This document shows, one piece after another, positions 1 to 64,000 of a DNA stretch of 64,000 nt; the stretch's first letter is position 1; every line of letters starts with the position of its first letter. Origin of the DNA: an uncultured SAR86 cluster bacterium (GTDB taxonomy: Bacteria; Pseudomonadota; Gammaproteobacteria; Magnimaribacterales; AG-339-G14); the NCBI GenBank assembly GCA_902514645.1, contig CABXRO010000003.1, forward strand, positions 1,068 to 65,067, in the 5' to 3' direction. The position numbers were made by a program, and so were the translations under genes. The notes under the pieces are model-generated. The model was not told the DNA's origin. It ran no database searches and saw only the letters and a list, made by a program, of their open reading frames with translations.

Positions 1-527
1 GTTAAATCATAAATAACCTGATCATACTCAGCTACAGAAAGAGAATTTTGCATATCCTCAAGAACGTGAGGCATATTTACATTCTGATAGACTTTATTGT
101 TTACTCCATAAGGCCTTGTTGAATCAGGATAGTAATTTCTAAGATAAGTATAAATCCAATCTGGTCTTCTAAGTCTGGCCTCTAATGTAAGATCAGGCGG
201 GTAAGCTCCAAGCCAATTTATTGCATCATCCTTAGATAGACTTATTTCCATAAGTTCGCCGATTTTTGAGCCATTAAAGATTAAATTATCTTCGTACATC
301 TCTAGAGGAATAAGTAAATCCTCTGCAACTCTCTTATATCTAGAGTATTTGAGAGAATGACATCCATAACAATAATTCATGTAAGTAGACAAGCCTCTCT
401 GCAATGAGGCTTTATCTGATACATTAGCCTCAAAATTATCACACTCCATCAAACCACATCTATATTCTCCAGCAGAGAAAAGAATTGTCGGGGAAAAAAA
501 GAATAACAAATAAAGAAATTTTCTCAA
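1..527 (-). CDS. petC: Cytochrome c1 of bc1 complex (3' end runs off the left edge)
   Basis: Not in the ORF track. Manual translation from TTG at 527 (overlapping the petB TGA) gives [20 protein letters not shown]...[24 protein letters not shown], a signal peptide plus CxxCH heme motif. Directly follows petB. Confidence 0.93.
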
Positions 528-1780
528 GCTGCTTCTCCTACACGTTCTGGCACGGGTTTGCATTTTTCAAATCTTGTATAAAAAGGCATTAAAAGAAAAT
601 AAGAAAAATAGAGAAAAGTAAAGACTTTAGCAAGCAGGTTTTTAGTTTCTGTTGGAGGAACAGAACCAAGGTATGCAAGTACGAAAAAACTAATTACAAA
701 GCATGTTAAAAAAATCTTACTGAATATGCCTTTATACTTGATAGATTTTACAGGACTTCTATCTAGCCAAGGTAAAGCAGCAAAAATTGCAATTCCTGCT
801 GCCATTACTACAAATCCCAAAAATTTAGCTGTTAATCCAAATAGCGGGAAATCTATTGCTCTAAGCATTGCGTAAAAAGGGGTGTAATACCAGGAAGGAA
901 CAATATGGGCAGGAGTTGAAAGCGGATTTGCAGGTTCATAATTTACGTACTCAATTATGTAACCTCCACCTTCAGGGAAAAAGAATATCACTGTACAAAA
1001 GATCAATAAGAATACTCCTAGAGCATAAAAGTCATGCGTAATGTCGTATGGAAAAAAAGGTTTAGCATCTAAAGGAACTCCATCTTGATCCGTATGTTTT
1101 TTTACCTCAATGCCATCTGGATTATTAGAGCCAATTTCATGAAGAGCTAATATATGAAAGAAAACAACTGCAATAATTAGGATGGGTAATAAAACTACAT
1201 GAAAGGCAAAAAGCCTTGATAAGGTAATACCTGAAACTATGTAATCTCCTCTTATCCAAATAGCTAGATCCTCTCCAAAATAAGGAATAGATCCGACTAA
1301 AGAAATAATCACCTGTGCCGCCCAGAATGACATTTGTCCCCATGGAAGAACATACCCGGTAAAGCCTTCGGCGCATAAGAGAACATAAACAAACCATCCA
1401 CCAACCCAAATTAACTCTCTAGGTTTCTGATATGATCCATACATCATTCCTCTAAACATATGAAGATAAATTAGAGCAAAAAATGCAGAAGCTCCTCCAG
1501 CATGCATGTATCTTATGAGCCAGCCATAATCAACATCTCGCATAATGTATTCAATGGACGAAAATGCGCCTTCTGCAGTGTTGGTATAATTCATCATTAG
1601 CCACAATCCAGTGAGAATTTGCATTACAAGAACTATGAGTAAGAGAAATCCAAACAAATACCAAATGTTTATGTTGGATGGCGAATAATATTTAGAAAGA
1701 TGCCTTTCAAATAGATCAACTACAGGGAATCTTTTATCTACCCAATCAATACTTTTTTTTCCAATAGTATTTTCACTCAT
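524..1780 (-). CDS. petB: Cytochrome b of bc1 complex
   Basis: [20 protein letters not shown] and [10 protein letters not shown] (PEWY-like) motifs; heme-ligand histidines; between the Rieske and c1 genes. Confidence 0.98.
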
Positions 1781-2373
1781 TAACTCACTCCGTCTGAACC
1801 GATAACCAGAAGATTATCTTTTTCAAAAAAATGTGGAGGCACAACTAAATTCGTAGGGGCTGGAACGTTTGCATATACTCTGCCAACTAGATCAAATTTT
1901 GAACCATGACAAGGACAAAAAAATCCACCTTGCCAATTTGAATCAAAGTCTTCGGGTTTGGCTTCTGGATAATATTTCGGGGCACAACCTAAATGTGTAC
2001 AAACGCCGGTAAGAACTGCAATACCTTTTTTTCGTGATCTGATTTCGTTTTTTGCATATTCTGGTTGAGAAGGATCTTTCATTTCAGGATCTGCCAACCT
2101 TTCTAAATTATTTGTTATAGCGTTGGTATTTTCTTCAGGAATATTTACAACAAAAACTGGTCTTCCTCTCCATTCAACTGTCATCATTTCTCCAGGGAGC
2201 AATTTTGAAACATCAACTTTTACTGGTGCTCCTGCCGCTTCAGCTTTTGCACTTGGTTTAAAAGCGCTTATAAAAGGTACTGCGGTGAAAAAAGCACCTA
2301 TAAGTCCCAAAAAAGAAGTCGTATAGGTAAGGAACTTCCTTCTACCAGGATTAGGAGGACTTTTGGGTTGCAT
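1780..2373 (-). CDS. petA: Ubiquinol-cytochrome c reductase Rieske Fe-S subunit
   Basis: Tat motif RRKFL; CTHLGC and CPCHGS Rieske boxes. Confidence 0.98.
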
Positions 2374-2376
2374 GTT

Positions 2377-2766
2377 TTATCTTTTGCTGAATTGAGGCGC
2401 TTTTCTTGCTTTTCTTAATCCAACTTTTTTTCTTTCCACTTTTCTTGAATCTCTAGTTAAGTAGCCTGCTGACTTTAAAGCTCCTCTAAACTCACTGTCT
2501 TTTTTTTCAAGGGCTCTAGATATTCCATGTCTAATAGCACCAGCTTGTCCAAAAGAACCTCCGCCGGAAACCTTTATTTTGAGATCGTATTTCTGATCGC
2601 AACTCAAAAGCTTCAAAGGCTGTTTTACGAGTATTTTAGCTACTTCCCTTCCAAAGTATTCTTCTAAAGGTAGATCATTTATTAATATATTGCCTGTACC
2701 CTCATAAAGATAGACTCTCGCCGTTGCACTTTTTCTTCTTCCTGTTGCGTAAATTGCTTCTGACAT
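2377..2766 (-). CDS. rpsI: 30S ribosomal protein S9
   Basis: [24 protein letters not shown]-terminal QFSKR. Confidence 0.99.
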
Positions 2767-2776
2767 ATTTATTTTG

Positions 2777-3205
2777 CTATAAAGCTAATTCCTTCGGTTG
2801 TTGTCCAGAATGAGGGTGCTCTGCTCCAACATATACCTTTAATTTTTTTATAATTTTATTTGCCAGTTTATTTTTAGGAAGCATGCCTTTAACTGCTTTT
2901 TCAATAATTTTTTCAGGTGAATCTGCTTGCATTTTTTCAAATGTTGTTGTTTTTAGACCGCCGGGGAAACCAGTGTGATGATGGTATTTTTTTTGAGTGA
3001 ATTTATTACCTGTAACGCACACTTTTTCTGCATTAACAACTACAACGAAGTCACCTAAATCTGCGTTAGGAGAGTAATGGGTCTTATTTTTTCCGGATAA
3101 TATGTTTGCAATTTTTACAGCCAATCTTCCTAAAATCTCATCTTTGGCGTCGATAAGATGCCATTTTTTTTCTAAATCATCACTTTTGTAACTTTTAGTT
3201 TTCAT
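2777..3205 (-). CDS. rplM: 50S ribosomal protein L13
   Basis: [41 protein letters not shown]. Confidence 0.99.
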
Positions 3206-3262
3206 AATAAGTCTTTGAAAGGCGAGAATGATAACTCAGAGAGGTTATAATTGCTATTACAT

Positions 3263-4036
3263 ATGTTCAAAAAAAGTTATTTTCTGATTTCTTTATGGGT
3301 AATTTTAGGATCAATTTCTGGGCTTATTTTTTCAAGTTTTTACGGAAAAACTAACTTTTATATACCTTTCTATCACGATATCTCCAATGTGCTTGAAAGA
3401 ACATCGCCCTCTGTTGTAAATATTTGGACGATAAAAAAATGGAGAGCTTGGCAAGAGCAATCTAATGAGTTTGGTTTCAAATACAACAGAAGAGTCGTAA
3501 AAACGGGTTTTTTTCCAAATGGCTCAGGAGTTGTTATTGAAAAGAATTTAATAGTCACAAATTTCCATGTAGTCAAAGAGGCATTTAATCAGAATCAACA
3601 ACTATTAGTTGAAAATCACTTAGGCAAGACAGTTATGGCTCAAATATTAGGATTTGATTCAGAAGCAGACATTGCAGTTATTGCAATTATTGAATCAATA
3701 AATTTAAAACCTTTTAGAATTAGAAAAAATATAGATCAAGTTAAAGTCGGAGAATCTGTTGTTGCGATAGGGAATCCTCAAGGGTTGGGCCAATCATTCA
3801 GCAAAGGTATTGTGAGCGCAATAAATAGAACTTTTAAAGACAAAAAAGGAAATTTTTTACAAACAGATGCATCAATTAATCCAGGGAACTCTGGGGGAGC
3901 TTTGATTGATGACAAAGGCAGACTTTTGGGAGTTGTTAATGTAATAAGATCTACTTCTGGAGGTAATCAAGGTTTAAATTTTGCAATTCCTGTTGATACG
4001 GTTATGGAAGTATTTAATTCGATTTTGGAAAAATAA
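3263..4036 (+). CDS. DegS/AlgW-like membrane-anchored trypsin-like serine protease, no PDZ domain
   Basis: N-terminal TM; TNFHVV, DIAV and TDASINPGNSGGAL supply the H-D-S triad. Occupies the algW/degS position next to hisD. Likely start is ATG 3263. Confidence 0.88.
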   Translation: MFKKSYFLISLWVILGSISGLIFSSFYGKTNFYIPFYHDISNVLERTSPSVVNIWTIKKWRAWQEQSNEFGFKYNRRVVKTGFFPNGSGVVIEKNLIVTNFHVVKEAFNQNQQLLVENHLGKTVMAQILGFDSEADIAVIAIIESINLKPFRIRKNIDQVKVGESVVAIGNPQGLGQSFSKGIVSAINRTFKDKKGNFLQTDASINPGNSGGALIDDKGRLLGVVNVIRSTSGGNQGLNFAIPVDTVMEVFNSILEK

Positions 4037-4040
4037 AAAT

Positions 4041-5348
4041 TTACTTTCTTCTAAATTTTAATGCATTTGCATGATTATCTAAACCTTCGAGTTCTGCTAA
4101 GAATATAGAGTTTTCAAGTAATTCGTTATATTTACTTTTGTTCTTCAAAGTATTAATTGCAGTTACAGAAGTTCTAACTAGGAAATCTTCAACGCTGACG
4201 GGTGAGCTAAATCTTGCAGAAGAATTTGTTGGAATTACGTGGCTAGGGCCCGCTGCATAATCTCCTAATACAGCAGAATTATTTTCTCCTATAAAGATTG
4301 CTCCAGCAGAAAATTCTTTTAATAATGAGTCATCGAAACTTTTTAAGATTATCTGTAAGTGTTCTGGTGAAATAAGATTATTAATAAATATTGCCTCTTT
4401 TAAGTTTCTAACTTGAACAAACATTGAATTATTTTCTAAAGCAGTTTTTATAGTTTTATTTCGAGGAGCAGAATTTACTAGTTCATTCAATTCTTTAAAC
4501 ATGTCGTCTAATCCAAATTTTCCAATTTGAATATAAACGCACTTAGAATCTTCGCCATGCTCAGCCTGAGCAATTAGATCAGCAGCTAACATTTTAGATC
4601 CTTTTTTCTTGTCAGAAATTATCAGCACTTCTGATGGACCTGCAAAAGAATCTATACCAACGTCTCCAAATACTTGCCTTTTTGCTTCAGCGACATAAAC
4701 ATTTCCTGGCCCAAAGATCTTATCCATTTTAGTAATTGTCTTTGTTCCATATGCCATTGCCGCAATTGCATGAGCTCCACCGAAATTGTATGCATGTTTT
4801 ATTCCAGCAACATGAGCAGTTCCTAGCATCAACTTTCTTGCATCATCCGATGAGCTAGGAAAAAAAAGATTAATCTCCTTACAGCCTGCAACCGAAGCAA
4901 TAAGAGCTGTCATGAGGATCGAAGATGGGTAAGTAGCTTTACCTCCAGGTGCATAAATACCAATTTTATTTATGGGTTTGTGAATTTGACCTAAAATGTT
5001 AAAAACATCATCTTTAGTTTTTAAGTCATTTATTTTTATTAATTTATGAAAGTTTATAATTCTATTTTTTATATAATTTAAGTTTTTCTTAGTTTCATTG
5101 TCGAACTTTTCATAAGCTTTTCTAAAGTCTGTTCGATTATAGGACGCATCAGAGATTGACTTGAATTTTGTATTGTCTATTTTATTAGAAATCTTAATTA
5201 GAGCAGTGTCTCCATTTTTTTTTACATCAGAGATTATTTTTTGAACAGCCTCTCTAACATTTGAATTTCTGTTAATAGAATTGGTTTTTGACAAAAGTTT
5301 CTTTGCTGTTGCAAATGATACTTTTTTAATTTTTAAATTTTTCATCAA
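4041..5348 (-). CDS. hisD: Histidinol dehydrogenase
   Basis: GIYAPGGKA, KIFGPGNVYV, AGPSE, AQAEH, PEHL, GDYAAGPSHVIPT. Confidence 0.96.
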   Translation of the reverse strand: MMKNLKIKKVSFATAKKLLSKTNSINRNSNVREAVQKIISDVKKNGDTALIKISNKIDNTKFKSISDASYNRTDFRKAYEKFDNETKKNLNYIKNRIINFHKLIKINDLKTKDDVFNILGQIHKPINKIGIYAPGGKATYPSSILMTALIASVAGCKEINLFFPSSSDDARKLMLGTAHVAGIKHAYNFGGAHAIAAMAYGTKTITKMDKIFGPGNVYVAEAKRQVFGDVGIDSFAGPSEVLIISDKKKGSKMLAADLIAQAEHGEDSKCVYIQIGKFGLDDMFKELNELVNSAPRNKTIKTALENNSMFVQVRNLKEAIFINNLISPEHLQIILKSFDDSLLKEFSAGAIFIGENNSAVLGDYAAGPSHVIPTNSSARFSSPVSVEDFLVRTSVTAINTLKNKSKYNELLENSIFLAELEGLDNHANALKFRRK

Positions 5349-5948
5349 GAATCTTTTTAATAGAAATAACCAATTTATTTATTTGTGAATTTTGTGTTTT
5401 GAAAGAAGACTTGTTTATAATTAATCTAGTTGAAATATTTTGTATAACCTCTAACTCAGTTAATCCATTCTCTTTCAGGGTAGCTCCTGTTTGCACAAGG
5501 TCTACTATGTAGTCTGATAGTCCAAGTATAGGAGCTATTTCAATTGCTCCTTTAAGTTTTATTATTTCAACATTCTGCATTTTAGAAGAAAAGAAAGATT
5601 TAGCAGACAAAGGATATTTTGTTGCGACAATTGGTTTGTTAGAGTGATTTACTTTGTTCAAGGCAGCCAAAGAAAGATGACATTTACCGAATCCAAGGTC
5701 TAAAAATTCATAAAAATTCTCTTCATCCTCTATTTCATTAAGAACATCTTTCCCGACAAAACCTATATCAGCTATTCCTTTATTAACGAATTTTGGAATA
5801 TCCCATGATCTCAAAATGGCAACTTTTATATTTTTTACTGAGGTATCCATGACTAGCTTTCTTGATGAGTCTTCAAAAGACACGCCTACTTCCTCCAAAA
5901 GATTTTTAATTTCTTTAAGTAATCTTCCCTTTGGTAAAACTAGTAACA

Positions 5949-5949
<1 letters not shown>
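5326..5949 (-). CDS. hisG: ATP phosphoribosyltransferase, short form (HisZ-dependent)
   Basis: LPKGRL, VATKYP, GAIEIAP, IVDLVQTGATLKENGL; 207 aa with no C-terminal regulatory domain. Confidence 0.96.
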
Positions 5950-7837
<1,888 letters not shown>

Positions 7838-7887
7838 TTATAATCGATTTTAATTTGTTTAGTCTACTATAAGATATTATCTCTCAG

Positions 7888-8865
7888 ATGAAAAAACAGA
7901 AAAAAAATACTTTTTTTGAAATTGGAAAAAAAGTTATTTCTAACGAAATTGAAGCATTAAAGACAGTTTCAACAAATTTAGATAAAAAGGAATTCAACAA
8001 AATTTGTTCACTCTTATCGCGCAATAAAGGGAACATTATATTTTTAGGAATAGGAAAATCAGGAAAAGTATCCGAGAAAATTTCAGCTACTTTATCAAGT
8101 TTAGGCAAACCATCTTTTTACATTAATGCTGCTGAAGCGAGTCACGGAGATTTGGGAGCAATAACTAATAAAGATGTCCTATTTATTTTTTCATACTCTG
8201 GCGAAACAGAAGAGTTAATAGATCTCTTACCAAACCTAAGGTCAAAAAAGATTAAAATCTGCTCTGTAACTGCAAATATAAAGTCGACTATTTCTCTAGC
8301 ATCAGAGGCTCACTTAACATTAAGTTTAGATAAAGAAGCTGATCTTCTTAATCTAGCCCCTACTTCTAGCACGACTGCAATGATGATGATTGGAGACGCA
8401 ATTTCTATTGCTTTATCAAGCCAAAATGGCTTCGAGAGAACTGATTTTGGAGAGAATCACCCTGGAGGAAGTCTTGGGAAAAGCTTCATAAAGGTTAAAG
8501 AAATTATGATTCAAGAAAAAGACTTACCTTTTATCGACGGAGGTATTTCCGTGATCAAAGCCATGGAAATGATATCAAAAAAAGGTTTTGGGTTAGGCCT
8601 AATAAAAACTGGTCTCCAAGTAAAAGGAATCTTTACCGATGGGGACTTAAGAAGAATGATAAATGATCGTGTAGATCTTACTTCTACTTCAATTAAAAAA
8701 GTAATGACAAAAAATTATAAGTTTGTTGATGAACAAGATCTTGTTCTTGATGTATCTCGCGTAATGGAAGAACAAAAGATTTATTCTTTAATTGTAAAAA
8801 ATTCTAAAGGTAAAATTTCTGGCTTAATAAGGATGCATGAAATTCTTTCATCAAAAATAATTTAA
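7888..8865 (+). CDS. kdsD: Arabinose-5-phosphate isomerase (SIS + CBS domains)
   Basis: GIGKSG, EASHGDLG, SYSGETEE, LAPTSST, HPGGSLG, GIFTDGDLRR. Confidence 0.95.
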   Translation: MKKQKKNTFFEIGKKVISNEIEALKTVSTNLDKKEFNKICSLLSRNKGNIIFLGIGKSGKVSEKISATLSSLGKPSFYINAAEASHGDLGAITNKDVLFIFSYSGETEELIDLLPNLRSKKIKICSVTANIKSTISLASEAHLTLSLDKEADLLNLAPTSSTTAMMMIGDAISIALSSQNGFERTDFGENHPGGSLGKSFIKVKEIMIQEKDLPFIDGGISVIKAMEMISKKGFGLGLIKTGLQVKGIFTDGDLRRMINDRVDLTSTSIKKVMTKNYKFVDEQDLVLDVSRVMEEQKIYSLIVKNSKGKISGLIRMHEILSSKII

Positions 8866-9491
8866 TGCAAAAAAGTATTTTTGTATATTTATTAGCTTTA
8901 TTTTTCCTTATAGGCTCAATACTTTTTTTGTCTTCTTTTTTTTTGAATTCTACGATTAGCGATACTGAAAAACAAAATAGCGAAATAATATTTAAAGCTA
9001 ACAATATTTCAATAAATTTAGATTTCAAAGAGAGCGATCTCAAACTGAACTTAAAATCATCAATGGTGAATTCATTAAAGGAGGAAAAGAATCTTTACGT
9101 TTATCAGCCTAGAATTAATCTTTCAGGAAAAGACATATCAATGATTATAACCTCCGATAAAGGAAAAATTGCATATGACAAAAATACAATTTTTCTAGAA
9201 AATAATATTAAGATTTATGGCACAGTGAATAAAAAGAAAATTGAGGGCGAATCAGCTCCTGTGGTTATAAACCTCAATAAAAGAAATTTATCTTCAGATA
9301 AACTAAATTTATCTATAGATATTTATGAAATTTCATTTAATGAAGTAATTTTTAATGAAGATGAAGTGATTTTTAAGGGAAGTCCTATTTATTTGGAAGA
9401 AAAAAATGGATTAAAAACTAATACTTCTCTTATAAAGCTTAAATCTGATGGAAAATTGATTTTCCCAAAAAAATTAAATATCGAAAAGTAG
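8865..9491 (+). CDS. lptC: Divergent LptC-like LPS export protein
   Basis: Single N-terminal TM followed by a beta-rich region (YVYQPRINL, ITSDKGKI, IFLENNIKI); lies between kdsD and lptB. The call rests largely on synteny. Confidence 0.62.
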   Translation: MQKSIFVYLLALFFLIGSILFLSSFFLNSTISDTEKQNSEIIFKANNISINLDFKESDLKLNLKSSMVNSLKEEKNLYVYQPRINLSGKDISMIITSDKGKIAYDKNTIFLENNIKIYGTVNKKKIEGESAPVVINLNKRNLSSDKLNLSIDIYEISFNEVIFNEDEVIFKGSPIYLEEKNGLKTNTSLIKLKSDGKLIFPKKLNIEK

Positions 9492-9496
9492 ACATT

Positions 9497-10210
9497 ATGT
9501 TCATTGAAGGAAAAAAAATAAATAAAGTCTCCAAGAATATTAGAATTCTTAAAAATATAAATATCTCAATAAATTCTCAACAAATTTGTGGTTTGTTAGG
9601 GCCTAATGGAGCAGGAAAAACCTCCTTATTTTCAATTTTAGCTGGATTAAGTAAGCCTTCAGATGGAGAAATCTTGTACGACTCAAAAATAGTTAACAAC
9701 TTTAGTTTTGAAAAAAGATCAGATCTTGGAGTGATTTATCTTCCGCAAGAGCCATCTGTTTTTAGAGAACTTACTGTAGAGGAAAATATTAAGGCCGCGT
9801 TAGAGGCTAAGAAAATTCATAAAAAAGAAATAGATAAAAAAATGCAAGATATTACAAAAGAATTTAATTTAAAAAGTATATGCCTCCAAAGATGTAATTC
9901 TCTTTCTGGAGGGCAAAGAAGAAGAGTCGAAATAGCTAGAGCTATGGCTCTTAATCCAAAATTGATATTACTAGATGAGCCTTTTGCCGGGATCGATCCC
10001 CTAGTGATAAGTGAAATTAAAGAATTAATTAAGAATTTAAAAGAAAAAAAAATTGGAGTTCTTATAAGCGATCACAATGTTAGGGCTACTTTAGATATTT
10101 GCGATTTCATCTATGTTATAAATGCTGGAGAAGTAATTGCTGAAGGTACCCCAAAGGAAATAATATCAAATGATCTAGTTAAAAAAGTTTATCTCGGAGA
10201 TTTTCTTTGA
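9497..10210 (+). CDS. lptB: LPS export ABC ATPase
   Basis: GLLGPNGAGKT, YLPQEPSVFR, LSGGQRRRVEIARA, LLDEPFAGIDP, SDHNVR, VYLG. Confidence 0.97.
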   Translation: MFIEGKKINKVSKNIRILKNINISINSQQICGLLGPNGAGKTSLFSILAGLSKPSDGEILYDSKIVNNFSFEKRSDLGVIYLPQEPSVFRELTVEENIKAALEAKKIHKKEIDKKMQDITKEFNLKSICLQRCNSLSGGQRRRVEIARAMALNPKLILLDEPFAGIDPLVISEIKELIKNLKEKKIGVLISDHNVRATLDICDFIYVINAGEVIAEGTPKEIISNDLVKKVYLGDFL

Positions 10211-10218
10211 AAAATTAG

Positions 10219-10725
10219 TTACTTCCCATAAGTAAGCTTTATTCTAAGATATCTTAAAAATCCATAAATAATAGGCCAGAATAAACTAGAGATTATAGTT
10301 AAAGCTAGCAACTCAAAAATAATGGAAAGAGAGAAATTTTTAGAGATAAGAATAAAGTAAATTTGATAAATAAAAATAATCATTGCAACAATTAAAGACT
10401 GTTGTATGCGAAATAGAGCTCTAAATCTATGAAAGTACCTTTGAGAAAAATATGAAGTTAACAAAAATATAATTACGTGAGTACCTAAAAGATAGCCCAA
10501 AAAAATATCTAACAAAAGACCGCTAAACATTGTCCAAACAAAACCTATATTTCTTGGAGTTGCAACATTCCAATAAATCAAGCTCATCAAAGTTAATGGC
10601 AAAGTCAATCTTGATAATAAAAAGTCATTTAGAATAATTTCAATTATTGAAAATACAACTAAAGTAAGTCCAACGAAAAAGTTAATTTTAAAAGTAGATG
10701 GTTTTTTTTCGTCTAAACTATTCAT
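10219..10725 (-). CDS. mreD: Rod shape-determining protein MreD
   Basis: Hydrophobic 168 aa with IYW, GLLLD and WP motifs; follows mreC. Confidence 0.9.
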   Translation of the reverse strand: MNSLDEKKPSTFKINFFVGLTLVVFSIIEIILNDFLLSRLTLPLTLMSLIYWNVATPRNIGFVWTMFSGLLLDIFLGYLLGTHVIIFLLTSYFSQRYFHRFRALFRIQQSLIVAMIIFIYQIYFILISKNFSLSIIFELLALTIISSLFWPIIYGFLRYLRIKLTYGK

Positions 10726-11570
10726 GGTTTTGTAAATAAAACTTTAGACCCAAAACTAAAATCAAATGAATTCTCAACTTTTACTGTCAAAAAATTTGAT
10801 TCATCATTTTCATCTATTCTAGTTACTCTTCCAAGAAAAAAACCCCCTGGAAATTTTCCACCAAGCCCGGATGAAATAATTTCATCTCCAATAGAGATAT
10901 CTCCATTTTTTTTAAAATCTTCAATTTGAAATGATTTTGGTTCGCCTAAGCCTACGATAATAAGATTTTCGAGCGTTCTGGAATTCTTAGCCGGGATTTT
11001 TGTGGAGAGATCATGTAATGGCTTTATCTTTACTGAATTCGTTAGCAGTTCATCTACAACTCCAATTAGGCCGAAAGCATTAAAAGCAACCATATCCTTT
11101 GTGATATCAGTTGTTCTAACTTCAACGGAAACAAGTTCTTCCGGAAACTTTTTTATATCGGTAACTTTCCCTAGGTAAATTTCCTTTTTTTCAAAGCTTT
11201 TGCTTAGATCAAATAATTTTTCTAGTTCATTCAATGAATTTTTTGTATCCCCAAGAGAGAGATTTTGATTTTCTAAATCTCTAATTTTACTTTTCAAGAC
11301 TTGGATTTCTTCAATTAGTCTTTTTTGGGAAGAAAAATAAGAGTCAAAAGTATTTAAAGTATCTCTTGCAAAAAATTCAATTTCGCTAAATGGAGAAAAA
11401 ATATAGGATGAAATTATTCTTAGTTTGCTTCCTAAATCAAATGAATAATCTCCATACATTAATGCAATTGTAAGAAATATTGCTGGGTAGAGACGGTTTG
11501 CTCGCATTGATCCGGTTGTGAAAATAGCTGATTGAGCAATGTCAGTCTGTTTATGTTCACCGCCGAACAT
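10722..11570 (-). CDS. mreC: Rod shape-determining protein MreC
   Basis: TM plus coiled coil; GLIGVV and SSGLGGKFPGG motifs; follows mreB. Confidence 0.92.
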   Translation of the reverse strand: MFGGEHKQTDIAQSAIFTTGSMRANRLYPAIFLTIALMYGDYSFDLGSKLRIISSYIFSPFSEIEFFARDTLNTFDSYFSSQKRLIEEIQVLKSKIRDLENQNLSLGDTKNSLNELEKLFDLSKSFEKKEIYLGKVTDIKKFPEELVSVEVRTTDITKDMVAFNAFGLIGVVDELLTNSVKIKPLHDLSTKIPAKNSRTLENLIIVGLGEPKSFQIEDFKKNGDISIGDEIISSGLGGKFPGGFFLGRVTRIDENDESNFLTVKVENSFDFSFGSKVLFTKP

Positions 11571-11574
11571 AAAA

Positions 11575-12615
11575 TCACTCGGTAGATAAAAGATCTACAT
11601 CAAATTTATCAATTATATCTAGAGCAATTCCCCCACCTTTTACAACGCAAGTTAAAGGATCATCGGCAACTATAACTGGAATTCCAGTTTGCTCAGAAAT
11701 CATTATATCTAGATCGGTAAGAAGAGCGCCTCCTCCAGTTAAAACTATCCCTCTTTCAGAGATATCAGCACTCAACTCTGGAGGAGACTGTTCCAATGCA
11801 TTTCGAATAGATTGGAGAATAGATGACAATGGTCCTGAGATGGCTTCATAAGCTTCTAAACTCGAAAAATTAATAGTATTTGGAACTCCTTCAGCTAAAT
11901 TTCTCCCCCTAATTTCCATCGATTTATCTTCACTTTCAGGAGTTGCACATCCAACAGTTTCTTTGATTCTTTCGGCAGTTGATTCACCAACCAAAACTCC
12001 ATATTTTCTTCTAATATAGGATACGATTGCTTCATTAAATCTATCTCCACCTGTTTTTAATGAGCTTGAAAAAACAACCCCATTAAGAGCAAGAATTGCG
12101 ATTTCGGTTGTGCCGCCTCCTATGTCAACCACCATTGAGCCAGATGCATCTTCAACTGGAAGACCTGCTCCAATTGCTGCTGCCATTGGCTCTTCTATAA
12201 GCCTTACCTCTCTAGCTCCAGCTTGAAGGGCAGATTCTCTTATGGCTCTTCTTTCTACTTGCGTAGATTGACAAGGCACACAAATTAAAATTCTTGGACT
12301 AGGTTTAAAAAAATTTTCTCCATGAACGACTTGAATGAAATGCTGGAGCATCTTCTCTGTAACTTGAAAATCTGCAATTACTCCATCTTTTAGAGGTCTA
12401 ATCGCCTCGATATTTCCAGGAACTCTACCTAGCATTCTTTTTGCTTCAGAGCCTACAGCAACAACTGATCTATGACCTTCAGATTTTTTTATTGCAACTA
12501 CAGAAGGTTCATTTAAAACAATACCCTTTCCTTTTGCAAAAATAAGTGTGTTGGCAGTGCCCAGATCAATTGATAAATCCGTTGAATATATACCTTTAAG
12601 AGCTTTTAAAACCAT
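11575..12615 (-). CDS. mreB: Actin-like rod shape protein MreB
   Basis: [45 protein letters not shown]. Confidence 0.99.
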
Positions 12616-12695
12616 AATTTTTTAATTTTTTAAATATTTCGAATAGTAGTTGATTTTAAGTTGATATAAAATCTCCCTCTCTTTGATCCATTATA

Positions 12696-12983
12696 ATGAA
12701 AATTACTAAACAAGACCTTAAAAACATCTCTTTATTGAGTAAGATAAAAATAGACGAGGATACATCTTCCTCTTTGATAAAAGATCTGGAATCTATTTTA
12801 ACAATGGTTAACAAAATGGATGAGTTAGACACTTCAAAAATTAATCCATTAACTCACCCTATAGAAAATACTCAAACTTTGAGAGAAGATATCGAAAAAA
12901 AAGATATTGAAAGAGAAAAACTTCAAAAACTTTCTAAAGAAAAAGACTCTGGGTTTTATCTTACCCCCAAAGTAATTGAATAG
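12696..12983 (+). CDS. gatC: Asp/Glu-tRNA amidotransferase subunit C
   Basis: 95 aa; LREDI and FYLTPKVIE; precedes gatA. Confidence 0.93.
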   Translation: MKITKQDLKNISLLSKIKIDEDTSSSLIKDLESILTMVNKMDELDTSKINPLTHPIENTQTLREDIEKKDIEREKLQKLSKEKDSGFYLTPKVIE

Positions 12984-12985
12984 TT

Positions 12986-14425
12986 ATGAGTGAATTAATT
13001 AACCTTTCTTTGACAGATCAAATACTTGGGCTTACTAATAAATCTTTTTCATCTAAAGAAATTACAGAAGCATATCTAAACGAAATTAAGAAAAAAAAAT
13101 CTTTAAATTGTTTTATTTCAATCTTTGAAGAAGAGGCTAAAAAAAAGGCGCTCTTGGCAGATGTCAATATCGCAAAAAATGATGCTAGGCCTCTGGAGGG
13201 GATTCCAATTGCTCACAAAGATATTTTTTGTATTAAAGATAAAAAAACAACTTGTGGCTCTAAAATGTTATCCGACTTCATTTCACCCTATTCTTCAGAA
13301 GTCTTCTCTAAATTAGATAATGCAGGAGCTATTACTATAGGAAAAACAAACATGGATGAGTTTGCGATGGGATCCTCAAACGAAACAAGCTTTTATGGAA
13401 ATGTTTTGAATCCCATCAATGAAAAACTTTCTCCAGGAGGCTCTTCGGGTGGATCGGCAGCAGCTGTTAGAGCTAATCTTTGTTCATTTGCAACTGCAAC
13501 TGATACTGGTGGCTCAATAAGGCAACCTGCCTCTTTCTGTGGAGTTACAGGTATAAAACCGACTTATGGAAGAGTTTCTAGATGGGGAATGATAGCTTTT
13601 GCGTCTAGCCTCGATCAAGCGGGAATAATTGCAAAAAATGCTAAGGATGCCGCAATAGCTCTCAAATATATGTCTGGATATGATCAAAAAGACTCAACGT
13701 CTTTGAATGAAGAAGTTAAAGATTTTCAAAAGGAAGTTGACGCAGATCAAGAGCATGTAATTGGAATTCCTAAAGAATTAATTGAAAATATAAAAAATGA
13801 TCAAGTACGAGATTCTTTCAGAAATGCAATTTCTATTCTTGAAAAAGATGGAGTAAAAATTGAAGAAATTAATTTACCTCATATTGAGTACTCTTTGCCG
13901 GCTTATTATGTAATAGCTCCTGCAGAGTGTTCAGCAAATTTAGCTAGATATGATGGAATTAGATTTGGTCATAGAAGCGAAAGCATATCTTCTTTAGAGG
14001 ATCTTTATGTAAATTCAAGAACAGAAGGATTTGGCAGAGAAGTTAAAAATAGAATTTTTATTGGAACATTTTGTCTTTCAGCAGGTTACTATGATGCCTT
14101 CTACAACAAGGCTTTGAAAATAAGAAACTTAATAAAGAGTGATTTTGATGAAGCTTTTAAAAAAGTTTCATCGATAGCAATGCCTACCTGTTCTGACTCA
14201 TCTTTTGAGCTTGGCTCAATAAGCGATCCTGTTGAAATGTATGAACAAGATATTTATACAATCCCTGCAAATTTGGCAGGTTTGCCGGCATTATCAGTTC
14301 CATCAGGTAAGGCTGACGATATGCCAATTGGCCTTCAACTAATTGGGAATTATCTTGATGAAGGAAGAATTTTGAACCTTGCTAACAAATTTCAAAAGTT
14401 ATCGGATTTCCATGAGTTTAAATAA
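12986..14425 (+). CDS. gatA: Asp/Glu-tRNA amidotransferase subunit A
   Basis: Amidase signature GKTNMDEFAMGSS, PGGSSGGSAAAV, DTGGSIRQPA. Confidence 0.98.
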   Translation: MSELINLSLTDQILGLTNKSFSSKEITEAYLNEIKKKKSLNCFISIFEEEAKKKALLADVNIAKNDARPLEGIPIAHKDIFCIKDKKTTCGSKMLSDFISPYSSEVFSKLDNAGAITIGKTNMDEFAMGSSNETSFYGNVLNPINEKLSPGGSSGGSAAAVRANLCSFATATDTGGSIRQPASFCGVTGIKPTYGRVSRWGMIAFASSLDQAGIIAKNAKDAAIALKYMSGYDQKDSTSLNEEVKDFQKEVDADQEHVIGIPKELIENIKNDQVRDSFRNAISILEKDGVKIEEINLPHIEYSLPAYYVIAPAECSANLARYDGIRFGHRSESISSLEDLYVNSRTEGFGREVKNRIFIGTFCLSAGYYDAFYNKALKIRNLIKSDFDEAFKKVSSIAMPTCSDSSFELGSISDPVEMYEQDIYTIPANLAGLPALSVPSGKADDMPIGLQLIGNYLDEGRILNLANKFQKLSDFHEFK

Positions 14426-15851
14426 TTGGCAGCCTGTCATTGGATTGGAAGTTCATGTTCAACTTGCTACCAAAACTAAACTTTTTTCCTCTTCGCCAAT
14501 AGCTTTTGGTGCTGAACCAAATACTCAAGCTAGTGAAATTGACTTAGGACTTCCAGGTGTATTGCCTGTATTAAATAAAGAAGCAATTTCTCATGCTTTA
14601 AAGTTTGGTTGTGCAATAAATGCAGAGATATCTGAAAAAGTAATTTTTGCAAGAAAGAATTACTTTTATCCCGACCTGCCTAAGGGTTACCAAATAAGTC
14701 AACTAGATGATCCTATTGTCGGCAAAGGAAGTGTTGAAATAAAACTTGGTGAAAAATCAAAAATTATTGGTGTTACTAGGGCTCATCTTGAAGAAGATGC
14801 GGGGAAATCAATCCATGACTTGTACAGCAATAACTCTGCAATAGATTTAAATAGAGCTGGAACTTGCTTATTAGAAATAGTCTCTGAGCCTGATCTTAGT
14901 TCTGCTGAGGAAGCAGTTGAGTATTTAAAAAAAATACACAGTATTGTTACCTTTTTGGGAATCTCAGATGGAGATATGTCACAAGGATCAATGAGATGCG
15001 ACGCCAACGTATCTGTTAAAAGGCCCGATGACCAAGAACTAGGTACAAGAACTGAATTAAAAAATATTAATTCTTTCAAATTTGTTGAAAAAGCAGTCAT
15101 TTTTGAAATAGATAGACAAATAAAAGAGCTTGAAAAGGGAGAAAAAATTATTCAAGAAACAAGATTGTATGATTCTAAAAAAAATCTTACGCGATCCATG
15201 CGTTCAAAAGAGGAAGCAAATGACTACCGCTATTTTCCAGAACCAGATTTAATTCCTATAAAAATCTCAAAGGATCAAATTAACGATGTGAGAAAAAATT
15301 TACCTGAATTGCCAGAAATTATGAAAGAAAGATTCATGAACTCTTACAAACTATCAGATGACAATGCTGAACTTGTAACAATAAATAAAGAAACTGCATC
15401 CTTTTTTGAAGAAGTATTGTCTTATAAAGTTTCTCCTAAAAATGCCGTAAATTGGATCACTGGAGACTTATTTGCCCTCCTCAATAAAAATGACGCAAAC
15501 ATTTCTGAATCTAAAGTAAATCCAAAGCATATTGCAGAGATAATTCAAAATATTGAAGACCAAAAAATTTCTGGCCCTTCAGCAAAAAAACTTCTTGAGA
15601 TTGTATGGAGTGAAGGAGGAGAAATACAAGAGCTCATTCAGAAAGAAAGTTTAGAACAAATTTCTAATGATGATGAAATAGAAAAAATCCTTGATGAGGT
15701 GATTTCTGAAAATCAAAAACAATTTGAGCAGCTAAAATCAGGCAAAGATAGACTGCAAGGCTTTTTCGTTGGTCAAGTTATGAAAAAAACTTCGGGAAGT
15801 GCAAGCCCACAAGTTGTAAATAAACTTTTAAAAGATAAATTATCTACGTAA
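14412..15851 (+). CDS. gatB: Asp/Glu-tRNA amidotransferase subunit B
   Basis: VIGLEVHVQL, RKNYFYPDLPKGYQISQ, HLEEDAGK, DYRYFPEPDL. True start is probably ATG 14412 (MSLNNW). Confidence 0.98.
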   Translation: MSLNNWQPVIGLEVHVQLATKTKLFSSSPIAFGAEPNTQASEIDLGLPGVLPVLNKEAISHALKFGCAINAEISEKVIFARKNYFYPDLPKGYQISQLDDPIVGKGSVEIKLGEKSKIIGVTRAHLEEDAGKSIHDLYSNNSAIDLNRAGTCLLEIVSEPDLSSAEEAVEYLKKIHSIVTFLGISDGDMSQGSMRCDANVSVKRPDDQELGTRTELKNINSFKFVEKAVIFEIDRQIKELEKGEKIIQETRLYDSKKNLTRSMRSKEEANDYRYFPEPDLIPIKISKDQINDVRKNLPELPEIMKERFMNSYKLSDDNAELVTINKETASFFEEVLSYKVSPKNAVNWITGDLFALLNKNDANISESKVNPKHIAEIIQNIEDQKISGPSAKKLLEIVWSEGGEIQELIQKESLEQISNDDEIEKILDEVISENQKQFEQLKSGKDRLQGFFVGQVMKKTSGSASPQVVNKLLKDKLST

Positions 15852-16296
15852 TAAACATAGATAAGGACTCGGCTACATAAGCAGGTTTTTCTTGACCTTC
15901 TATCTCCATTACAACTTCGTATTTTAAAAGATATCTTCCGTCACCTTTATCATCAACAGATAAAAGCGTTGATTTAGTCCTTACTTTTGAACCCACATTA
16001 ACAGGAGTTAAAAATCGAACTTTATCAAGTCCATAATTAAAAACCATGGTCATACCCTCAGGAGCAACTTGAGGAGCTGGCAACCCAGCCATCAACGAAA
16101 GGGATAAAAATCCATGAGCTATTGTTGAGCCAAAAAGTGGTGTAGCTTTTTCTGAATCGATATGAATGAATTGATGGTCATTCGTTGCATCAGCAAATTG
16201 ATTTATTCTATCTTGATCAACTTTTAACCAATCTGAAGCTCCCATACTTTTACCAATGTAATCTTTTAAAGTATCTGCAGGTACTAATCCAGCCAT
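15844..16296 (-). CDS. MaoC-family (R)-specific enoyl-CoA hydratase
   Basis: Hydratase motif FADATNDHQFIH, plus TIAHGFLSLS and NYGLDKVRF..PV. Confidence 0.9.
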   Translation of the reverse strand: MAGLVPADTLKDYIGKSMGASDWLKVDQDRINQFADATNDHQFIHIDSEKATPLFGSTIAHGFLSLSLMAGLPAPQVAPEGMTMVFNYGLDKVRFLTPVNVGSKVRTKSTLLSVDDKGDGRYLLKYEVVMEIEGQEKPAYVAESLSMFIT

Positions 16297-16314
16297 TGTT
16301 TTCTCCTTATTTTT

Positions 16315-17931
16315 TTATTTCATTAAATGATTTTTGTAGTCTTCTCGCAAACCTGTCTTGAGAAGTTTCCCTGTTGCTCCATGAGGAAGTTCATCTAGAA
16401 AGATAACGTCATCAGGAAGCCACCATTTGGCTACTTTATCAGAAAGGTAATCCAATACTGAATCTTTATCACATTCATCTAAGCCATTTTTAACAATAAA
16501 CAATAAAGGCCTTTCATCCCATTTGGCATGAGCAACTCCAACAACACATGCCTCTGCTACTCCCGGATGTCCAACTGCCGTATTTTCTAGATCAATAGAA
16601 CTAATCCACTCTCCTCCGGATTTAATAACATCTTTGCTTCTATCAACTATTCTCATATAGCCATGAGTATCTATCGTTGCAACGTCTCCTGTATCAAACC
16701 ATCCATCTTCCAGAGCAGTCTCATTAGACTTAAAGTAACGTTCAATAATTGCAGGTCCTTTAACCATAAGTCTCCCAAACGTTTTTCCATCATTAGGTAG
16801 AACCTTGCCTTCATCATTTATTATTTTCATTGAACAACCGTAAACTGCTCTACCTTGACTTGTTTGAATTTCATATCTTTCTTCAAGATCCATACCGTCC
16901 ATCTCTGGAGTGTAGGAATTGAGTGTCCCAAGTGGACTCATTTCTGTCATACCCCAACCATGAAGTAAAAAACAATCATGTTTCTCTTGAAAGGCTTTTA
17001 TCATGGCTTTTGGAGCAGCAGAACCACCAACCAACACACTTTTTACAGACTCGAGTTTGATATTGTTCTTCTCAGTGTAATTCAGCAAGTCAAGCCATAC
17101 CGTAGGAACTCCCATAAGCTGATTTACTTTTTCAGAAGTAATTAAATTACAAATTGATTCACCATCAGTGAAGGGACCTGGAAAAACCATTTTGGCACCA
17201 TACATAAATGATGCATATGGAATTCCCCACGCATTAACATGAAACATAGGCACTACAGGAAGCAACACGGTTTCAGAAGTTAAATTCATTGCATTCCCAG
17301 CAGTAGCATACCAAGCATGCAAAACTGTAGATCTATGAGAATAAAGAACTCCCTTAGGATTTCCAGTTGTGCCAGATGTATAACATAATGATGAAGCTGT
17401 ATTCTCATCAAATTCAGGCCAACATATTTCTTCAGATTCATCAGCAATAAGATCCTCATAACAAATGAGATTTTTAATTGATGAAGATGGCATGTGCTCT
17501 TTATCAGTAAGTACCACAATTCCTTTAACTGTTTTTAGGTCAGAAATGACATTTTCTATGATTGGTAAGAAAGGCACATCGACGAAGATATATTTATCTT
17601 CGGCATGATTAACTATGTATTTAATGTCATCTGGAAACAATCTTGGATTAAGGGTGTGAAGAACAGCTCCCAATCCAGAAATGCCAAAATAAAGTTCTAA
17701 ATGGCGATAACTGTTTACGGCCATCGTGGCAATTATATCCCCCTCTTTGATATTTAAATTAAGCAAAGCATTGGCCAATTTCTTGGATCTTTTTGCAGAG
17801 TCTTTAATGGTATATCTATGTATGCCTCCTTCTACAGTGTTGCTTACTATTTCTGTATTGGCGTTATTTTTTATAGCATGTTCTAAAACTCCTGAAATTA
17901 GAAGTTGTTCATTCATCATATTCCCTAACAT
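16315..17931 (-). CDS. Acyl-CoA ligase (AlkK/DmdB-like medium-chain or 3-methylmercaptopropionate-CoA ligase family)
   Basis: [53 protein letters not shown]. Confidence 0.9.
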
Positions 17932-17935
17932 AATC

Positions 17936-18991
17936 TCACCTTTTTTTTGTTAAACCCTTTACGAATAAAGGAGAATATCTTCGCTCAAGAAATCCATCAA
18001 CCTCTTTTTTTGATTCTAAATGAAAAAGTTTTATATCGTTTAAAGAAGACATTAAAAATGGTTTCCATTCCAATAAAATTTCATCAAGAGGATTTTCAAA
18101 AATAAATCGAATTGATTTTTTACTAATATTTAAAGCGCGCTGTAATTCCTTTTCGTTTAACGCCTTAAAAGGATCAGAGAAGATTGGTTTTAATTCTTTT
18201 GGTAAATATGGAACTTTCTGCTTTGGATTAAATAAATAATTTAATAAAAATTTGTCTGTTTCTTTTAAACCAGTTCCATTGAGAAAGTGTCCAACTATTG
18301 ATTTGTTTAAAGATCTTCCTTTTAAGGGACCTAGAAACAATCTACTTGGGCAATAATCATTTGCATAAAAATTATCCCAAATGGCTATAGGATTTTTAAA
18401 AAAATCTTGAATAGACTTTAGAGATAAATTGTCAATCCTTTCACTGATAACATTATCACCTGTCCAAAAAATAACTACGCGCTTATTTAAATTTTCTTTT
18501 AGCCCTCCTAGATATCCTTCATCAAATATCCCCTTCGATAAAGATAAATTATAAATTGACGGACAAAACCACATATTTTTTTGTTTTGGAAAGTGCATAG
18601 AAACTTCATTTAAAACTTCTGCATGTTTTTTTCCCAAATCTTTGTCAGCTGCTTCCTGACCAAAATTAGTTATATCTATGTCATCGAAGAAAATTGCTAT
18701 TTCATCAAAGCCTGCTTTCTCAAGAGCATGAGAAAATTTTCTTTTCAAAAGTTTTAAGTTCTTTTCAATGTCTCCAAAAAATTCTGAAGAAGGAGAAACG
18801 CAATAAACTTGTTTGATTTTTTTTGGAAGAATTCTTCTCTTAAGATTTTTATCAAGTTTCTTCCATCGATGACGCAAATAAATATCTTCTTTTGGTCCAT
18901 AAAAGTAATGAGAAATGGGTGTTTTTAAATCTTTAAAGGCATCAATTGCTAGCCTTCGAGAGTAATAACCTTCTATATAGCCTTTAAACAT
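17936..18991 (-). CDS. GH84 beta-N-acetylglucosaminidase (O-GlcNAcase-like), no signal peptide
   Basis: GYIEGYY, YGPKED, FFDDI (catalytic Asp-Asp), FCPSIY, FWTG and IWDNFYANDY..RLFLGPLKGR. Confidence 0.88.
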   Translation of the reverse strand: MFKGYIEGYYSRRLAIDAFKDLKTPISHYFYGPKEDIYLRHRWKKLDKNLKRRILPKKIKQVYCVSPSSEFFGDIEKNLKLLKRKFSHALEKAGFDEIAIFFDDIDITNFGQEAADKDLGKKHAEVLNEVSMHFPKQKNMWFCPSIYNLSLSKGIFDEGYLGGLKENLNKRVVIFWTGDNVISERIDNLSLKSIQDFFKNPIAIWDNFYANDYCPSRLFLGPLKGRSLNKSIVGHFLNGTGLKETDKFLLNYLFNPKQKVPYLPKELKPIFSDPFKALNEKELQRALNISKKSIRFIFENPLDEILLEWKPFLMSSLNDIKLFHLESKKEVDGFLERRYSPLFVKGLTKKR

Positions 18992-18994
18992 GAT

Positions 18995-19732
18995 TTAGAT
19001 TCTACAGATCCTACATTCTGGGTTTTTATGAATATCAACTCTTTTAAAAATTCCTTTCAACGAATCAAAAATCATAAAATAAGATTCAAAATTTTTTTCT
19101 ATAGTCGCTTTTATCACCTCAATTGCCATTAAAGAGCCTATGACTCCAACTAACGGAGAAGCAATCGCAGACTCTCTGCATGACAAATCTTCATTCTCGA
19201 GATCTTCAAATAAACACTCATAACAGGAATTCATAACATCTCTTAAATCAAAGCAGCCCAATTGTCCTTTCCAAGCAATAGAGGATCCAGAAATAAGAAT
19301 TTTGTTATGTTTTACGCAATATCTATTTACAATTTTTCTTGTTTCAAAATTGTCAGAGCAATCAAGAATTATTTCTGAATCCTTCAGAAGATGTTTGATG
19401 TTTGCTGAATCAACTTTTTCCTCTAATCCTGTTAGCTCAACAAAAGGATTTAATTGAGATAATTTTTTTACTGATGTAGTGGCTTTATTTTTTGATAAGT
19501 CATTTTCATCAAAAAGAATTTGCCTTTGTAAGTTTGAAGCTTCTACAAAGTCAAAGTCTATTATTTTGATTTTACCAAATCCAGATAAAGCTAAATAAAG
19601 AGAGGCAGAGCATCCCAAGCCGCCCATGCCTATAAATGCCAACGACATATCATTAATTCTTTTCTGCCCTTCAATGTCTATTTCAGGCAACATAATATGT
19701 CTGCTATATCTTAATAATTCTTCTTTTAACAT
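18995..19732 (-). CDS. moeB: MoeB/ThiF-family adenylyltransferase
   Basis: RYSRHIML, GMGGLG, SNLQRQ, DCSDNF, CYECL and CRIC Zn motifs; follows prmC. Confidence 0.88.
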   Translation of the reverse strand: MLKEELLRYSRHIMLPEIDIEGQKRINDMSLAFIGMGGLGCSASLYLALSGFGKIKIIDFDFVEASNLQRQILFDENDLSKNKATTSVKKLSQLNPFVELTGLEEKVDSANIKHLLKDSEIILDCSDNFETRKIVNRYCVKHNKILISGSSIAWKGQLGCFDLRDVMNSCYECLFEDLENEDLSCRESAIASPLVGVIGSLMAIEVIKATIEKNFESYFMIFDSLKGIFKRVDIHKNPECRICRI

Positions 19733-20535
19733 TGATAAATCGAAACTCTTTTATCCCCATTTAAATCATTTAAATTTGAAAAATTAAGATACCCATTTTC
19801 CACGGCAAATTTATTTAATTCTTCGTATTGATCAGGAGCATGTTCTAAATAAACTTTACCATTTTCATTTAAAAAATTTTTTCCTTTAGATAAAATTAAT
19901 TTTAAATCAGATAGGCCTTTATCTTTTGAAAATAAGGCCTTTTCTGGTTCATGCCATATCCCTTCTTCTTTTCCAGTAGTTGTCTCTTTATCTACATAAG
20001 GAGGATTAGAAATTAAATAATCTACTTGAGGAAAAAGCCATTCATTATTCCAGTCATGATTTAAAAAAATTATGTTTTCACAGCAAAACTTCGCTGCATT
20101 TTGTTTTGCTACCAAGATACTTTTAATAGAAATATCTGTTGCAAAGATAAAACAATCTTTATTTTCTTGAGCGATGGATATAGAAATCGCTCCAGACCCT
20201 GTTCCAAGCTCAAGAAGAGTTTTGCCTTGTAGATTTTCATTGAGAATTGCATTTACCAATGTTTCAGTTTCTGGACGCGGAACAAGGACATCTGGAGTGA
20301 CAATAAAACTATTTTTCCAAAACCCTTTCTTTCCGATTAAATAGGCTAGAGGTTTACCTTTTAATCTCTCTTCGACCATTAGGTCAATGGAGCTAAGATC
20401 TTTTTTATTAATTTCTTTTTTAATATCTGAATAAATTTTTGCTTTATCAATTTTGAGAACGTGTTGAATAATAATTTCAGCATCAGGACTATCAATTTTG
20501 TTTTTAATTTCTATTAACTTATCCTTAACAAGCAT
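19726..20535 (-). CDS. prmC: Release factor glutamine methyltransferase
   Basis: PLAYLIG, VLVPRPETE, ELGTGSGAI, SNPPY. Confidence 0.95.
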   Translation of the reverse strand: MLVKDKLIEIKNKIDSPDAEIIIQHVLKIDKAKIYSDIKKEINKKDLSSIDLMVEERLKGKPLAYLIGKKGFWKNSFIVTPDVLVPRPETETLVNAILNENLQGKTLLELGTGSGAISISIAQENKDCFIFATDISIKSILVAKQNAAKFCCENIIFLNHDWNNEWLFPQVDYLISNPPYVDKETTTGKEEGIWHEPEKALFSKDKGLSDLKLILSKGKNFLNENGKVYLEHAPDQYEELNKFAVENGYLNFSNLNDLNGDKRVSIYQC

Positions 20536-21626
20536 CAGGTAGGTTCATTTTCTAAGTTAATAAGTTTTTTTGCTTCATTCTCTTCTGTAAGAGCCGATAG
20601 CATAATTTCCATGTCGCCATCTAAGAATTCTTCTAAATTATGTACAGAAAATTCAATTCTGTGATCAGTAACTCTGCTTTGAGGAAAATTATAAGTTCTA
20701 ATTTTTTCTGACCTATCACCACTTCCAACCATGATCTTTCTTTGAGAGTCTAATTCTTTAGCTTGTTCTTCTAGGGCTGCCTCATTCAATTTACTTTGAA
20801 GTAAAGACATAGCTTTTTCTTTGTTCTTATGTTGCGATCTTCCGTCCTGACACTCAACAACGATGCCAGATGGAATATGTGTCAGTCTGACTGCGGAATC
20901 AGTTTTATTAACGTGCTGTCCTCCTGCGCCAGATGCTCGAAAAGTATCAACTCTAATTTCTGACTTATCAATGTTTATGTTTTCTTGTTCATCTGCCTCT
21001 GGCAGGACGGCTACCGAACATGCTGAGGTATGAATTCTTCCCTGTGATTCGGTTTCTGGAACTCTTTGAACCCTGTGTATTCCTGATTCATATTTGAGAA
21101 AACCATAAGCACCTCTTCCAGTAATTTTAGATACTATTTCTTTGAAACCTCCTTTTTCACTTTCTCTAGAGCTAATGATTTCTATTTGCCATTTGCGTCT
21201 TTCTGAGAGCCTGGAAAACATCCTAAACAAATCGCCAGTAAATAGTCCAGCTTCATCGCCTCCAGTACCAGCGCGAATTTCTATAAATGCATTTTTTTCG
21301 TCATTTGGATCTTTTGGTAACAGCATTTTTTTTAAATTTTCTTCTAACGAATCTTTTTTATTTTTGAGACTTTCTAGTTCTTCTTGAGCTAAGGCTCTAA
21401 TTTCACTATCCGAATCGTTCAGAAGTTGATTTGATTCATCAATATTTTCCTCAATAGATTTAAATTCGCTAAAGCTATCAACAATAGGTTTTAGGTTTGA
21501 ATATTCTTTTGAAATAGACGTAAACTTGGTTTGATTTTCTATTATTTCTGGCTTTGATAACTCAGATTCCATTTGAGAAAATTTAATTTGAATTTCTTCT
21601 AGTTTCTTTTTTACCGACTCCAACAT
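20535..21626 (-). CDS. prfA: Peptide chain release factor 1
   Basis: EIRAGTGGDEA, PxT motif VPETESQG, GAGGQHVN. True start is ATG 21626 (MLESV); the longer ORF overlaps lolB. Confidence 0.98.
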   Translation of the reverse strand: MLESVKKKLEEIQIKFSQMESELSKPEIIENQTKFTSISKEYSNLKPIVDSFSEFKSIEENIDESNQLLNDSDSEIRALAQEELESLKNKKDSLEENLKKMLLPKDPNDEKNAFIEIRAGTGGDEAGLFTGDLFRMFSRLSERRKWQIEIISSRESEKGGFKEIVSKITGRGAYGFLKYESGIHRVQRVPETESQGRIHTSACSVAVLPEADEQENINIDKSEIRVDTFRASGAGGQHVNKTDSAVRLTHIPSGIVVECQDGRSQHKNKEKAMSLLQSKLNEAALEEQAKELDSQRKIMVGSGDRSEKIRTYNFPQSRVTDHRIEFSVHNLEEFLDGDMEIMLSALTEENEAKKLINLENEPT

Positions 21627-21658
21627 AAAAACTATTATAGTATCTAGTCTGCTTTCAT

Positions 21659-22099
21659 ATGAAAAAATCGTTTTTAGCTTTGTATCTTTTTTTAGTTTTT
21701 TTTCTTTTTTCTTGTGCCGCAATCGAAATCAAAGAGGACGTATTTTCAAAAAAAGGTAAGTTTTCTCTTGCTTCTAATTCTGAATATTTCGCAGGAACCA
21801 TAAATGTGAGTAGCGTTGAGAAGAGAATTCAATTTAATTTAGATAGTTTGAGTAAAGAATTTAAAGTTTCGTTTAAAGATGAAGAAATCAAAACTAACTT
21901 TAAATACGAAAACATCATAAAAGAATCTGACTTTAAATTATTTCTTAAATGGTTCTTTTTCAAATGTACAAATATCGAATGTCAAAATTTTACCTTGCAA
22001 AATCTTAAACTAAAAAAGCATTTATCAAATAAATCAGGTCTAATTATTCAAGGAAATTTTCAAAATTTTAGATTGTCACTGAAACTCAATGATATTTAG
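21659..22099 (+). CDS. Lipoprotein, probable highly diverged LolB
   Basis: Lipobox LFSC; KGKFSL resembles the LolB first strand; immediately upstream of ispE, the canonical lolB position. Confidence 0.55.
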   Translation: MKKSFLALYLFLVFFLFSCAAIEIKEDVFSKKGKFSLASNSEYFAGTINVSSVEKRIQFNLDSLSKEFKVSFKDEEIKTNFKYENIIKESDFKLFLKWFFFKCTNIECQNFTLQNLKLKKHLSNKSGLIIQGNFQNFRLSLKLNDI

Positions 22100-22904
22100 T
22101 TCTCCAGCAAAAATTAATTTATCTTTGAAAATAATTAGAAAGAGATCTGATGGCTTCCATGATATAGATTCAGATTTTCAATTTTTAAATTGGGGAGACA
22201 AAATCGAAATTTCTTCTTCAAATAAACTATCAGTTTCAACAACAAAAATTCAGGTATCTCAACAAGAAAACTTAGTTACTCAAGCTTTGAAAAAAATTGA
22301 GTCCTTTTGTGATGCCGAACTTAATTATTCTGTAATAATTGAAAAAAACATTCCTCTTGGCTCTGGACTTGGAGGAGGTAGTTCCAATGCGGCAACTGCA
22401 ATGCTAGCAGTTAATAGTCTCGCAAAACTCAATTTATCCTTGGACGTTTTAGTAGATCTGGGTAAATCTATAGGATCGGATATACCATTTTTTTTAAAAG
22501 GTCTATCTGGAAAAGTCTCTGGAATAGGAGAGATAATTGAGCCTGAAGAATTTCCTGAAAATCTAGTAATGATTCTATTTCCTGAATGTTCAATATCCAC
22601 AAAAGATGCCTATAACGCTGTAACATTAGAGGAAATTTCAAATAAAAGAGATAGGTTAAAGGGAAACTTTTTTGAGGAGTGGGTTTTATTTAATTATCCT
22701 CAGGTCAGAGAAGCTTTTGACTTTATAAGCGAAAATAAAGAAGTAAGCATCTCTGGAACAGGAAGTAGTATTTTTACAAAAATTAATTCTTTTGAAGAGG
22801 GAAAGGAAATAATGGATAATGCACCTAGAAAATTAGCATATGTTATTACTAATACTATTAACAAATCGCCTTTATTAAATGAACTGCTTAATTCTGGGGT
22901 GTAG
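22089..22904 (+). CDS. ispE: 4-diphosphocytidyl-2-C-methyl-D-erythritol kinase
   Basis: SPAKINLSL, DGFH, KNIPLGSGLGGGSSNAA, GSDIPFF, SGTGSS. Confidence 0.96.
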   Translation: MIFSSPAKINLSLKIIRKRSDGFHDIDSDFQFLNWGDKIEISSSNKLSVSTTKIQVSQQENLVTQALKKIESFCDAELNYSVIIEKNIPLGSGLGGGSSNAATAMLAVNSLAKLNLSLDVLVDLGKSIGSDIPFFLKGLSGKVSGIGEIIEPEEFPENLVMILFPECSISTKDAYNAVTLEEISNKRDRLKGNFFEEWVLFNYPQVREAFDFISENKEVSISGTGSSIFTKINSFEEGKEIMDNAPRKLAYVITNTINKSPLLNELLNSGV

Positions 22905-22969
22905 CCAAGCGGTAAGGCAGCGGCTTTTGATGCCGCCATGCGATGGTTCGAATCCATCCACCCCAGCCA
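22895..22969 (+). tRNA. tRNA-Gln(TTG)
   Basis: TGGGGTG/CACCCCA acceptor stem, anticodon arm GCGGC-TTTTGAT-GCCGC, GGTTCGAATCC T-arm, encoded CCA. Confidence 0.97.
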
Positions 22970-22979
22970 AAAAATAAAA

Positions 22980-23933
22980 ATGAATTCTAAAAACAACTTA
23001 GTTATTTTCTCCGGAAATTCTAATATTGGTCTCGCAAAAAAAATCGTTAAAAAACTAAATAAACCTCTCGGAAAAGCTACTGTGGGGAGATTTAGCGATC
23101 AAGAAATGAATATCAAGATAGAAGAAAATGTTCGGGGAAAGGATGTTTTCATAGTTCAATCAACTTGTTTTCCGGCGAATGATAATTTAATGGAATTGAT
23201 CATTATGATCGATGCTTTGAGACGAGCTTCGGCATCAAGAATTACAGCAGTGATCCCCTATTTTGGATATGCTCGACAAGATAGAAGAGTTAGATCGGAA
23301 AGAGTTCCGATAAGTGCAAAGTTAGTTGCTGATATGTTGCAAAGTGCTGGTGCCAACAGGGTTCTTACTATAGAACTTCACTCTGATCAAATTCAAGGCT
23401 TCTTTAATATTCCAGTTGATAATGTCTATGGAACAAGTGTAATTTTCGACCACATCGTAAAGTCAAAATACAAAAATCAGATGGTGGTTTCTCCTGACGT
23501 TGGAGGAGTTGTTAGAGCAAGAGCATTGGCTAAGTTTTTAGATGATGCTGATTTAGCAATTATTGATAAAAGAAGAGAAAAGGAAAATCAATCTCAGGTC
23601 ATGAATGTTATTGGAGATGTGAAAAATAAAACATGTATTCTTGTTGACGATATTATCGATACGGCTGGAACAATTTGTAATGCTGCTGAAGCCTTAAAGA
23701 AGTCCGGCGCTAAAAAGGTCGTAAGTTACGCTACTCATGCAGTCCTATCCGGAGAGGCGCTAAAAAATATTAGTAATTCAAGACTAGACGAATTAATAGT
23801 TACTGATACAATTCCGCTTTCAGAAATGGCTTCATCAACTAAAAAGATTAAAACTATCTCTATGGATAAAACTATAGCCGAAGCTATTAATAGGGTTAAC
23901 AAAGAAGAATCCATTAGCCAAATGTTTTTATAA
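22980..23933 (+). CDS. prs: Ribose-phosphate pyrophosphokinase
   Basis: [35 protein letters not shown]. True start is ATG 22980; the ORF-track start lies inside the tRNA. Confidence 0.98.
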
Positions 23934-23935
23934 CA

Positions 23936-24634
23936 ATGAGTGAATCAACATCTATATCAGCTGAAATAAGAGAAAATAATATTTCTGCAAAAATCTTGAG
24001 AAAATCAGGAGAAATTCCTGCAATAGTTTATGGTCAAGAAAACGATCCTAAATTAGTTAAAATTTTAGAAAAAGATTTGGTAAAAATTCTTGAAAATCCT
24101 AGTATTTTTTCTCAAGTGATTGAGCTCAACCAAAATGATGGTGCCGTGAAAGTTATTTTGAAAGAAGTTCAGGTAAACCCTTCTAATGACAGACCGATCC
24201 ATGTCGATTTTCAAGCTGTAAGTGAAAAGACCAATATAACAATTAATGTGCCTCTAAAATTTACTAATGAAGAGGTTTGTATCGGAGTAAAACAACAAGG
24301 CGGAATGATTTCACATCTCAAAAATGAAATTGAATTGACTTGTAATGCGCAAAATCTTCCAGAGTTCATTGAGATTGACATGAAAGATTTAGAAATAGGT
24401 TCAAATGTTATGCAATCTCAAATTATCCTTCCAGAAGGAGTTTCTCTGAGTACTAATATTCTTAATAACCAAGATCAACCAGTCGCAAGTGTAAACGTTA
24501 CTCGAGCTGCCCTTGATATTGACGATGAGCCTTCTGAGGGCGAACAAGATGAATCTGAAGAGTCTACCGATGAGGCGTCTGAAACTAAAGATGCTGCGGA
24601 TGAGAGTAGCTCTGAGATAGAATCTAAAGACTAA
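23936..24634 (+). CDS. rplY: 50S ribosomal protein L25/Ctc (long form, acidic tail)
   Basis: IPAIVYG, PIHVDF, GVKQQGG, LPEFIEID; between prs and pth. Confidence 0.95.
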   Translation: MSESTSISAEIRENNISAKILRKSGEIPAIVYGQENDPKLVKILEKDLVKILENPSIFSQVIELNQNDGAVKVILKEVQVNPSNDRPIHVDFQAVSEKTNITINVPLKFTNEEVCIGVKQQGGMISHLKNEIELTCNAQNLPEFIEIDMKDLEIGSNVMQSQIILPEGVSLSTNILNNQDQPVASVNVTRAALDIDDEPSEGEQDESEESTDEASETKDAADESSSEIESKD

Positions 24635-24648
24635 CTTTTTAAGTTTTC

Positions 24649-25218
24649 ATGAGCTCTTTTCTAGTTGTTGGCCTAGGTAATCCAGGCTCAAGATATTCCA
24701 ATACCAGGCATAATGTTGGAACAGACTTTATCCTTGAAGCCCAAAAAAAATACTCTTTTGATTTAAAAGAAAAGAAAACATTAAAATCTTTTATGGCAGA
24801 AGTAGTTATTCAAGATAAAAAAGTTATTTTTGCGATTCCCACTATTTTTATGAATCATAGCGGAGTAGCTTTGAAGTTATTAAAAAATAAGTTCAACACG
24901 GATACAGAAAATATTATTGTGATTCATGATGATCTTGACCTAAAGTCAGGAGTAATAAAATTAAAAGCAGGTGGAGGGCATGGAGGTCACAATGGCTTGA
25001 AAAGTATTTTTGAAAATCTTAGATCGCAAGATTTTAAAAGAATTAGAATTGGAATTGATCATCCAGGTGATAGGAAAAAAGTAAATAAGTACGTGATTCA
25101 GAAAGGAAAAAAAGAGGAAAAAATGGATCGCTTGCGATGCATAAACAAAGGCCTATCTGTTATGACATTTATACTACAAGAGGATTGGGATACAGCCTTA
25201 AATAAACTAAACAACTAA
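24649..25218 (+). CDS. pth: Peptidyl-tRNA hydrolase
   Basis: VGLGNPG, TRHNVG, FMNHSG, HDDLD, GGHGGHNGLKS, RIRIGI. Confidence 0.97.
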   Translation: MSSFLVVGLGNPGSRYSNTRHNVGTDFILEAQKKYSFDLKEKKTLKSFMAEVVIQDKKVIFAIPTIFMNHSGVALKLLKNKFNTDTENIIVIHDDLDLKSGVIKLKAGGGHGGHNGLKSIFENLRSQDFKRIRIGIDHPGDRKKVNKYVIQKGKKEEKMDRLRCINKGLSVMTFILQEDWDTALNKLNN

Positions 25219-26306
25219 TGTCTTTAAAATGTGGAATAGTTGGCTTACCTAATGTCGGTAAATCAACTTTATTTAATGCTCTTACTGCCTCGAAGATTGC
25301 TGCAGAAAACTTTCCCTTTTGTACGATAGAGCCTAATCATGGGATAGTTGAATTACCTGATGAAAGATTGAATAAAATTTCAGAAATATCTAACTCAGAA
25401 AAAATAATTCCTGCCACTGTTGAATTCGTTGATATTGCAGGTTTGGTTGAAGGCGCTTCCAAAGGAGAAGGTTTAGGAAATAAATTTTTAGGTCACATTA
25501 GAGAGACTCAAACTATTATTCATGTTGTCAGGTGCTTTGAAGATAAAGAGGTTACTCATGTGAATGAAAGAGTAGATCCAATTTCGGATGTTGAAATCAT
25601 AGAAATGGAATTGATCTTGTCAGATATAGAATCTTTAGAGAAAACAAAAGAAAGAATTGTTAGAAAAGCAAAAAGTGGAGATAAGGATTTATTGAAAGAT
25701 CTTTCAAGAATTGAAGATATTTTAATCATTCTTAAAAAAGGAGATTCTCTTTTTGAATATCTAAAGGACGAAGAAAATAAAAATTTTGTAAGTGAAGTTG
25801 GCCTTCTATCTGCAAAACCAGTCATCTTTGTTGCAAATTTGAATGAAGACATGGAAGAAACCGATGGTCTTAAAAAATTAAGAGAAAAGGCACATTCAAG
25901 TGGCTCGCAATTAATTGAAATGTGTAACCAAATAGAATTTGAAATAAGTGAACTTGAAAACGAAAGTAGGCAGGAACTTATTGATCTCGTAGGTTTAGAA
26001 GAGCCGGGTCTTAACAAATTAATAAAGACTGCTTTTAGAACTTTAGGACTGCAAACTTTCTTTACAGCGGGTAAATCAGAATCTAGAGCTTGGGTAATAA
26101 AAAACGGTACCAAAGCCCCAGAAGCTGCAGGAGTAATCCATACTGATTTTAAAAAAGGATTCATTCGAGCCGAAGCTGTATCTTTTAAAGATTTTATAGA
26201 ATTTGATGGAGAGCAAGGTGCAAAAGCTCAAGGAAAATGGAGATCTGAAGGATCAGATTACGAAGTTAAAGACGGTGATATAATTTTATTTAGATTTAAC
26301 GTTTAG
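25218..26306 (+). CDS. ychF: Ribosome-binding ATPase YchF
   Basis: GIVGLPNVGKSTLFNALT, FPFCTIEPN, DIAGLV, C-terminal FRFNV. Confidence 0.98.
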   Translation: MSLKCGIVGLPNVGKSTLFNALTASKIAAENFPFCTIEPNHGIVELPDERLNKISEISNSEKIIPATVEFVDIAGLVEGASKGEGLGNKFLGHIRETQTIIHVVRCFEDKEVTHVNERVDPISDVEIIEMELILSDIESLEKTKERIVRKAKSGDKDLLKDLSRIEDILIILKKGDSLFEYLKDEENKNFVSEVGLLSAKPVIFVANLNEDMEETDGLKKLREKAHSSGSQLIEMCNQIEFEISELENESRQELIDLVGLEEPGLNKLIKTAFRTLGLQTFFTAGKSESRAWVIKNGTKAPEAAGVIHTDFKKGFIRAEAVSFKDFIEFDGEQGAKAQGKWRSEGSDYEVKDGDIILFRFNV

Positions 26307-26310
26307 AATC

Positions 26311-26339
26311 TTGACAATTAGTCTAACTACAAAGAGAAT
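26311..26339 (+). promoter_or_regulatory. Sigma70 promoter for tRNA-Met
   Basis: TTGACA-17 nt-GAGAAT ending 9 nt upstream of the tRNA. Confidence 0.7.
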
Positions 26340-26348
26340 CCATTTTTT

Positions 26349-26425
26349 GGCTATGTAGCTCAGCTGGTTAGAGCGCAGCATTCATAATGCTGAGGTCGGT
26401 AGTTCAAGTCTACCCATAGCCACCA
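26349..26425 (+). tRNA. tRNA-Met(CAT), elongator
   Basis: GGCTATG/CATAGCC acceptor stem, anticodon arm CAGCA-TTCATAA-TGCTG, encoded CCA; resembles the metT type. Confidence 0.95.
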
Positions 26426-26438
26426 ATAATTTTAAGAA

Positions 26439-26852
26439 TTAAGGATCTACTTGATCTGGAGCGCAGTTGTCGATTAGAAGAACTTGCATCTCTTCTAATA
26501 CTGCAAGAGTTTCTTTATATTCAACTACTTTGGGGTCTACTGCAGTTGATCTAAAGCCAAAAAAGTTTTGTCCTGATCTTGGATTATTTGTTTCAAACCC
26601 AAAAGAAGCATAACCTGTATCTCTGTCAGCCTGTTCTGTTAATTTTGAAGCTAAATCTGAGATGATCGCGGAAACCCTAATTACTTGCTCTGTTAACTCA
26701 ATACAATTGAGCTCTGTTGGATCAAAATCGAAGTGAGAATAATCAGATGTAGGGCTCCTATACCACCATACAGGGTTAGCACAGCCAATTAAAAATAAAG
26801 CTATAAAGCCATAAAATAGGTACTTTTGGTTAGCTTTTTCCAAAAAATTCAT
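26439..26852 (-). CDS. Hypothetical lipoprotein
   Basis: Hydrophobic signal with lipobox LIGC; two further Cys. Probable start is ATG 26852 (MNFLEK). Confidence 0.7.
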   Translation of the reverse strand: MNFLEKANQKYLFYGFIALFLIGCANPVWWYRSPTSDYSHFDFDPTELNCIELTEQVIRVSAIISDLASKLTEQADRDTGYASFGFETNNPRSGQNFFGFRSTAVDPKVVEYKETLAVLEEMQVLLIDNCAPDQVDP

Positions 26853-26908
26853 TCTGTCTCCCAAGAGCATTAATTTATCAAATTTCTAATTTAATTAAAA
26901 CAGAATTT

Positions 26909-28996
26909 TTATTCAGATGATACTTCTTTCATTGAGAGTTTTACTTTTCCTCTATCATCTATTCCTATAACTTTGATTTCAACTTCTTCTCCTTCGACAA
27001 GGTAATCAGCGATATTTTTTACCCTCTCTTCAGAAATTTCTGAAATGTGCACTAAACCTTCTCTTCCTTTATCAAAAGAAACAAAGGCACCAAAATCTAC
27101 TATTTTTTCTACTGTCCCTAAAGTCACCAAGCCTACTTCGGGATCAGATGTAATAAACTCGATTTTTTGTAAAGCATCTTCTCGTTCTTCCTTGCTTCGG
27201 CCATAAATTTTCACAGATCCATTATCAGAGATATCAATATTTGTATTAGTTTCCTCGGTAAGTTTCTTTATATTTGCTCCACCTTTACCAATGACCTCGC
27301 CTATTTTATTTTTAGGAATTTTTAGCTCGATTGCCTGAGGGGCAAGAGGAGACAATTCAGTCCTACTTTCAGATAAAACTTTATTCATTTCCCCTAAAAT
27401 ATGATTTCTTGCTGTATGAGCTTTATTAAGAGCATCTTCAAGAATTTGTTCGTTTATTCCAGCAATTTTTATATCCATTTGTAAAGCGGTTACACCTTCA
27501 TCTGTTCCAGCTACTTTAAAATCCATATCTCCAAGATGATCTTCATCTCCCAAGATATCGGTTATGACGCAGTGTTGATCATCAGTTTTTACTAATCCCA
27601 TAGCAACTCCTGCTACGGGTTTTTTTAATGGAATTCCAGCATCCATCATTGCTAAACTTGAAGCACAAACTGTAGCCATAGAACTTGAACCATTAGACTC
27701 AGTAATTTCTGATACAACTCTAATTGCATATTCAAAATCTGCAGGGTTAGGCAGAACTGCTTCTAAGGCTCGTCTTGCAAGTTTTCCGTGACCAATTTCT
27801 CTTCTTTTTGGGCTTCCAACCATTCCTGCTTCTCCGACAGAGAAAGGAGGAAAATTATAATGAAGCATAAAAGGATCCTTTAAATCTCCATGTAACGAAT
27901 CAATTAATTGTGAGAGTTTTAATGAATCCATAGTTGCTACAGAAATAGATTGAGTCTCACCCCTAGTAAATAATGCAGAGCCATGAGCTTGTGGTAAAAC
28001 TCCAACCTCAATTGATATAGGTCTAACAGTATCAAGATCTCTACCATCAATTCTAGATTCTCCGGATAATAGTCGGGATCTAACAATTTCAGACTCTAAA
28101 GATTTAAATTGACTAAGAGCTTCATCGATTTTTTCATCTTCAGGATCTTCAAAAGATGCCTTAACTTTTTCTTTCAATTCAGAAATTTTTTCTTGTCGAA
28201 TAGCTTTTTCAGCTATTTGATAAGCTTCAGATAATTCATCAGAAATTAGGCTTTTAATATTTTCCTTTATTTCTAAATCTTCTTCTTCAGCCTCATACTC
28301 AATTTGGGTAACATTTGCTTGAGAGACTAATTCTTCTATTAACTCAAGACTTGGCTTCATTTCAGCTTGAGCAAAAAGAATAGCTCCAAGCATTTGATCT
28401 TCAGAAAGTTCTTTTGCCTCTGATTCAACCATGAATATCGCATCCTGCGATCCTGCAACCATCATGTTCAATGAAGATTCTTTTAAATCATCTAAAGAAG
28501 GATTAAGAACATAATTGCCATCAATAAAACCAACTTTTGCAGCAGATAAAGGACCTTGAAACGGAAGTCCTGAGAGCTGGAGTGCAGCTGAAGCACCTAT
28601 AATCGATATGACATCTGCATCATCATTTTTGTCCATTGACAAAACTGTACAGATAATTTGCACTTCTCTGCCGAAGCCTTTTGGAAATAGAGGTCTAATA
28701 GGTCTATCTATTAATCTTGAGGTAAGAACTTCTTTTTCAGAAGGCCTTCCTTCTCTTCGAAAAAAGCTGCCGGGAATTTTTCCTGAGGCATAAAACTTTT
28801 CTATATAGTTTACGGTAAGGGGAAAAAACCCCATGCCTGATTTATCTTGTCCAGCAACTACGGTCACCAAAACTTTGGTATCTCCTGAAGATGCAATGAC
28901 TGAACCAGTTGCTTGTCTAGCAACCTTACCTGTTTCTAATGTAACATTTCTTCCTGCAATTTCTTTAGTGCAAGATATAACTTTTATATCATTCAT
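26909..28996 (-). CDS. pnp: Polyribonucleotide nucleotidyltransferase
   Basis: FFPLTVNY, SRLIDRPIRP, RREIGHG, ESNGSSSMA, DHLGDMDFKVAG; KH and S1 domains. Confidence 0.99.
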   Translation of the reverse strand: MNDIKVISCTKEIAGRNVTLETGKVARQATGSVIASSGDTKVLVTVVAGQDKSGMGFFPLTVNYIEKFYASGKIPGSFFRREGRPSEKEVLTSRLIDRPIRPLFPKGFGREVQIICTVLSMDKNDDADVISIIGASAALQLSGLPFQGPLSAAKVGFIDGNYVLNPSLDDLKESSLNMMVAGSQDAIFMVESEAKELSEDQMLGAILFAQAEMKPSLELIEELVSQANVTQIEYEAEEEDLEIKENIKSLISDELSEAYQIAEKAIRQEKISELKEKVKASFEDPEDEKIDEALSQFKSLESEIVRSRLLSGESRIDGRDLDTVRPISIEVGVLPQAHGSALFTRGETQSISVATMDSLKLSQLIDSLHGDLKDPFMLHYNFPPFSVGEAGMVGSPKRREIGHGKLARRALEAVLPNPADFEYAIRVVSEITESNGSSSMATVCASSLAMMDAGIPLKKPVAGVAMGLVKTDDQHCVITDILGDEDHLGDMDFKVAGTDEGVTALQMDIKIAGINEQILEDALNKAHTARNHILGEMNKVLSESRTELSPLAPQAIELKIPKNKIGEVIGKGGANIKKLTEETNTNIDISDNGSVKIYGRSKEEREDALQKIEFITSDPEVGLVTLGTVEKIVDFGAFVSFDKGREGLVHISEISEERVKNIADYLVEGEEVEIKVIGIDDRGKVKLSMKEVSSE

Positions 28997-29025
28997 TTGT
29001 TTTCCTTAATTTGTGTAACTCGAAG

Positions 29026-29295
29026 TTACTTTCTGAGGTTTAATTCTGAAAGAATAGAACTGTATCTTTTAGGATCTTTTTTCTTCAAATAATCCAAAAG
29101 CTTACGTCTGGTATTGACCATTCTCAAAAGGCCCTGTCTCGAGTGGTGATCTTTAGCATGGTCTTTAAAATGAGCTTGTAAAGATTCAATATTCGCCGTG
29201 AGCAAAGCTATTTGAACTTCTGGGGAGCCTGTATCTTCCTTGGACTGGGCAAACTTTGAAATAATCTCTTCCTTTGTTTTTGTTTCTAAACTCAA
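29026..29295 (-). CDS. rpsO: 30S ribosomal protein S15
   Basis: [22 protein letters not shown]; TTG start after a strong TAAGGAGG SD. Confidence 0.98.
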
Positions 29296-29314
29296 GAACT
29301 TCCTCCTTAGTTAT

Positions 29315-30187
29315 TTAATTTTCTATAGATATTAACCTTTTGGGTGAAACTAAACCGTTAATGTTTTTTAAAATTCCAATGAATTTATTTTTTTTGTCAA
29401 ACAATCTCAGGTATTTGCTTTTTTTTTCGGCCTCTTTCAAATATATTTTTTGGCCTTTTTTTAATCTATCTATTATTTCTGTGGCGCATTGTATCTTATC
29501 TATGCATCTAAGTGCATCCCCCATTTGAATTATTTTATTTTTGATATTTTCGCTATTAATAGATTCTATTTCATAAGCTTCAGAAATATCATGGTTAGCA
29601 GAGTTGGTTCTTTGTAAATTAGATAATACTGCAACACAATCCAAATCCTTAGCGAGATCATTAATAAGAGATCTGATATACGTTCCTTTTCCACATTCAA
29701 CTAAAAACTTAAACTTGTTTTGATCAATAGAGATTAAATCTAATTTAAAAATTTCTATCTCTCTTATTTTCTTCGGTACTTCTTTATTTTTCCTGGCATA
29801 GTGGTAAAGGGGCTTGCCTTTATATTTTAAAGAAGAATATTTAGGTGCCTCTTGGTCTATTTTTCCAATATATTCTTTTGCGGTTTTTTTAAAATCGTTT
29901 TTTGTAGGTATTTTTTTAAGTTCCTTTTCAATTTTTCCATCTAGGTCGCCAGTATCAGTCTTGATACCAAACATCATTTCTGCGATATATGTCTTTTTTT
30001 CGTTTGCTAAAAAATTAGTAAAACGAGTCATTTGACCCAAGCATGCAAGGATTACTCCGCTGGCTAAAGGATCAAGAGTACCCGAGTGACCTATCTTGGA
30101 ATCATCAAGAAAAGGTTTTAGCTTTCTAATAAATTCTCCTGAAGAAATTCCAGAAGGTTTATTTAGGACTAATAATCCAGATATCAA
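29315..30187 (-). CDS. truB: tRNA pseudouridine(55) synthase
   Basis: LNKPSG, GHSGTLDPLASG, TDTGDLDG, KGTYIRSL. Confidence 0.96.
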   Translation of the reverse strand: MISGLLVLNKPSGISSGEFIRKLKPFLDDSKIGHSGTLDPLASGVILACLGQMTRFTNFLANEKKTYIAEMMFGIKTDTGDLDGKIEKELKKIPTKNDFKKTAKEYIGKIDQEAPKYSSLKYKGKPLYHYARKNKEVPKKIREIEIFKLDLISIDQNKFKFLVECGKGTYIRSLINDLAKDLDCVAVLSNLQRTNSANHDISEAYEIESINSENIKNKIIQMGDALRCIDKIQCATEIIDRLKKGQKIYLKEAEKKSKYLRLFDKKNKFIGILKNINGLVSPKRLISIEN

Positions 30188-30510
30188 AGTGGGCTATCCT
30201 GTTGATCTATTAAAAATAAAAGTTCAGGCATTTTTTTTAATTTAATATTTTGTCCTAACTTTTTTTTGACAAAGGGTTTTGAATTTTCTAAAGCTTTTGC
30301 AATGCTGTCTTGATCTTCATTTAATTTTTGATTTAGATAGTTAGAAAGAAATATTTTTGCTGATGATAAATCGTCGCTTAACCGAACTTCGGTTACTGTG
30401 AGGCCTTTAAGTCTTGGATCACTAATTTCAAAACTAAAGATATTAGCTATTTCTCGTCTTATGTTATCTGAAACTCTCTGAGCTCTTTTATACGGCTTTG
30501 AACTAAACAA
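30184..30510 (-). CDS. rbfA: Ribosome-binding factor A
   Basis: RAQRV, DPRL..LTVTEVRLSDDL..AKI, PELLF; between infB and truB. Confidence 0.93.
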   Translation of the reverse strand: MFSSKPYKRAQRVSDNIRREIANIFSFEISDPRLKGLTVTEVRLSDDLSSAKIFLSNYLNQKLNEDQDSIAKALENSKPFVKKKLGQNIKLKKMPELLFLIDQQDSPL

Positions 30511-32820
30511 TTAAATTTTTCTAGCAGTTTCTGTTCTCTCAAAAACTTCTATTTTATCTCCAACTTTTACATCGTTGTAATTTTCGATACCAATTCCACA
30601 TTCTGTTCCGCTTTTTACTTCACTTGCCTCATCTTTAAACCTTCTCAATGAATCTAGCTTACCCTCATGAATAACGACGTTGTCTCTTAAAACCCTAATT
30701 GGAAGGTTTTTAATCACTGCTCCTTCTATAACAATTGAACCAGCTATCAAGCCAAATTTAGGTGATTTAAAGGTATCCTTAACTTCTGCAATTCCAACTG
30801 TTATCTCTTTTATTTCAGGCTCAAGAGAACCTTCAATTATTTCTTTTACAGTATCTAGCAAGTCATAAATTATTCCAGAATAATGGATTTTTATCTCCTC
30901 AGCTTCTGCAAGAGTTTCTGCTGCAGCATCAGACCTTACATTAAAACCAAGAATAATAGCTTCTGAAGCGACAGCTAAGTTTACATCGTTCACAGATATA
31001 GGACCGACACCATCCAAAACTATTTTGATGTTAGCTTCCTCTACTTTTAAGTTATTTATGGCTCCTGCAATTGCTTCTGCAGAGCCATTTGTATCCGTTT
31101 TAATTATTAAATTTACAGAAGGTTTTGCCGAATCTCCTGCACCTGCAAAAATACCATCAAGACTAACTACTCCCTTTTTAGCAAGTCTATTATCTCTTCT
31201 TTTGCTCGCTCTTTCTTCAGATAAACTTTTAGCAGCCTTTTCATCTTTAACAACCATGAATTCCTGTCCAGCATTTGGAGGATACTCAAGCCCGGAGATT
31301 GCAACGGGAGATGATGGAGGAGAAGTTTTAATTTGAGATCCTAAAAAGTTTTTGAGACTTCTTATTTTCCTAAATTGATCGCCAATTAAAACAAAATCTC
31401 CACTATTTAAAGTACCTCTCTGAACAAGGAGTGTTGCAACAGCTCCCTCGCCTTTTTTAACGCCAGATTCTAGAACTACTCCAGATGCCGGACCATCATG
31501 ATTAGTTTTTAACTCTAACATTTCAGAAAGCAAACTGATGTTTTCAATTAAGTCATCTATTCCTTCACCAGTTTTTGCAGAAACAGGTACAACTTGAGTA
31601 TTTCCTCCCCAATCTTCAGGTACAAGGCCCATTTTAGAAAGATCTCCTTTTACTTTCTCAATGTCCGAATCAGGTTTATCAATTTTGTTTACAGCAACTA
31701 TCACCTGAACATTTGCAGCTTTTGCATGATTAAATGCCTCTTCTGTTTGAGGTTGAACGCTGTCATCAGCAGCTACAACTAAGACTACAATATCTGTTGA
31801 ATTGGCCCCTCTTGCTCTCATTTCTGAAAAGGCTGCGTGTCCAGGCGTATCAATAAATGTAATGATCTGGTTATTATGATCTACCTGATAAGCTCCAATT
31901 CCCTGAGTAATTCCTCCTTCTTCCTGATCAGCCACAGATGATTTTCTAATAAAATCAAGTATTGAAGTTTTACCATGGTCAACATGGCCTAGGACCGATA
32001 CTACAGGATTCCTTAGCTCTTCATCCCCTTCATAGACTATGTGTTCAAGAATTTTTTCTTCTTCGGATTCAATCTCTTGGGGAATACCAATATGTCCTAA
32101 CTCTTCAACCACCAAAATAGCCGTCTCTTGATCGATGGCTTGATTTAAGGTGACCATAACGCCACTGTTCATAAGTGATTTAATCAAATCTGATGATTTA
32201 ATAGATAGTTCTTTAGCAAGGTCTGAAACCACAATAGTTTCCGGAATACTTACTTCTCTTTGAATGAATTCTTGAGGTTTTTCAAATTTTTGAACATTTT
32301 CAAGGTTTTTTTCTAGAAATTTTTCCCCTTCCTGTTCTCTTTGGTCTTCTTTTGAACTATCTTTAAATGTTTTCTTATCCTTCTTGAGGTTTTGTGGAAT
32401 TTTCTTTTGAGGCTCCTGTTTTGTTTTTCTGACAACCTTTGTTTTTGACTCAGCCTTCTTTTTTTCTTCTTCAGCTGACTCATTCTGAGCATTCAACCTT
32501 TTTCTTTCTGCTTCATCGAAATCAATTGATCCAGCAAAGTCCTGTTTTACATTAGATTTTTTTTCCTTGTCTGGAGAATTAATTCTTGTAACGGATAAAT
32601 TTGGTTTTGCAGTTTTTTTGGAAGAGGTACTTAAAGAAATTGTTTTTTTACTATCTTTCTTACTATCTTTAATAAATTTTAAAAGTACTTTTTTATCTTC
32701 AGTACTTACAATATCCGTTTCTGATTGATGGGAAAGGCCTGCTGACTTCATCTGTGCCAACAAATTGTCTAAATCAATTTTTATTGCTTTAGATAGTTGT
32801 TTAACATTTATATCTGCCAT
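30511..32820 (-). CDS. infB: Translation initiation factor IF-2
   Basis: GHVDHGKTS, GGITQ, DTPGHAAF, NKID, SLRRFKD..ECGI. Confidence 0.99.
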   Translation of the reverse strand: MADINVKQLSKAIKIDLDNLLAQMKSAGLSHQSETDIVSTEDKKVLLKFIKDSKKDSKKTISLSTSSKKTAKPNLSVTRINSPDKEKKSNVKQDFAGSIDFDEAERKRLNAQNESAEEEKKKAESKTKVVRKTKQEPQKKIPQNLKKDKKTFKDSSKEDQREQEGEKFLEKNLENVQKFEKPQEFIQREVSIPETIVVSDLAKELSIKSSDLIKSLMNSGVMVTLNQAIDQETAILVVEELGHIGIPQEIESEEEKILEHIVYEGDEELRNPVVSVLGHVDHGKTSILDFIRKSSVADQEEGGITQGIGAYQVDHNNQIITFIDTPGHAAFSEMRARGANSTDIVVLVVAADDSVQPQTEEAFNHAKAANVQVIVAVNKIDKPDSDIEKVKGDLSKMGLVPEDWGGNTQVVPVSAKTGEGIDDLIENISLLSEMLELKTNHDGPASGVVLESGVKKGEGAVATLLVQRGTLNSGDFVLIGDQFRKIRSLKNFLGSQIKTSPPSSPVAISGLEYPPNAGQEFMVVKDEKAAKSLSEERASKRRDNRLAKKGVVSLDGIFAGAGDSAKPSVNLIIKTDTNGSAEAIAGAINNLKVEEANIKIVLDGVGPISVNDVNLAVASEAIILGFNVRSDAAAETLAEAEEIKIHYSGIIYDLLDTVKEIIEGSLEPEIKEITVGIAEVKDTFKSPKFGLIAGSIVIEGAVIKNLPIRVLRDNVVIHEGKLDSLRRFKDEASEVKSGTECGIGIENYNDVKVGDKIEVFERTETARKI

Positions 32821-32823
32821 AAT

Positions 32824-34299
32824 TTAATCTTCTAACCACTCTTGTCTTGCTGACATTATAAGTTTAGCCGCTCTTTCATCATCCATTTCAAAAATTTCAG
32901 TCAATTCATCTGTAGCTAAATCAGCTAAATTCTCTACTGTAAGAATTTCATTTTTAACTAACAACTCTAATTCTTCTTCGGAAAAACCATCAGATGTTTC
33001 TAATTTTCTTGCTTCCTTAGTTTCATCTTCCAATTCATCTTCATCCAATTCCGACAAAGCAATTTCAAGAAGAGACTCTTCTGCTCTTTCTATTAAAGTT
33101 GAAGCAACCTCTTCTTCTAGACCATCAATGTCTACAAAATCTTCTATTTTTGATTCAGATATTTTTTGAACAGTTTCAAGATTATTTTCTATTAGTTTTG
33201 ATGCTAAATTTCTATCGACACCAAGATATTCAATTAACTTAGAAATTTCTGTATCTTCTTCTCCTGATGACTCTCCTTTAATTTGTATTTGCCAGCCTAA
33301 TAGTTCAGAAGTTAGTCGGATGTTCTGGCCACTCTTACCAATTGCAAGAGCTAGATTTTCATCTTTTACAACTACCTCCATAGATTGATTTTCATCGTCC
33401 ATTACAATTGATAGAATTTCTGCAGGTGCTAAAGTATTTACAAGTAACTTGGCTTGATCATCTTCCCAGACAACAATATCAATTCTCTCATTCCCTAACT
33501 CATTTGATACAGCTTGAACTCTAGAACCTCTCATGCCAACACAAGCTCCAACAGGATCGATTCTTGCATCATTAGTTTTTACAGCAATTTTTGTTCTAGC
33601 TCCTGCTTCTCTGGCAACTGCTCTAACCTCAATTACTTCTTCAGCAATTTCAGGAACCTCTAGCTTAAACAATTCTGATACCATCTCTTTAGAGCTCCTG
33701 CTTAAAACTAATTGAGGGCCTCTATTCTCCCGAATACTTTCTTCAAGAATTCCTTTTATTCTGTCGCCAACTCGATAAATTTCCCCTTGAATAAGATCTT
33801 TTCTTGGCAAAGAAGCTTCAGCATTGTCTCCAAGATCAACAATAATAAACTCCCGGGTGACTTTTTTTACAGATCCTGACACTAATTGTCCTAAAGAAGG
33901 TCTAAATCTTTTAATAATTTCTAACCTTTCGGCATCTCTTACTTTTTGGACAATAACTTGTTTAGCAGCTTGCGCGGCTATTCTTCCAAATTCAGCATTT
34001 TCAACTTGCTCTTTGAATTTATCACCGACTTTAAGATCATTTTCTTCTGCAAAATCACTGTCGACTAAAATGTGCAATTCGCTATCTTCATAATTCTCGA
34101 AATCTACAACATCTTTATATCTAAAGGTTTGATAATCTCCACTAGATTGATCGATATCAACAAGAATGTTTACTTCTTCTTTGTATCTCTTCTTTACAGC
34201 ACTTGCAAGAGCGAATTCTATTGCCTCAAAGATTGTTTCCCTTGGCAGATCTTTCTCATTTGAAACTGAATCTGCAACTAATAATATTTCTTCATTCAT
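32824..34299 (-). CDS. nusA: Transcription termination/antitermination factor NusA
   Basis: FGRIAAQAAKQ, DPVGACVGMRGSRV, AIGKSGQNIRL; acidic C-terminal repeats. Confidence 0.98.
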   Translation of the reverse strand: MNEEILLVADSVSNEKDLPRETIFEAIEFALASAVKKRYKEEVNILVDIDQSSGDYQTFRYKDVVDFENYEDSELHILVDSDFAEENDLKVGDKFKEQVENAEFGRIAAQAAKQVIVQKVRDAERLEIIKRFRPSLGQLVSGSVKKVTREFIIVDLGDNAEASLPRKDLIQGEIYRVGDRIKGILEESIRENRGPQLVLSRSSKEMVSELFKLEVPEIAEEVIEVRAVAREAGARTKIAVKTNDARIDPVGACVGMRGSRVQAVSNELGNERIDIVVWEDDQAKLLVNTLAPAEILSIVMDDENQSMEVVVKDENLALAIGKSGQNIRLTSELLGWQIQIKGESSGEEDTEISKLIEYLGVDRNLASKLIENNLETVQKISESKIEDFVDIDGLEEEVASTLIERAEESLLEIALSELDEDELEDETKEARKLETSDGFSEEELELLVKNEILTVENLADLATDELTEIFEMDDERAAKLIMSARQEWLED

Positions 34300-34747
34300 T
34301 TATAGCCCCTAATAAATTTGAGGATAAATAATCCCCAGCCAAGATTTGATAAATTTCTCCTTGTGAAGCTAAAGAAATTTCTTCATTAGATACTTCTTTT
34401 AACTCACCCTTTAATTTGCATTTTTTTCCATCTAAAAAGCAAGAGAGGTTAATTGTTTCGCCTAAATAGTCTTTAAGTTGACTGATATTAAAAAATTTAC
34501 GGTCAATTCCAGGTGATGAAACTTCTAGACTGAAATTAAAATTCAGTTCCGAGAAATTATCTAAAACTTCTCTTGCTTGAATATTAACATTCTCGCAATC
34601 TTCCAAAGTTACCAAATCATTTTTTTTATCGATGTAAATAACTATATGCTTTGAAAAGGAACCGCCAGAAATTTCTATTCCCCAAATGGAACAATCTAGG
34701 CTCTCAATATCCTTTTTTAAAATATCAGCAATCTTTTGTTCAAGCAT
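34292..34747 (-). CDS. rimP: Ribosome maturation factor RimP
   Basis: IYID, LEDC, LEVSSPGIDR. Probable start is ATG 34747. Confidence 0.92.
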   Translation of the reverse strand: MLEQKIADILKKDIESLDCSIWGIEISGGSFSKHIVIYIDKKNDLVTLEDCENVNIQAREVLDNFSELNFNFSLEVSSPGIDRKFFNISQLKDYLGETINLSCFLDGKKCKLKGELKEVSNEEISLASQGEIYQILAGDYLSSNLLGAINE

Positions 34748-34764
34748 TTTTCTTTTACATAACA

Positions 34765-34786
34765 AATAGGCCCTAAAGGGCCTATT
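34765..34786 (-). promoter_or_regulatory. rimP leader hairpin (terminator-like)
   Basis: Perfect 9-bp stem AATAGGCCC-TTTA-GGGCCTATT followed by TGTT on the minus strand, just upstream of rimP. Confidence 0.7.
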
Positions 34787-34832
34787 AAAAATTCTTAACT
34801 AACAAGTTAGTCAAAACAATAATTTGAAAGCG

Positions 34833-34861
34833 AGTATAGGAGTATAGAGAAGAATGGTCAA
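34833..34861 (-). promoter_or_regulatory. Sigma70 promoter for the rimP-nusA-infB operon
   Basis: TTGACC-17 nt-TATACT followed by CGC. Confidence 0.72.
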
Positions 34862-34874
34862 TAGTTGTCTAGTT

Positions 34875-34951
<77 letters not shown>

Positions 34952-34963
34952 AAAAGCTTGGCG

Positions 34964-34992
34964 AGTATAGGATTAAGTTCTAATTAGGTCAA
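34964..34992 (-). promoter_or_regulatory. Sigma70 promoter for tRNA-fMet
   Basis: TTGACC-17 nt-TATACT followed by CGCC, 12 nt upstream of the tRNA. Confidence 0.72.
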
Positions 34993-34997
34993 GTTAA

Positions 34998-35084
34998 TGG
35001 TGCCGAAGAGAGGATTTGAACCTCCACGGACCTAAGTCCACTACCCCCTCAAGATAGCGTGTCTACCAATTCCACCACTTCGGC
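34998..35084 (-). tRNA. tRNA-Leu(GAG)
   Basis: GCCGAAG/CTTCGGC acceptor stem, anticodon loop TTGAGGG, long variable arm, CCA; leuU position after secG. Confidence 0.96.
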
Positions 35085-35086
35085 AA

Positions 35087-35407
35087 TTACTCAGGGAGAT
35101 CTTCAATTAAAGACTCTTCTTCTAAGATTTCTTGAGAAATCTTTGAGTTTTTAAAGACTTCTAACTCAGAATCTAAAGAAGTTTTTTGATATGCTGAAAT
35201 TACTACAGTAATTGAAAAAAAAGCAATCACTAAACCCCAAGTTATCTTAGTTAAGATATTTGTAGCATCTGCAGGAGCAAACATCGCATTGTTATTTCCG
35301 CCTCCAAAAGCTGACCCAATATCTGCACCTTTTCCATGTTGAAGTAAAATTATTACTACCAAGGAAATGGCAATCAATACCTGTAAAACTATGAATACTG
35401 TAATCAT
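35087..35407 (-). CDS. secG: Preprotein translocase subunit SecG
   Basis: ILLQHGKGADIGSAFGGG and NILTKIT; two TMs. Confidence 0.95.
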   Translation of the reverse strand: MITVFIVLQVLIAISLVVIILLQHGKGADIGSAFGGGNNNAMFAPADATNILTKITWGLVIAFFSITVVISAYQKTSLDSELEVFKNSKISQEILEEESLIEDLPE

Positions 35408-36156
35408 GATTTAATTTTCGAAGCGATAATAGCAAATTGTTCGCCGTCAAGCGAAGAATTTCCTACAAGACAGCCATCAATTCCAGGAATAGAAATTATT
35501 TCTTCAATGTTACTTTTTGAGACACTTCCTCCATATAAAACAGGGCAATAAATCTTCTTTTCTTCAAGAAAATCTAAAATGATAGAAACTGATGAGGAGA
35601 TATTTTCTGAATCTGCTTCTTTTCCTGTGCCAATGGCCCATATTGGTTCGTAAGCTAAAAGATCTGGCGAGACATTGTTTTTACAAAAAGTCTTGAGCTG
35701 ATTTAATAGAAAAGATTTTTTATTTTTGTTCTCAAGAATTTCTAAAGCTTCCCCGATGCAGAAAATATTCGACAATTCATCTTCTTTTAACTTAAAACCT
35801 TTTTCAAAAATAATCTTTTCTGAGTCGCCATTTTCTCTCAACTCTGAATGACCAATAATAGAGCCTTCGATGCCAACTTTTTTTAAAAATTTAGATGAAA
35901 TCTGTCCAGTAAAAGCTCCTTCTTCATGTTGAGAAACATCTTGGGCAAAGAGAGAAATTTTATTAAAAATTGCATTTTTTGAACTTTTAATTTTTTTTGA
36001 AAGCACATAGTAATCATATAAATTTAGACAAACTATTAATTTTAATTCATCAGATTTTGGAAAGTTGTTTTGAGAACTAACAACATTTATAAATTCTCGC
36101 TCCCAAACATCCAAATCGACTGAATTCATTTTCCAGTTAGCAATCAGATATTTCAT
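35404..36156 (-). CDS. tpiA: Triosephosphate isomerase
   Basis: ANWKMN, GAFTG, GHSE, AYEPIWAIGTG, LYGGSV. Confidence 0.95.
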   Translation of the reverse strand: MKYLIANWKMNSVDLDVWEREFINVVSSQNNFPKSDELKLIVCLNLYDYYVLSKKIKSSKNAIFNKISLFAQDVSQHEEGAFTGQISSKFLKKVGIEGSIIGHSELRENGDSEKIIFEKGFKLKEDELSNIFCIGEALEILENKNKKSFLLNQLKTFCKNNVSPDLLAYEPIWAIGTGKEADSENISSSVSIILDFLEEKKIYCPVLYGGSVSKSNIEEIISIPGIDGCLVGNSSLDGEQFAIIASKIKS

Positions 36157-36162
36157 GAATAG

Positions 36163-37521
36163 TTAGGCTAATTCTTTAGCAAGTTCCGTGAGTTGCTTAC
36201 TGTAAGTCTGAGTCACTTTAAACTCTTTGGCTTCCACTAAAATTCTCAATAAAGGCTCAGTTCCTGATTTTCTCACTAAAATCTTACCGTCAAATTCTGA
36301 AATTTCATTTTGGGATTTTTCACAAGAATCTTTAAATTTTTTGTTAGACAAAATATTCTCAGCATTTGTAACTTCAATGTTTGTAAGTATCTGTGGATAT
36401 TTTTCAAAAGAAGCAAGAATTTCATTTAGTGGCTTTCCAAAAGTAAGAAACGCTTCAAAAAATTTAATAGCAGCAATAATTGCATCGCCCGTTGCGACGC
36501 TGTCTAAACAAATGATATGTCCTGACTGCTCGCCGCCAAGCTGCCATCCAAGCTCTAAAAGCTTTTCCATAACATATTTATCTCCAACCTTAGATCTTAT
36601 TAATTCGATGCCCATTTCAGATAAAACATTTTCTAAACCTTTATTAGTCATGTCTGTTCCAACAACGCCTTTAGATCCGAGAACAATCTGATTTTCAAAT
36701 TTAAATTTCGCCAATAAAAATAAAATATCATCTCCATCCAAGGCTTTTGCTTCTGAATCAACTATGATTAATCTATCGCCATCGCCATCAAAAGCAATTC
36801 CAAAATCAGCACTATTATCTAGTACGGCTTTTTTTAATACGTTTAGATCCGTCGATCCGCAATTTTGATTAATATTTAGGCCATTTGGATCATCTGATAT
36901 GGCAACTACTTTAGCGCCTAATTCTCTAAAAACTTTCGGCGCAACATCATATGTCGCCCCATTTGCTGTATCGATAACAATTTTTAAATTATTCAAGCTA
37001 AGTTCTTTAGATAGAGAGTTTTTGCAGTATTCGATATAACGACCGCTCGCATCTGATAGTCTAGATGCCTTTCCTAAATTTTCAGGTTCTACAACTTTAA
37101 TAGGTTCTGAAATTTTTTGTTCAATCAAAAGTTCTAATTCATCTGAGATTTTTTGTCCTTTGTCATCAAAAAATTTTATCCCATTATCCTCATATGAATT
37201 ATGAGATGCGCTTATGACGATTCCCGCCTGGCTTTTAAAAGTACTAACTAAATAAGATATTGCAGGAGTTGGCAATGGGCCAACTAAACGAACATTCAAG
37301 CCTGAAGAAATTATTCCTGCCTGAAGAGCCGCCTCCAACATGTAGCCTGAAATTCTTGTATCTTTGCCAATGATAAATGAAGATATTTCTTGACCTTTTA
37401 GCACTTCCCCTGCAGCCCACCCCAGTTTAAGGATGAAATCTGGGCTGGTTTTAGAAGAAATTGGTCCTCTGATACCATCTGTACCAAAGAATTTCTTTTT
37501 CGCATTTATTATGTTGGCCAT
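36163..37521 (-). CDS. glmM: Phosphoglucosamine mutase
   Basis: FGTDGIRG, GKDTRISG, ISASHN, DGDGDR, GGEQSGH, RKSGTEP. Confidence 0.97.
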   Translation of the reverse strand: MANIINAKKKFFGTDGIRGPISSKTSPDFILKLGWAAGEVLKGQEISSFIIGKDTRISGYMLEAALQAGIISSGLNVRLVGPLPTPAISYLVSTFKSQAGIVISASHNSYEDNGIKFFDDKGQKISDELELLIEQKISEPIKVVEPENLGKASRLSDASGRYIEYCKNSLSKELSLNNLKIVIDTANGATYDVAPKVFRELGAKVVAISDDPNGLNINQNCGSTDLNVLKKAVLDNSADFGIAFDGDGDRLIIVDSEAKALDGDDILFLLAKFKFENQIVLGSKGVVGTDMTNKGLENVLSEMGIELIRSKVGDKYVMEKLLELGWQLGGEQSGHIICLDSVATGDAIIAAIKFFEAFLTFGKPLNEILASFEKYPQILTNIEVTNAENILSNKKFKDSCEKSQNEISEFDGKILVRKSGTEPLLRILVEAKEFKVTQTYSKQLTELAKELA

Positions 37522-38312
37522 ATAGTTCTCAATAAATTAACAGTTTCTTTAACATGATGAACTCTTAAAATATTTGCCCCACCTAGAGAAGCTATTATAC
37601 CAGCAGTTAAGCTTTGTTCGTTTAGATGATTCTCTTTTGTCTCAAAAAGTAACTTCAAAAACTTTTTTTGAGATAAGCCAGCTAACAAGATTCTGTCCTT
37701 TTTTATTTTCTCTAAATTAGATAATATTCTTAGATTCTGAAAAGGAGTTTTGCCATATCCGAACCCTGGATCGAAAATCAATTTTTTTATATTGAAGTTC
37801 CCTTTCTTAAATTTTACTTCTGTTTCAGAGAAAAAAAGGTCTATTTGGGTAAATATGCTTTCTTCGTTTTCAGGATTTCCTTGGTGACAAACACAAACAG
37901 GTATATTTTCATTACAGACCAAATTGAAACTTTTTTCGTCTTCAAATGAGAATACATTATTGATTAAATCAATTTTTTTTAAGATAGCTTCTTTAATTAC
38001 TTCATAATTAAATGAATCAACTGAAAAAAGGATAGGGTAATCTTTCAATTTTTCAAAAACAAACCCTAATCGATCTAATTCTTCTTGTGGAGATATTTTA
38101 GAAAATCTAGGTTTTGTACTGTGGGCGCCAATATCAATAAAATCAGCACCATCCTTAATCATTGATTCAATTGAATTAAATATTTTTAATTCATCAAAAG
38201 TATTATCTTTTTTTAGAAACTTACCGCCATCAAAAAAAGAGTCAGGTGTTAGGTTTAATACTCCCATAACTCTTGGAGTAGAAAGATCTAACTCTTTTTT
38301 TGGAAAGAGCAC
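37509..38312 (-). CDS. folP: Dihydropteroate synthase
   Basis: MGVLNLTPDSFFDGG, DPGFGYGK, LRVH; between ftsH and glmM. Confidence 0.93.
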   Translation of the reverse strand: MLFPKKELDLSTPRVMGVLNLTPDSFFDGGKFLKKDNTFDELKIFNSIESMIKDGADFIDIGAHSTKPRFSKISPQEELDRLGFVFEKLKDYPILFSVDSFNYEVIKEAILKKIDLINNVFSFEDEKSFNLVCNENIPVCVCHQGNPENEESIFTQIDLFFSETEVKFKKGNFNIKKLIFDPGFGYGKTPFQNLRILSNLEKIKKDRILLAGLSQKKFLKLLFETKENHLNEQSLTAGIIASLGGANILRVHHVKETVNLLRTIWPT

Positions 38313-38323
38313 GTTAGAAAGCT

Positions 38324-40234
38324 TTAAATTTGTTCTGCAGGATCCTTAATTGGAGGTTCTTCTCCTTTTTGATTTCCTTTATCAGAAGAAATATCATCGT
38401 CGTCATTATTTCTTGGTTTAGCTCCAGCCATGATGTCATCGATCTGATCACTGGTTAAGGTTTCAAGCTCCACTAAAGATTCAGCCATCATATGAAGCTT
38501 ATCTATATTGTCTTTTAAAACTTTTGTAGCTTTTTTGTAACAAGTATCAATGATTCTCTTTGATTCTTCATCAATTAAATTTGCAGTTTTATCTGAAACA
38601 GAATTCGATTTTGAACCTGCGCTTCTTCCAAGGAAAGGTTCGTCACCCTCTTCATCATATTTAATAGGGCCTAACTTTTCTGACAAACCCCATTTGGTGA
38701 CCATATTTCTTGCTAGTTCTGTAGCTCGCTCTATGTCGTTAGATGCTCCAGTTGTCACTCCACCCTCGCCATATATTAATTCCTCGGCAATTCTTCCTCC
38801 AAATAATCCACAAATTCTATCTAGTATGGATTCTTTGCTATAACTATATTTATCTTCTTCAGGAAGGAATACTGTTACTCCGAGAGCTCTGCCTCGAGGG
38901 ATTATTGAAACCTTATAGACTGGATCGTGGTGCTCTAAAGCTCTACCAACAATAGTATGACCTGCCTCGTGATAAGCAGTTTTTGTTTTTTCGTCTACAC
39001 TCATTACCATACTACGTCTTTCAGCGCCCATCATTACTTTATCCTTAGCAAGCTCCAATTCTTCCATGGAAACTTTCTTTTTTCCGGAGCGTGCAGCAAA
39101 CAATGCTGCTTCGTTTACTAGATTTGCCAAATCTGCTCCTGAGAAACCTGGCGTTCCTCTTGCTATGAAAGAAGTTTCGACATCTTTATCGATTGGAACT
39201 TTTCTAACATGAACGTTAAGAATTTGTTCTCTCCCTTTAATATCAGGAAGTGGCACAACCACCTGACGGTCAAACCTTCCGGGTCTTAACAAAGCAGGAT
39301 CTAAAACGTCAGGTCTGTTAGTAGCAGCAATGATAATTATGCCTTCGTTAGCTTCAAAACCATCCATCTCTACTAGGAGCTGATTAAGTGTTTGCTCCCT
39401 TTCATCATGACCGCCACCTAAACCTGCTCCTCTGTGACGACCTACTGCGTCAATTTCATCAATAAATACGATGCAGGGGGCTTGGCGTTTAGCTTGTTCA
39501 AACATGTCTCTTACTCTTGAAGCTCCAACTCCAACAAACATTTCTACAAAATCAGAACCTGAAATTGTAAAAAATGGGACTTTGGCTTCTCCAGCTATCG
39601 CTCTTGCAAGTAAAGTCTTACCTGTTCCGGGAGAGCCTACCATTAAAATACCACGTGGAATTTTTCCGCCAAGTTTTTGAAATTTTGAAGGATCTCTTAA
39701 AAAATCTACTAGTTCTTGGACCTCCTCTTTTGCCTCTTCAACCCCAGCTACGTCTCTGAATGTTGTTTTTACTTTCCCACCTTCTAACATTCTTGCTTTG
39801 CTCTTACCAAAAGACATTGGGCCGCCGCGGCCTCCCATGCCTCCTTGCATTTGACGCATGAAGAAAAAGAAGATGGCTAAAATTATTAGGATTGGAAAAC
39901 TAGCTACCAATAATTGCGTCCAAATGCTTTCTCTTTGTGGCTCTTCTCCTAAAACTTCGACTCTATGCTCAAAAAGATCTGTCATTAGTTGGTCATCTTG
40001 AACGTATAGTGGACGAGTGGTTTTAAAGGAATTTCCTTCTTGAGTAACTCCTTCAATGGTGTAACCATCGCCCTTAAAGGATACTTGGGAAATCTGATCT
40101 TTATTAACTAAAGAAACAAACTCAGAATAATTCATATTCTGTGATGGGCCTTGATTGTAAATGTTTTGTATTGCAACAAAAGTAATGCCTGATATTGCAA
40201 GCCAGACTATAATATTTCTCATTAATTGCGACAT
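38324..40234 (-). CDS. ftsH: ATP-dependent Zn metalloprotease FtsH
   Basis: Two TMs, [28 protein letters not shown]. Confidence 0.99.
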
Positions 40235-40239
40235 AATTC

Positions 40240-40821
40240 TTATTTTTTAAATTTTCCTAATAGATAGCATTCTTTTGAACTAACTCTCGATGCTTCTGGT
40301 TTAATTCTTATCACCTCTTTGAAGTTCTTTTTCATATACTGTTTTAAATGATCAAAAGAACTTCCTTGAAAACATTTTGCTAGAAAAGAACCTCCTTTTA
40401 CAAGACATTTATTTATTAGATATATCTCTATATTCAAAAGTTCAATCATATTTTCACTATCGGTAATACCAATACCACTTAAATTGGGGGCAATATCTGA
40501 TAAAACAAGGTCAAAATGGTTTTTTAGATCATTATCTTCAACTTCTAATAAATCCTTTTGTAAAAAAATAATACCCTCAATTTTAGCCATTGGCAGTATG
40601 TCTATGCCTGTAATGTGAGCTTTCCCTTTTGTTAGCTCTTTTACAACTTGAATCCAGCTCCCTGGAGCACAACCGATATCTAAAATATTTTGATTTTGTT
40701 TGATTAAATTGTGTGACTTATTTATCTGTTTTAATTTATATGCTGCTCTTGACCTATAGCCATCTTGTTTTGAAAGCTTGTTAAACCTTTCTCCGCCTGT
40801 GTAGTTGGGATTTTTGGTCAA
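40240..40821 (-). CDS. rlmE: 23S rRNA Um2552 methyltransferase
   Basis: [36 protein letters not shown]. Confidence 0.95.
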
Positions 40822-40822
40822 A

Positions 40823-41302
40823 TTAAATGTGCTTAATAGCTACTATTTCGTATTCTTGAGGGCCAGCAGGGCTTTCAAACTTTGCGATATCACCCTCACC
40901 CTTGCCTATAAGCGCTCTAGCTAAAGGAGAGGAAAAAGAGATTTTGCCCTCATTTACATTTGCTTCATCTTCGCCAACTATTTTGAAAATCACTTCTTCA
41001 TCTTTCCCTAAATCATAAAGATCCAACGTGACGCCAAAAATTACTTTGCCGGAAGGAGGTATTGCTGTTACGTCTATGACTTGAGAATTCGTTAATTTAG
41101 ACTCTATCTCTCTGATTCTTGCTTCTGTCAGCCCTTGTTGTTCTTTAGCTGCATGATATTCAGCATTTTCCTTCAAATCACCAAGCTCTCTGGCTGCAGC
41201 GATTTCTTTGGACAATTGAATTCTTACATTTTTTGTAAGATGTTCGTGTTCTGCGCGTAAGGCTTTCTCACCTTCCACAGTCATTGGGGCTTTATCAGTC
41301 AT
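40823..41302 (-). CDS. greA: Transcription elongation factor GreA
   Basis: ARELGDLKENAEYHAAKEQQ, ISFSSPLARALIG. Confidence 0.97.
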   Translation of the reverse strand: MTDKAPMTVEGEKALRAEHEHLTKNVRIQLSKEIAAARELGDLKENAEYHAAKEQQGLTEARIREIESKLTNSQVIDVTAIPPSGKVIFGVTLDLYDLGKDEEVIFKIVGEDEANVNEGKISFSSPLARALIGKGEGDIAKFESPAGPQEYEIVAIKHI

Positions 41303-41306
41303 ATCC

Positions 41307-44300
41307 TCAATGGATATCTTGAAGTTTTTTTACCCTCCAATCAACCTGATTTTCTATTACCTTGCATATCGCTCTTGCACCTTCAATAGTGGTAGAACTA
41401 CATATCTTTTGATCCAAGGCAGTTCGTCTAATTGATGCTGAATCGGTGATTGATTCTCTTCCTTCAGTGGTATTAACCACAAGACTGATTTCTTTATTTT
41501 TCATCAAATCAACGATATGCGGCCTACCTTCCAGAACTTTATTTATTTTCTTTACTTTAAAGCCCATGTCTTCTAGATCTCTTGCAGTTCCTCTAGTAGC
41601 TACTAACTTAAAGCCTGAGTTGGTTAAACTTTTAGCAAGTTCTTCTAGATAAGTTTTGTCTGTATTTCTAACACTCAAGAATGCAGATCCTTTCAAGGGT
41701 ATTGATACTCCAGCGGCTATTTCAGCCTTTTCAAATGCTTCGATAAATGATGGCGCTATTCCCATGACCTCACCCGTAGATCTCATTTCTGGACCCAAAA
41801 TAGGGTCAACTGCCTGGAATTTTTCAAAAGGAAGCACTGCCTCTTTTACCGAATAAAATTTAGGTTTTTTGAATTTAGTGATCCCTAAAGTTTTTAAACT
41901 TTTACCAGACATTATTTGAGCAGCAATTTTTGCCAATGGAGAACCAATGGCTTTTGAAACAAAAGGAATAGTTCGAGAGGCTCTAGGATTGACTTCTAGT
42001 AAATATATTTCTTCATTTGCATAGGCTAGTTGGATATTGACCAAACCAGAAATTTTCATGTTCTTGATGACTTTGATTGCAGTGGCTTCTATTTCTGCAA
42101 GAAGTTTTTTATTAATGCTATATGGAGGAATAGAACAAGCCGAATCACCGGAATGGACTCCTGCCTGTTCAATATGTTGAAGTACTCCACAGATAATATG
42201 ATTTTTACCATCGCTTATTGCCTCCACATCAAACTCAATCGCTAAGTCTAAAAACTTATCAATCAGAACTGGATTTTTTGTATCCACATCTAAAGCTTCG
42301 GTTAAGTATTTTTTTAAATCTTCATCATCGTAGACAATTTCCATAGCTCGTCCACCTAAAACATAAGAAGGTCTTACTACGACTGGATAGCCAATTCGAT
42401 TGGCAATCTTGATTGCTTGAGCATTATTAGATGCCATGCCATTTTCAGGTTGAAGCAGTTTATTTTCCTGTACAAACTTTTGAAATCTAGAACGATCCTC
42501 CGATAAATCAATTTGATCCGGGGAAGTACCTAAAATTGGAACACCGTTTTTTTCTAAATCTTTGGCAAGTTTGAGTGGGGTTTGTCCACCATATTGAATA
42601 ATTAGACCTTTGGGTTTTTCCACTTCGTAAATTTCTAAGACATCTTCTAAAGTGATTGGCTCAAAATAAAGCCTATCGGAGGTATCGTAATCAGTAGAAA
42701 CCGTCTCCGGATTACAATTTACCATGATGGTTTCGAAACCCTCCTCTTTTAAAACTTGAGCAGCGTGCACACAGCAATAGTCAAATTCAATTCCTTGGCC
42801 AATTCTATTTGGGCCGCCGCCAAGAACCATGATTTTTTTATTCTTAGTAGGATTGGATTCACACTCGTCTTGATAAGTTGAATACATGTATGCCGTTGAA
42901 GTTTCAAACTCTGCAGCACAAGTATCTACTCTTTTAAAGACTGGTTTGATTTTAAACCTTCTTCTTTTTGTTCGAATCTCCTTTTCAGACTTACCTGTTA
43001 ACTCCGCAATTCTTTGATCTGAGAAACCAATTTTTTTGGCTTCAAGGAATAAATCTCGCGAAGTAAGAAATTTTTTAGATTTAATGATTTTTTCAAAATT
43101 AATAATTTCTTGAACTTCTTTTAAAAACCAAAGATCGATACCAGTAAAAGCTTGGATTTCATTAATATCCATTCCTTTTCTGAAGGCCTCTCCTATGAAC
43201 CAAAGTCTCTCAGGAGTTGGTGTAATCAGTCTCGGTTTGATAGCTTTAATGTTAATAGCTTGTTCAGGAGTCTCGAAACCTGAAGAGCCAATTTCCAAAC
43301 CACGCATGGCTTTTTGCAATGATTCTTTAAAGTTGGAACCAATAGCCATAACTTCGCCAACTGATTTCATTTGAGAAGTCAGCGTAGGATTAGCACCTGC
43401 AAATTTTTCAAAATTAAATCTTGGGATTTTTGTTACGACATAATCAATCGTAGGTTCAAAAGAAGCAGGTATAGACTCTTTACTAATATCGTTTTTCAAT
43501 TCATCCAAAGTAAAACCTACGGCAAGTTTTGCCGCTATCTTAGCAATTGGAAAACCTGTGGCTTTGGAAGCCAAGGCAGAAGATCTGGAGACTCTAGGAT
43601 TCATTTCAATGACAACCATCTCTCCATCTTCTGGGTTAATGGCAAACTGGACATTTGATCCACCAGTCTCAACACCTATTTCTCTTAAAATAGCCATTGA
43701 GGCATTGCGCATCGTTTGATATTCCTTATCAGTCAGAGTTTGGGCTGGGGCTACAGTAATCGAATCGCCAGTATGAACTCCCATCGGATCGAAGTTTTCA
43801 ATGGAACAGATAATGATGCAGTTATCGGCTTTATCTCTAACGACTTCCATCTCGTATTCTTTCCAACCAGCAAGATATTTATCAATATATAGTTCTGAAG
43901 TAGGCGATAAATCCAAGCCTCTATGACAAATCTCCTCAAACTCATCACTGTTGTAGGCAATCCCTCCACCGGAACCACCTAAAGTAAAGTTGGGTCTTAT
44001 GATGCATGGATAACCAACTAATTCTTGAACTTCCCAGCACTCTTCAATGTTATGTGCCAGTTTAGCTAAAGGTACTTTGAGGCCAATTTTCTCCATTGCA
44101 GCAGCAAAGAGTTCACGATCTTCCGCTTTATCGATTGCTTCCTTTGAAGCACCAATCAATTCGATATTGTATTTTTTGAGAATGCCTTCTTTATTGAGAT
44201 CCAGAGCTACGTTTAGACCTGTTTGACCGCCCATAGTAGGCAAAATGGCATCGGGTTTTTCAATCTTAATAATCTTTTCCAAAGATTGCCATGTGATGGG

Positions 44301-44501
44301 TTCGATGTAGGTAGCATCTGCCAAGTCAGGATCGGTCATAATTGTGGCAGGATTAGAATTTACCAAGATGACTTTATAGCCCTCTTCTCTCAAAGCTTTA
44401 CAAGCTTGAACTCCAGAATAATCAAACTCACAAGCTTGACCAATGATGATTGGTCCTGCGCCAATGATCAAAACGGATTTGATATCAGTTCTTTTTGGCA
44501 T
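41307..44501 (-). CDS. carB: Carbamoyl-phosphate synthase large subunit
   Basis: [17 protein letters not shown], duplicated ATP-grasp domains, MGS domain. Confidence 0.99.
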
Positions 44502-45609
44502 ATCTATTTACCTGTGTGATGAATGTATCGAATAGTGATTGCAATTCTTGAGGTCCAGGACTTGCTTCTGGATGACCTTGAAAACCAAAAACTCGATTTT
44601 TTTGAAAAGAAATTCCCTGAATTGAGTCGTCGAATAAAGAACGGTGCGTAATTGAAATATCTTTTGATAAAGACTTTTCCGAAATCGTAAAGCCATGGTT
44701 TTGACTTGTTATTGCTACTTCATTTGTGATGAGATTTTTTACTGGATGATTAGCACCATGATGACCAAATTTCATTTTTTCAGTTTTCATACCCAAAGCT
44801 AAACCTAGAAGTTGATGACCCAAACAAATACCAAACAAAGGTATTTTTGATTTTCTTATCAATCTCGAAATAGTTTCTATTGGTTGATGGCAAGGTTCCG
44901 GGTCTCCTGGACCATTAGATAAAAATACACCATCCGGTTTTTTATTAAGAATGGTTTCGAAATCGGTATTAGCAGCCATAACCTCTACCTCACATCCTCG
45001 ATCAACTAACAATCGGAGAATGTTATGTTTGACTCCAAAATCCAGAGCTATAATTTTATATTCTGGTTTGGGTTTTTTTGTTCCATAACTAGGCTTTTTC
45101 CATAAATAAGATTTCTCAGTGGTTACCTTAGAGGCTAAATCTTTTCCTTTAAGGCTGCCGAATCTTTCAAATAATTTTTCAAGCTCTTTTTTGGTCTTTT
45201 TCTTATAAGAAATGAAAGCTGGTTGAGAGCCTTTGTTTCTCAGAACTCTGGTTAACTTTCTGGTATCGATATTTTTTATTCCTGGTACTTTATTTGCCTT
45301 CAGAAAATCAGCCAAAGAAAGTTCATTTCTCCAGTTGCTCTCAACCCTCGTTAAGTCTCTGACTATTACCCCACTTGCACCACCAACGACAGATTCATGA
45401 TCATCGATATTGGTACCAACGTTTCCGATATGCGGATATGTAAAGCAAATCAGTTGATCGGTATAAGACAAGTCGGTAATGATTTCTTGATAGCCAGTCA
45501 TCGAAGTATTGAAAACCAGTTCACCCACTTTTTCTTTGGTGAAACCAAAAGCTTCGCCGTCGAAGATTTCGCCTGATTTCAAAATGAGTTGTGCAGGTTT
45601 AACTCTCAT
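44485..45609 (-). CDS. carA: Carbamoyl-phosphate synthase small subunit
   Basis: [40 protein letters not shown]. Confidence 0.99.
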
Positions 45610-45631
45610 AAAATACCTGCTTTAAATGGGT

Positions 45632-45698
45632 AAAAAAAAACGCGAACAAAGTAGAAACTATGGATCGCGTTTTAAAATCTAATGCCGTTTGCATTAGA
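45632..45698 (-). terminator. Putative carA leader attenuator (two hairpins plus U9)
   Basis: Minus strand: TCTAATGC/GCATTAGA stem (45678-45698), then an AAAACGCGA...TCGCGTTTT stem (45637-45673) running into 9 U's, upstream of the carA start. Confidence 0.6.
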
Positions 45699-45703
45699 AT
45701 GTG

Positions 45704-45732
45704 ACTCTAAAGAATTAACTCTGTAAAGTCCA
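45704..45732 (-). promoter_or_regulatory. Candidate sigma70 promoter for carAB
   Basis: TGGACT-17 nt-TAGAGT; the predicted +1 falls at the start of the first leader hairpin. Confidence 0.45.
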
Positions 45733-45748
45733 TTAAAAAATTTAACTT

Positions 45749-46513
45749 ATGATTAAAAATTCAGAAGATATAAAAGGGATGAGAGTCGCAGGTAAGCTTG
45801 CCGCTCAAACTTTGGAAATGATTGGCGAGTATGTGAAACCGGGAATTTCTACTGGCGAACTGGATAAAATCTGTCACGCCTACATCGTGGATGAAATCCA
45901 CTGCATTCCAGCTCCCTTAAACTACAAAGGTTTTCCCAAATCGATTTGCACCTCGATCAATCAAGTGGTCTGTCATGGTATTCCAACTGAAAATAGAATT
46001 TTGAAAAACAATGACATTTTAAATATTGATGTCACAGTCATTAAAGATGGTTATCACGGTGATACCAGTAAGATGTTTATGGTCGGCAAAGCGCGGCCGC
46101 ATGCGCAACGTTTGGTCGACATCACTCAGGAATGTCTTTATCGAGGCATTGCAAAGGTAAAACCTGGAGCTAGGTTGGGTGACATTGGTCATGCCATTCA
46201 AGTCCATGCCGAAGGCAATCATTATTCAGTTGTTAGAGAATACTGTGGACATGGCATTGGCAAGGTCTTCCATGAAGACCCGCAAGTTTTGCATTACGGC
46301 CAACCCAATACCGGTATGTCACTTCAAGAAGGTATGTGTTTTACCATCGAGCCTATGATCAATTTAGGTACCTACAAAACCAAATTATCCAAAACCGATG
46401 GCTGGACGGTAGAGACAACTGACGGCAGATTATCTGCTCAATGGGAACATACCATCCTCGTCACTCAAGATGGTTTTGAAGTTCTTACTCAAAGAAGTGA
46501 AGAAAATTTTTAG
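45749..46513 (+). CDS. map: Methionine aminopeptidase type I
   Basis: SICTSINQVVCHGIP, NIDVT, GYHGDTS, CGHGIG..FHE, FTIEPMIN, SAQWEHT. Confidence 0.98.
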   Translation: MIKNSEDIKGMRVAGKLAAQTLEMIGEYVKPGISTGELDKICHAYIVDEIHCIPAPLNYKGFPKSICTSINQVVCHGIPTENRILKNNDILNIDVTVIKDGYHGDTSKMFMVGKARPHAQRLVDITQECLYRGIAKVKPGARLGDIGHAIQVHAEGNHYSVVREYCGHGIGKVFHEDPQVLHYGQPNTGMSLQEGMCFTIEPMINLGTYKTKLSKTDGWTVETTDGRLSAQWEHTILVTQDGFEVLTQRSEENF

Positions 46514-46516
46514 TCT

Positions 46517-47686
46517 ATGAATAATTTAATAGCCGAGATTCAATCTTATCCATTTGAAAGATTAAGAAATCTCATCAATCCAAAAAAATCTCTAGAAGAG
46601 ATCAATCTATCCATTGGTGAGCCAAAGCATCCGGCAAGTCCAAAAATTTTAGATGCCATCAATCAAAACAAAGAATTATTCAGTCACTACCCTCCGATGG
46701 CGATGGTACCTGAATTGAAACGAAGCTACCAAAATTACCTAGCCAACAATTTCAATCTGAAAGATGTAAAAGATGAAGAAATCTTTTTGGTTGGCGGGAC
46801 TAGAGAAGGCACCTTCTCTGCCATTCAAACTCTGGTCAATAGAGAAGTAGTTAGTGAGAAACCTTATGTTTGTATGCCGAACCCTTATTATCAAATTTAC
46901 GGTGGCGCGACTTTGTTTGCAGGAGCCAAACCTTACTTCTTAAATTGTTTTGAAGAAAATAATTTCCAAATGGATTTGGAAAATGTAGCTCAAGAAGTTT
47001 GGGAGAAATGTCAGTTGCTCGTGCTCTGCTCACCTTCCAATCCTACCGGCAAAGTAACGACTAAAGACGAACTTTGCAAAGTGGTAAAGCTTTCAAAAGA
47101 ATTTGGTTTTAAAGTTTTAAGCGATGAATGCTACATAGATATCTATTTTGGAGAAAAACCTACTTCCCTTTTGGAAGCTGCGATGGAAGTAAACGGCAGC
47201 TTGGAGAATGTTTTAGCATTGCACAGTCTGTCAAAGCGTTCCAACTTACCTGGCTTCAGGTCCGGTTGTGCTACGGGAGATTCTAGTATCATTGCTGCCT
47301 TTTCAAAATATCGTATGTTTCATGGTGTCAGTGTGCCCTTGCCCATTCAAAATGCGAGTACTTTGGCTTGGGCAGACGATAAAACCGTCGAAGACAATCG
47401 AGTTGCCTATGCAGAAAAATTTAAATTGGCTGAAGAAATTTTAGACAAAGACTCTTTAACCCCAGATGGAGCTTTCTATCTTTGGTTGAAAGTTAAGGAT
47501 GCCGAAGCTTTTACCAAAAAACTTTACGATGTAGAACAAGTCATAGTATTACCAGGTAAATATTTAGGTGCCGAAGACAATGGACAAAATCCTGCAGAGC
47601 AATATTTAAGAATTGCTTTGGTGCATGATATAGAATCAACAACAAAAGCATTAACGAGCATTAAAAAGGTTTTAGATAATGAGTAA
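46517..47686 (+). CDS. dapC: Succinyldiaminopimelate aminotransferase
   Basis: YPFERL, LSIGEP, PNPYYQIY, CSPSNPTG, SDECY, SLSKRSNLPGFRSG; adjacent to dapD. Confidence 0.9.
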   Translation: MNNLIAEIQSYPFERLRNLINPKKSLEEINLSIGEPKHPASPKILDAINQNKELFSHYPPMAMVPELKRSYQNYLANNFNLKDVKDEEIFLVGGTREGTFSAIQTLVNREVVSEKPYVCMPNPYYQIYGGATLFAGAKPYFLNCFEENNFQMDLENVAQEVWEKCQLLVLCSPSNPTGKVTTKDELCKVVKLSKEFGFKVLSDECYIDIYFGEKPTSLLEAAMEVNGSLENVLALHSLSKRSNLPGFRSGCATGDSSIIAAFSKYRMFHGVSVPLPIQNASTLAWADDKTVEDNRVAYAEKFKLAEEILDKDSLTPDGAFYLWLKVKDAEAFTKKLYDVEQVIVLPGKYLGAEDNGQNPAEQYLRIALVHDIESTTKALTSIKKVLDNE

Positions 47687-48566
47687 TTGGACTGGCTTAG
47701 GAATTGGAACAAAAAACAGTGACGGAGACTGGATCGAAATGTTTTTTGCCGAGGAAAATATCTCTGCAGAAAATCTTAAGTCATCCGATGCTGCTTTTGA
47801 AAAAGTCTCTGTCAGTGATGACAAAGCTCCTACTTCTGTACCAGAAGCCTATTTGAAACTGCATTTGCTTTCTTATCGCTTGGTCAAACCAAACGAAACC
47901 AATTTGGATGGTATTTTTGGAATTTTACAAAATGTCGTTTGGACTTCTGAAGGTCCCTTCTCGATTGCTGATTTCAAAAAAGCACAACTTGAGGCAAGAA
48001 AAGAGAACCGACACATCTTAGTCCACAGCGTTGATAAATTTCCACGCATGACCGATTACGTGACTTTAACCGATATCCGAATTGCCGATGCTAACCGTGT
48101 GAGATTGGGAGCTTATCTGGGCTCAGGAACAACCATCATGCACGAGGGCTTTGTGAACTTTAATGCCGGTTCTTTAGGCGAAGCAATGATTGAAGGAAGA
48201 ATTTCCCAAGGAGTTGTGATTGGCGATAAAACCGATATTGGCGGTGGCGCTTCCACCATGGGGACTTTATCCGGTGGTAATGACGTCAGAATTTCTCTTG
48301 GGAAAAATTGTCTGCTTGGCGCTAACTCTGGTTTAGGAATTCCTTTGGGGGATAGATGCACCGTTGAGGCTGGACTTTATCTGACAGCATCTTCCAAAGT
48401 AGAAGTTATCGATGACAAAGGTGAGATTTCTGAAACAGTAAAAGCGTCTGAACTTGCTTCTAAATCCGATCTATTGTTTATCAGAAATTCTTTAACGGGT
48501 TCCATTCAATGTCGCCCGAATAAAAAAGTCATAGAACTTAACGAAGAATTGCACTCCAACGATTAA
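47679..48566 (+). CDS. dapD: Tetrahydrodipicolinate N-succinyltransferase (Pseudomonas/actinobacterial type)
   Basis: AYLKLHLLS, VDKFPRMTDY, RVRLGAYL, HEGFVNFNAG, GGASTMGTLSGG. Confidence 0.95.
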   Translation: MSNWTGLGIGTKNSDGDWIEMFFAEENISAENLKSSDAAFEKVSVSDDKAPTSVPEAYLKLHLLSYRLVKPNETNLDGIFGILQNVVWTSEGPFSIADFKKAQLEARKENRHILVHSVDKFPRMTDYVTLTDIRIADANRVRLGAYLGSGTTIMHEGFVNFNAGSLGEAMIEGRISQGVVIGDKTDIGGGASTMGTLSGGNDVRISLGKNCLLGANSGLGIPLGDRCTVEAGLYLTASSKVEVIDDKGEISETVKASELASKSDLLFIRNSLTGSIQCRPNKKVIELNEELHSND

Positions 48567-48585
48567 CTAAATCGTATAGCCATCA

Positions 48586-49191
48586 ATGAAGGAAGCTTCT
48601 AATCCAATTCCTGCAGGTCGACTGCAAAGAGCAGCTTCAAGTCAAGAAACTCACATTTCTCGATTTCGTCAGGTACTAGCTAGACATGGCCTTACCATGG
48701 CTTCGATAGCGATTATTTGTCTTTTGCTGCCGTCCATTCAAACTGCCCTGTTTTCTTCACTGGATAATTTATTTAGAAATCCTTTGAAATATCTTCTTTG
48801 GAGTTTGATAGTTGCCACTTTTATCTTTGGGTTTCTGAAATATACGAAAAGAGAAATCGATCTTCGTCAATTAATCTGGGTTGGATATCTCTTCATGATT
48901 TCTGTAGTTGAAGAAATTACATTCAGGCTTTCTCTACCTCTTTTAATTTCTTCGGATATTACTGGAATTAGTTTCTATTGGATTGGAGCTTTTATAAGCA
49001 ACCTTCTCTTTGCAACCATTCACTATTTCACATTACGTTGGAAACTAAACGCTTGTATTTTCACTTTTCTTGGTGGAATGGGTTTTAGTAGAATGTTGGA
49101 TACGACTGGAGACTTGACTGCCGTAATTCTTTTACATTGGGCAATAACTTTTCTTAATACTCCTTCTACTCCAAAAAGCTCTTCTAGTTGA
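48586..49191 (+). CDS. CPBP/Abi (CAAX protease-like) intramembrane metalloprotease
   Basis: Multi-TM protein with EEITFR, LFATIH and a C-terminal LLHW motif. Confidence 0.75.
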   Translation: MKEASNPIPAGRLQRAASSQETHISRFRQVLARHGLTMASIAIICLLLPSIQTALFSSLDNLFRNPLKYLLWSLIVATFIFGFLKYTKREIDLRQLIWVGYLFMISVVEEITFRLSLPLLISSDITGISFYWIGAFISNLLFATIHYFTLRWKLNACIFTFLGGMGFSRMLDTTGDLTAVILLHWAITFLNTPSTPKSSSS

Positions 49192-49211
49192 AACTTCTTC
49201 TGGCTATAAAA

Positions 49212-51503
49212 TTATTTTTGATAAAGATATTTTTGAAAATCAGTAAAAACTTGCTTGATTTCACCTGCAGGACCCAATTGTTTTTGAGCTTCATTCAAGC
49301 TTCCGTATTTTGAGTTAATGATGGTTGGAAGGTTTGATACATCCAGCTCATCAATACCTTCTTTTATATAATTATTTAAAACAAATCGAATGAACTCTAT
49401 TTGTTTCTTATCAATAAACTTATAAATATTATCTTCAGCTGATTCAACTCTCTCTTTTCTGGTTAAAGCTGGGTTGCTAAAGGCAATGTATTGAAGTACG
49501 TCAAATAAGTCACTGTTCTCGGCGTTAATGAGCTCTCTAAGTTTATTTAAATCTTCTTTACCACAGCCATGCTTTTCTAACTTACTTATCAACTCACTTC
49601 TAGTGATTGGGTTAGACCATAATTGCCTCAATTCATCTTCTCCACCAAGAATCTCTGGAAGTTTTAATGTATCAAATAACTTCTTAATGAACTCTTCTGC
49701 GCTGACTGGTTTGCCGTCTAAATAAAACATAGTTGAAGACATAGTTTGAATCTCTCTAAACTTGCCGTCAGATAATTTAATTTTAATTTTCTTGGGCTTA
49801 TTAATTTTGTCTTCTTTATCTTCATCATTATCTTTAATTTCTCCTGTTACGCGTTCACCTCCTTCAACTGGCTCAGCTGGCAACCCATCCCATTCTGGGT
49901 CATTGAACATCTGATAAGCATTTACAAAATCTATGATGGTAAAGTAATGCTTGCCTTCAAAAATACGAGTTCCTCGTCCAATAATTTGTTTGAACTCAAT
50001 CATATTGTTCACAGGACGCATCAAAACAATGTTGCGCACATTCCTAGCATCAACTCCGGTGGTTAATTTTTCGCTGGTTGTAAGAATGGTTGGAATGGAT
50101 TTTTCACTATCTTGAAACTGCTTTAGGTAGGTATCACCGATAGCTCCATCGTTTGCCGTTACTCTGACGCAATAATCTACCGCAGCATTGTCGGACTGTT
50201 GGTTAATTAAATCTCTGACTAAAGCTGCATGAGGCTGGTTAGCACAAAAGACAATAGTCTTTTCCACTGGATTTATGGTCTTGAGCATTTCTTGAACACG
50301 CTTTAACTCTCTTTCTTTAATTACAATTTTTTTATTAAAGTCATCTTCTTTATAAAGCTTCCCGGATTCAGGCTCGCCGTCGAGAACTTCATCGTCATCC
50401 GTATACACATACTCATCAAGAGAAGTTTGAATACGTTTAACTTTAAATGGTGTTAGGAATCCATCTTGAATACCTTCTCTTAAGCTATAGGTAAAGACAG
50501 GTTCGCCGAAGTAATTATATGTATCTACATTGTTTTTTCGTTTGGGAGTTGCAGTTAAACCCAAATGAACAGCAGAATTAAAGTAATCTAAAATGCTACG
50601 CCAATTACTTTCGTCATTAGCGCCTCCTCTATGACACTCATCAATAATAATGAAATCAAAGAATTCAGGTTTGTATTCACCAAAATAAGGTTCTTCCTCT
50701 GGCCCACTCATAAAGGTTTGAAAGATAGTAAAGAAGACACTTGCATTTGTAGGCACCCCTCCACTTTTTTTTATCTCATCAGGAGTAATTCTTACAACAG
50801 CATCTTCACCAAAAGCTCCAAAATCCAGAAAGGCTTGGTTGGCTAAAATGTTTCTGTCAGCAAGGAATAATATTCTTGGTTGTCGCTTGCCATCCTTTTG
50901 CAGATTCCATCTGCTTTTAAAAAGCTTCCAAGCAATTTGAAAAGATATAAAGGTTTTTCCGGTTCCTGTAGCTAGGTTTAAAAGGATACGGTCTTTGCCT
51001 GCAGCAATGGCTTCCATTGCTTTATTGACAGCTAATTCTTGATAGTACCTTGGTTGCTTAGCTCCGTTCTGGTCCTCGAAAGGAACTGCATCAAAGTTAT
51101 CCTGCCACTCATTGGTATCACCAAAAGTTTTCTTCCATAGCTCTTCAGGTGATGGGAAACTTTGTACATCTCCTTCACTGCCGTTCATGTCAATTTGATA
51201 AATCTCTTTGCCGTTTGCTGAGTAAGCAAATTTAAGATTAAGTTTTTGAGCATAGATTTTTGCTTGAGCAACACCTTCTCCAACCTCTAGCTCATCTGAT
51301 TTAGCTTCAACAATGGCTAGCTTTCTATTTTTATAACTTAAGACATAGTCTGCTTTAAGCTGACCTGCCCTGATACCACCGGCTTTAATTTCACCAGCAT
51401 TGATGTTGTATTCTCTTTGAACCAATACATCGCCGCCAGAAATCCAGCCAGCGGCTTTTAGCTGCGGGTCTATAAGTTCTGCTCTGGTATCAGCTTCGTT
51501 CAT
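49212..51503 (-). CDS. hsdR: Type I restriction endonuclease subunit R (EcoAI/EcoEI-like)
   Basis: ADYVL...IVEAK nuclease motif, ATGTGKT, DECHR, LTATP, TGVD, QIIGRGTR; EcoEI-like C-terminus. Confidence 0.95.
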   Translation of the reverse strand: MNEADTRAELIDPQLKAAGWISGGDVLVQREYNINAGEIKAGGIRAGQLKADYVLSYKNRKLAIVEAKSDELEVGEGVAQAKIYAQKLNLKFAYSANGKEIYQIDMNGSEGDVQSFPSPEELWKKTFGDTNEWQDNFDAVPFEDQNGAKQPRYYQELAVNKAMEAIAAGKDRILLNLATGTGKTFISFQIAWKLFKSRWNLQKDGKRQPRILFLADRNILANQAFLDFGAFGEDAVVRITPDEIKKSGGVPTNASVFFTIFQTFMSGPEEEPYFGEYKPEFFDFIIIDECHRGGANDESNWRSILDYFNSAVHLGLTATPKRKNNVDTYNYFGEPVFTYSLREGIQDGFLTPFKVKRIQTSLDEYVYTDDDEVLDGEPESGKLYKEDDFNKKIVIKERELKRVQEMLKTINPVEKTIVFCANQPHAALVRDLINQQSDNAAVDYCVRVTANDGAIGDTYLKQFQDSEKSIPTILTTSEKLTTGVDARNVRNIVLMRPVNNMIEFKQIIGRGTRIFEGKHYFTIIDFVNAYQMFNDPEWDGLPAEPVEGGERVTGEIKDNDEDKEDKINKPKKIKIKLSDGKFREIQTMSSTMFYLDGKPVSAEEFIKKLFDTLKLPEILGGEDELRQLWSNPITRSELISKLEKHGCGKEDLNKLRELINAENSDLFDVLQYIAFSNPALTRKERVESAEDNIYKFIDKKQIEFIRFVLNNYIKEGIDELDVSNLPTIINSKYGSLNEAQKQLGPAGEIKQVFTDFQKYLYQK

Positions 51504-51517
51504 GCTGCTTCAATTGT

Positions 51518-52729
51518 CTAAATTTCATGTTTAAGGATTGATGATTTTAATGTTTCATATTTTTTTAAAATCTTATCAAGACCTATATTTAATTTATCAA
51601 GTTCAACTGTAGCAATATCAAGTTTGTATACAATATTTTCTTGTTCTTTGATTGAAGGTAGCAAAATTTCAATATTGTTAATTAACGTCATATTGAGACC
51701 TCTTCTGTCATTTCCGCTGTCTCCAGTTATACGTCTTATCTTTTCGTACATTCCATCTAAAACATAATAAAGATATTTTGTATTTAAGTTCATTTCTGAT
51801 TTTGGAAAAATTGATACAAGTGACTGATTACATGTTGCTTTTGTCTTGAGAATTGCAACAGTACCTCTAGTTTTTCCCTGACCATTTAAGGCAATTAAAA
51901 CGCTGTTCTCTGGGAGAAATTTAGCATTTGAATTATTCAAACCTTCCTCAGTAATTCTTCCATCACAATCAAAAATTTCTTTTTGGTGTATATCACCAGA
52001 GACAAGCCACTTGATTTCACCATTATCAAAATATTCAGGCACTTTGCGACTAGGTGTTCCGCCAGTCATCAAATCACAAATATCTCCAATTTTTAATTCT
52101 TTCCAGGTGTTAGAAGCTTTATTGAAGATACTCTCCTCTTTATTCGTATTTAAAATTGAGTTTTTAAATTTATTAATTTCTTCTTTTTTCAGAACCGTTA
52201 TTTTTACTGCCTTATCAATTTCTGCAAATGCTGCATCAAGCTTAGTAACTATGCGTTGTTGTTCTTTGAGTGGGGGGAGTGGTATTTCTAAGTTCTCAAC
52301 AAAATCTTTTGGTAATCGCTTGTGCCCGACAGCACCACTCATTTGCTCCTTGCCATTAGCACGAAAGCTTGGTTGGCTTAGGCGGTAGTAGATGTACTGT
52401 GAAAGCACCTCTTCACCACATCGCAAAACTATATATTCACTTGAACCGAATCCTACACCGTTCTTTAAATTGGAAACGATTCCAAGCTTGCCGTTTTCAA
52501 AGCATGGAGTGATTTTTGCAAGGAGAACGTCATTATCTTCAAAGTAAGTATAGGAACTGTAAGCTTTCGCCAAGGTTTTTGTTTGATTTGCAGCTGGGTA
52601 CATTTCGTCTATGCCCAGGTCTTCCATTGGCATAAATGAAACGGTGTCAGTATCTGCAAGTTTTTTCTTTACTTGTGCTTTTTTGGGCTGAATTTCACAG
52701 ACATCGCCAAGCTTCACTGTCTTCCACAT
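51518..52729 (-). CDS. hsdS: Type I R-M specificity subunit
   Basis: Two TRDs, each starting W..(V/L)K(L/I)GD(V/I)C and followed by IPLPPLKEQQRIV or ILLPSIKEQENIV conserved regions. Confidence 0.95.
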   Translation of the reverse strand: MWKTVKLGDVCEIQPKKAQVKKKLADTDTVSFMPMEDLGIDEMYPAANQTKTLAKAYSSYTYFEDNDVLLAKITPCFENGKLGIVSNLKNGVGFGSSEYIVLRCGEEVLSQYIYYRLSQPSFRANGKEQMSGAVGHKRLPKDFVENLEIPLPPLKEQQRIVTKLDAAFAEIDKAVKITVLKKEEINKFKNSILNTNKEESIFNKASNTWKELKIGDICDLMTGGTPSRKVPEYFDNGEIKWLVSGDIHQKEIFDCDGRITEEGLNNSNAKFLPENSVLIALNGQGKTRGTVAILKTKATCNQSLVSIFPKSEMNLNTKYLYYVLDGMYEKIRRITGDSGNDRRGLNMTLINNIEILLPSIKEQENIVYKLDIATVELDKLNIGLDKILKKYETLKSSILKHEI

Positions 52730-54198
52730 TACAGCAACTCCTTAATTGCTTTTAAAGCTTCTGAAGCTTTTATATCCAGTTGCTCTATTTCTGCAATAAT
52801 TTCTTGTGGGGTTCTGTCATCAACCTCTTCAACTTTATTAGGATTACTGACAGATAAATCATATGTCTCTTTATTGATATCGGAAACATTAACCATCCAA
52901 CTGTTATCACTTTCCTTGTGTGTCTTAGCCAACTCAAGAAATTCAGCCAAGTCTTCTTGATTCAGTGGATTTGTTTTTCCTAGGTTTCTGCCAAGGTTCA
53001 ATTGGTAGTACCAAATCTTTTTAGTCGGTGTTCCTTTATCAAAGAAAAGTACAACCGTATGAGCTTGAGTGCTTGTAAAAGTTTTAGTAGGTAGTTCTAG
53101 GATGGAGTTAAGATTACATTCTTCTAATAACTGTTTTCTTAAAGCAATGCTGGCGTTGTCTGGATTACTTAAAAAAGTGTTCTTTATAACAACTCCAGCA
53201 CGCCCACCAGCTTTTAAAATCTTTATAAAATGTTGTAAGAATAAAATAGCTGTCTCACCAGATTTTATTGGGAAGTTTTGTTGAACCTCAGCTCTTTCAT
53301 CGCCACCAAAAGGAGGATTGGCAAGAATTACATCAAACCTATCTTTCTCTTGAATATCTGCAATATTTTCTGTGAGCGTATTAGTATGCAATATATTGGG
53401 AGACTCTATGCCGTGAAGAATCATGTTCATATTTCCTATAGCGAAAGGAATTGCTATTTTTTCTTTACCATAAAGAGTTGATTCTTGAAGTTGTTTGTAC
53501 TCAGTTGCAGTAAGTTCTTTAGAATTAAGAATGTGTGAATAAGCCTCGCATAAAAAACCAGCGCTACCAACAGCGCCGTCATAGACCTTCTCTCCAATAA
53601 CAGGATTAACAACTTGAGTTATAGCTTGGATTAAAGGTCTTGGAGTATAGTACTGGCCACCTGAGCGCCCAGCATTTCCCATTTTATTAATCTTGTCTTC
53701 ATAAAGACTACTTAGCTCGAATCTATCTTCATTAGTTAAAAATTGAATCTCATCTATCTTATTAATTACATCTCTTAAAATGTAACCACTCTGAACTCTG
53801 TTGATAAGTTCATTAAATATTTGACCTATTTTGTATTGGAGTGAATTAGCTTCGAAGGAGACTGACTTGAAATTTTTAAGATAGGGGAAGAGTTCATTAT
53901 TTACAAAGTCACTTAGGTCATCTCCGGTCTTAGCGGAGTTATAATCCAGCGAACCATCGGCTTTTTTTGGAGCTGCCCAAGCTTCCCAGCTAAATTCATT
54001 ACTTAAGATAGGCGAATAACTCTTATTACTTAGTTCAGCTGCTGCTTGCTTTTCTTTTTCATAATCATCTAGATATTTTAAAAAAAGAATCCAAGAGGTT
54101 TGCTCAATATAGTCTATGTCACTACTACAACCAGCATCTTTCCATAAAATTTGATCAATACTTTTAAAGATTGCATCGTAGTTCATTTTTTCAACCAC
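52729..54198 (-). CDS. hsdM: Type I R-M N6-adenine methyltransferase subunit
   Basis: SWILFLKYL, GQYYTPR, YDGAVGSAGFL, ILANPPFG. Start is GTG 54198 or ATG 54186. Confidence 0.96.
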   Translation of the reverse strand: MVEKMNYDAIFKSIDQILWKDAGCSSDIDYIEQTSWILFLKYLDDYEKEKQAAAELSNKSYSPILSNEFSWEAWAAPKKADGSLDYNSAKTGDDLSDFVNNELFPYLKNFKSVSFEANSLQYKIGQIFNELINRVQSGYILRDVINKIDEIQFLTNEDRFELSSLYEDKINKMGNAGRSGGQYYTPRPLIQAITQVVNPVIGEKVYDGAVGSAGFLCEAYSHILNSKELTATEYKQLQESTLYGKEKIAIPFAIGNMNMILHGIESPNILHTNTLTENIADIQEKDRFDVILANPPFGGDERAEVQQNFPIKSGETAILFLQHFIKILKAGGRAGVVIKNTFLSNPDNASIALRKQLLEECNLNSILELPTKTFTSTQAHTVVLFFDKGTPTKKIWYYQLNLGRNLGKTNPLNQEDLAEFLELAKTHKESDNSWMVNVSDINKETYDLSVSNPNKVEEVDDRTPQEIIAEIEQLDIKASEALKAIKELL

Positions 54199-54202
54199 AG
54201 CT

Positions 54203-55687
54203 TCATGAATTAACTTTGCCTTTAATGAAGAAAGACAGAACTATTAAGACTGCTGCCAAGATCAAATAGTAATAAATCAATTCAGAGAATATTGGGGTCA
54301 TACTACTCAAGCCGGATTCGGTTGCTTCTCCGCCAAACAATCCCGCAAGTACTCCTCCAAGAGAGGAAGCTAAAAACCACAAACCCATCATTTGGCCAAG
54401 ATATTTTTTAGGTGAATATCTGGAAAATGCGGACAAACCAACTGGCGATAAAGCGAGTTCACCAAAGGTATGAAGAAGGTAAGTTAAGAGTAACCATTGA
54501 ACTCCTACTGGTGCCTCCACCATCGCATACTGCACAGCATAGAGCATCACAATAAAACCAAGTCCCATAAAAATTAACCCAATGGCAAATTTAATAGGTG
54601 TATTGGGATTTAAATTTCTTTTGCCTAAAAAGACCCAAAGATAAGCAAAGAACGGTGCAAACATCACCACAAAAAGCGGATTTAAAAATTGCGTCCAACT
54701 GACAGGTGCTTGAAAAAGGCCAAAAGTAAGGTTTACATAATCTCTGGTAAAAATTGATAATGAGCCTGCAGACTGATCAAAACCAGACCAAAAAGCAGCC
54801 GCTCCCACAAATAACAGTAAAAGCATTAATACGTTTTTCTTTTCAAAGCTAGTAAGACCTGCAAAGAAAAACAAGTACCCAAAATAAATAAATGAGATTA
54901 AAACCAAAAAGTCTCGAAAACGCTCGGCAAAAAATACCGGGTCAATACTCCAAAACCCAAGGACTCCTGAGATGACTACTGCAGCAAAAAACAAAACCGT
55001 AATAATGGTCCAGAGTCTTAAAGTGCTTCTGCGCCCTTCTGCCATCTCATTCGGATTTAAGCCGGCAGTTCCAAGCTGACTTCTAAAATAAACAAATTGA
55101 ATGACGCCAAAGAGCATACCAATGCCTGCAGCGCCAAAACCCCAATGCCAGCCGATACGCTCGCCCAGATAACCGCAAACAGCAAAACCGAGCATGCTAC
55201 CGATATTGATCGACATGTAAAAAATGGTGAAACCGGAATCTCTTTTCTCGTCTTGATCGGTATAAAGCTGACCCACAATGGAGGAGATATTGGGTTTTAG
55301 AAGACCGGTACCAATAGCAACAAAAGCTAGTCCAAGAATAAAAGTCTCTTCCAATGGAATCGCCAAAGTGAAGTGTCCCAACATGATGATGAGCGCCCCA
55401 TATAGCACGGCCTTTTGATAGCCCAGTAAGTTATCTGCGAGCCAACCACCGGGTAATGCTAAGAAATAAACCATGCCAGCATAGATGCCATATATGGCAT
55501 TGGCTTCAACGTTTGACCAACCAAGTCCTGGATTACCAACCACGCCAATGGTCATGTAGAGCACAAGGAGTCCGCGCATGCCATAATAGGACATTCGCTC
55601 CCAGAGCTCGGTAAAGAATAAAGTTCTTAAGCCAATGGGATGACCGAAGAAATTTCTTTGTGATAGATTAGCTTCTTGTTCAGACAT
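54203..55687 (-). CDS. POT/PTR-family proton-dependent oligopeptide transporter
   Basis: FFGHPIGL, ELWERMSYYGMR (ExxER), GGWLAD, GTGLLKPNIS, FYMSINIGS, GELALSPVG. Confidence 0.96.
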   Translation of the reverse strand: MSEQEANLSQRNFFGHPIGLRTLFFTELWERMSYYGMRGLLVLYMTIGVVGNPGLGWSNVEANAIYGIYAGMVYFLALPGGWLADNLLGYQKAVLYGALIIMLGHFTLAIPLEETFILGLAFVAIGTGLLKPNISSIVGQLYTDQDEKRDSGFTIFYMSINIGSMLGFAVCGYLGERIGWHWGFGAAGIGMLFGVIQFVYFRSQLGTAGLNPNEMAEGRRSTLRLWTIITVLFFAAVVISGVLGFWSIDPVFFAERFRDFLVLISFIYFGYLFFFAGLTSFEKKNVLMLLLLFVGAAAFWSGFDQSAGSLSIFTRDYVNLTFGLFQAPVSWTQFLNPLFVVMFAPFFAYLWVFLGKRNLNPNTPIKFAIGLIFMGLGFIVMLYAVQYAMVEAPVGVQWLLLTYLLHTFGELALSPVGLSAFSRYSPKKYLGQMMGLWFLASSLGGVLAGLFGGEATESGLSSMTPIFSELIYYYLILAAVLIVLSFFIKGKVNS

Positions 55688-55690
55688 AAT

Positions 55691-56107
55691 ATGAATTCTA
55701 CTCTAGATTATAAACCAGCTGGCTTCTTCAGGAGAATGGTTGCCTTATTTTATGATCTGATTTTAATCATTGCCCTTTGTGTGGGTTTCACACTACTTAT
55801 TACTTATGCATTAAATACCGAGGTAGAAAGTCCTTTGATGTATTTGGCTTTTTTAGCTTTAAGTATTGGCTTTTATTGTTACTTCTGGAAAAAAAATTCA
55901 GGACAAACTTTAGGGATGCAAGTTTGGAAAGTTCGTCTAACTCAAGAAAATAAGTCAGATATTAGTCTAATTAGGATGATCTATCGCTGCTTATTGGGAT
56001 TAATCTTCACCCTTCTTTTCGGATTGAATTATTTACCGATGCTTTTCCGTAAAGATAAGAAAACTTTAAACGATATCCTTTCAAAAACTTTTTTAGTAAG
56101 AGTTTAA
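55691..56107 (+). CDS. RDD-family membrane protein
   Basis: AGFFRRMVALFYD, GQTLGMQVWK, TLNDILSKT; typical neighbour of lptG. Confidence 0.9.
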   Translation: MNSTLDYKPAGFFRRMVALFYDLILIIALCVGFTLLITYALNTEVESPLMYLAFLALSIGFYCYFWKKNSGQTLGMQVWKVRLTQENKSDISLIRMIYRCLLGLIFTLLFGLNYLPMLFRKDKKTLNDILSKTFLVRV

Positions 56108-57144
56108 ACGCGTCGAATGATTCTTATCCCAAAGTAAAGCAGAATCAAAGAAGATAGCAGTATCCCCCAAAAAGCGCTCCAACCTAGAATCAATGAAATA
56201 TTTCCAAAGATTTTAATTAAAAGATTAAAGCCAAAAGCAATTAAGATTCCCAAGACAAATCGGTCAATACTTTTATCTCTACCGATAGCTCTTAAGGAGA
56301 TGCCTAACGCAAAAATGATGAGACAAATTAGCGAGACTGGTTCGAGCAGTTTTTTCCAAAATTCGTAACCTATTTTATTTCGATCAGCTACCTCATTTAT
56401 AGACTGCCAGTAATAAAAGTTTTCGGTCAGAGACATGTCTTTGAAACTTTTGTTGTAAAAATCCATCGCTAGCTTGGGAGCACCCTCCCAAACGAAATCT
56501 GATTTACTTAAGTTTTCTTTGTAATCGTTAACTTCTTTAATAACCCATTCATCATCAACTATTTCCAAATTCTTTGAAAGAACAATGCTGCCAACATCCC
56601 CATTCTCATCAAGATCATACATTTTTACTTCCTTAGACAAGCCATTATCTGTAACTTTGGAAAATCTATCGTCTTTAAAAACCCATTGTTCTTTTACGTT
56701 AGATAAATTTTTTGCTGGTTCAAATTTATATTTATTAGCCTCTTCATTAAGATTGGGGATAAAAAATTGCCAAGAAATTAACATCGCAATCATTCCCAAA
56801 AAGACAGGTTTTAAAACTGCAATTATTATTGTGGAAAGTTTTTTGCCAGAAACTCTCGCCGCAATTAATTCACCTGAATCAGAGATCGCTCCTATACAAA
56901 TTATGGTCGAAACAATTGCACTCAAAGGGAAAATATCGAATAAAGCGTCTAATGACGAGAAGGATAAGAATAGAAAGATTTTATCAAGAGTATAAAAATC
57001 ATTAAGGTCTTCGAACTCTTTTAAAAAAGACAGGATTATATCCAATAAGAAAAAGATGCTAACTGTAAGAAATAAAAAACGCCAAGCATACTTTGAAAAA
57101 AGATTATCTAAGGTATCTCCAAAAATAAGATTATAAAAAGACAT
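56104..57144 (-). CDS. lptG: LPS export permease LptG
   Basis: FPLSAIV, SGELIAARVSG, EFWKKLLEP; follows lptF. Probable start is ATG 57144. Confidence 0.85.
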   Translation of the reverse strand: MSFYNLIFGDTLDNLFSKYAWRFLFLTVSIFFLLDIILSFLKEFEDLNDFYTLDKIFLFLSFSSLDALFDIFPLSAIVSTIICIGAISDSGELIAARVSGKKLSTIIIAVLKPVFLGMIAMLISWQFFIPNLNEEANKYKFEPAKNLSNVKEQWVFKDDRFSKVTDNGLSKEVKMYDLDENGDVGSIVLSKNLEIVDDEWVIKEVNDYKENLSKSDFVWEGAPKLAMDFYNKSFKDMSLTENFYYWQSINEVADRNKIGYEFWKKLLEPVSLICLIIFALGISLRAIGRDKSIDRFVLGILIAFGFNLLIKIFGNISLILGWSAFWGILLSSLILLYFGIRIIRRV

Positions 57145-58285
57145 AAAATACCAAATAAGAAAATACGGTTGCAATGAGAAATAGAACAAAAAGATATATC
57201 ATGAAATTTCTTGAATATTTCAAACCTCCAAGATTTAAACTTAGATTTGAATAATTTTGATCGAAAGCCATCATCATGGCAGCAACCAAGTAAATGCCAT
57301 GAATGCTAAAAAAAACAATTGTTGAGTTTAGCGAAAAATTACTAAATGCTTCCTGAGAAAGCGAGAGTCCATAATAAGACATAAAAATAATAAGTCCTGA
57401 AAGAAAAATATAAAAGCGCCCAGAGTCTTTCAATCTCATTGTCAGTGATGCTGCTATTAGAGCTGAAATGATGATGATCAAAGGCATTGAAGAGCGTTTT
57501 AGTAATTCAATTCGTTCTAAATCTTTTGCGAAAAATAATTCGTGAAAATATTTTCGCTTTAAATCTTCAACATTGAGAATTGGCTTTTTTGGTAAAATTA
57601 AAAAGAATTCATCAAAGCTAAAGTCTAATGGCATGGCTTCAGACAAAATAGAGAACTTACCCGACTCAAAAGATATTCGGTTTTCTTTTTCATTTAAGGG
57701 TTTTGAAATTAACTCATCCGCAGTCAATACAAATTCCGATTCATTGATCTCGAAACTCGAAAAAACATTTTGAAAACCCCTATCTGAAGCTTTCTTAGCA
57801 TAAAAAATTGCATTGAGATCATCAAGGACATTTATCTTTTCTGCTCCCATTAATTTGAACCTATCAGAAAATCTTTCAACTTCGTTTAAAAATGCAAGCT
57901 TATTGTTAGAAAGAGGAGTGAGATAAAAAGAGATCAATGCAACAAAAAGAGCAAAAAATACAGCTGGAATACAAGAAATTAAGACGACCTTTCGTTTGCT
58001 AAGACCCATTTTAGAAAAAGCCAATAATTCGTTATTTTGATCTAGGCGATAAATAGCAATGATGGTCCCTATAAAAACACTTAAAGGAAGAACAACCTCA
58101 ACAATTTCAGACATGCTGTAAATCGAAACCAATATCAATAATTCAGGATAAAGCTCTCCGCTTGAGACTTTTTCAAGATAGACCGTGAACTCGTTTAGAA
58201 AAAAAACGCTAAATAAAACAATTAAGGTTAAAAAACTAATCTTAGTTACTTGACCTATTAAATATAATGAAATAATTCTTGGCAT
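57131..58285 (-). CDS. lptF: LPS export permease LptF
   Basis: VLPLSVFIG, RLDQNNEL...MGLS, YLTP; divergent from pepA as in gammaproteobacteria. Confidence 0.85.
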   Translation of the reverse strand: MPRIISLYLIGQVTKISFLTLIVLFSVFFLNEFTVYLEKVSSGELYPELLILVSIYSMSEIVEVVLPLSVFIGTIIAIYRLDQNNELLAFSKMGLSKRKVVLISCIPAVFFALFVALISFYLTPLSNNKLAFLNEVERFSDRFKLMGAEKINVLDDLNAIFYAKKASDRGFQNVFSSFEINESEFVLTADELISKPLNEKENRISFESGKFSILSEAMPLDFSFDEFFLILPKKPILNVEDLKRKYFHELFFAKDLERIELLKRSSMPLIIIISALIAASLTMRLKDSGRFYIFLSGLIIFMSYYGLSLSQEAFSNFSLNSTIVFFSIHGIYLVAAMMMAFDQNYSNLSLNLGGLKYSRNFMIYLFVLFLIATVFSYLVFYVFL

Positions 58286-58347
58286 TGCTATTATATTTTT
58301 AGGGTATTATCCCACATGTTTAACAGTAAATTTTGTATGGAGAAGAA

Positions 58348-59844
58348 ATGAAGAAATTATTAAATCAATCAATATCATCAAATAAAAAGTTAAATTTCAA
58401 AAAAGATAAGTTTCAAACTTTAATTATTGGTGTAAGCGAAGCCAAAACTCTTGATGGCGATTTGAAAGAAATAAATGAAATTAGCAATGGCATAATAAAA
58501 AAACTTATTTCCAGAGAGGAGATTACAGGAAAGATTGGGAATAGCGTTTATTTGCCTGCCATTAGTGGCGTCAATGCTGAAAAATCTTACTTCGTCGGAT
58601 TAGGTAAGAAAAATAAAAAGATTTCTGAGGTGGAATATTTCAAAATTTGTCAATCAGTTTCAAGCGCTGCATTAGCTTCAAAATCCGTTTCAGTTAAAAT
58701 AATTATTCCTGAAATTTCTGTAGAAAATAGAGATATCAATTGGACAGTTGAAGTATTGGGCAGACATCTAGAAGCTTCAAGTTATCAATACTTTTTTAAA
58801 GGCAAAAAAAATCAACCTAAAAATGTTTTAAAAAAGGTGGAAGTATTTATTGATTCAAAAAAATTAGGTCTATCCGGAGCATTTAGAAAAGGTCAAATCA
58901 TTGGAACAGGTAGTAATTTCAGTAAAGAGCTTGCGAATACCCCTGCAAACATTTGTACCCCGACGCATCTTGCAAATCAAGCTCGCGCCTTATCTAGAAA
59001 CTTTTCTACAATAAAAACCAAGGTTCTTGGTGAAAAAGAAATGAAAAAATTAGGTATGGACTGCCTTTTATCCGTTGGAAACGGTAGCGTACAAGAATCG
59101 AAACTGATTATCATGAATTATGCTGGTGGTAAAAAGGACGAACAGCCTCATGTAATTGTTGGAAAAGGAATTACCTTTGATACGGGAGGAATAAGCATTA
59201 AACCTTCTCGTGCTATGGATGAAATGAAATATGATATGTCTGGAGCAGCTAGTGTTTTAGGCACAATGAGAGCGATTGCTGAATTGAAACCTAAGAAAAA
59301 TATTATTGGTGTAGTAGCTTCAGCAGAAAATATGCCAAGTGGTACTGCAACAAAACCGGGAGATGTTGTAAGTACAATGTCAGGTCAAACTGTAGAAATA
59401 CTAAATACAGATGCCGAAGGTAGATTAGTTTTGTGTGATGCCCTTACTTATGTCGAAAGATTTAAGCCAGCTAGTGTTATTGATATCGCAACCCTAACGG
59501 GTGCTGTAATTGTTGCTCTTGGGCATGAAGCTACAGGCGTCATGTCAAACGATCAAAAATTGGCTGATAAGATTCTTAGTTCGGGAATTACAAGTGGTGA
59601 TAAAGCTTGGCAATTACCTCTTTGGGATGAGTACCAAGGTGGTTTAAAAAGCAGATATGCTGATATAGCAAATATTGGTGGTTCAGCCGGTACAATAACA
59701 GCTGCTTGTTTTCTTTCAAGATTCACTGAAAAGTATAAGTGGGCACATTTAGATATAGCGGGAACAGCTTATGGAATTGGAGGACAAAAGGTATCTTCCG
59801 GAAGACCTGTTCCTCTCTTGTCTGAATACCTACTCAGTGCATGA
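58348..59844 (+). CDS. pepA: Leucyl aminopeptidase (M17)
   Basis: VGKGITFDTGGISIKP, MKYDMSG, NTDAEGRLVL, DIATLTGA, WAHLDIAG; GGAG SD before ATG 58348. Confidence 0.97.
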   Translation: MKKLLNQSISSNKKLNFKKDKFQTLIIGVSEAKTLDGDLKEINEISNGIIKKLISREEITGKIGNSVYLPAISGVNAEKSYFVGLGKKNKKISEVEYFKICQSVSSAALASKSVSVKIIIPEISVENRDINWTVEVLGRHLEASSYQYFFKGKKNQPKNVLKKVEVFIDSKKLGLSGAFRKGQIIGTGSNFSKELANTPANICTPTHLANQARALSRNFSTIKTKVLGEKEMKKLGMDCLLSVGNGSVQESKLIIMNYAGGKKDEQPHVIVGKGITFDTGGISIKPSRAMDEMKYDMSGAASVLGTMRAIAELKPKKNIIGVVASAENMPSGTATKPGDVVSTMSGQTVEILNTDAEGRLVLCDALTYVERFKPASVIDIATLTGAVIVALGHEATGVMSNDQKLADKILSSGITSGDKAWQLPLWDEYQGGLKSRYADIANIGGSAGTITAACFLSRFTEKYKWAHLDIAGTAYGIGGQKVSSGRPVPLLSEYLLSA

Positions 59845-60284
59845 TCCAAGAAATAATTTTTATTTCTGCAGGAGAAGATGAAAAAGAAGCCATAAGTTTC
59901 TTACTTAAGTTTGTTGAAGAAAAGTTTTTAGAACTCACATCCTCCCCCGAAAATAAAATTAACCTGAGGTGTAATGATGCTGCTCAAGCTAATGAACTCG
60001 ATAAGAAGCTATGGGATGACATTAATGAGGTTTTTTTAGCTCATAAAATTTCTAACGATGCAAAGCTACCCTCTTGTCCTGTAGAAATATCTTACCCAGG
60101 CATTAAAGTAAAAAATGATTTTTCAACTTTGATCAATCTAAATCCAAAATTACCTCCAGATTATCAGGACTACGATACTGTGTTTCAAATTGTCATAAAA
60201 GATAATGCTACTTTGCAAAATCAGGCAAGAGAGAGCTTCAAACAATGTAAAATTGATGGATTGGATCCCACTTACATCAACTAA
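59841..60284 (+). CDS. holC: DNA polymerase III chi subunit (diverged)
   Basis: ELDKKLW...FLAH motif; lies between pepA and valS. Confidence 0.8.
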   Translation: MIQEIIFISAGEDEKEAISFLLKFVEEKFLELTSSPENKINLRCNDAAQANELDKKLWDDINEVFLAHKISNDAKLPSCPVEISYPGIKVKNDFSTLINLNPKLPPDYQDYDTVFQIVIKDNATLQNQARESFKQCKIDGLDPTYIN

Positions 60285-60286
60285 AA

Positions 60287-63022
60287 GTGAAAAAAACTTA
60301 CAACCCAAAAAATTTAGAAAAAAAATGGTATAGATTTTGGGAAAAATCTGATTTTTTTAAACCTACTTATAAATCGAAAAAAACTTTTTCCATTATGATT
60401 CCGCCACCAAATGTGACCGGTAGCTTGCATATGGGTCATGGGTTCCAAAATACCTTAATGGATATTATGACGCGACTGAAAAGGATGCAGCAATATGATG
60501 TCTTATGGCAAGTAGGTACGGACCATGCGGGTATCGCAACACAGTTGGTTGTTGAAAAAAAACTTGAAGGCGAAGGCAAGACAAGAGAATCCCTTGGAAG
60601 AAGTAAGTTTGAGAAAGAAATATGGAAATGGAAAAAGTACTCTGGCAATACCATTACCAAGCAACTTAGAAGACTTGGTTCTTCGGTAGATTGGTCTTCT
60701 GAAAAATTTACCATGGATGCTGACTTCAGCGATGCAGTATCGGAAGTATTTTGTAAGCTCTTCGATGAGGGTCTGATTTATAAAGGATATAGACTCGTTA
60801 ATTGGGATCCCTCTTTGCAAACTGCGCTATCAGATCTTGAAGTTTCTAATGAAGAAGAAAGCTCTTTTATCTGGAACATAAAGTACGAACACGAAAAAGG
60901 TTATTTAATAGTAGCAACTACTCGGCCAGAAACTTTATTGGGAGATATGGCTGTTGCCGTAAATCCCAAAGACAAAAGATATAAAAAACTTATCGGCAAA
61001 ACAGTTAAATTGCCGCTAACTGATAGAGAGATACCTGTTATTGCTGATGACTATGTTGATATGTTGTTTGGTACTGGTTGTCTAAAAGTAACTCCAGCTC
61101 ATGACTTCAACGATTTTGAAATTGGCAAGCGACACAAACTCGAGTTTTTAAATATTTTAAACAAAGACGGAACTTTGAACGAAAACGTACCGAAGAGATA
61201 TCAGAATTTAAAAATGCTAGAAGCTAGGAAAATTATCATCGAAGATCTAAATCAAGCAAATTTAATGATGGGAAGTGAAAAGCACAAACTTGCAATTCCT
61301 CGTGGTGAAAGAACAGGAGAAATTTTAGAACCCTATTTGACCGAACAATGGTATTTGAAAACAAAAAATTTAGCTCAAGAAGCTTCGAAATTAGTTAGAA
61401 ACGGTAAAGTTCAATTCGTGCCTAAAAATTGGGAAAAAACTTTCTTCAATTGGATGAAAGATATTGAAGATTGGTGTATCAGTCGTCAATTGTGGTGGGG
61501 ACATAGAATTCCAGCTTGGTACGATGAGAATAAAAAAGTTTATGTTGGAAAGTCCGAAGCAGAAGTGAGAAAGAAAAATAAAGTTTCTGGAACCCTAATG
61601 AGGGATGAGGATGTACTGGACACCTGGTTTTCCTCGCAATTGTGGACTTTTGCTACTTTAGGTTGGCCGAAAAAAACCAAACAACTTAAAAAATTCCACC
61701 CTACTTCCATATTGGTTACGGGTTTTGACATCATATTTTTTTGGGTAGCCAGAATGATCATGATTTCGCAAAAATTTCTTAAAGAGCCTCCTTTTAAAAA
61801 GGTTTTTATTCATGGACTGGTAAGAGATTCAGAAGGTCAAAAGATGTCCAAGTCAAAAGGAAACATAATTGATCCAATTGACGTAATTGATGGAATCCCT
61901 CTGAAAACTTTAATAAAGAAAAGAACTGAAAACTTAATTGTGCCAAGCTTGAGGGAAAAAATTGAAAGAGTTACAAAGAAAGAATTTCCTTCTGGAATAC
62001 CTTCTTTCGGAACAGATGCTCTTAGACTTACTTTTGCATCTTTGGCATCGGGAAGTAGAGACATAAACTTTGATGTTAAACGAGTTGAAGGTTACAGAAA
62101 CTTTTGTAACAAGTTATGGAATGCCTCAAGATTTATCAAGCTGCAATGCAAAGGATATAAAAAATCAAAGAAATTAAGTGATGATCCGATCGATAACTGG
62201 ATAAGATCTGAATTCAACAAGAGTTTAGAAAGTTATGTTGATCATATTGATAACTCAAGATTCGACTTGGCTACACAAGTTCTCTATGAATTCATTTGGG
62301 AAAAATTTTGCGATTGGTACATAGAGTTCTGCAAAATTAGACTTAATGATCAAAGTATTGCTAAGGCCGAGAAAGCCCAAATAAAAAATTCCTTGTTAGA
62401 TGTTTTTGAAAAGACACTCAAATTAGCTCATCCCATGATGCCTTTCATCACAGAAGAAATTTGGCAATCTTTTAAAGTAACGTTTAATGCAAAGGAAAAG
62501 AGTATTATGATTTCCAAACTTCCCACCAAATATTTAGGAGCCTCTAGCCTGAAAAATATTGAGTCTTTGAGAACAGTAATTTCAGGTATAAGAAACATAA
62601 GATCTGAAATGCTTATCTCTCCTAAGAAAGATATCACCATCATTGTCGAAAAAAATAGAACTATAAAAAAATTACTTGAGCAGAATAAAAATTATTTACT
62701 TAACTTAACAAGAGTTAAAAAGATCGATTTTCTAAACAAAAATATTCCGCCTTCTGCAATATCTCTTGTGGATGGCACGAAAATACATATTCCATTGCAA
62801 GGTCTTATTAATACCCAATCTGAAATTGAAAGGAATCAGAAAAACCTTGAAAAATTTAACAAATCTTTTCAAGGTTTGAAAAATCAACTGGATAACAAGA
62901 AGTTTCTTTTAAATGCTCCAAAACCACTTATTCAAGAGAGAAAAAGAAATTTAAAAGATATTTCTCAAAAAATTATCACAACCGAAAAACACATCAAAAC
63001 CCTAGAAAAATTAAAAAACTAA
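60287..63022 (+). CDS. valS: Valine--tRNA ligase
   Basis: PPPNVTGSLHMGH, DWCISRQLWWGH, KMSKS, C-terminal coiled coil. Confidence 0.99.
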   Translation: MKKTYNPKNLEKKWYRFWEKSDFFKPTYKSKKTFSIMIPPPNVTGSLHMGHGFQNTLMDIMTRLKRMQQYDVLWQVGTDHAGIATQLVVEKKLEGEGKTRESLGRSKFEKEIWKWKKYSGNTITKQLRRLGSSVDWSSEKFTMDADFSDAVSEVFCKLFDEGLIYKGYRLVNWDPSLQTALSDLEVSNEEESSFIWNIKYEHEKGYLIVATTRPETLLGDMAVAVNPKDKRYKKLIGKTVKLPLTDREIPVIADDYVDMLFGTGCLKVTPAHDFNDFEIGKRHKLEFLNILNKDGTLNENVPKRYQNLKMLEARKIIIEDLNQANLMMGSEKHKLAIPRGERTGEILEPYLTEQWYLKTKNLAQEASKLVRNGKVQFVPKNWEKTFFNWMKDIEDWCISRQLWWGHRIPAWYDENKKVYVGKSEAEVRKKNKVSGTLMRDEDVLDTWFSSQLWTFATLGWPKKTKQLKKFHPTSILVTGFDIIFFWVARMIMISQKFLKEPPFKKVFIHGLVRDSEGQKMSKSKGNIIDPIDVIDGIPLKTLIKKRTENLIVPSLREKIERVTKKEFPSGIPSFGTDALRLTFASLASGSRDINFDVKRVEGYRNFCNKLWNASRFIKLQCKGYKKSKKLSDDPIDNWIRSEFNKSLESYVDHIDNSRFDLATQVLYEFIWEKFCDWYIEFCKIRLNDQSIAKAEKAQIKNSLLDVFEKTLKLAHPMMPFITEEIWQSFKVTFNAKEKSIMISKLPTKYLGASSLKNIESLRTVISGIRNIRSEMLISPKKDITIIVEKNRTIKKLLEQNKNYLLNLTRVKKIDFLNKNIPPSAISLVDGTKIHIPLQGLINTQSEIERNQKNLEKFNKSFQGLKNQLDNKKFLLNAPKPLIQERKRNLKDISQKIITTEKHIKTLEKLKN

Positions 63023-64000
63023 AAAAGATCTTTCGATTATGAGATTTAAGCTATAGCCAAAAATTGATACGGTAATGGCTAAAGAGGAAAAATTTGTAAG
63101 CTTTCCTAAATTATAAAATTTAAAAAGGTATGTAAATAAAGCGAAAATACCAAAAATTAAAATTTGACCTATTTCTATCCCTAAGTTGAAAGCAAGAATG
63201 ATTTTTAACATATCTTCTTTTGGTAAATAAATTTCATTTATTGCGCCTGCAAAACCCAAACCGTGGATAAATCCAAAGACAATCGTTATAAAAATAAGAT
63301 TAAAACTGCTTTGATAGTTATCAGATAATCTCAAGTAGCAAAACATTATGAGACCTAACGATGAGAAGAAAAGAGATTGATCAGGGATAAAGATATAAAT
63401 AGCAAAAGTTAGAATTACCCAAGCGACTAAAAGAAGATTTGAAAATATGCCAAGCTGAGCGGTCTTTTTTCCTAAAACCTCTATCGAGCAGACTAAAATA
63501 GAAAAGCCAATCATAATTTCAACCAAACTTGTTGAGGACACAATGATGCCTTGAACACTTGAAAAAAGACTAGCTGAATGCCCTAAGGTAAAACCTGAGA
63601 TTGCAAAAAAAAGGGTTTTTAAGTTTGCACATAAAAAAATTATGAGTAATAAAAAAGCAACGTGATCCAAACCACTCAAAATGTGTTTGAAACCAAAGGA
63701 CAGGAAGTTTAAGAAGGATAAGTTTAGCTCAGCGCTTTGATTCTCATCAAAAATAGAAATCTGTCGATTATCTGATGAAATAATAAAGTCAGGGAAGATT
63801 TGATCTTCCTTTTCTTGAGAAGAAAAATCTAAGTGAGAAAGATTCAAGTCAAAAAACAAGTTAAAGTAAAATCTTGGCTTATCTGAGGAACAAACAAATT
63901 TATCTAAGTATTTAACAAAGTTGCCGTCCTGATCTTGGATAAGAGGATTTAGAGAAAAGCAATCTTCAGAGCTTATTTTATTTTTAAAATAAACCTCAAG
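63011..64000 (-). CDS. HupE/UreJ-like membrane protein (5' end beyond the right edge)
   Basis: GFKHILSGLDH, GFTLGHS, FGFIHGLGFA, FNLGIEIGQ. The frame stays open from 63859 to position 64000. Confidence 0.85.
   Translation of the reverse strand, partial: LEVYFKNKISSEDCFSLNPLIQDQDGNFVKYLDKFVCSSDKPRFYFNLFFDLNLSHLDFSSQEKEDQIFPDFIISSDNRQISIFDENQSAELNLSFLNFLSFGFKHILSGLDHVAFLLLIIFLCANLKTLFFAISGFTLGHSASLFSSVQGIIVSSTSLVEIMIGFSILVCSIEVLGKKTAQLGIFSNLLLVAWVILTFAIYIFIPDQSLFFSSLGLIMFCYLRLSDNYQSSFNLIFITIVFGFIHGLGFAGAINEIYLPKEDMLKIILAFNLGIEIGQILIFGIFALFTYLFKFYNLGKLTNFSSLAITVSIFGYSLNLIIERSFLVF

Follow-up and report, generated by a model that had tools for sequence, protein, structure and literature searches.

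A compact GH84 enzyme that probably takes the place of NagZ in muropeptide recycling in streamlined marine Gammaproteobacteria

A gene for a bacterial relative of the human O-GlcNAcase (OGA) lies beside translation genes in an uncultured SAR86 cluster bacterium, and the question it raises is what an enzyme of this kind does in a genome of this size. The window analysed here is a stretch of 64,000 nucleotides taken from an assembly of 0.94 Mb (70% complete), the close relatives of which are MAGs of seawater Gammaproteobacteria. A first-pass annotation of the window had described the gene as a cytoplasmic, eukaryote-like member of glycoside hydrolase family GH84 and had offered three possible roles: reversible protein O-GlcNAcylation, presented as an undescribed system, removal of GlcNAc from imported glycopeptides, and cell-wall recycling. 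The gene was followed through 50 genomes of the same family, representing four genera (g1–g4), and through 266 species genomes of the order (~0.6–1.8 Mb, four families), 57 of them of high quality.

The gene is a single open reading frame with an ATG start (Table 1). Screening of its 351-residue product against Pfam and NCBIfam gave two family matches, one to the NAGidase domain PF07555 (E 3.6e-40, 138.6 bits against a gathering cut-off of 25 bits, residues 4–246) and a partial one to the long GlcNAcase model NF041654; neither a GH3 domain nor a match to the NagZ model NF003740 was found in the protein. The protein is a member of GH84 and, judged by its sequence, an analogue and not a homologue of NagZ. 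Its translation contains the motifs IEGYY (residues 6–10), YGPKED (31–36), FFDDID (101–106), FCPSIY (142–147), WTG (176–178), WDNFYANDY (205–213) and RLFLGPLKGR (217–226). The closest relative of solved structure by sequence is human OGA (5uhk, E 4.2e-26), followed by OgOGA (2xsa, 6.9e-22), the Thermobaculum OGA (5diy, 1.8e-20), BtGH84 (2.5e-17) and NagJ (2.8e-13), and GH84 proteins of these ocean bacteria are now annotated as ‘protein O-GlcNAcase’ or ‘hyaluronoglucosaminidase’.

The fold was examined with an AlphaFold (AF2) model built from an alignment of 25 family sequences, with a pLDDT of 88.4 and a pTM of 0.86. Foldseek returned human OGA and OgOGA as the top matches to the model, in each case over both domains with a TM of ~0.72, and assigned a probability of 1.00 to human OGA, OgOGA and BtGH84. 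No catalytic or sugar-binding residue varies across the aligned family members (25/25). Among these residues K34, Y147, W205, N207, D212 and N238 are identical to the corresponding residues of human OGA, and we take this set of Lys, Tyr, Trp, Asn, Asp and Asn to be the conserved GlcNAc-binding −1 site. C214 is also invariant across the compact family, at a position where human OGA has D. The intact active site predicts β-N-acetylglucosaminidase activity.

The start codon lies 3 residues ahead of the first barrel strand and the open reading frame has the maximal length for its frame. None of the 19-residue windows in the 25 family members reaches the hydrophobicity of a membrane helix. Since no upstream extension is possible and no hydrophobic leader is present, a signal peptide would not fit, and the protein is predicted to be cytoplasmic. 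Stop codons, together with gaps of 3–4 nt at this locus, rule out a fusion with the neighbouring genes. At the level of the gene the first-pass annotation has thus held up well: all of the GH84 active-site motifs that it claimed are in the translation, the Pfam NAGidase match agrees with its family assignment, and the human OGA segment that it had given is found in the alignment as iwdnihandy followed directly by dqkrlflgpykgr. Its description of a leaderless protein starting at the barrel, 3 nt after moeB (the ThiF/MoeB-family frame ends at 18995), was also correct, and the term eukaryote-like is borne out by the rank of human OGA among the solved relatives.

The reading frame is intact in 36 of the 37 carriers of the family, and is split into two frames in the remaining one (G039). 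This broken copy could be taken as a sign that the gene is a decaying relic without function, an explanation that is hardly credible given the frame in the other 36 carriers, the invariance of the catalytic and sugar-binding residues and the retention of the gene in 136 genomes of ~1 Mb. Moreover, contigs from seawater RNA libraries, 95–97% identical to the window, span parts of the gene (17934–18445 in X2) and bridge both of its junctions (17504–18106 in X4, 18878–19041 in X2 and 18867–19019 in X5); as assembled contigs they attest to presence and bridging only, with DNA carry-over possible, and the uncovered interior in X5 and X12 is uninformative. The enzyme is real and intact, and its gene is probably expressed.

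Table 1. Positions in the window of the GH84 gene, the parts of its product, and other genes discussed in the text
Feature	Position	Strand	Basis
MaoC-like dehydratase, final gene of the co-oriented run	15844..16296	-	PF01575, E 8.8e-23
Acyl-CoA ligase, downstream neighbour (4 nt gap)	16315..17931	-	NF005426, 785.9 bits vs cut-off 822; closest model is 3-(methylthio)propionyl-CoA ligase
Compact GH84 β-N-acetylglucosaminidase gene (351 aa), proposed NagZ analogue	17936..18991	-	ORF, PF07555, PDB relatives, AF2 model, Foldseek
C-terminal helical bundle, residues ~265–349, counterpart of the OGA stalk domain	17945..18199	-	Model helices; OGA chains aligned over 400+ columns
(β/α)8 catalytic barrel, residues ~1–250	18242..18991	-	Model secondary structure; Pfam match to residues 4–246
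Sugar-binding loop WDNFYANDYC (W205, N207, D212, Y213)	18350..18379	-	Human OGA alignment and family alignment
Catalytic Asp-Asp pair D103-D104 (FFDDID)	18680..18685	-	Aligns with LFDDID of human OGA; invariant in 25/25
ThiF/MoeB-family adenylyltransferase, upstream neighbour (3 nt gap)	18995..19732	-	PF00899, E 2.3e-67; NF004281, 246 bits, below the 266-bit cut-off
prmC, release-factor glutamine methyltransferase	19726..20535	-	TIGR03534, 235.8 bits vs cut-off 199.1
prfA, release factor 1	20535..21722	-	PCRF and RF-1 domains
POT-family peptide symporter	54203-55687

Comparison with the known enzymes places the protein among the compact members of the family. OgOGA from Oceanicola granulosus (2xsa, 2xsb, 7khs), which serves as a stand-in for human OGA, has the same two-domain architecture of barrel and helical bundle and the same Asp pair (TM 0.71), but is longer, at 447 residues against 351. 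The catalytic and stalk domains of human OGA (5uhk, 5tke, 5m7r) give the top match in both sequence and fold, with the active-site residues aligned and conserved; the human protein, however, has 916 residues, carries a disordered insert and a pseudo-acetyltransferase domain, and opposes an O-GlcNAc transferase (OGT). BtGH84 and NagJ of C. perfringens share the barrel and the catalytic pair, but they are more distant relatives, exported and modular, with chains of 590–740 residues in which an N-terminal domain precedes the barrel (the match begins at chain residue ~130–150). TtOGA of Thermobaculum terrenum (5diy) is, in passages of Ostrowski et al. (2015; PMC4683255), likewise an intracellular bacterial GH84 enzyme with a helical bundle.

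T. terrenum differs from the present organisms in that it encodes an OGT of family GT41, and an O-GlcNAc system has been proposed there. We searched for GT41 (PF13844) in the window's own genome (0/1), the family (0/50), the order (0/266) and its high-quality genomes (0/57), and found none, whereas the positive controls Caulobacter and Synechococcus do match in the same search. The absence of GT41 from 266 genomes removes the canonical O-GlcNAc cycle, and the 351-residue protein is not part of an OGT/OGA system. The lack of a GT41 partner was among the outcomes that the first-pass annotation had named beforehand as refuting reversible protein O-GlcNAcylation, and of its overall interpretation the compact, leaderless, eukaryote-like GH84 enzyme after prfA-prmC-moeB stands and the headline of O-GlcNAc cycling does not.

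A true protein O-GlcNAcase acting on cytoplasmic proteins would then have to be paired with a transferase from outside GT41. Such an enzyme would fit the rank of human OGA as the best solved relative, the retention of both barrel and helical bundle, and a placement after prfA-prmC that is conserved in four families; in addition, OgOGA and TtOGA have been assayed on O-GlcNAc substrates, and in vitro they strip this sugar from both peptides and proteins, according to passages of PMC2973230 and PMC4683255. We nevertheless consider it very improbable, because genomes of ~1.1 Mb hold no identified writer, because the copy in genus g2 sits away from prfA, and because an eraser would have no cause to exclude NagZ, as GH84 is found to do.

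This exclusion is seen within the family. Of its 50 genomes, 37 carry GH84: every genome of g1, 6 of the 8 of g2, 14 of the 16 of g3 and none of the 9 of g4. A search of the family for GH3 found short proteins of 337–346 residues restricted to g4, in 8 of its 9 genomes. The short GH3 proteins of g4 are true NagZ (NF003740, 431.5 bits against a cut-off of 207); elsewhere in the family the sole GH3 protein has 807–831 residues and occurs in GH84-type and NagZ-type genomes alike.

Across the order, with NagZ counted as a match to NF003740 above the cut-off and overlaps determined by manual comparison of the lists, 136 of the 266 genomes carry GH84 only, 95 NagZ only and 35 neither, and none carries both. 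The 57 high-quality genomes divide into 36 with GH84 only, 20 with NagZ only, one with neither (G172) and none with both, where the NagZ and ‘neither’ counts were taken manually from a rounded completeness column. Independent distribution over the 266 genomes would give ~49 carriers of both enzymes against the 0 observed, although related genomes are not independent and the firm count of events is at least three only. The two enzymes also alternate inside single genera: g8 has 20 genomes with NagZ and four with GH84 (G080, G094, G098 and G099, all among the 12 without NagZ), and g13 has 17 with NagZ and four with GH84 (G175, G177, G180 and G184, all without NagZ), with no overlap in either. 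GH84 and NagZ thus replace each other genome by genome in a complementary distribution.

A tree of the flanking genes (prfA, prmC, ligase and MaoC from 17 genomes, quick IQ-TREE search) needs four changes between the GH84 and NagZ labels, at least three of which are forced by well-supported branches. The tree of GH84 itself, for which a motif filter had removed 4 of 19 loci (G113, G119, G254 and G244), agrees with it in grouping family f3 with f1 (g1, g3) and genus g8 with g13. The exception is the relocated copy of g2, which groups with family f2 and looks, from its place in the tree, to have been transferred within the order.

The physical locus tells a similar story. The genes prfA, prmC, moeB, GH84, ligase and MaoC lie close together, with 1–18 nt of overlap or spacing between neighbours. 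GH84 occupies the slot prfA-prmC-(moeB)-GH84-ligase in 12 of the 13 genomes of GH84 type that were examined, which between them represent all four families; moeB is at times missing. In all five NagZ-type genomes examined (g4, g7, g9, g12 and g13) the same slot, with the same neighbours, is found without GH84, and the distance from moeB to the ligase in g4 is just 77 bp; the context of the NagZ gene, by comparison, varies among g4, g8 and g13. From this we infer that the ancestor of the order already carried GH84 at this site, and that the genomes which now have NagZ have lost it. The occurrence that the first-pass annotation had wished to see checked by synteny is therefore not sporadic, being conserved in all four families. 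Its functional hint from placement in a ‘translation operon’ has fared less well: the position beside the translation genes is old and has no evident functional link, and g2 keeps the gene elsewhere. Recycling genes were sought beside GH84 in the window and in the order and none was found, the neighbours being prfA, prmC, moeB and the ligase.

The partners of NagZ in the recycling pathway are retained at other sites. The anhMurNAc kinase AnmK is found in 43 of the 50 family genomes, in all four genera, the importer AmpG scores above its cut-off in the best genome of each genus (4/4, all of high quality), and an amidase of AmpD type occurs in 5 of 5 genomes examined, beside AmpG. In the other three families of the order, genomes of GH84 type likewise carry AmpG (5/5, four above the cut-off) and AnmK (5/5). 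In the window's own genome AnmK and AmpD were found and AmpG gave no match, the assembly being 70% complete. By contrast with these retained steps, GH20 was found in none of five genomes examined, so that in GH84-type genomes GH84 is left as the sole candidate for the glucosaminidase step, which yields anhMurNAc from the imported disaccharide.

Neither a GH18 chitinase nor NagA was found in the five genomes (0/5 each, one of them NagZ-type in the case of NagA), which argues against catabolism of chitin or the classical catabolism of GlcNAc. A catabolic role, the second of those first offered, in which a cytoplasmic exo-GlcNAcase would supply carbon and nitrogen by freeing GlcNAc from chitooligosaccharides or glycopeptides taken up by the cell, is therefore unlikely, even though GH84 enzymes are established to accept a broad range of aglycones and the window encodes a peptide symporter of the POT family. 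Such a role would in addition leave the exclusion of NagZ, a known recycling enzyme, unexplained, and no sugar-uptake genes adjoin the GH84 slot in the 18 loci examined.

Downstream of AnmK the pathway is less complete. MurQ above the cut-off was found in none of the five genomes, the NagZ-type genome included. Four candidates for AmgK, collected through APH-family matches, were examined and none is a recognisable AmgK: two of ~320 residues adjoin an acyl-CoA dehydrogenase and have no match in NCBIfam, and two of 349–351 residues, next to a pteridine reductase, match APH(3') only weakly. The same was the case in the NagZ-type genome G026.

Compact relatives of the enzyme are also found outside the order, and those among the matches listed come from SAR116 alphaproteobacteria, other gammaproteobacteria, Fibrobacterota/Chitinivibrionales, spirochaetes and a Desulfobulbaceae MAG. 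In a set of 25 such genomes, picked from among 80 loci listed, NagZ was above the cut-off of NF003740 in none and 19 were without any GH3 match to this model. The cut-off may miss NagZ of non-proteobacterial type: three of the genomes have two-domain GH3 proteins of 533–598 residues that score 132–182 bits, below the cut-off. AnmK is present in 15 and AmpG in 17 of the 25, and 9 carry GT41. Five genomes (G271, G272, G273, G276 and G277) have GH84 without either AnmK or AmpG, so that the enzyme must serve another purpose or pathway there, a point that also counts in favour of the catabolic role considered above. The GH84 family need not serve one role everywhere.

In four SAR116 and Marisalimonas loci, by contrast with the order, the compact GH84 gene lies among recycling genes (4/4). 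In the complete genome of Ca. Levibacter (SAR116) the gene order is AmpD-like amidase, NlpC/P60 peptidase, MurQ-like SIS protein, AnmK, PIG-L deacetylase, GH84, dehydrogenase, H+-PPase, L,D-transpeptidase and AmpG. The core of this cluster (AnmK, PIG-L deacetylase, MurQ-like SIS protein, L,D-transpeptidase and AmpG beside GH84) is found again in Ca. Marisalimonas and in two single-cell genomes of SAR116, with 45–65% identity between the GH84 proteins, and the AmpD-like amidase and NlpC/P60 peptidase were noted within the cluster for Levibacter. The compact GH84 proteins of these genomes are 30% identical to that of the window (tblastn). The clusters constitute neighbourhood evidence for muropeptide recycling that is independent of the argument from distribution.

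With a probability of about 0.72, the protein is a cytoplasmic GH84 exo-β-N-acetylglucosaminidase that does the job of NagZ in anhydromuropeptide recycling, as a non-orthologous replacement. The reasons for this reading are the exclusion of NagZ, the retention of AmpG, AmpD and AnmK without GH20, GH18 or NagA, and the clustering in SAR116 and Marisalimonas; the cell-wall role, the last of those first suggested, is thereby the one favoured. Lytic transglycosylases would free GlcNAc-β-1,4-anhMurNAc-peptides, which AmpG would bring into the cell. GH84 would take off the terminal GlcNAc of its presumed substrate, GlcNAc-anhMurNAc-peptide, by means of D103/D104 and the acetamido group of the substrate itself; AmpD would cut the peptide away and AnmK would phosphorylate the anhMurNAc.

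On this replacement reading the enzyme has in common with NagZ the inferred substrate, the compartment and the position in the pathway, while belonging to an unrelated family and fold. GH3 enzymes use a nucleophile of their own, whereas catalysis in GH84 is substrate-assisted. To our knowledge, cleavage of GlcNAc-anhMurNAc has been demonstrated for no GH84 enzyme, and our full-text search of open-licence PMC papers and bioRxiv found none proposing GH84 in cell-wall recycling. A precedent for an enzyme outside GH3 is NagX of Stenotrophomonas maltophilia, a GH20 hexosaminidase reported, in passages of PMC13436218, to cleave GlcNAc-anhMurNAc-peptide; as described there, NagX is unlike the present enzyme in being periplasmic and in coexisting with NagZ instead of replacing it.

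All of the evidence for recycling would also apply to a housekeeping GlcNAcase of general function, one that carries most of its flux in muropeptide recycling and trims further GlcNAc conjugates of the cytoplasm besides. The promiscuity of GH84 towards the aglycone is consistent with such a dual role, as is the finding that some genomes lacking AnmK or AmpG carry the family; the dual role is, however, distinctly unlikely, as no second substrate is indicated by the present data and streamlined genomes favour one essential role. Recycling, in the place of NagZ, is the best-supported reading, and with it a known family would gain a new physiological function.

Bacterial homologues of human OGA have been structural surrogates for two decades, and bacterial OGA and OGT orthologues are, in a passage of Ostrowski et al. 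(2015; PMC4683255), used despite little insight into their physiological roles. Were GH84 to replace NagZ as proposed, it would be the third glycoside hydrolase family at this recycling step, after GH3 with NagZ and GH20 with NagX, a pathway that looks incomplete in the annotated genomes of very abundant ocean bacteria would be closed, and caution would be due before O-GlcNAc signalling is read from a GH84 gene alone. There would also be a hint at the origin of eukaryotic OGA. As a tentative and rather doubtful extension, the compact cytoplasmic GH84 clade, which holds the bacterial proteins most like eukaryotic OGA, might as a whole be an unrecognised muropeptide-recycling glucosaminidase that stands in for NagZ in much of the order and in SAR116; this would explain OGAs without an OGT, such as OgOGA, and the eukaryotic eraser would have descended from a recycling enzyme that came to act on proteins at a later stage.

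A minor observation concerns the first gene of the run. The prfA product in the window has 395 residues against 358–375 in most relatives, and the TTG start called for it probably lies too far upstream.

The GH84 gene of genus g2 (genomes G007 and G005) is flanked by genes for a cytochrome b561 and an esterase, with about 300 kb separating it from moeB. Because the g2 copies group in the GH84 tree with those of family f2 rather than with those of genera g1 and g3, the tree suggests replacement of the gene through within-order transfer. Within the window's own genus, the GH84 match in genome G039 consists of two neighbouring pieces in different frames, with open frames of 91 and 329 aa; a frameshift, pseudogenisation or faulty assembly would account for the split.

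Genome G201 (genus g18) lacks GH84 and encodes a 601-aa GH3 protein, which scores 158.6 bits against the NagZ model (NF003740), under its cut-off. This protein may represent a third way of filling the step assigned to NagZ or GH84. Most genomes of the window's family also encode a longer GH3 protein (807–831 aa), NagZ and GH84 carriers alike.

For the steps that would return MurNAc-6-phosphate and GlcNAc to metabolism, neither MurQ nor NagA was found in G000, G036, G007, G022 or the NagZ-type genome G026, and no AmgK was recognisable in the same five genomes, the NagZ-type genome included. In Ca. Levibacter (SAR116), the PIG-L family deacetylase and the short SIS protein could be what carries out the NagA-like and etherase steps that clusters of this type otherwise lack.

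The ligase downstream of the window's GH84 gene is nearest to 3-(methylthio)propionyl-CoA ligase, with a score of 785.9 bits, slightly below the model's cut-off of 822, and may have a role in DMSP demethylation or fatty-acid metabolism. On the other side of GH84, prfA as called encodes 395 aa, compared with 358–375 aa in most relatives, and overlaps a 146-aa ORF. The real start probably lies around 30 codons downstream of the called TTG, in which case this overlap would vanish. Elsewhere in the window, an otherwise housekeeping stretch from a genome of about 1 Mb, there is a complete type I restriction-modification system (HsdR, HsdS and HsdM), the HsdR being of the EcoAI family (810 bits).

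Positions of the genes and matches discussed in the text.
Feature	Location	Strand	Remark
MaoC dehydratase	window 15844-16296	(-)	after ligase
Ligase	window 16315-17931	(-)	downstream of GH84
prfA	window 20535-21722	(-)	called from TTG start
146-aa ORF	window 21659-22099		
Type I restriction-modification system	window 49212-54198	(-)	
GH84, genus g2	L034 6338-7381		G007
GH84, genus g2	L040		G005
GH84, two pieces	G039:C2:514727-515450		
GH3, 601 aa	G201:C12:139-1059		
Long GH3 (example)	G036:C2:426851-427720		
PIG-L family deacetylase, Ca. Levibacter	L152 4203-4892	(-)	between AnmK and GH84
Short SIS (MurQ-like) protein, Ca. Levibacter	L152 2328-3074	(-)	upstream
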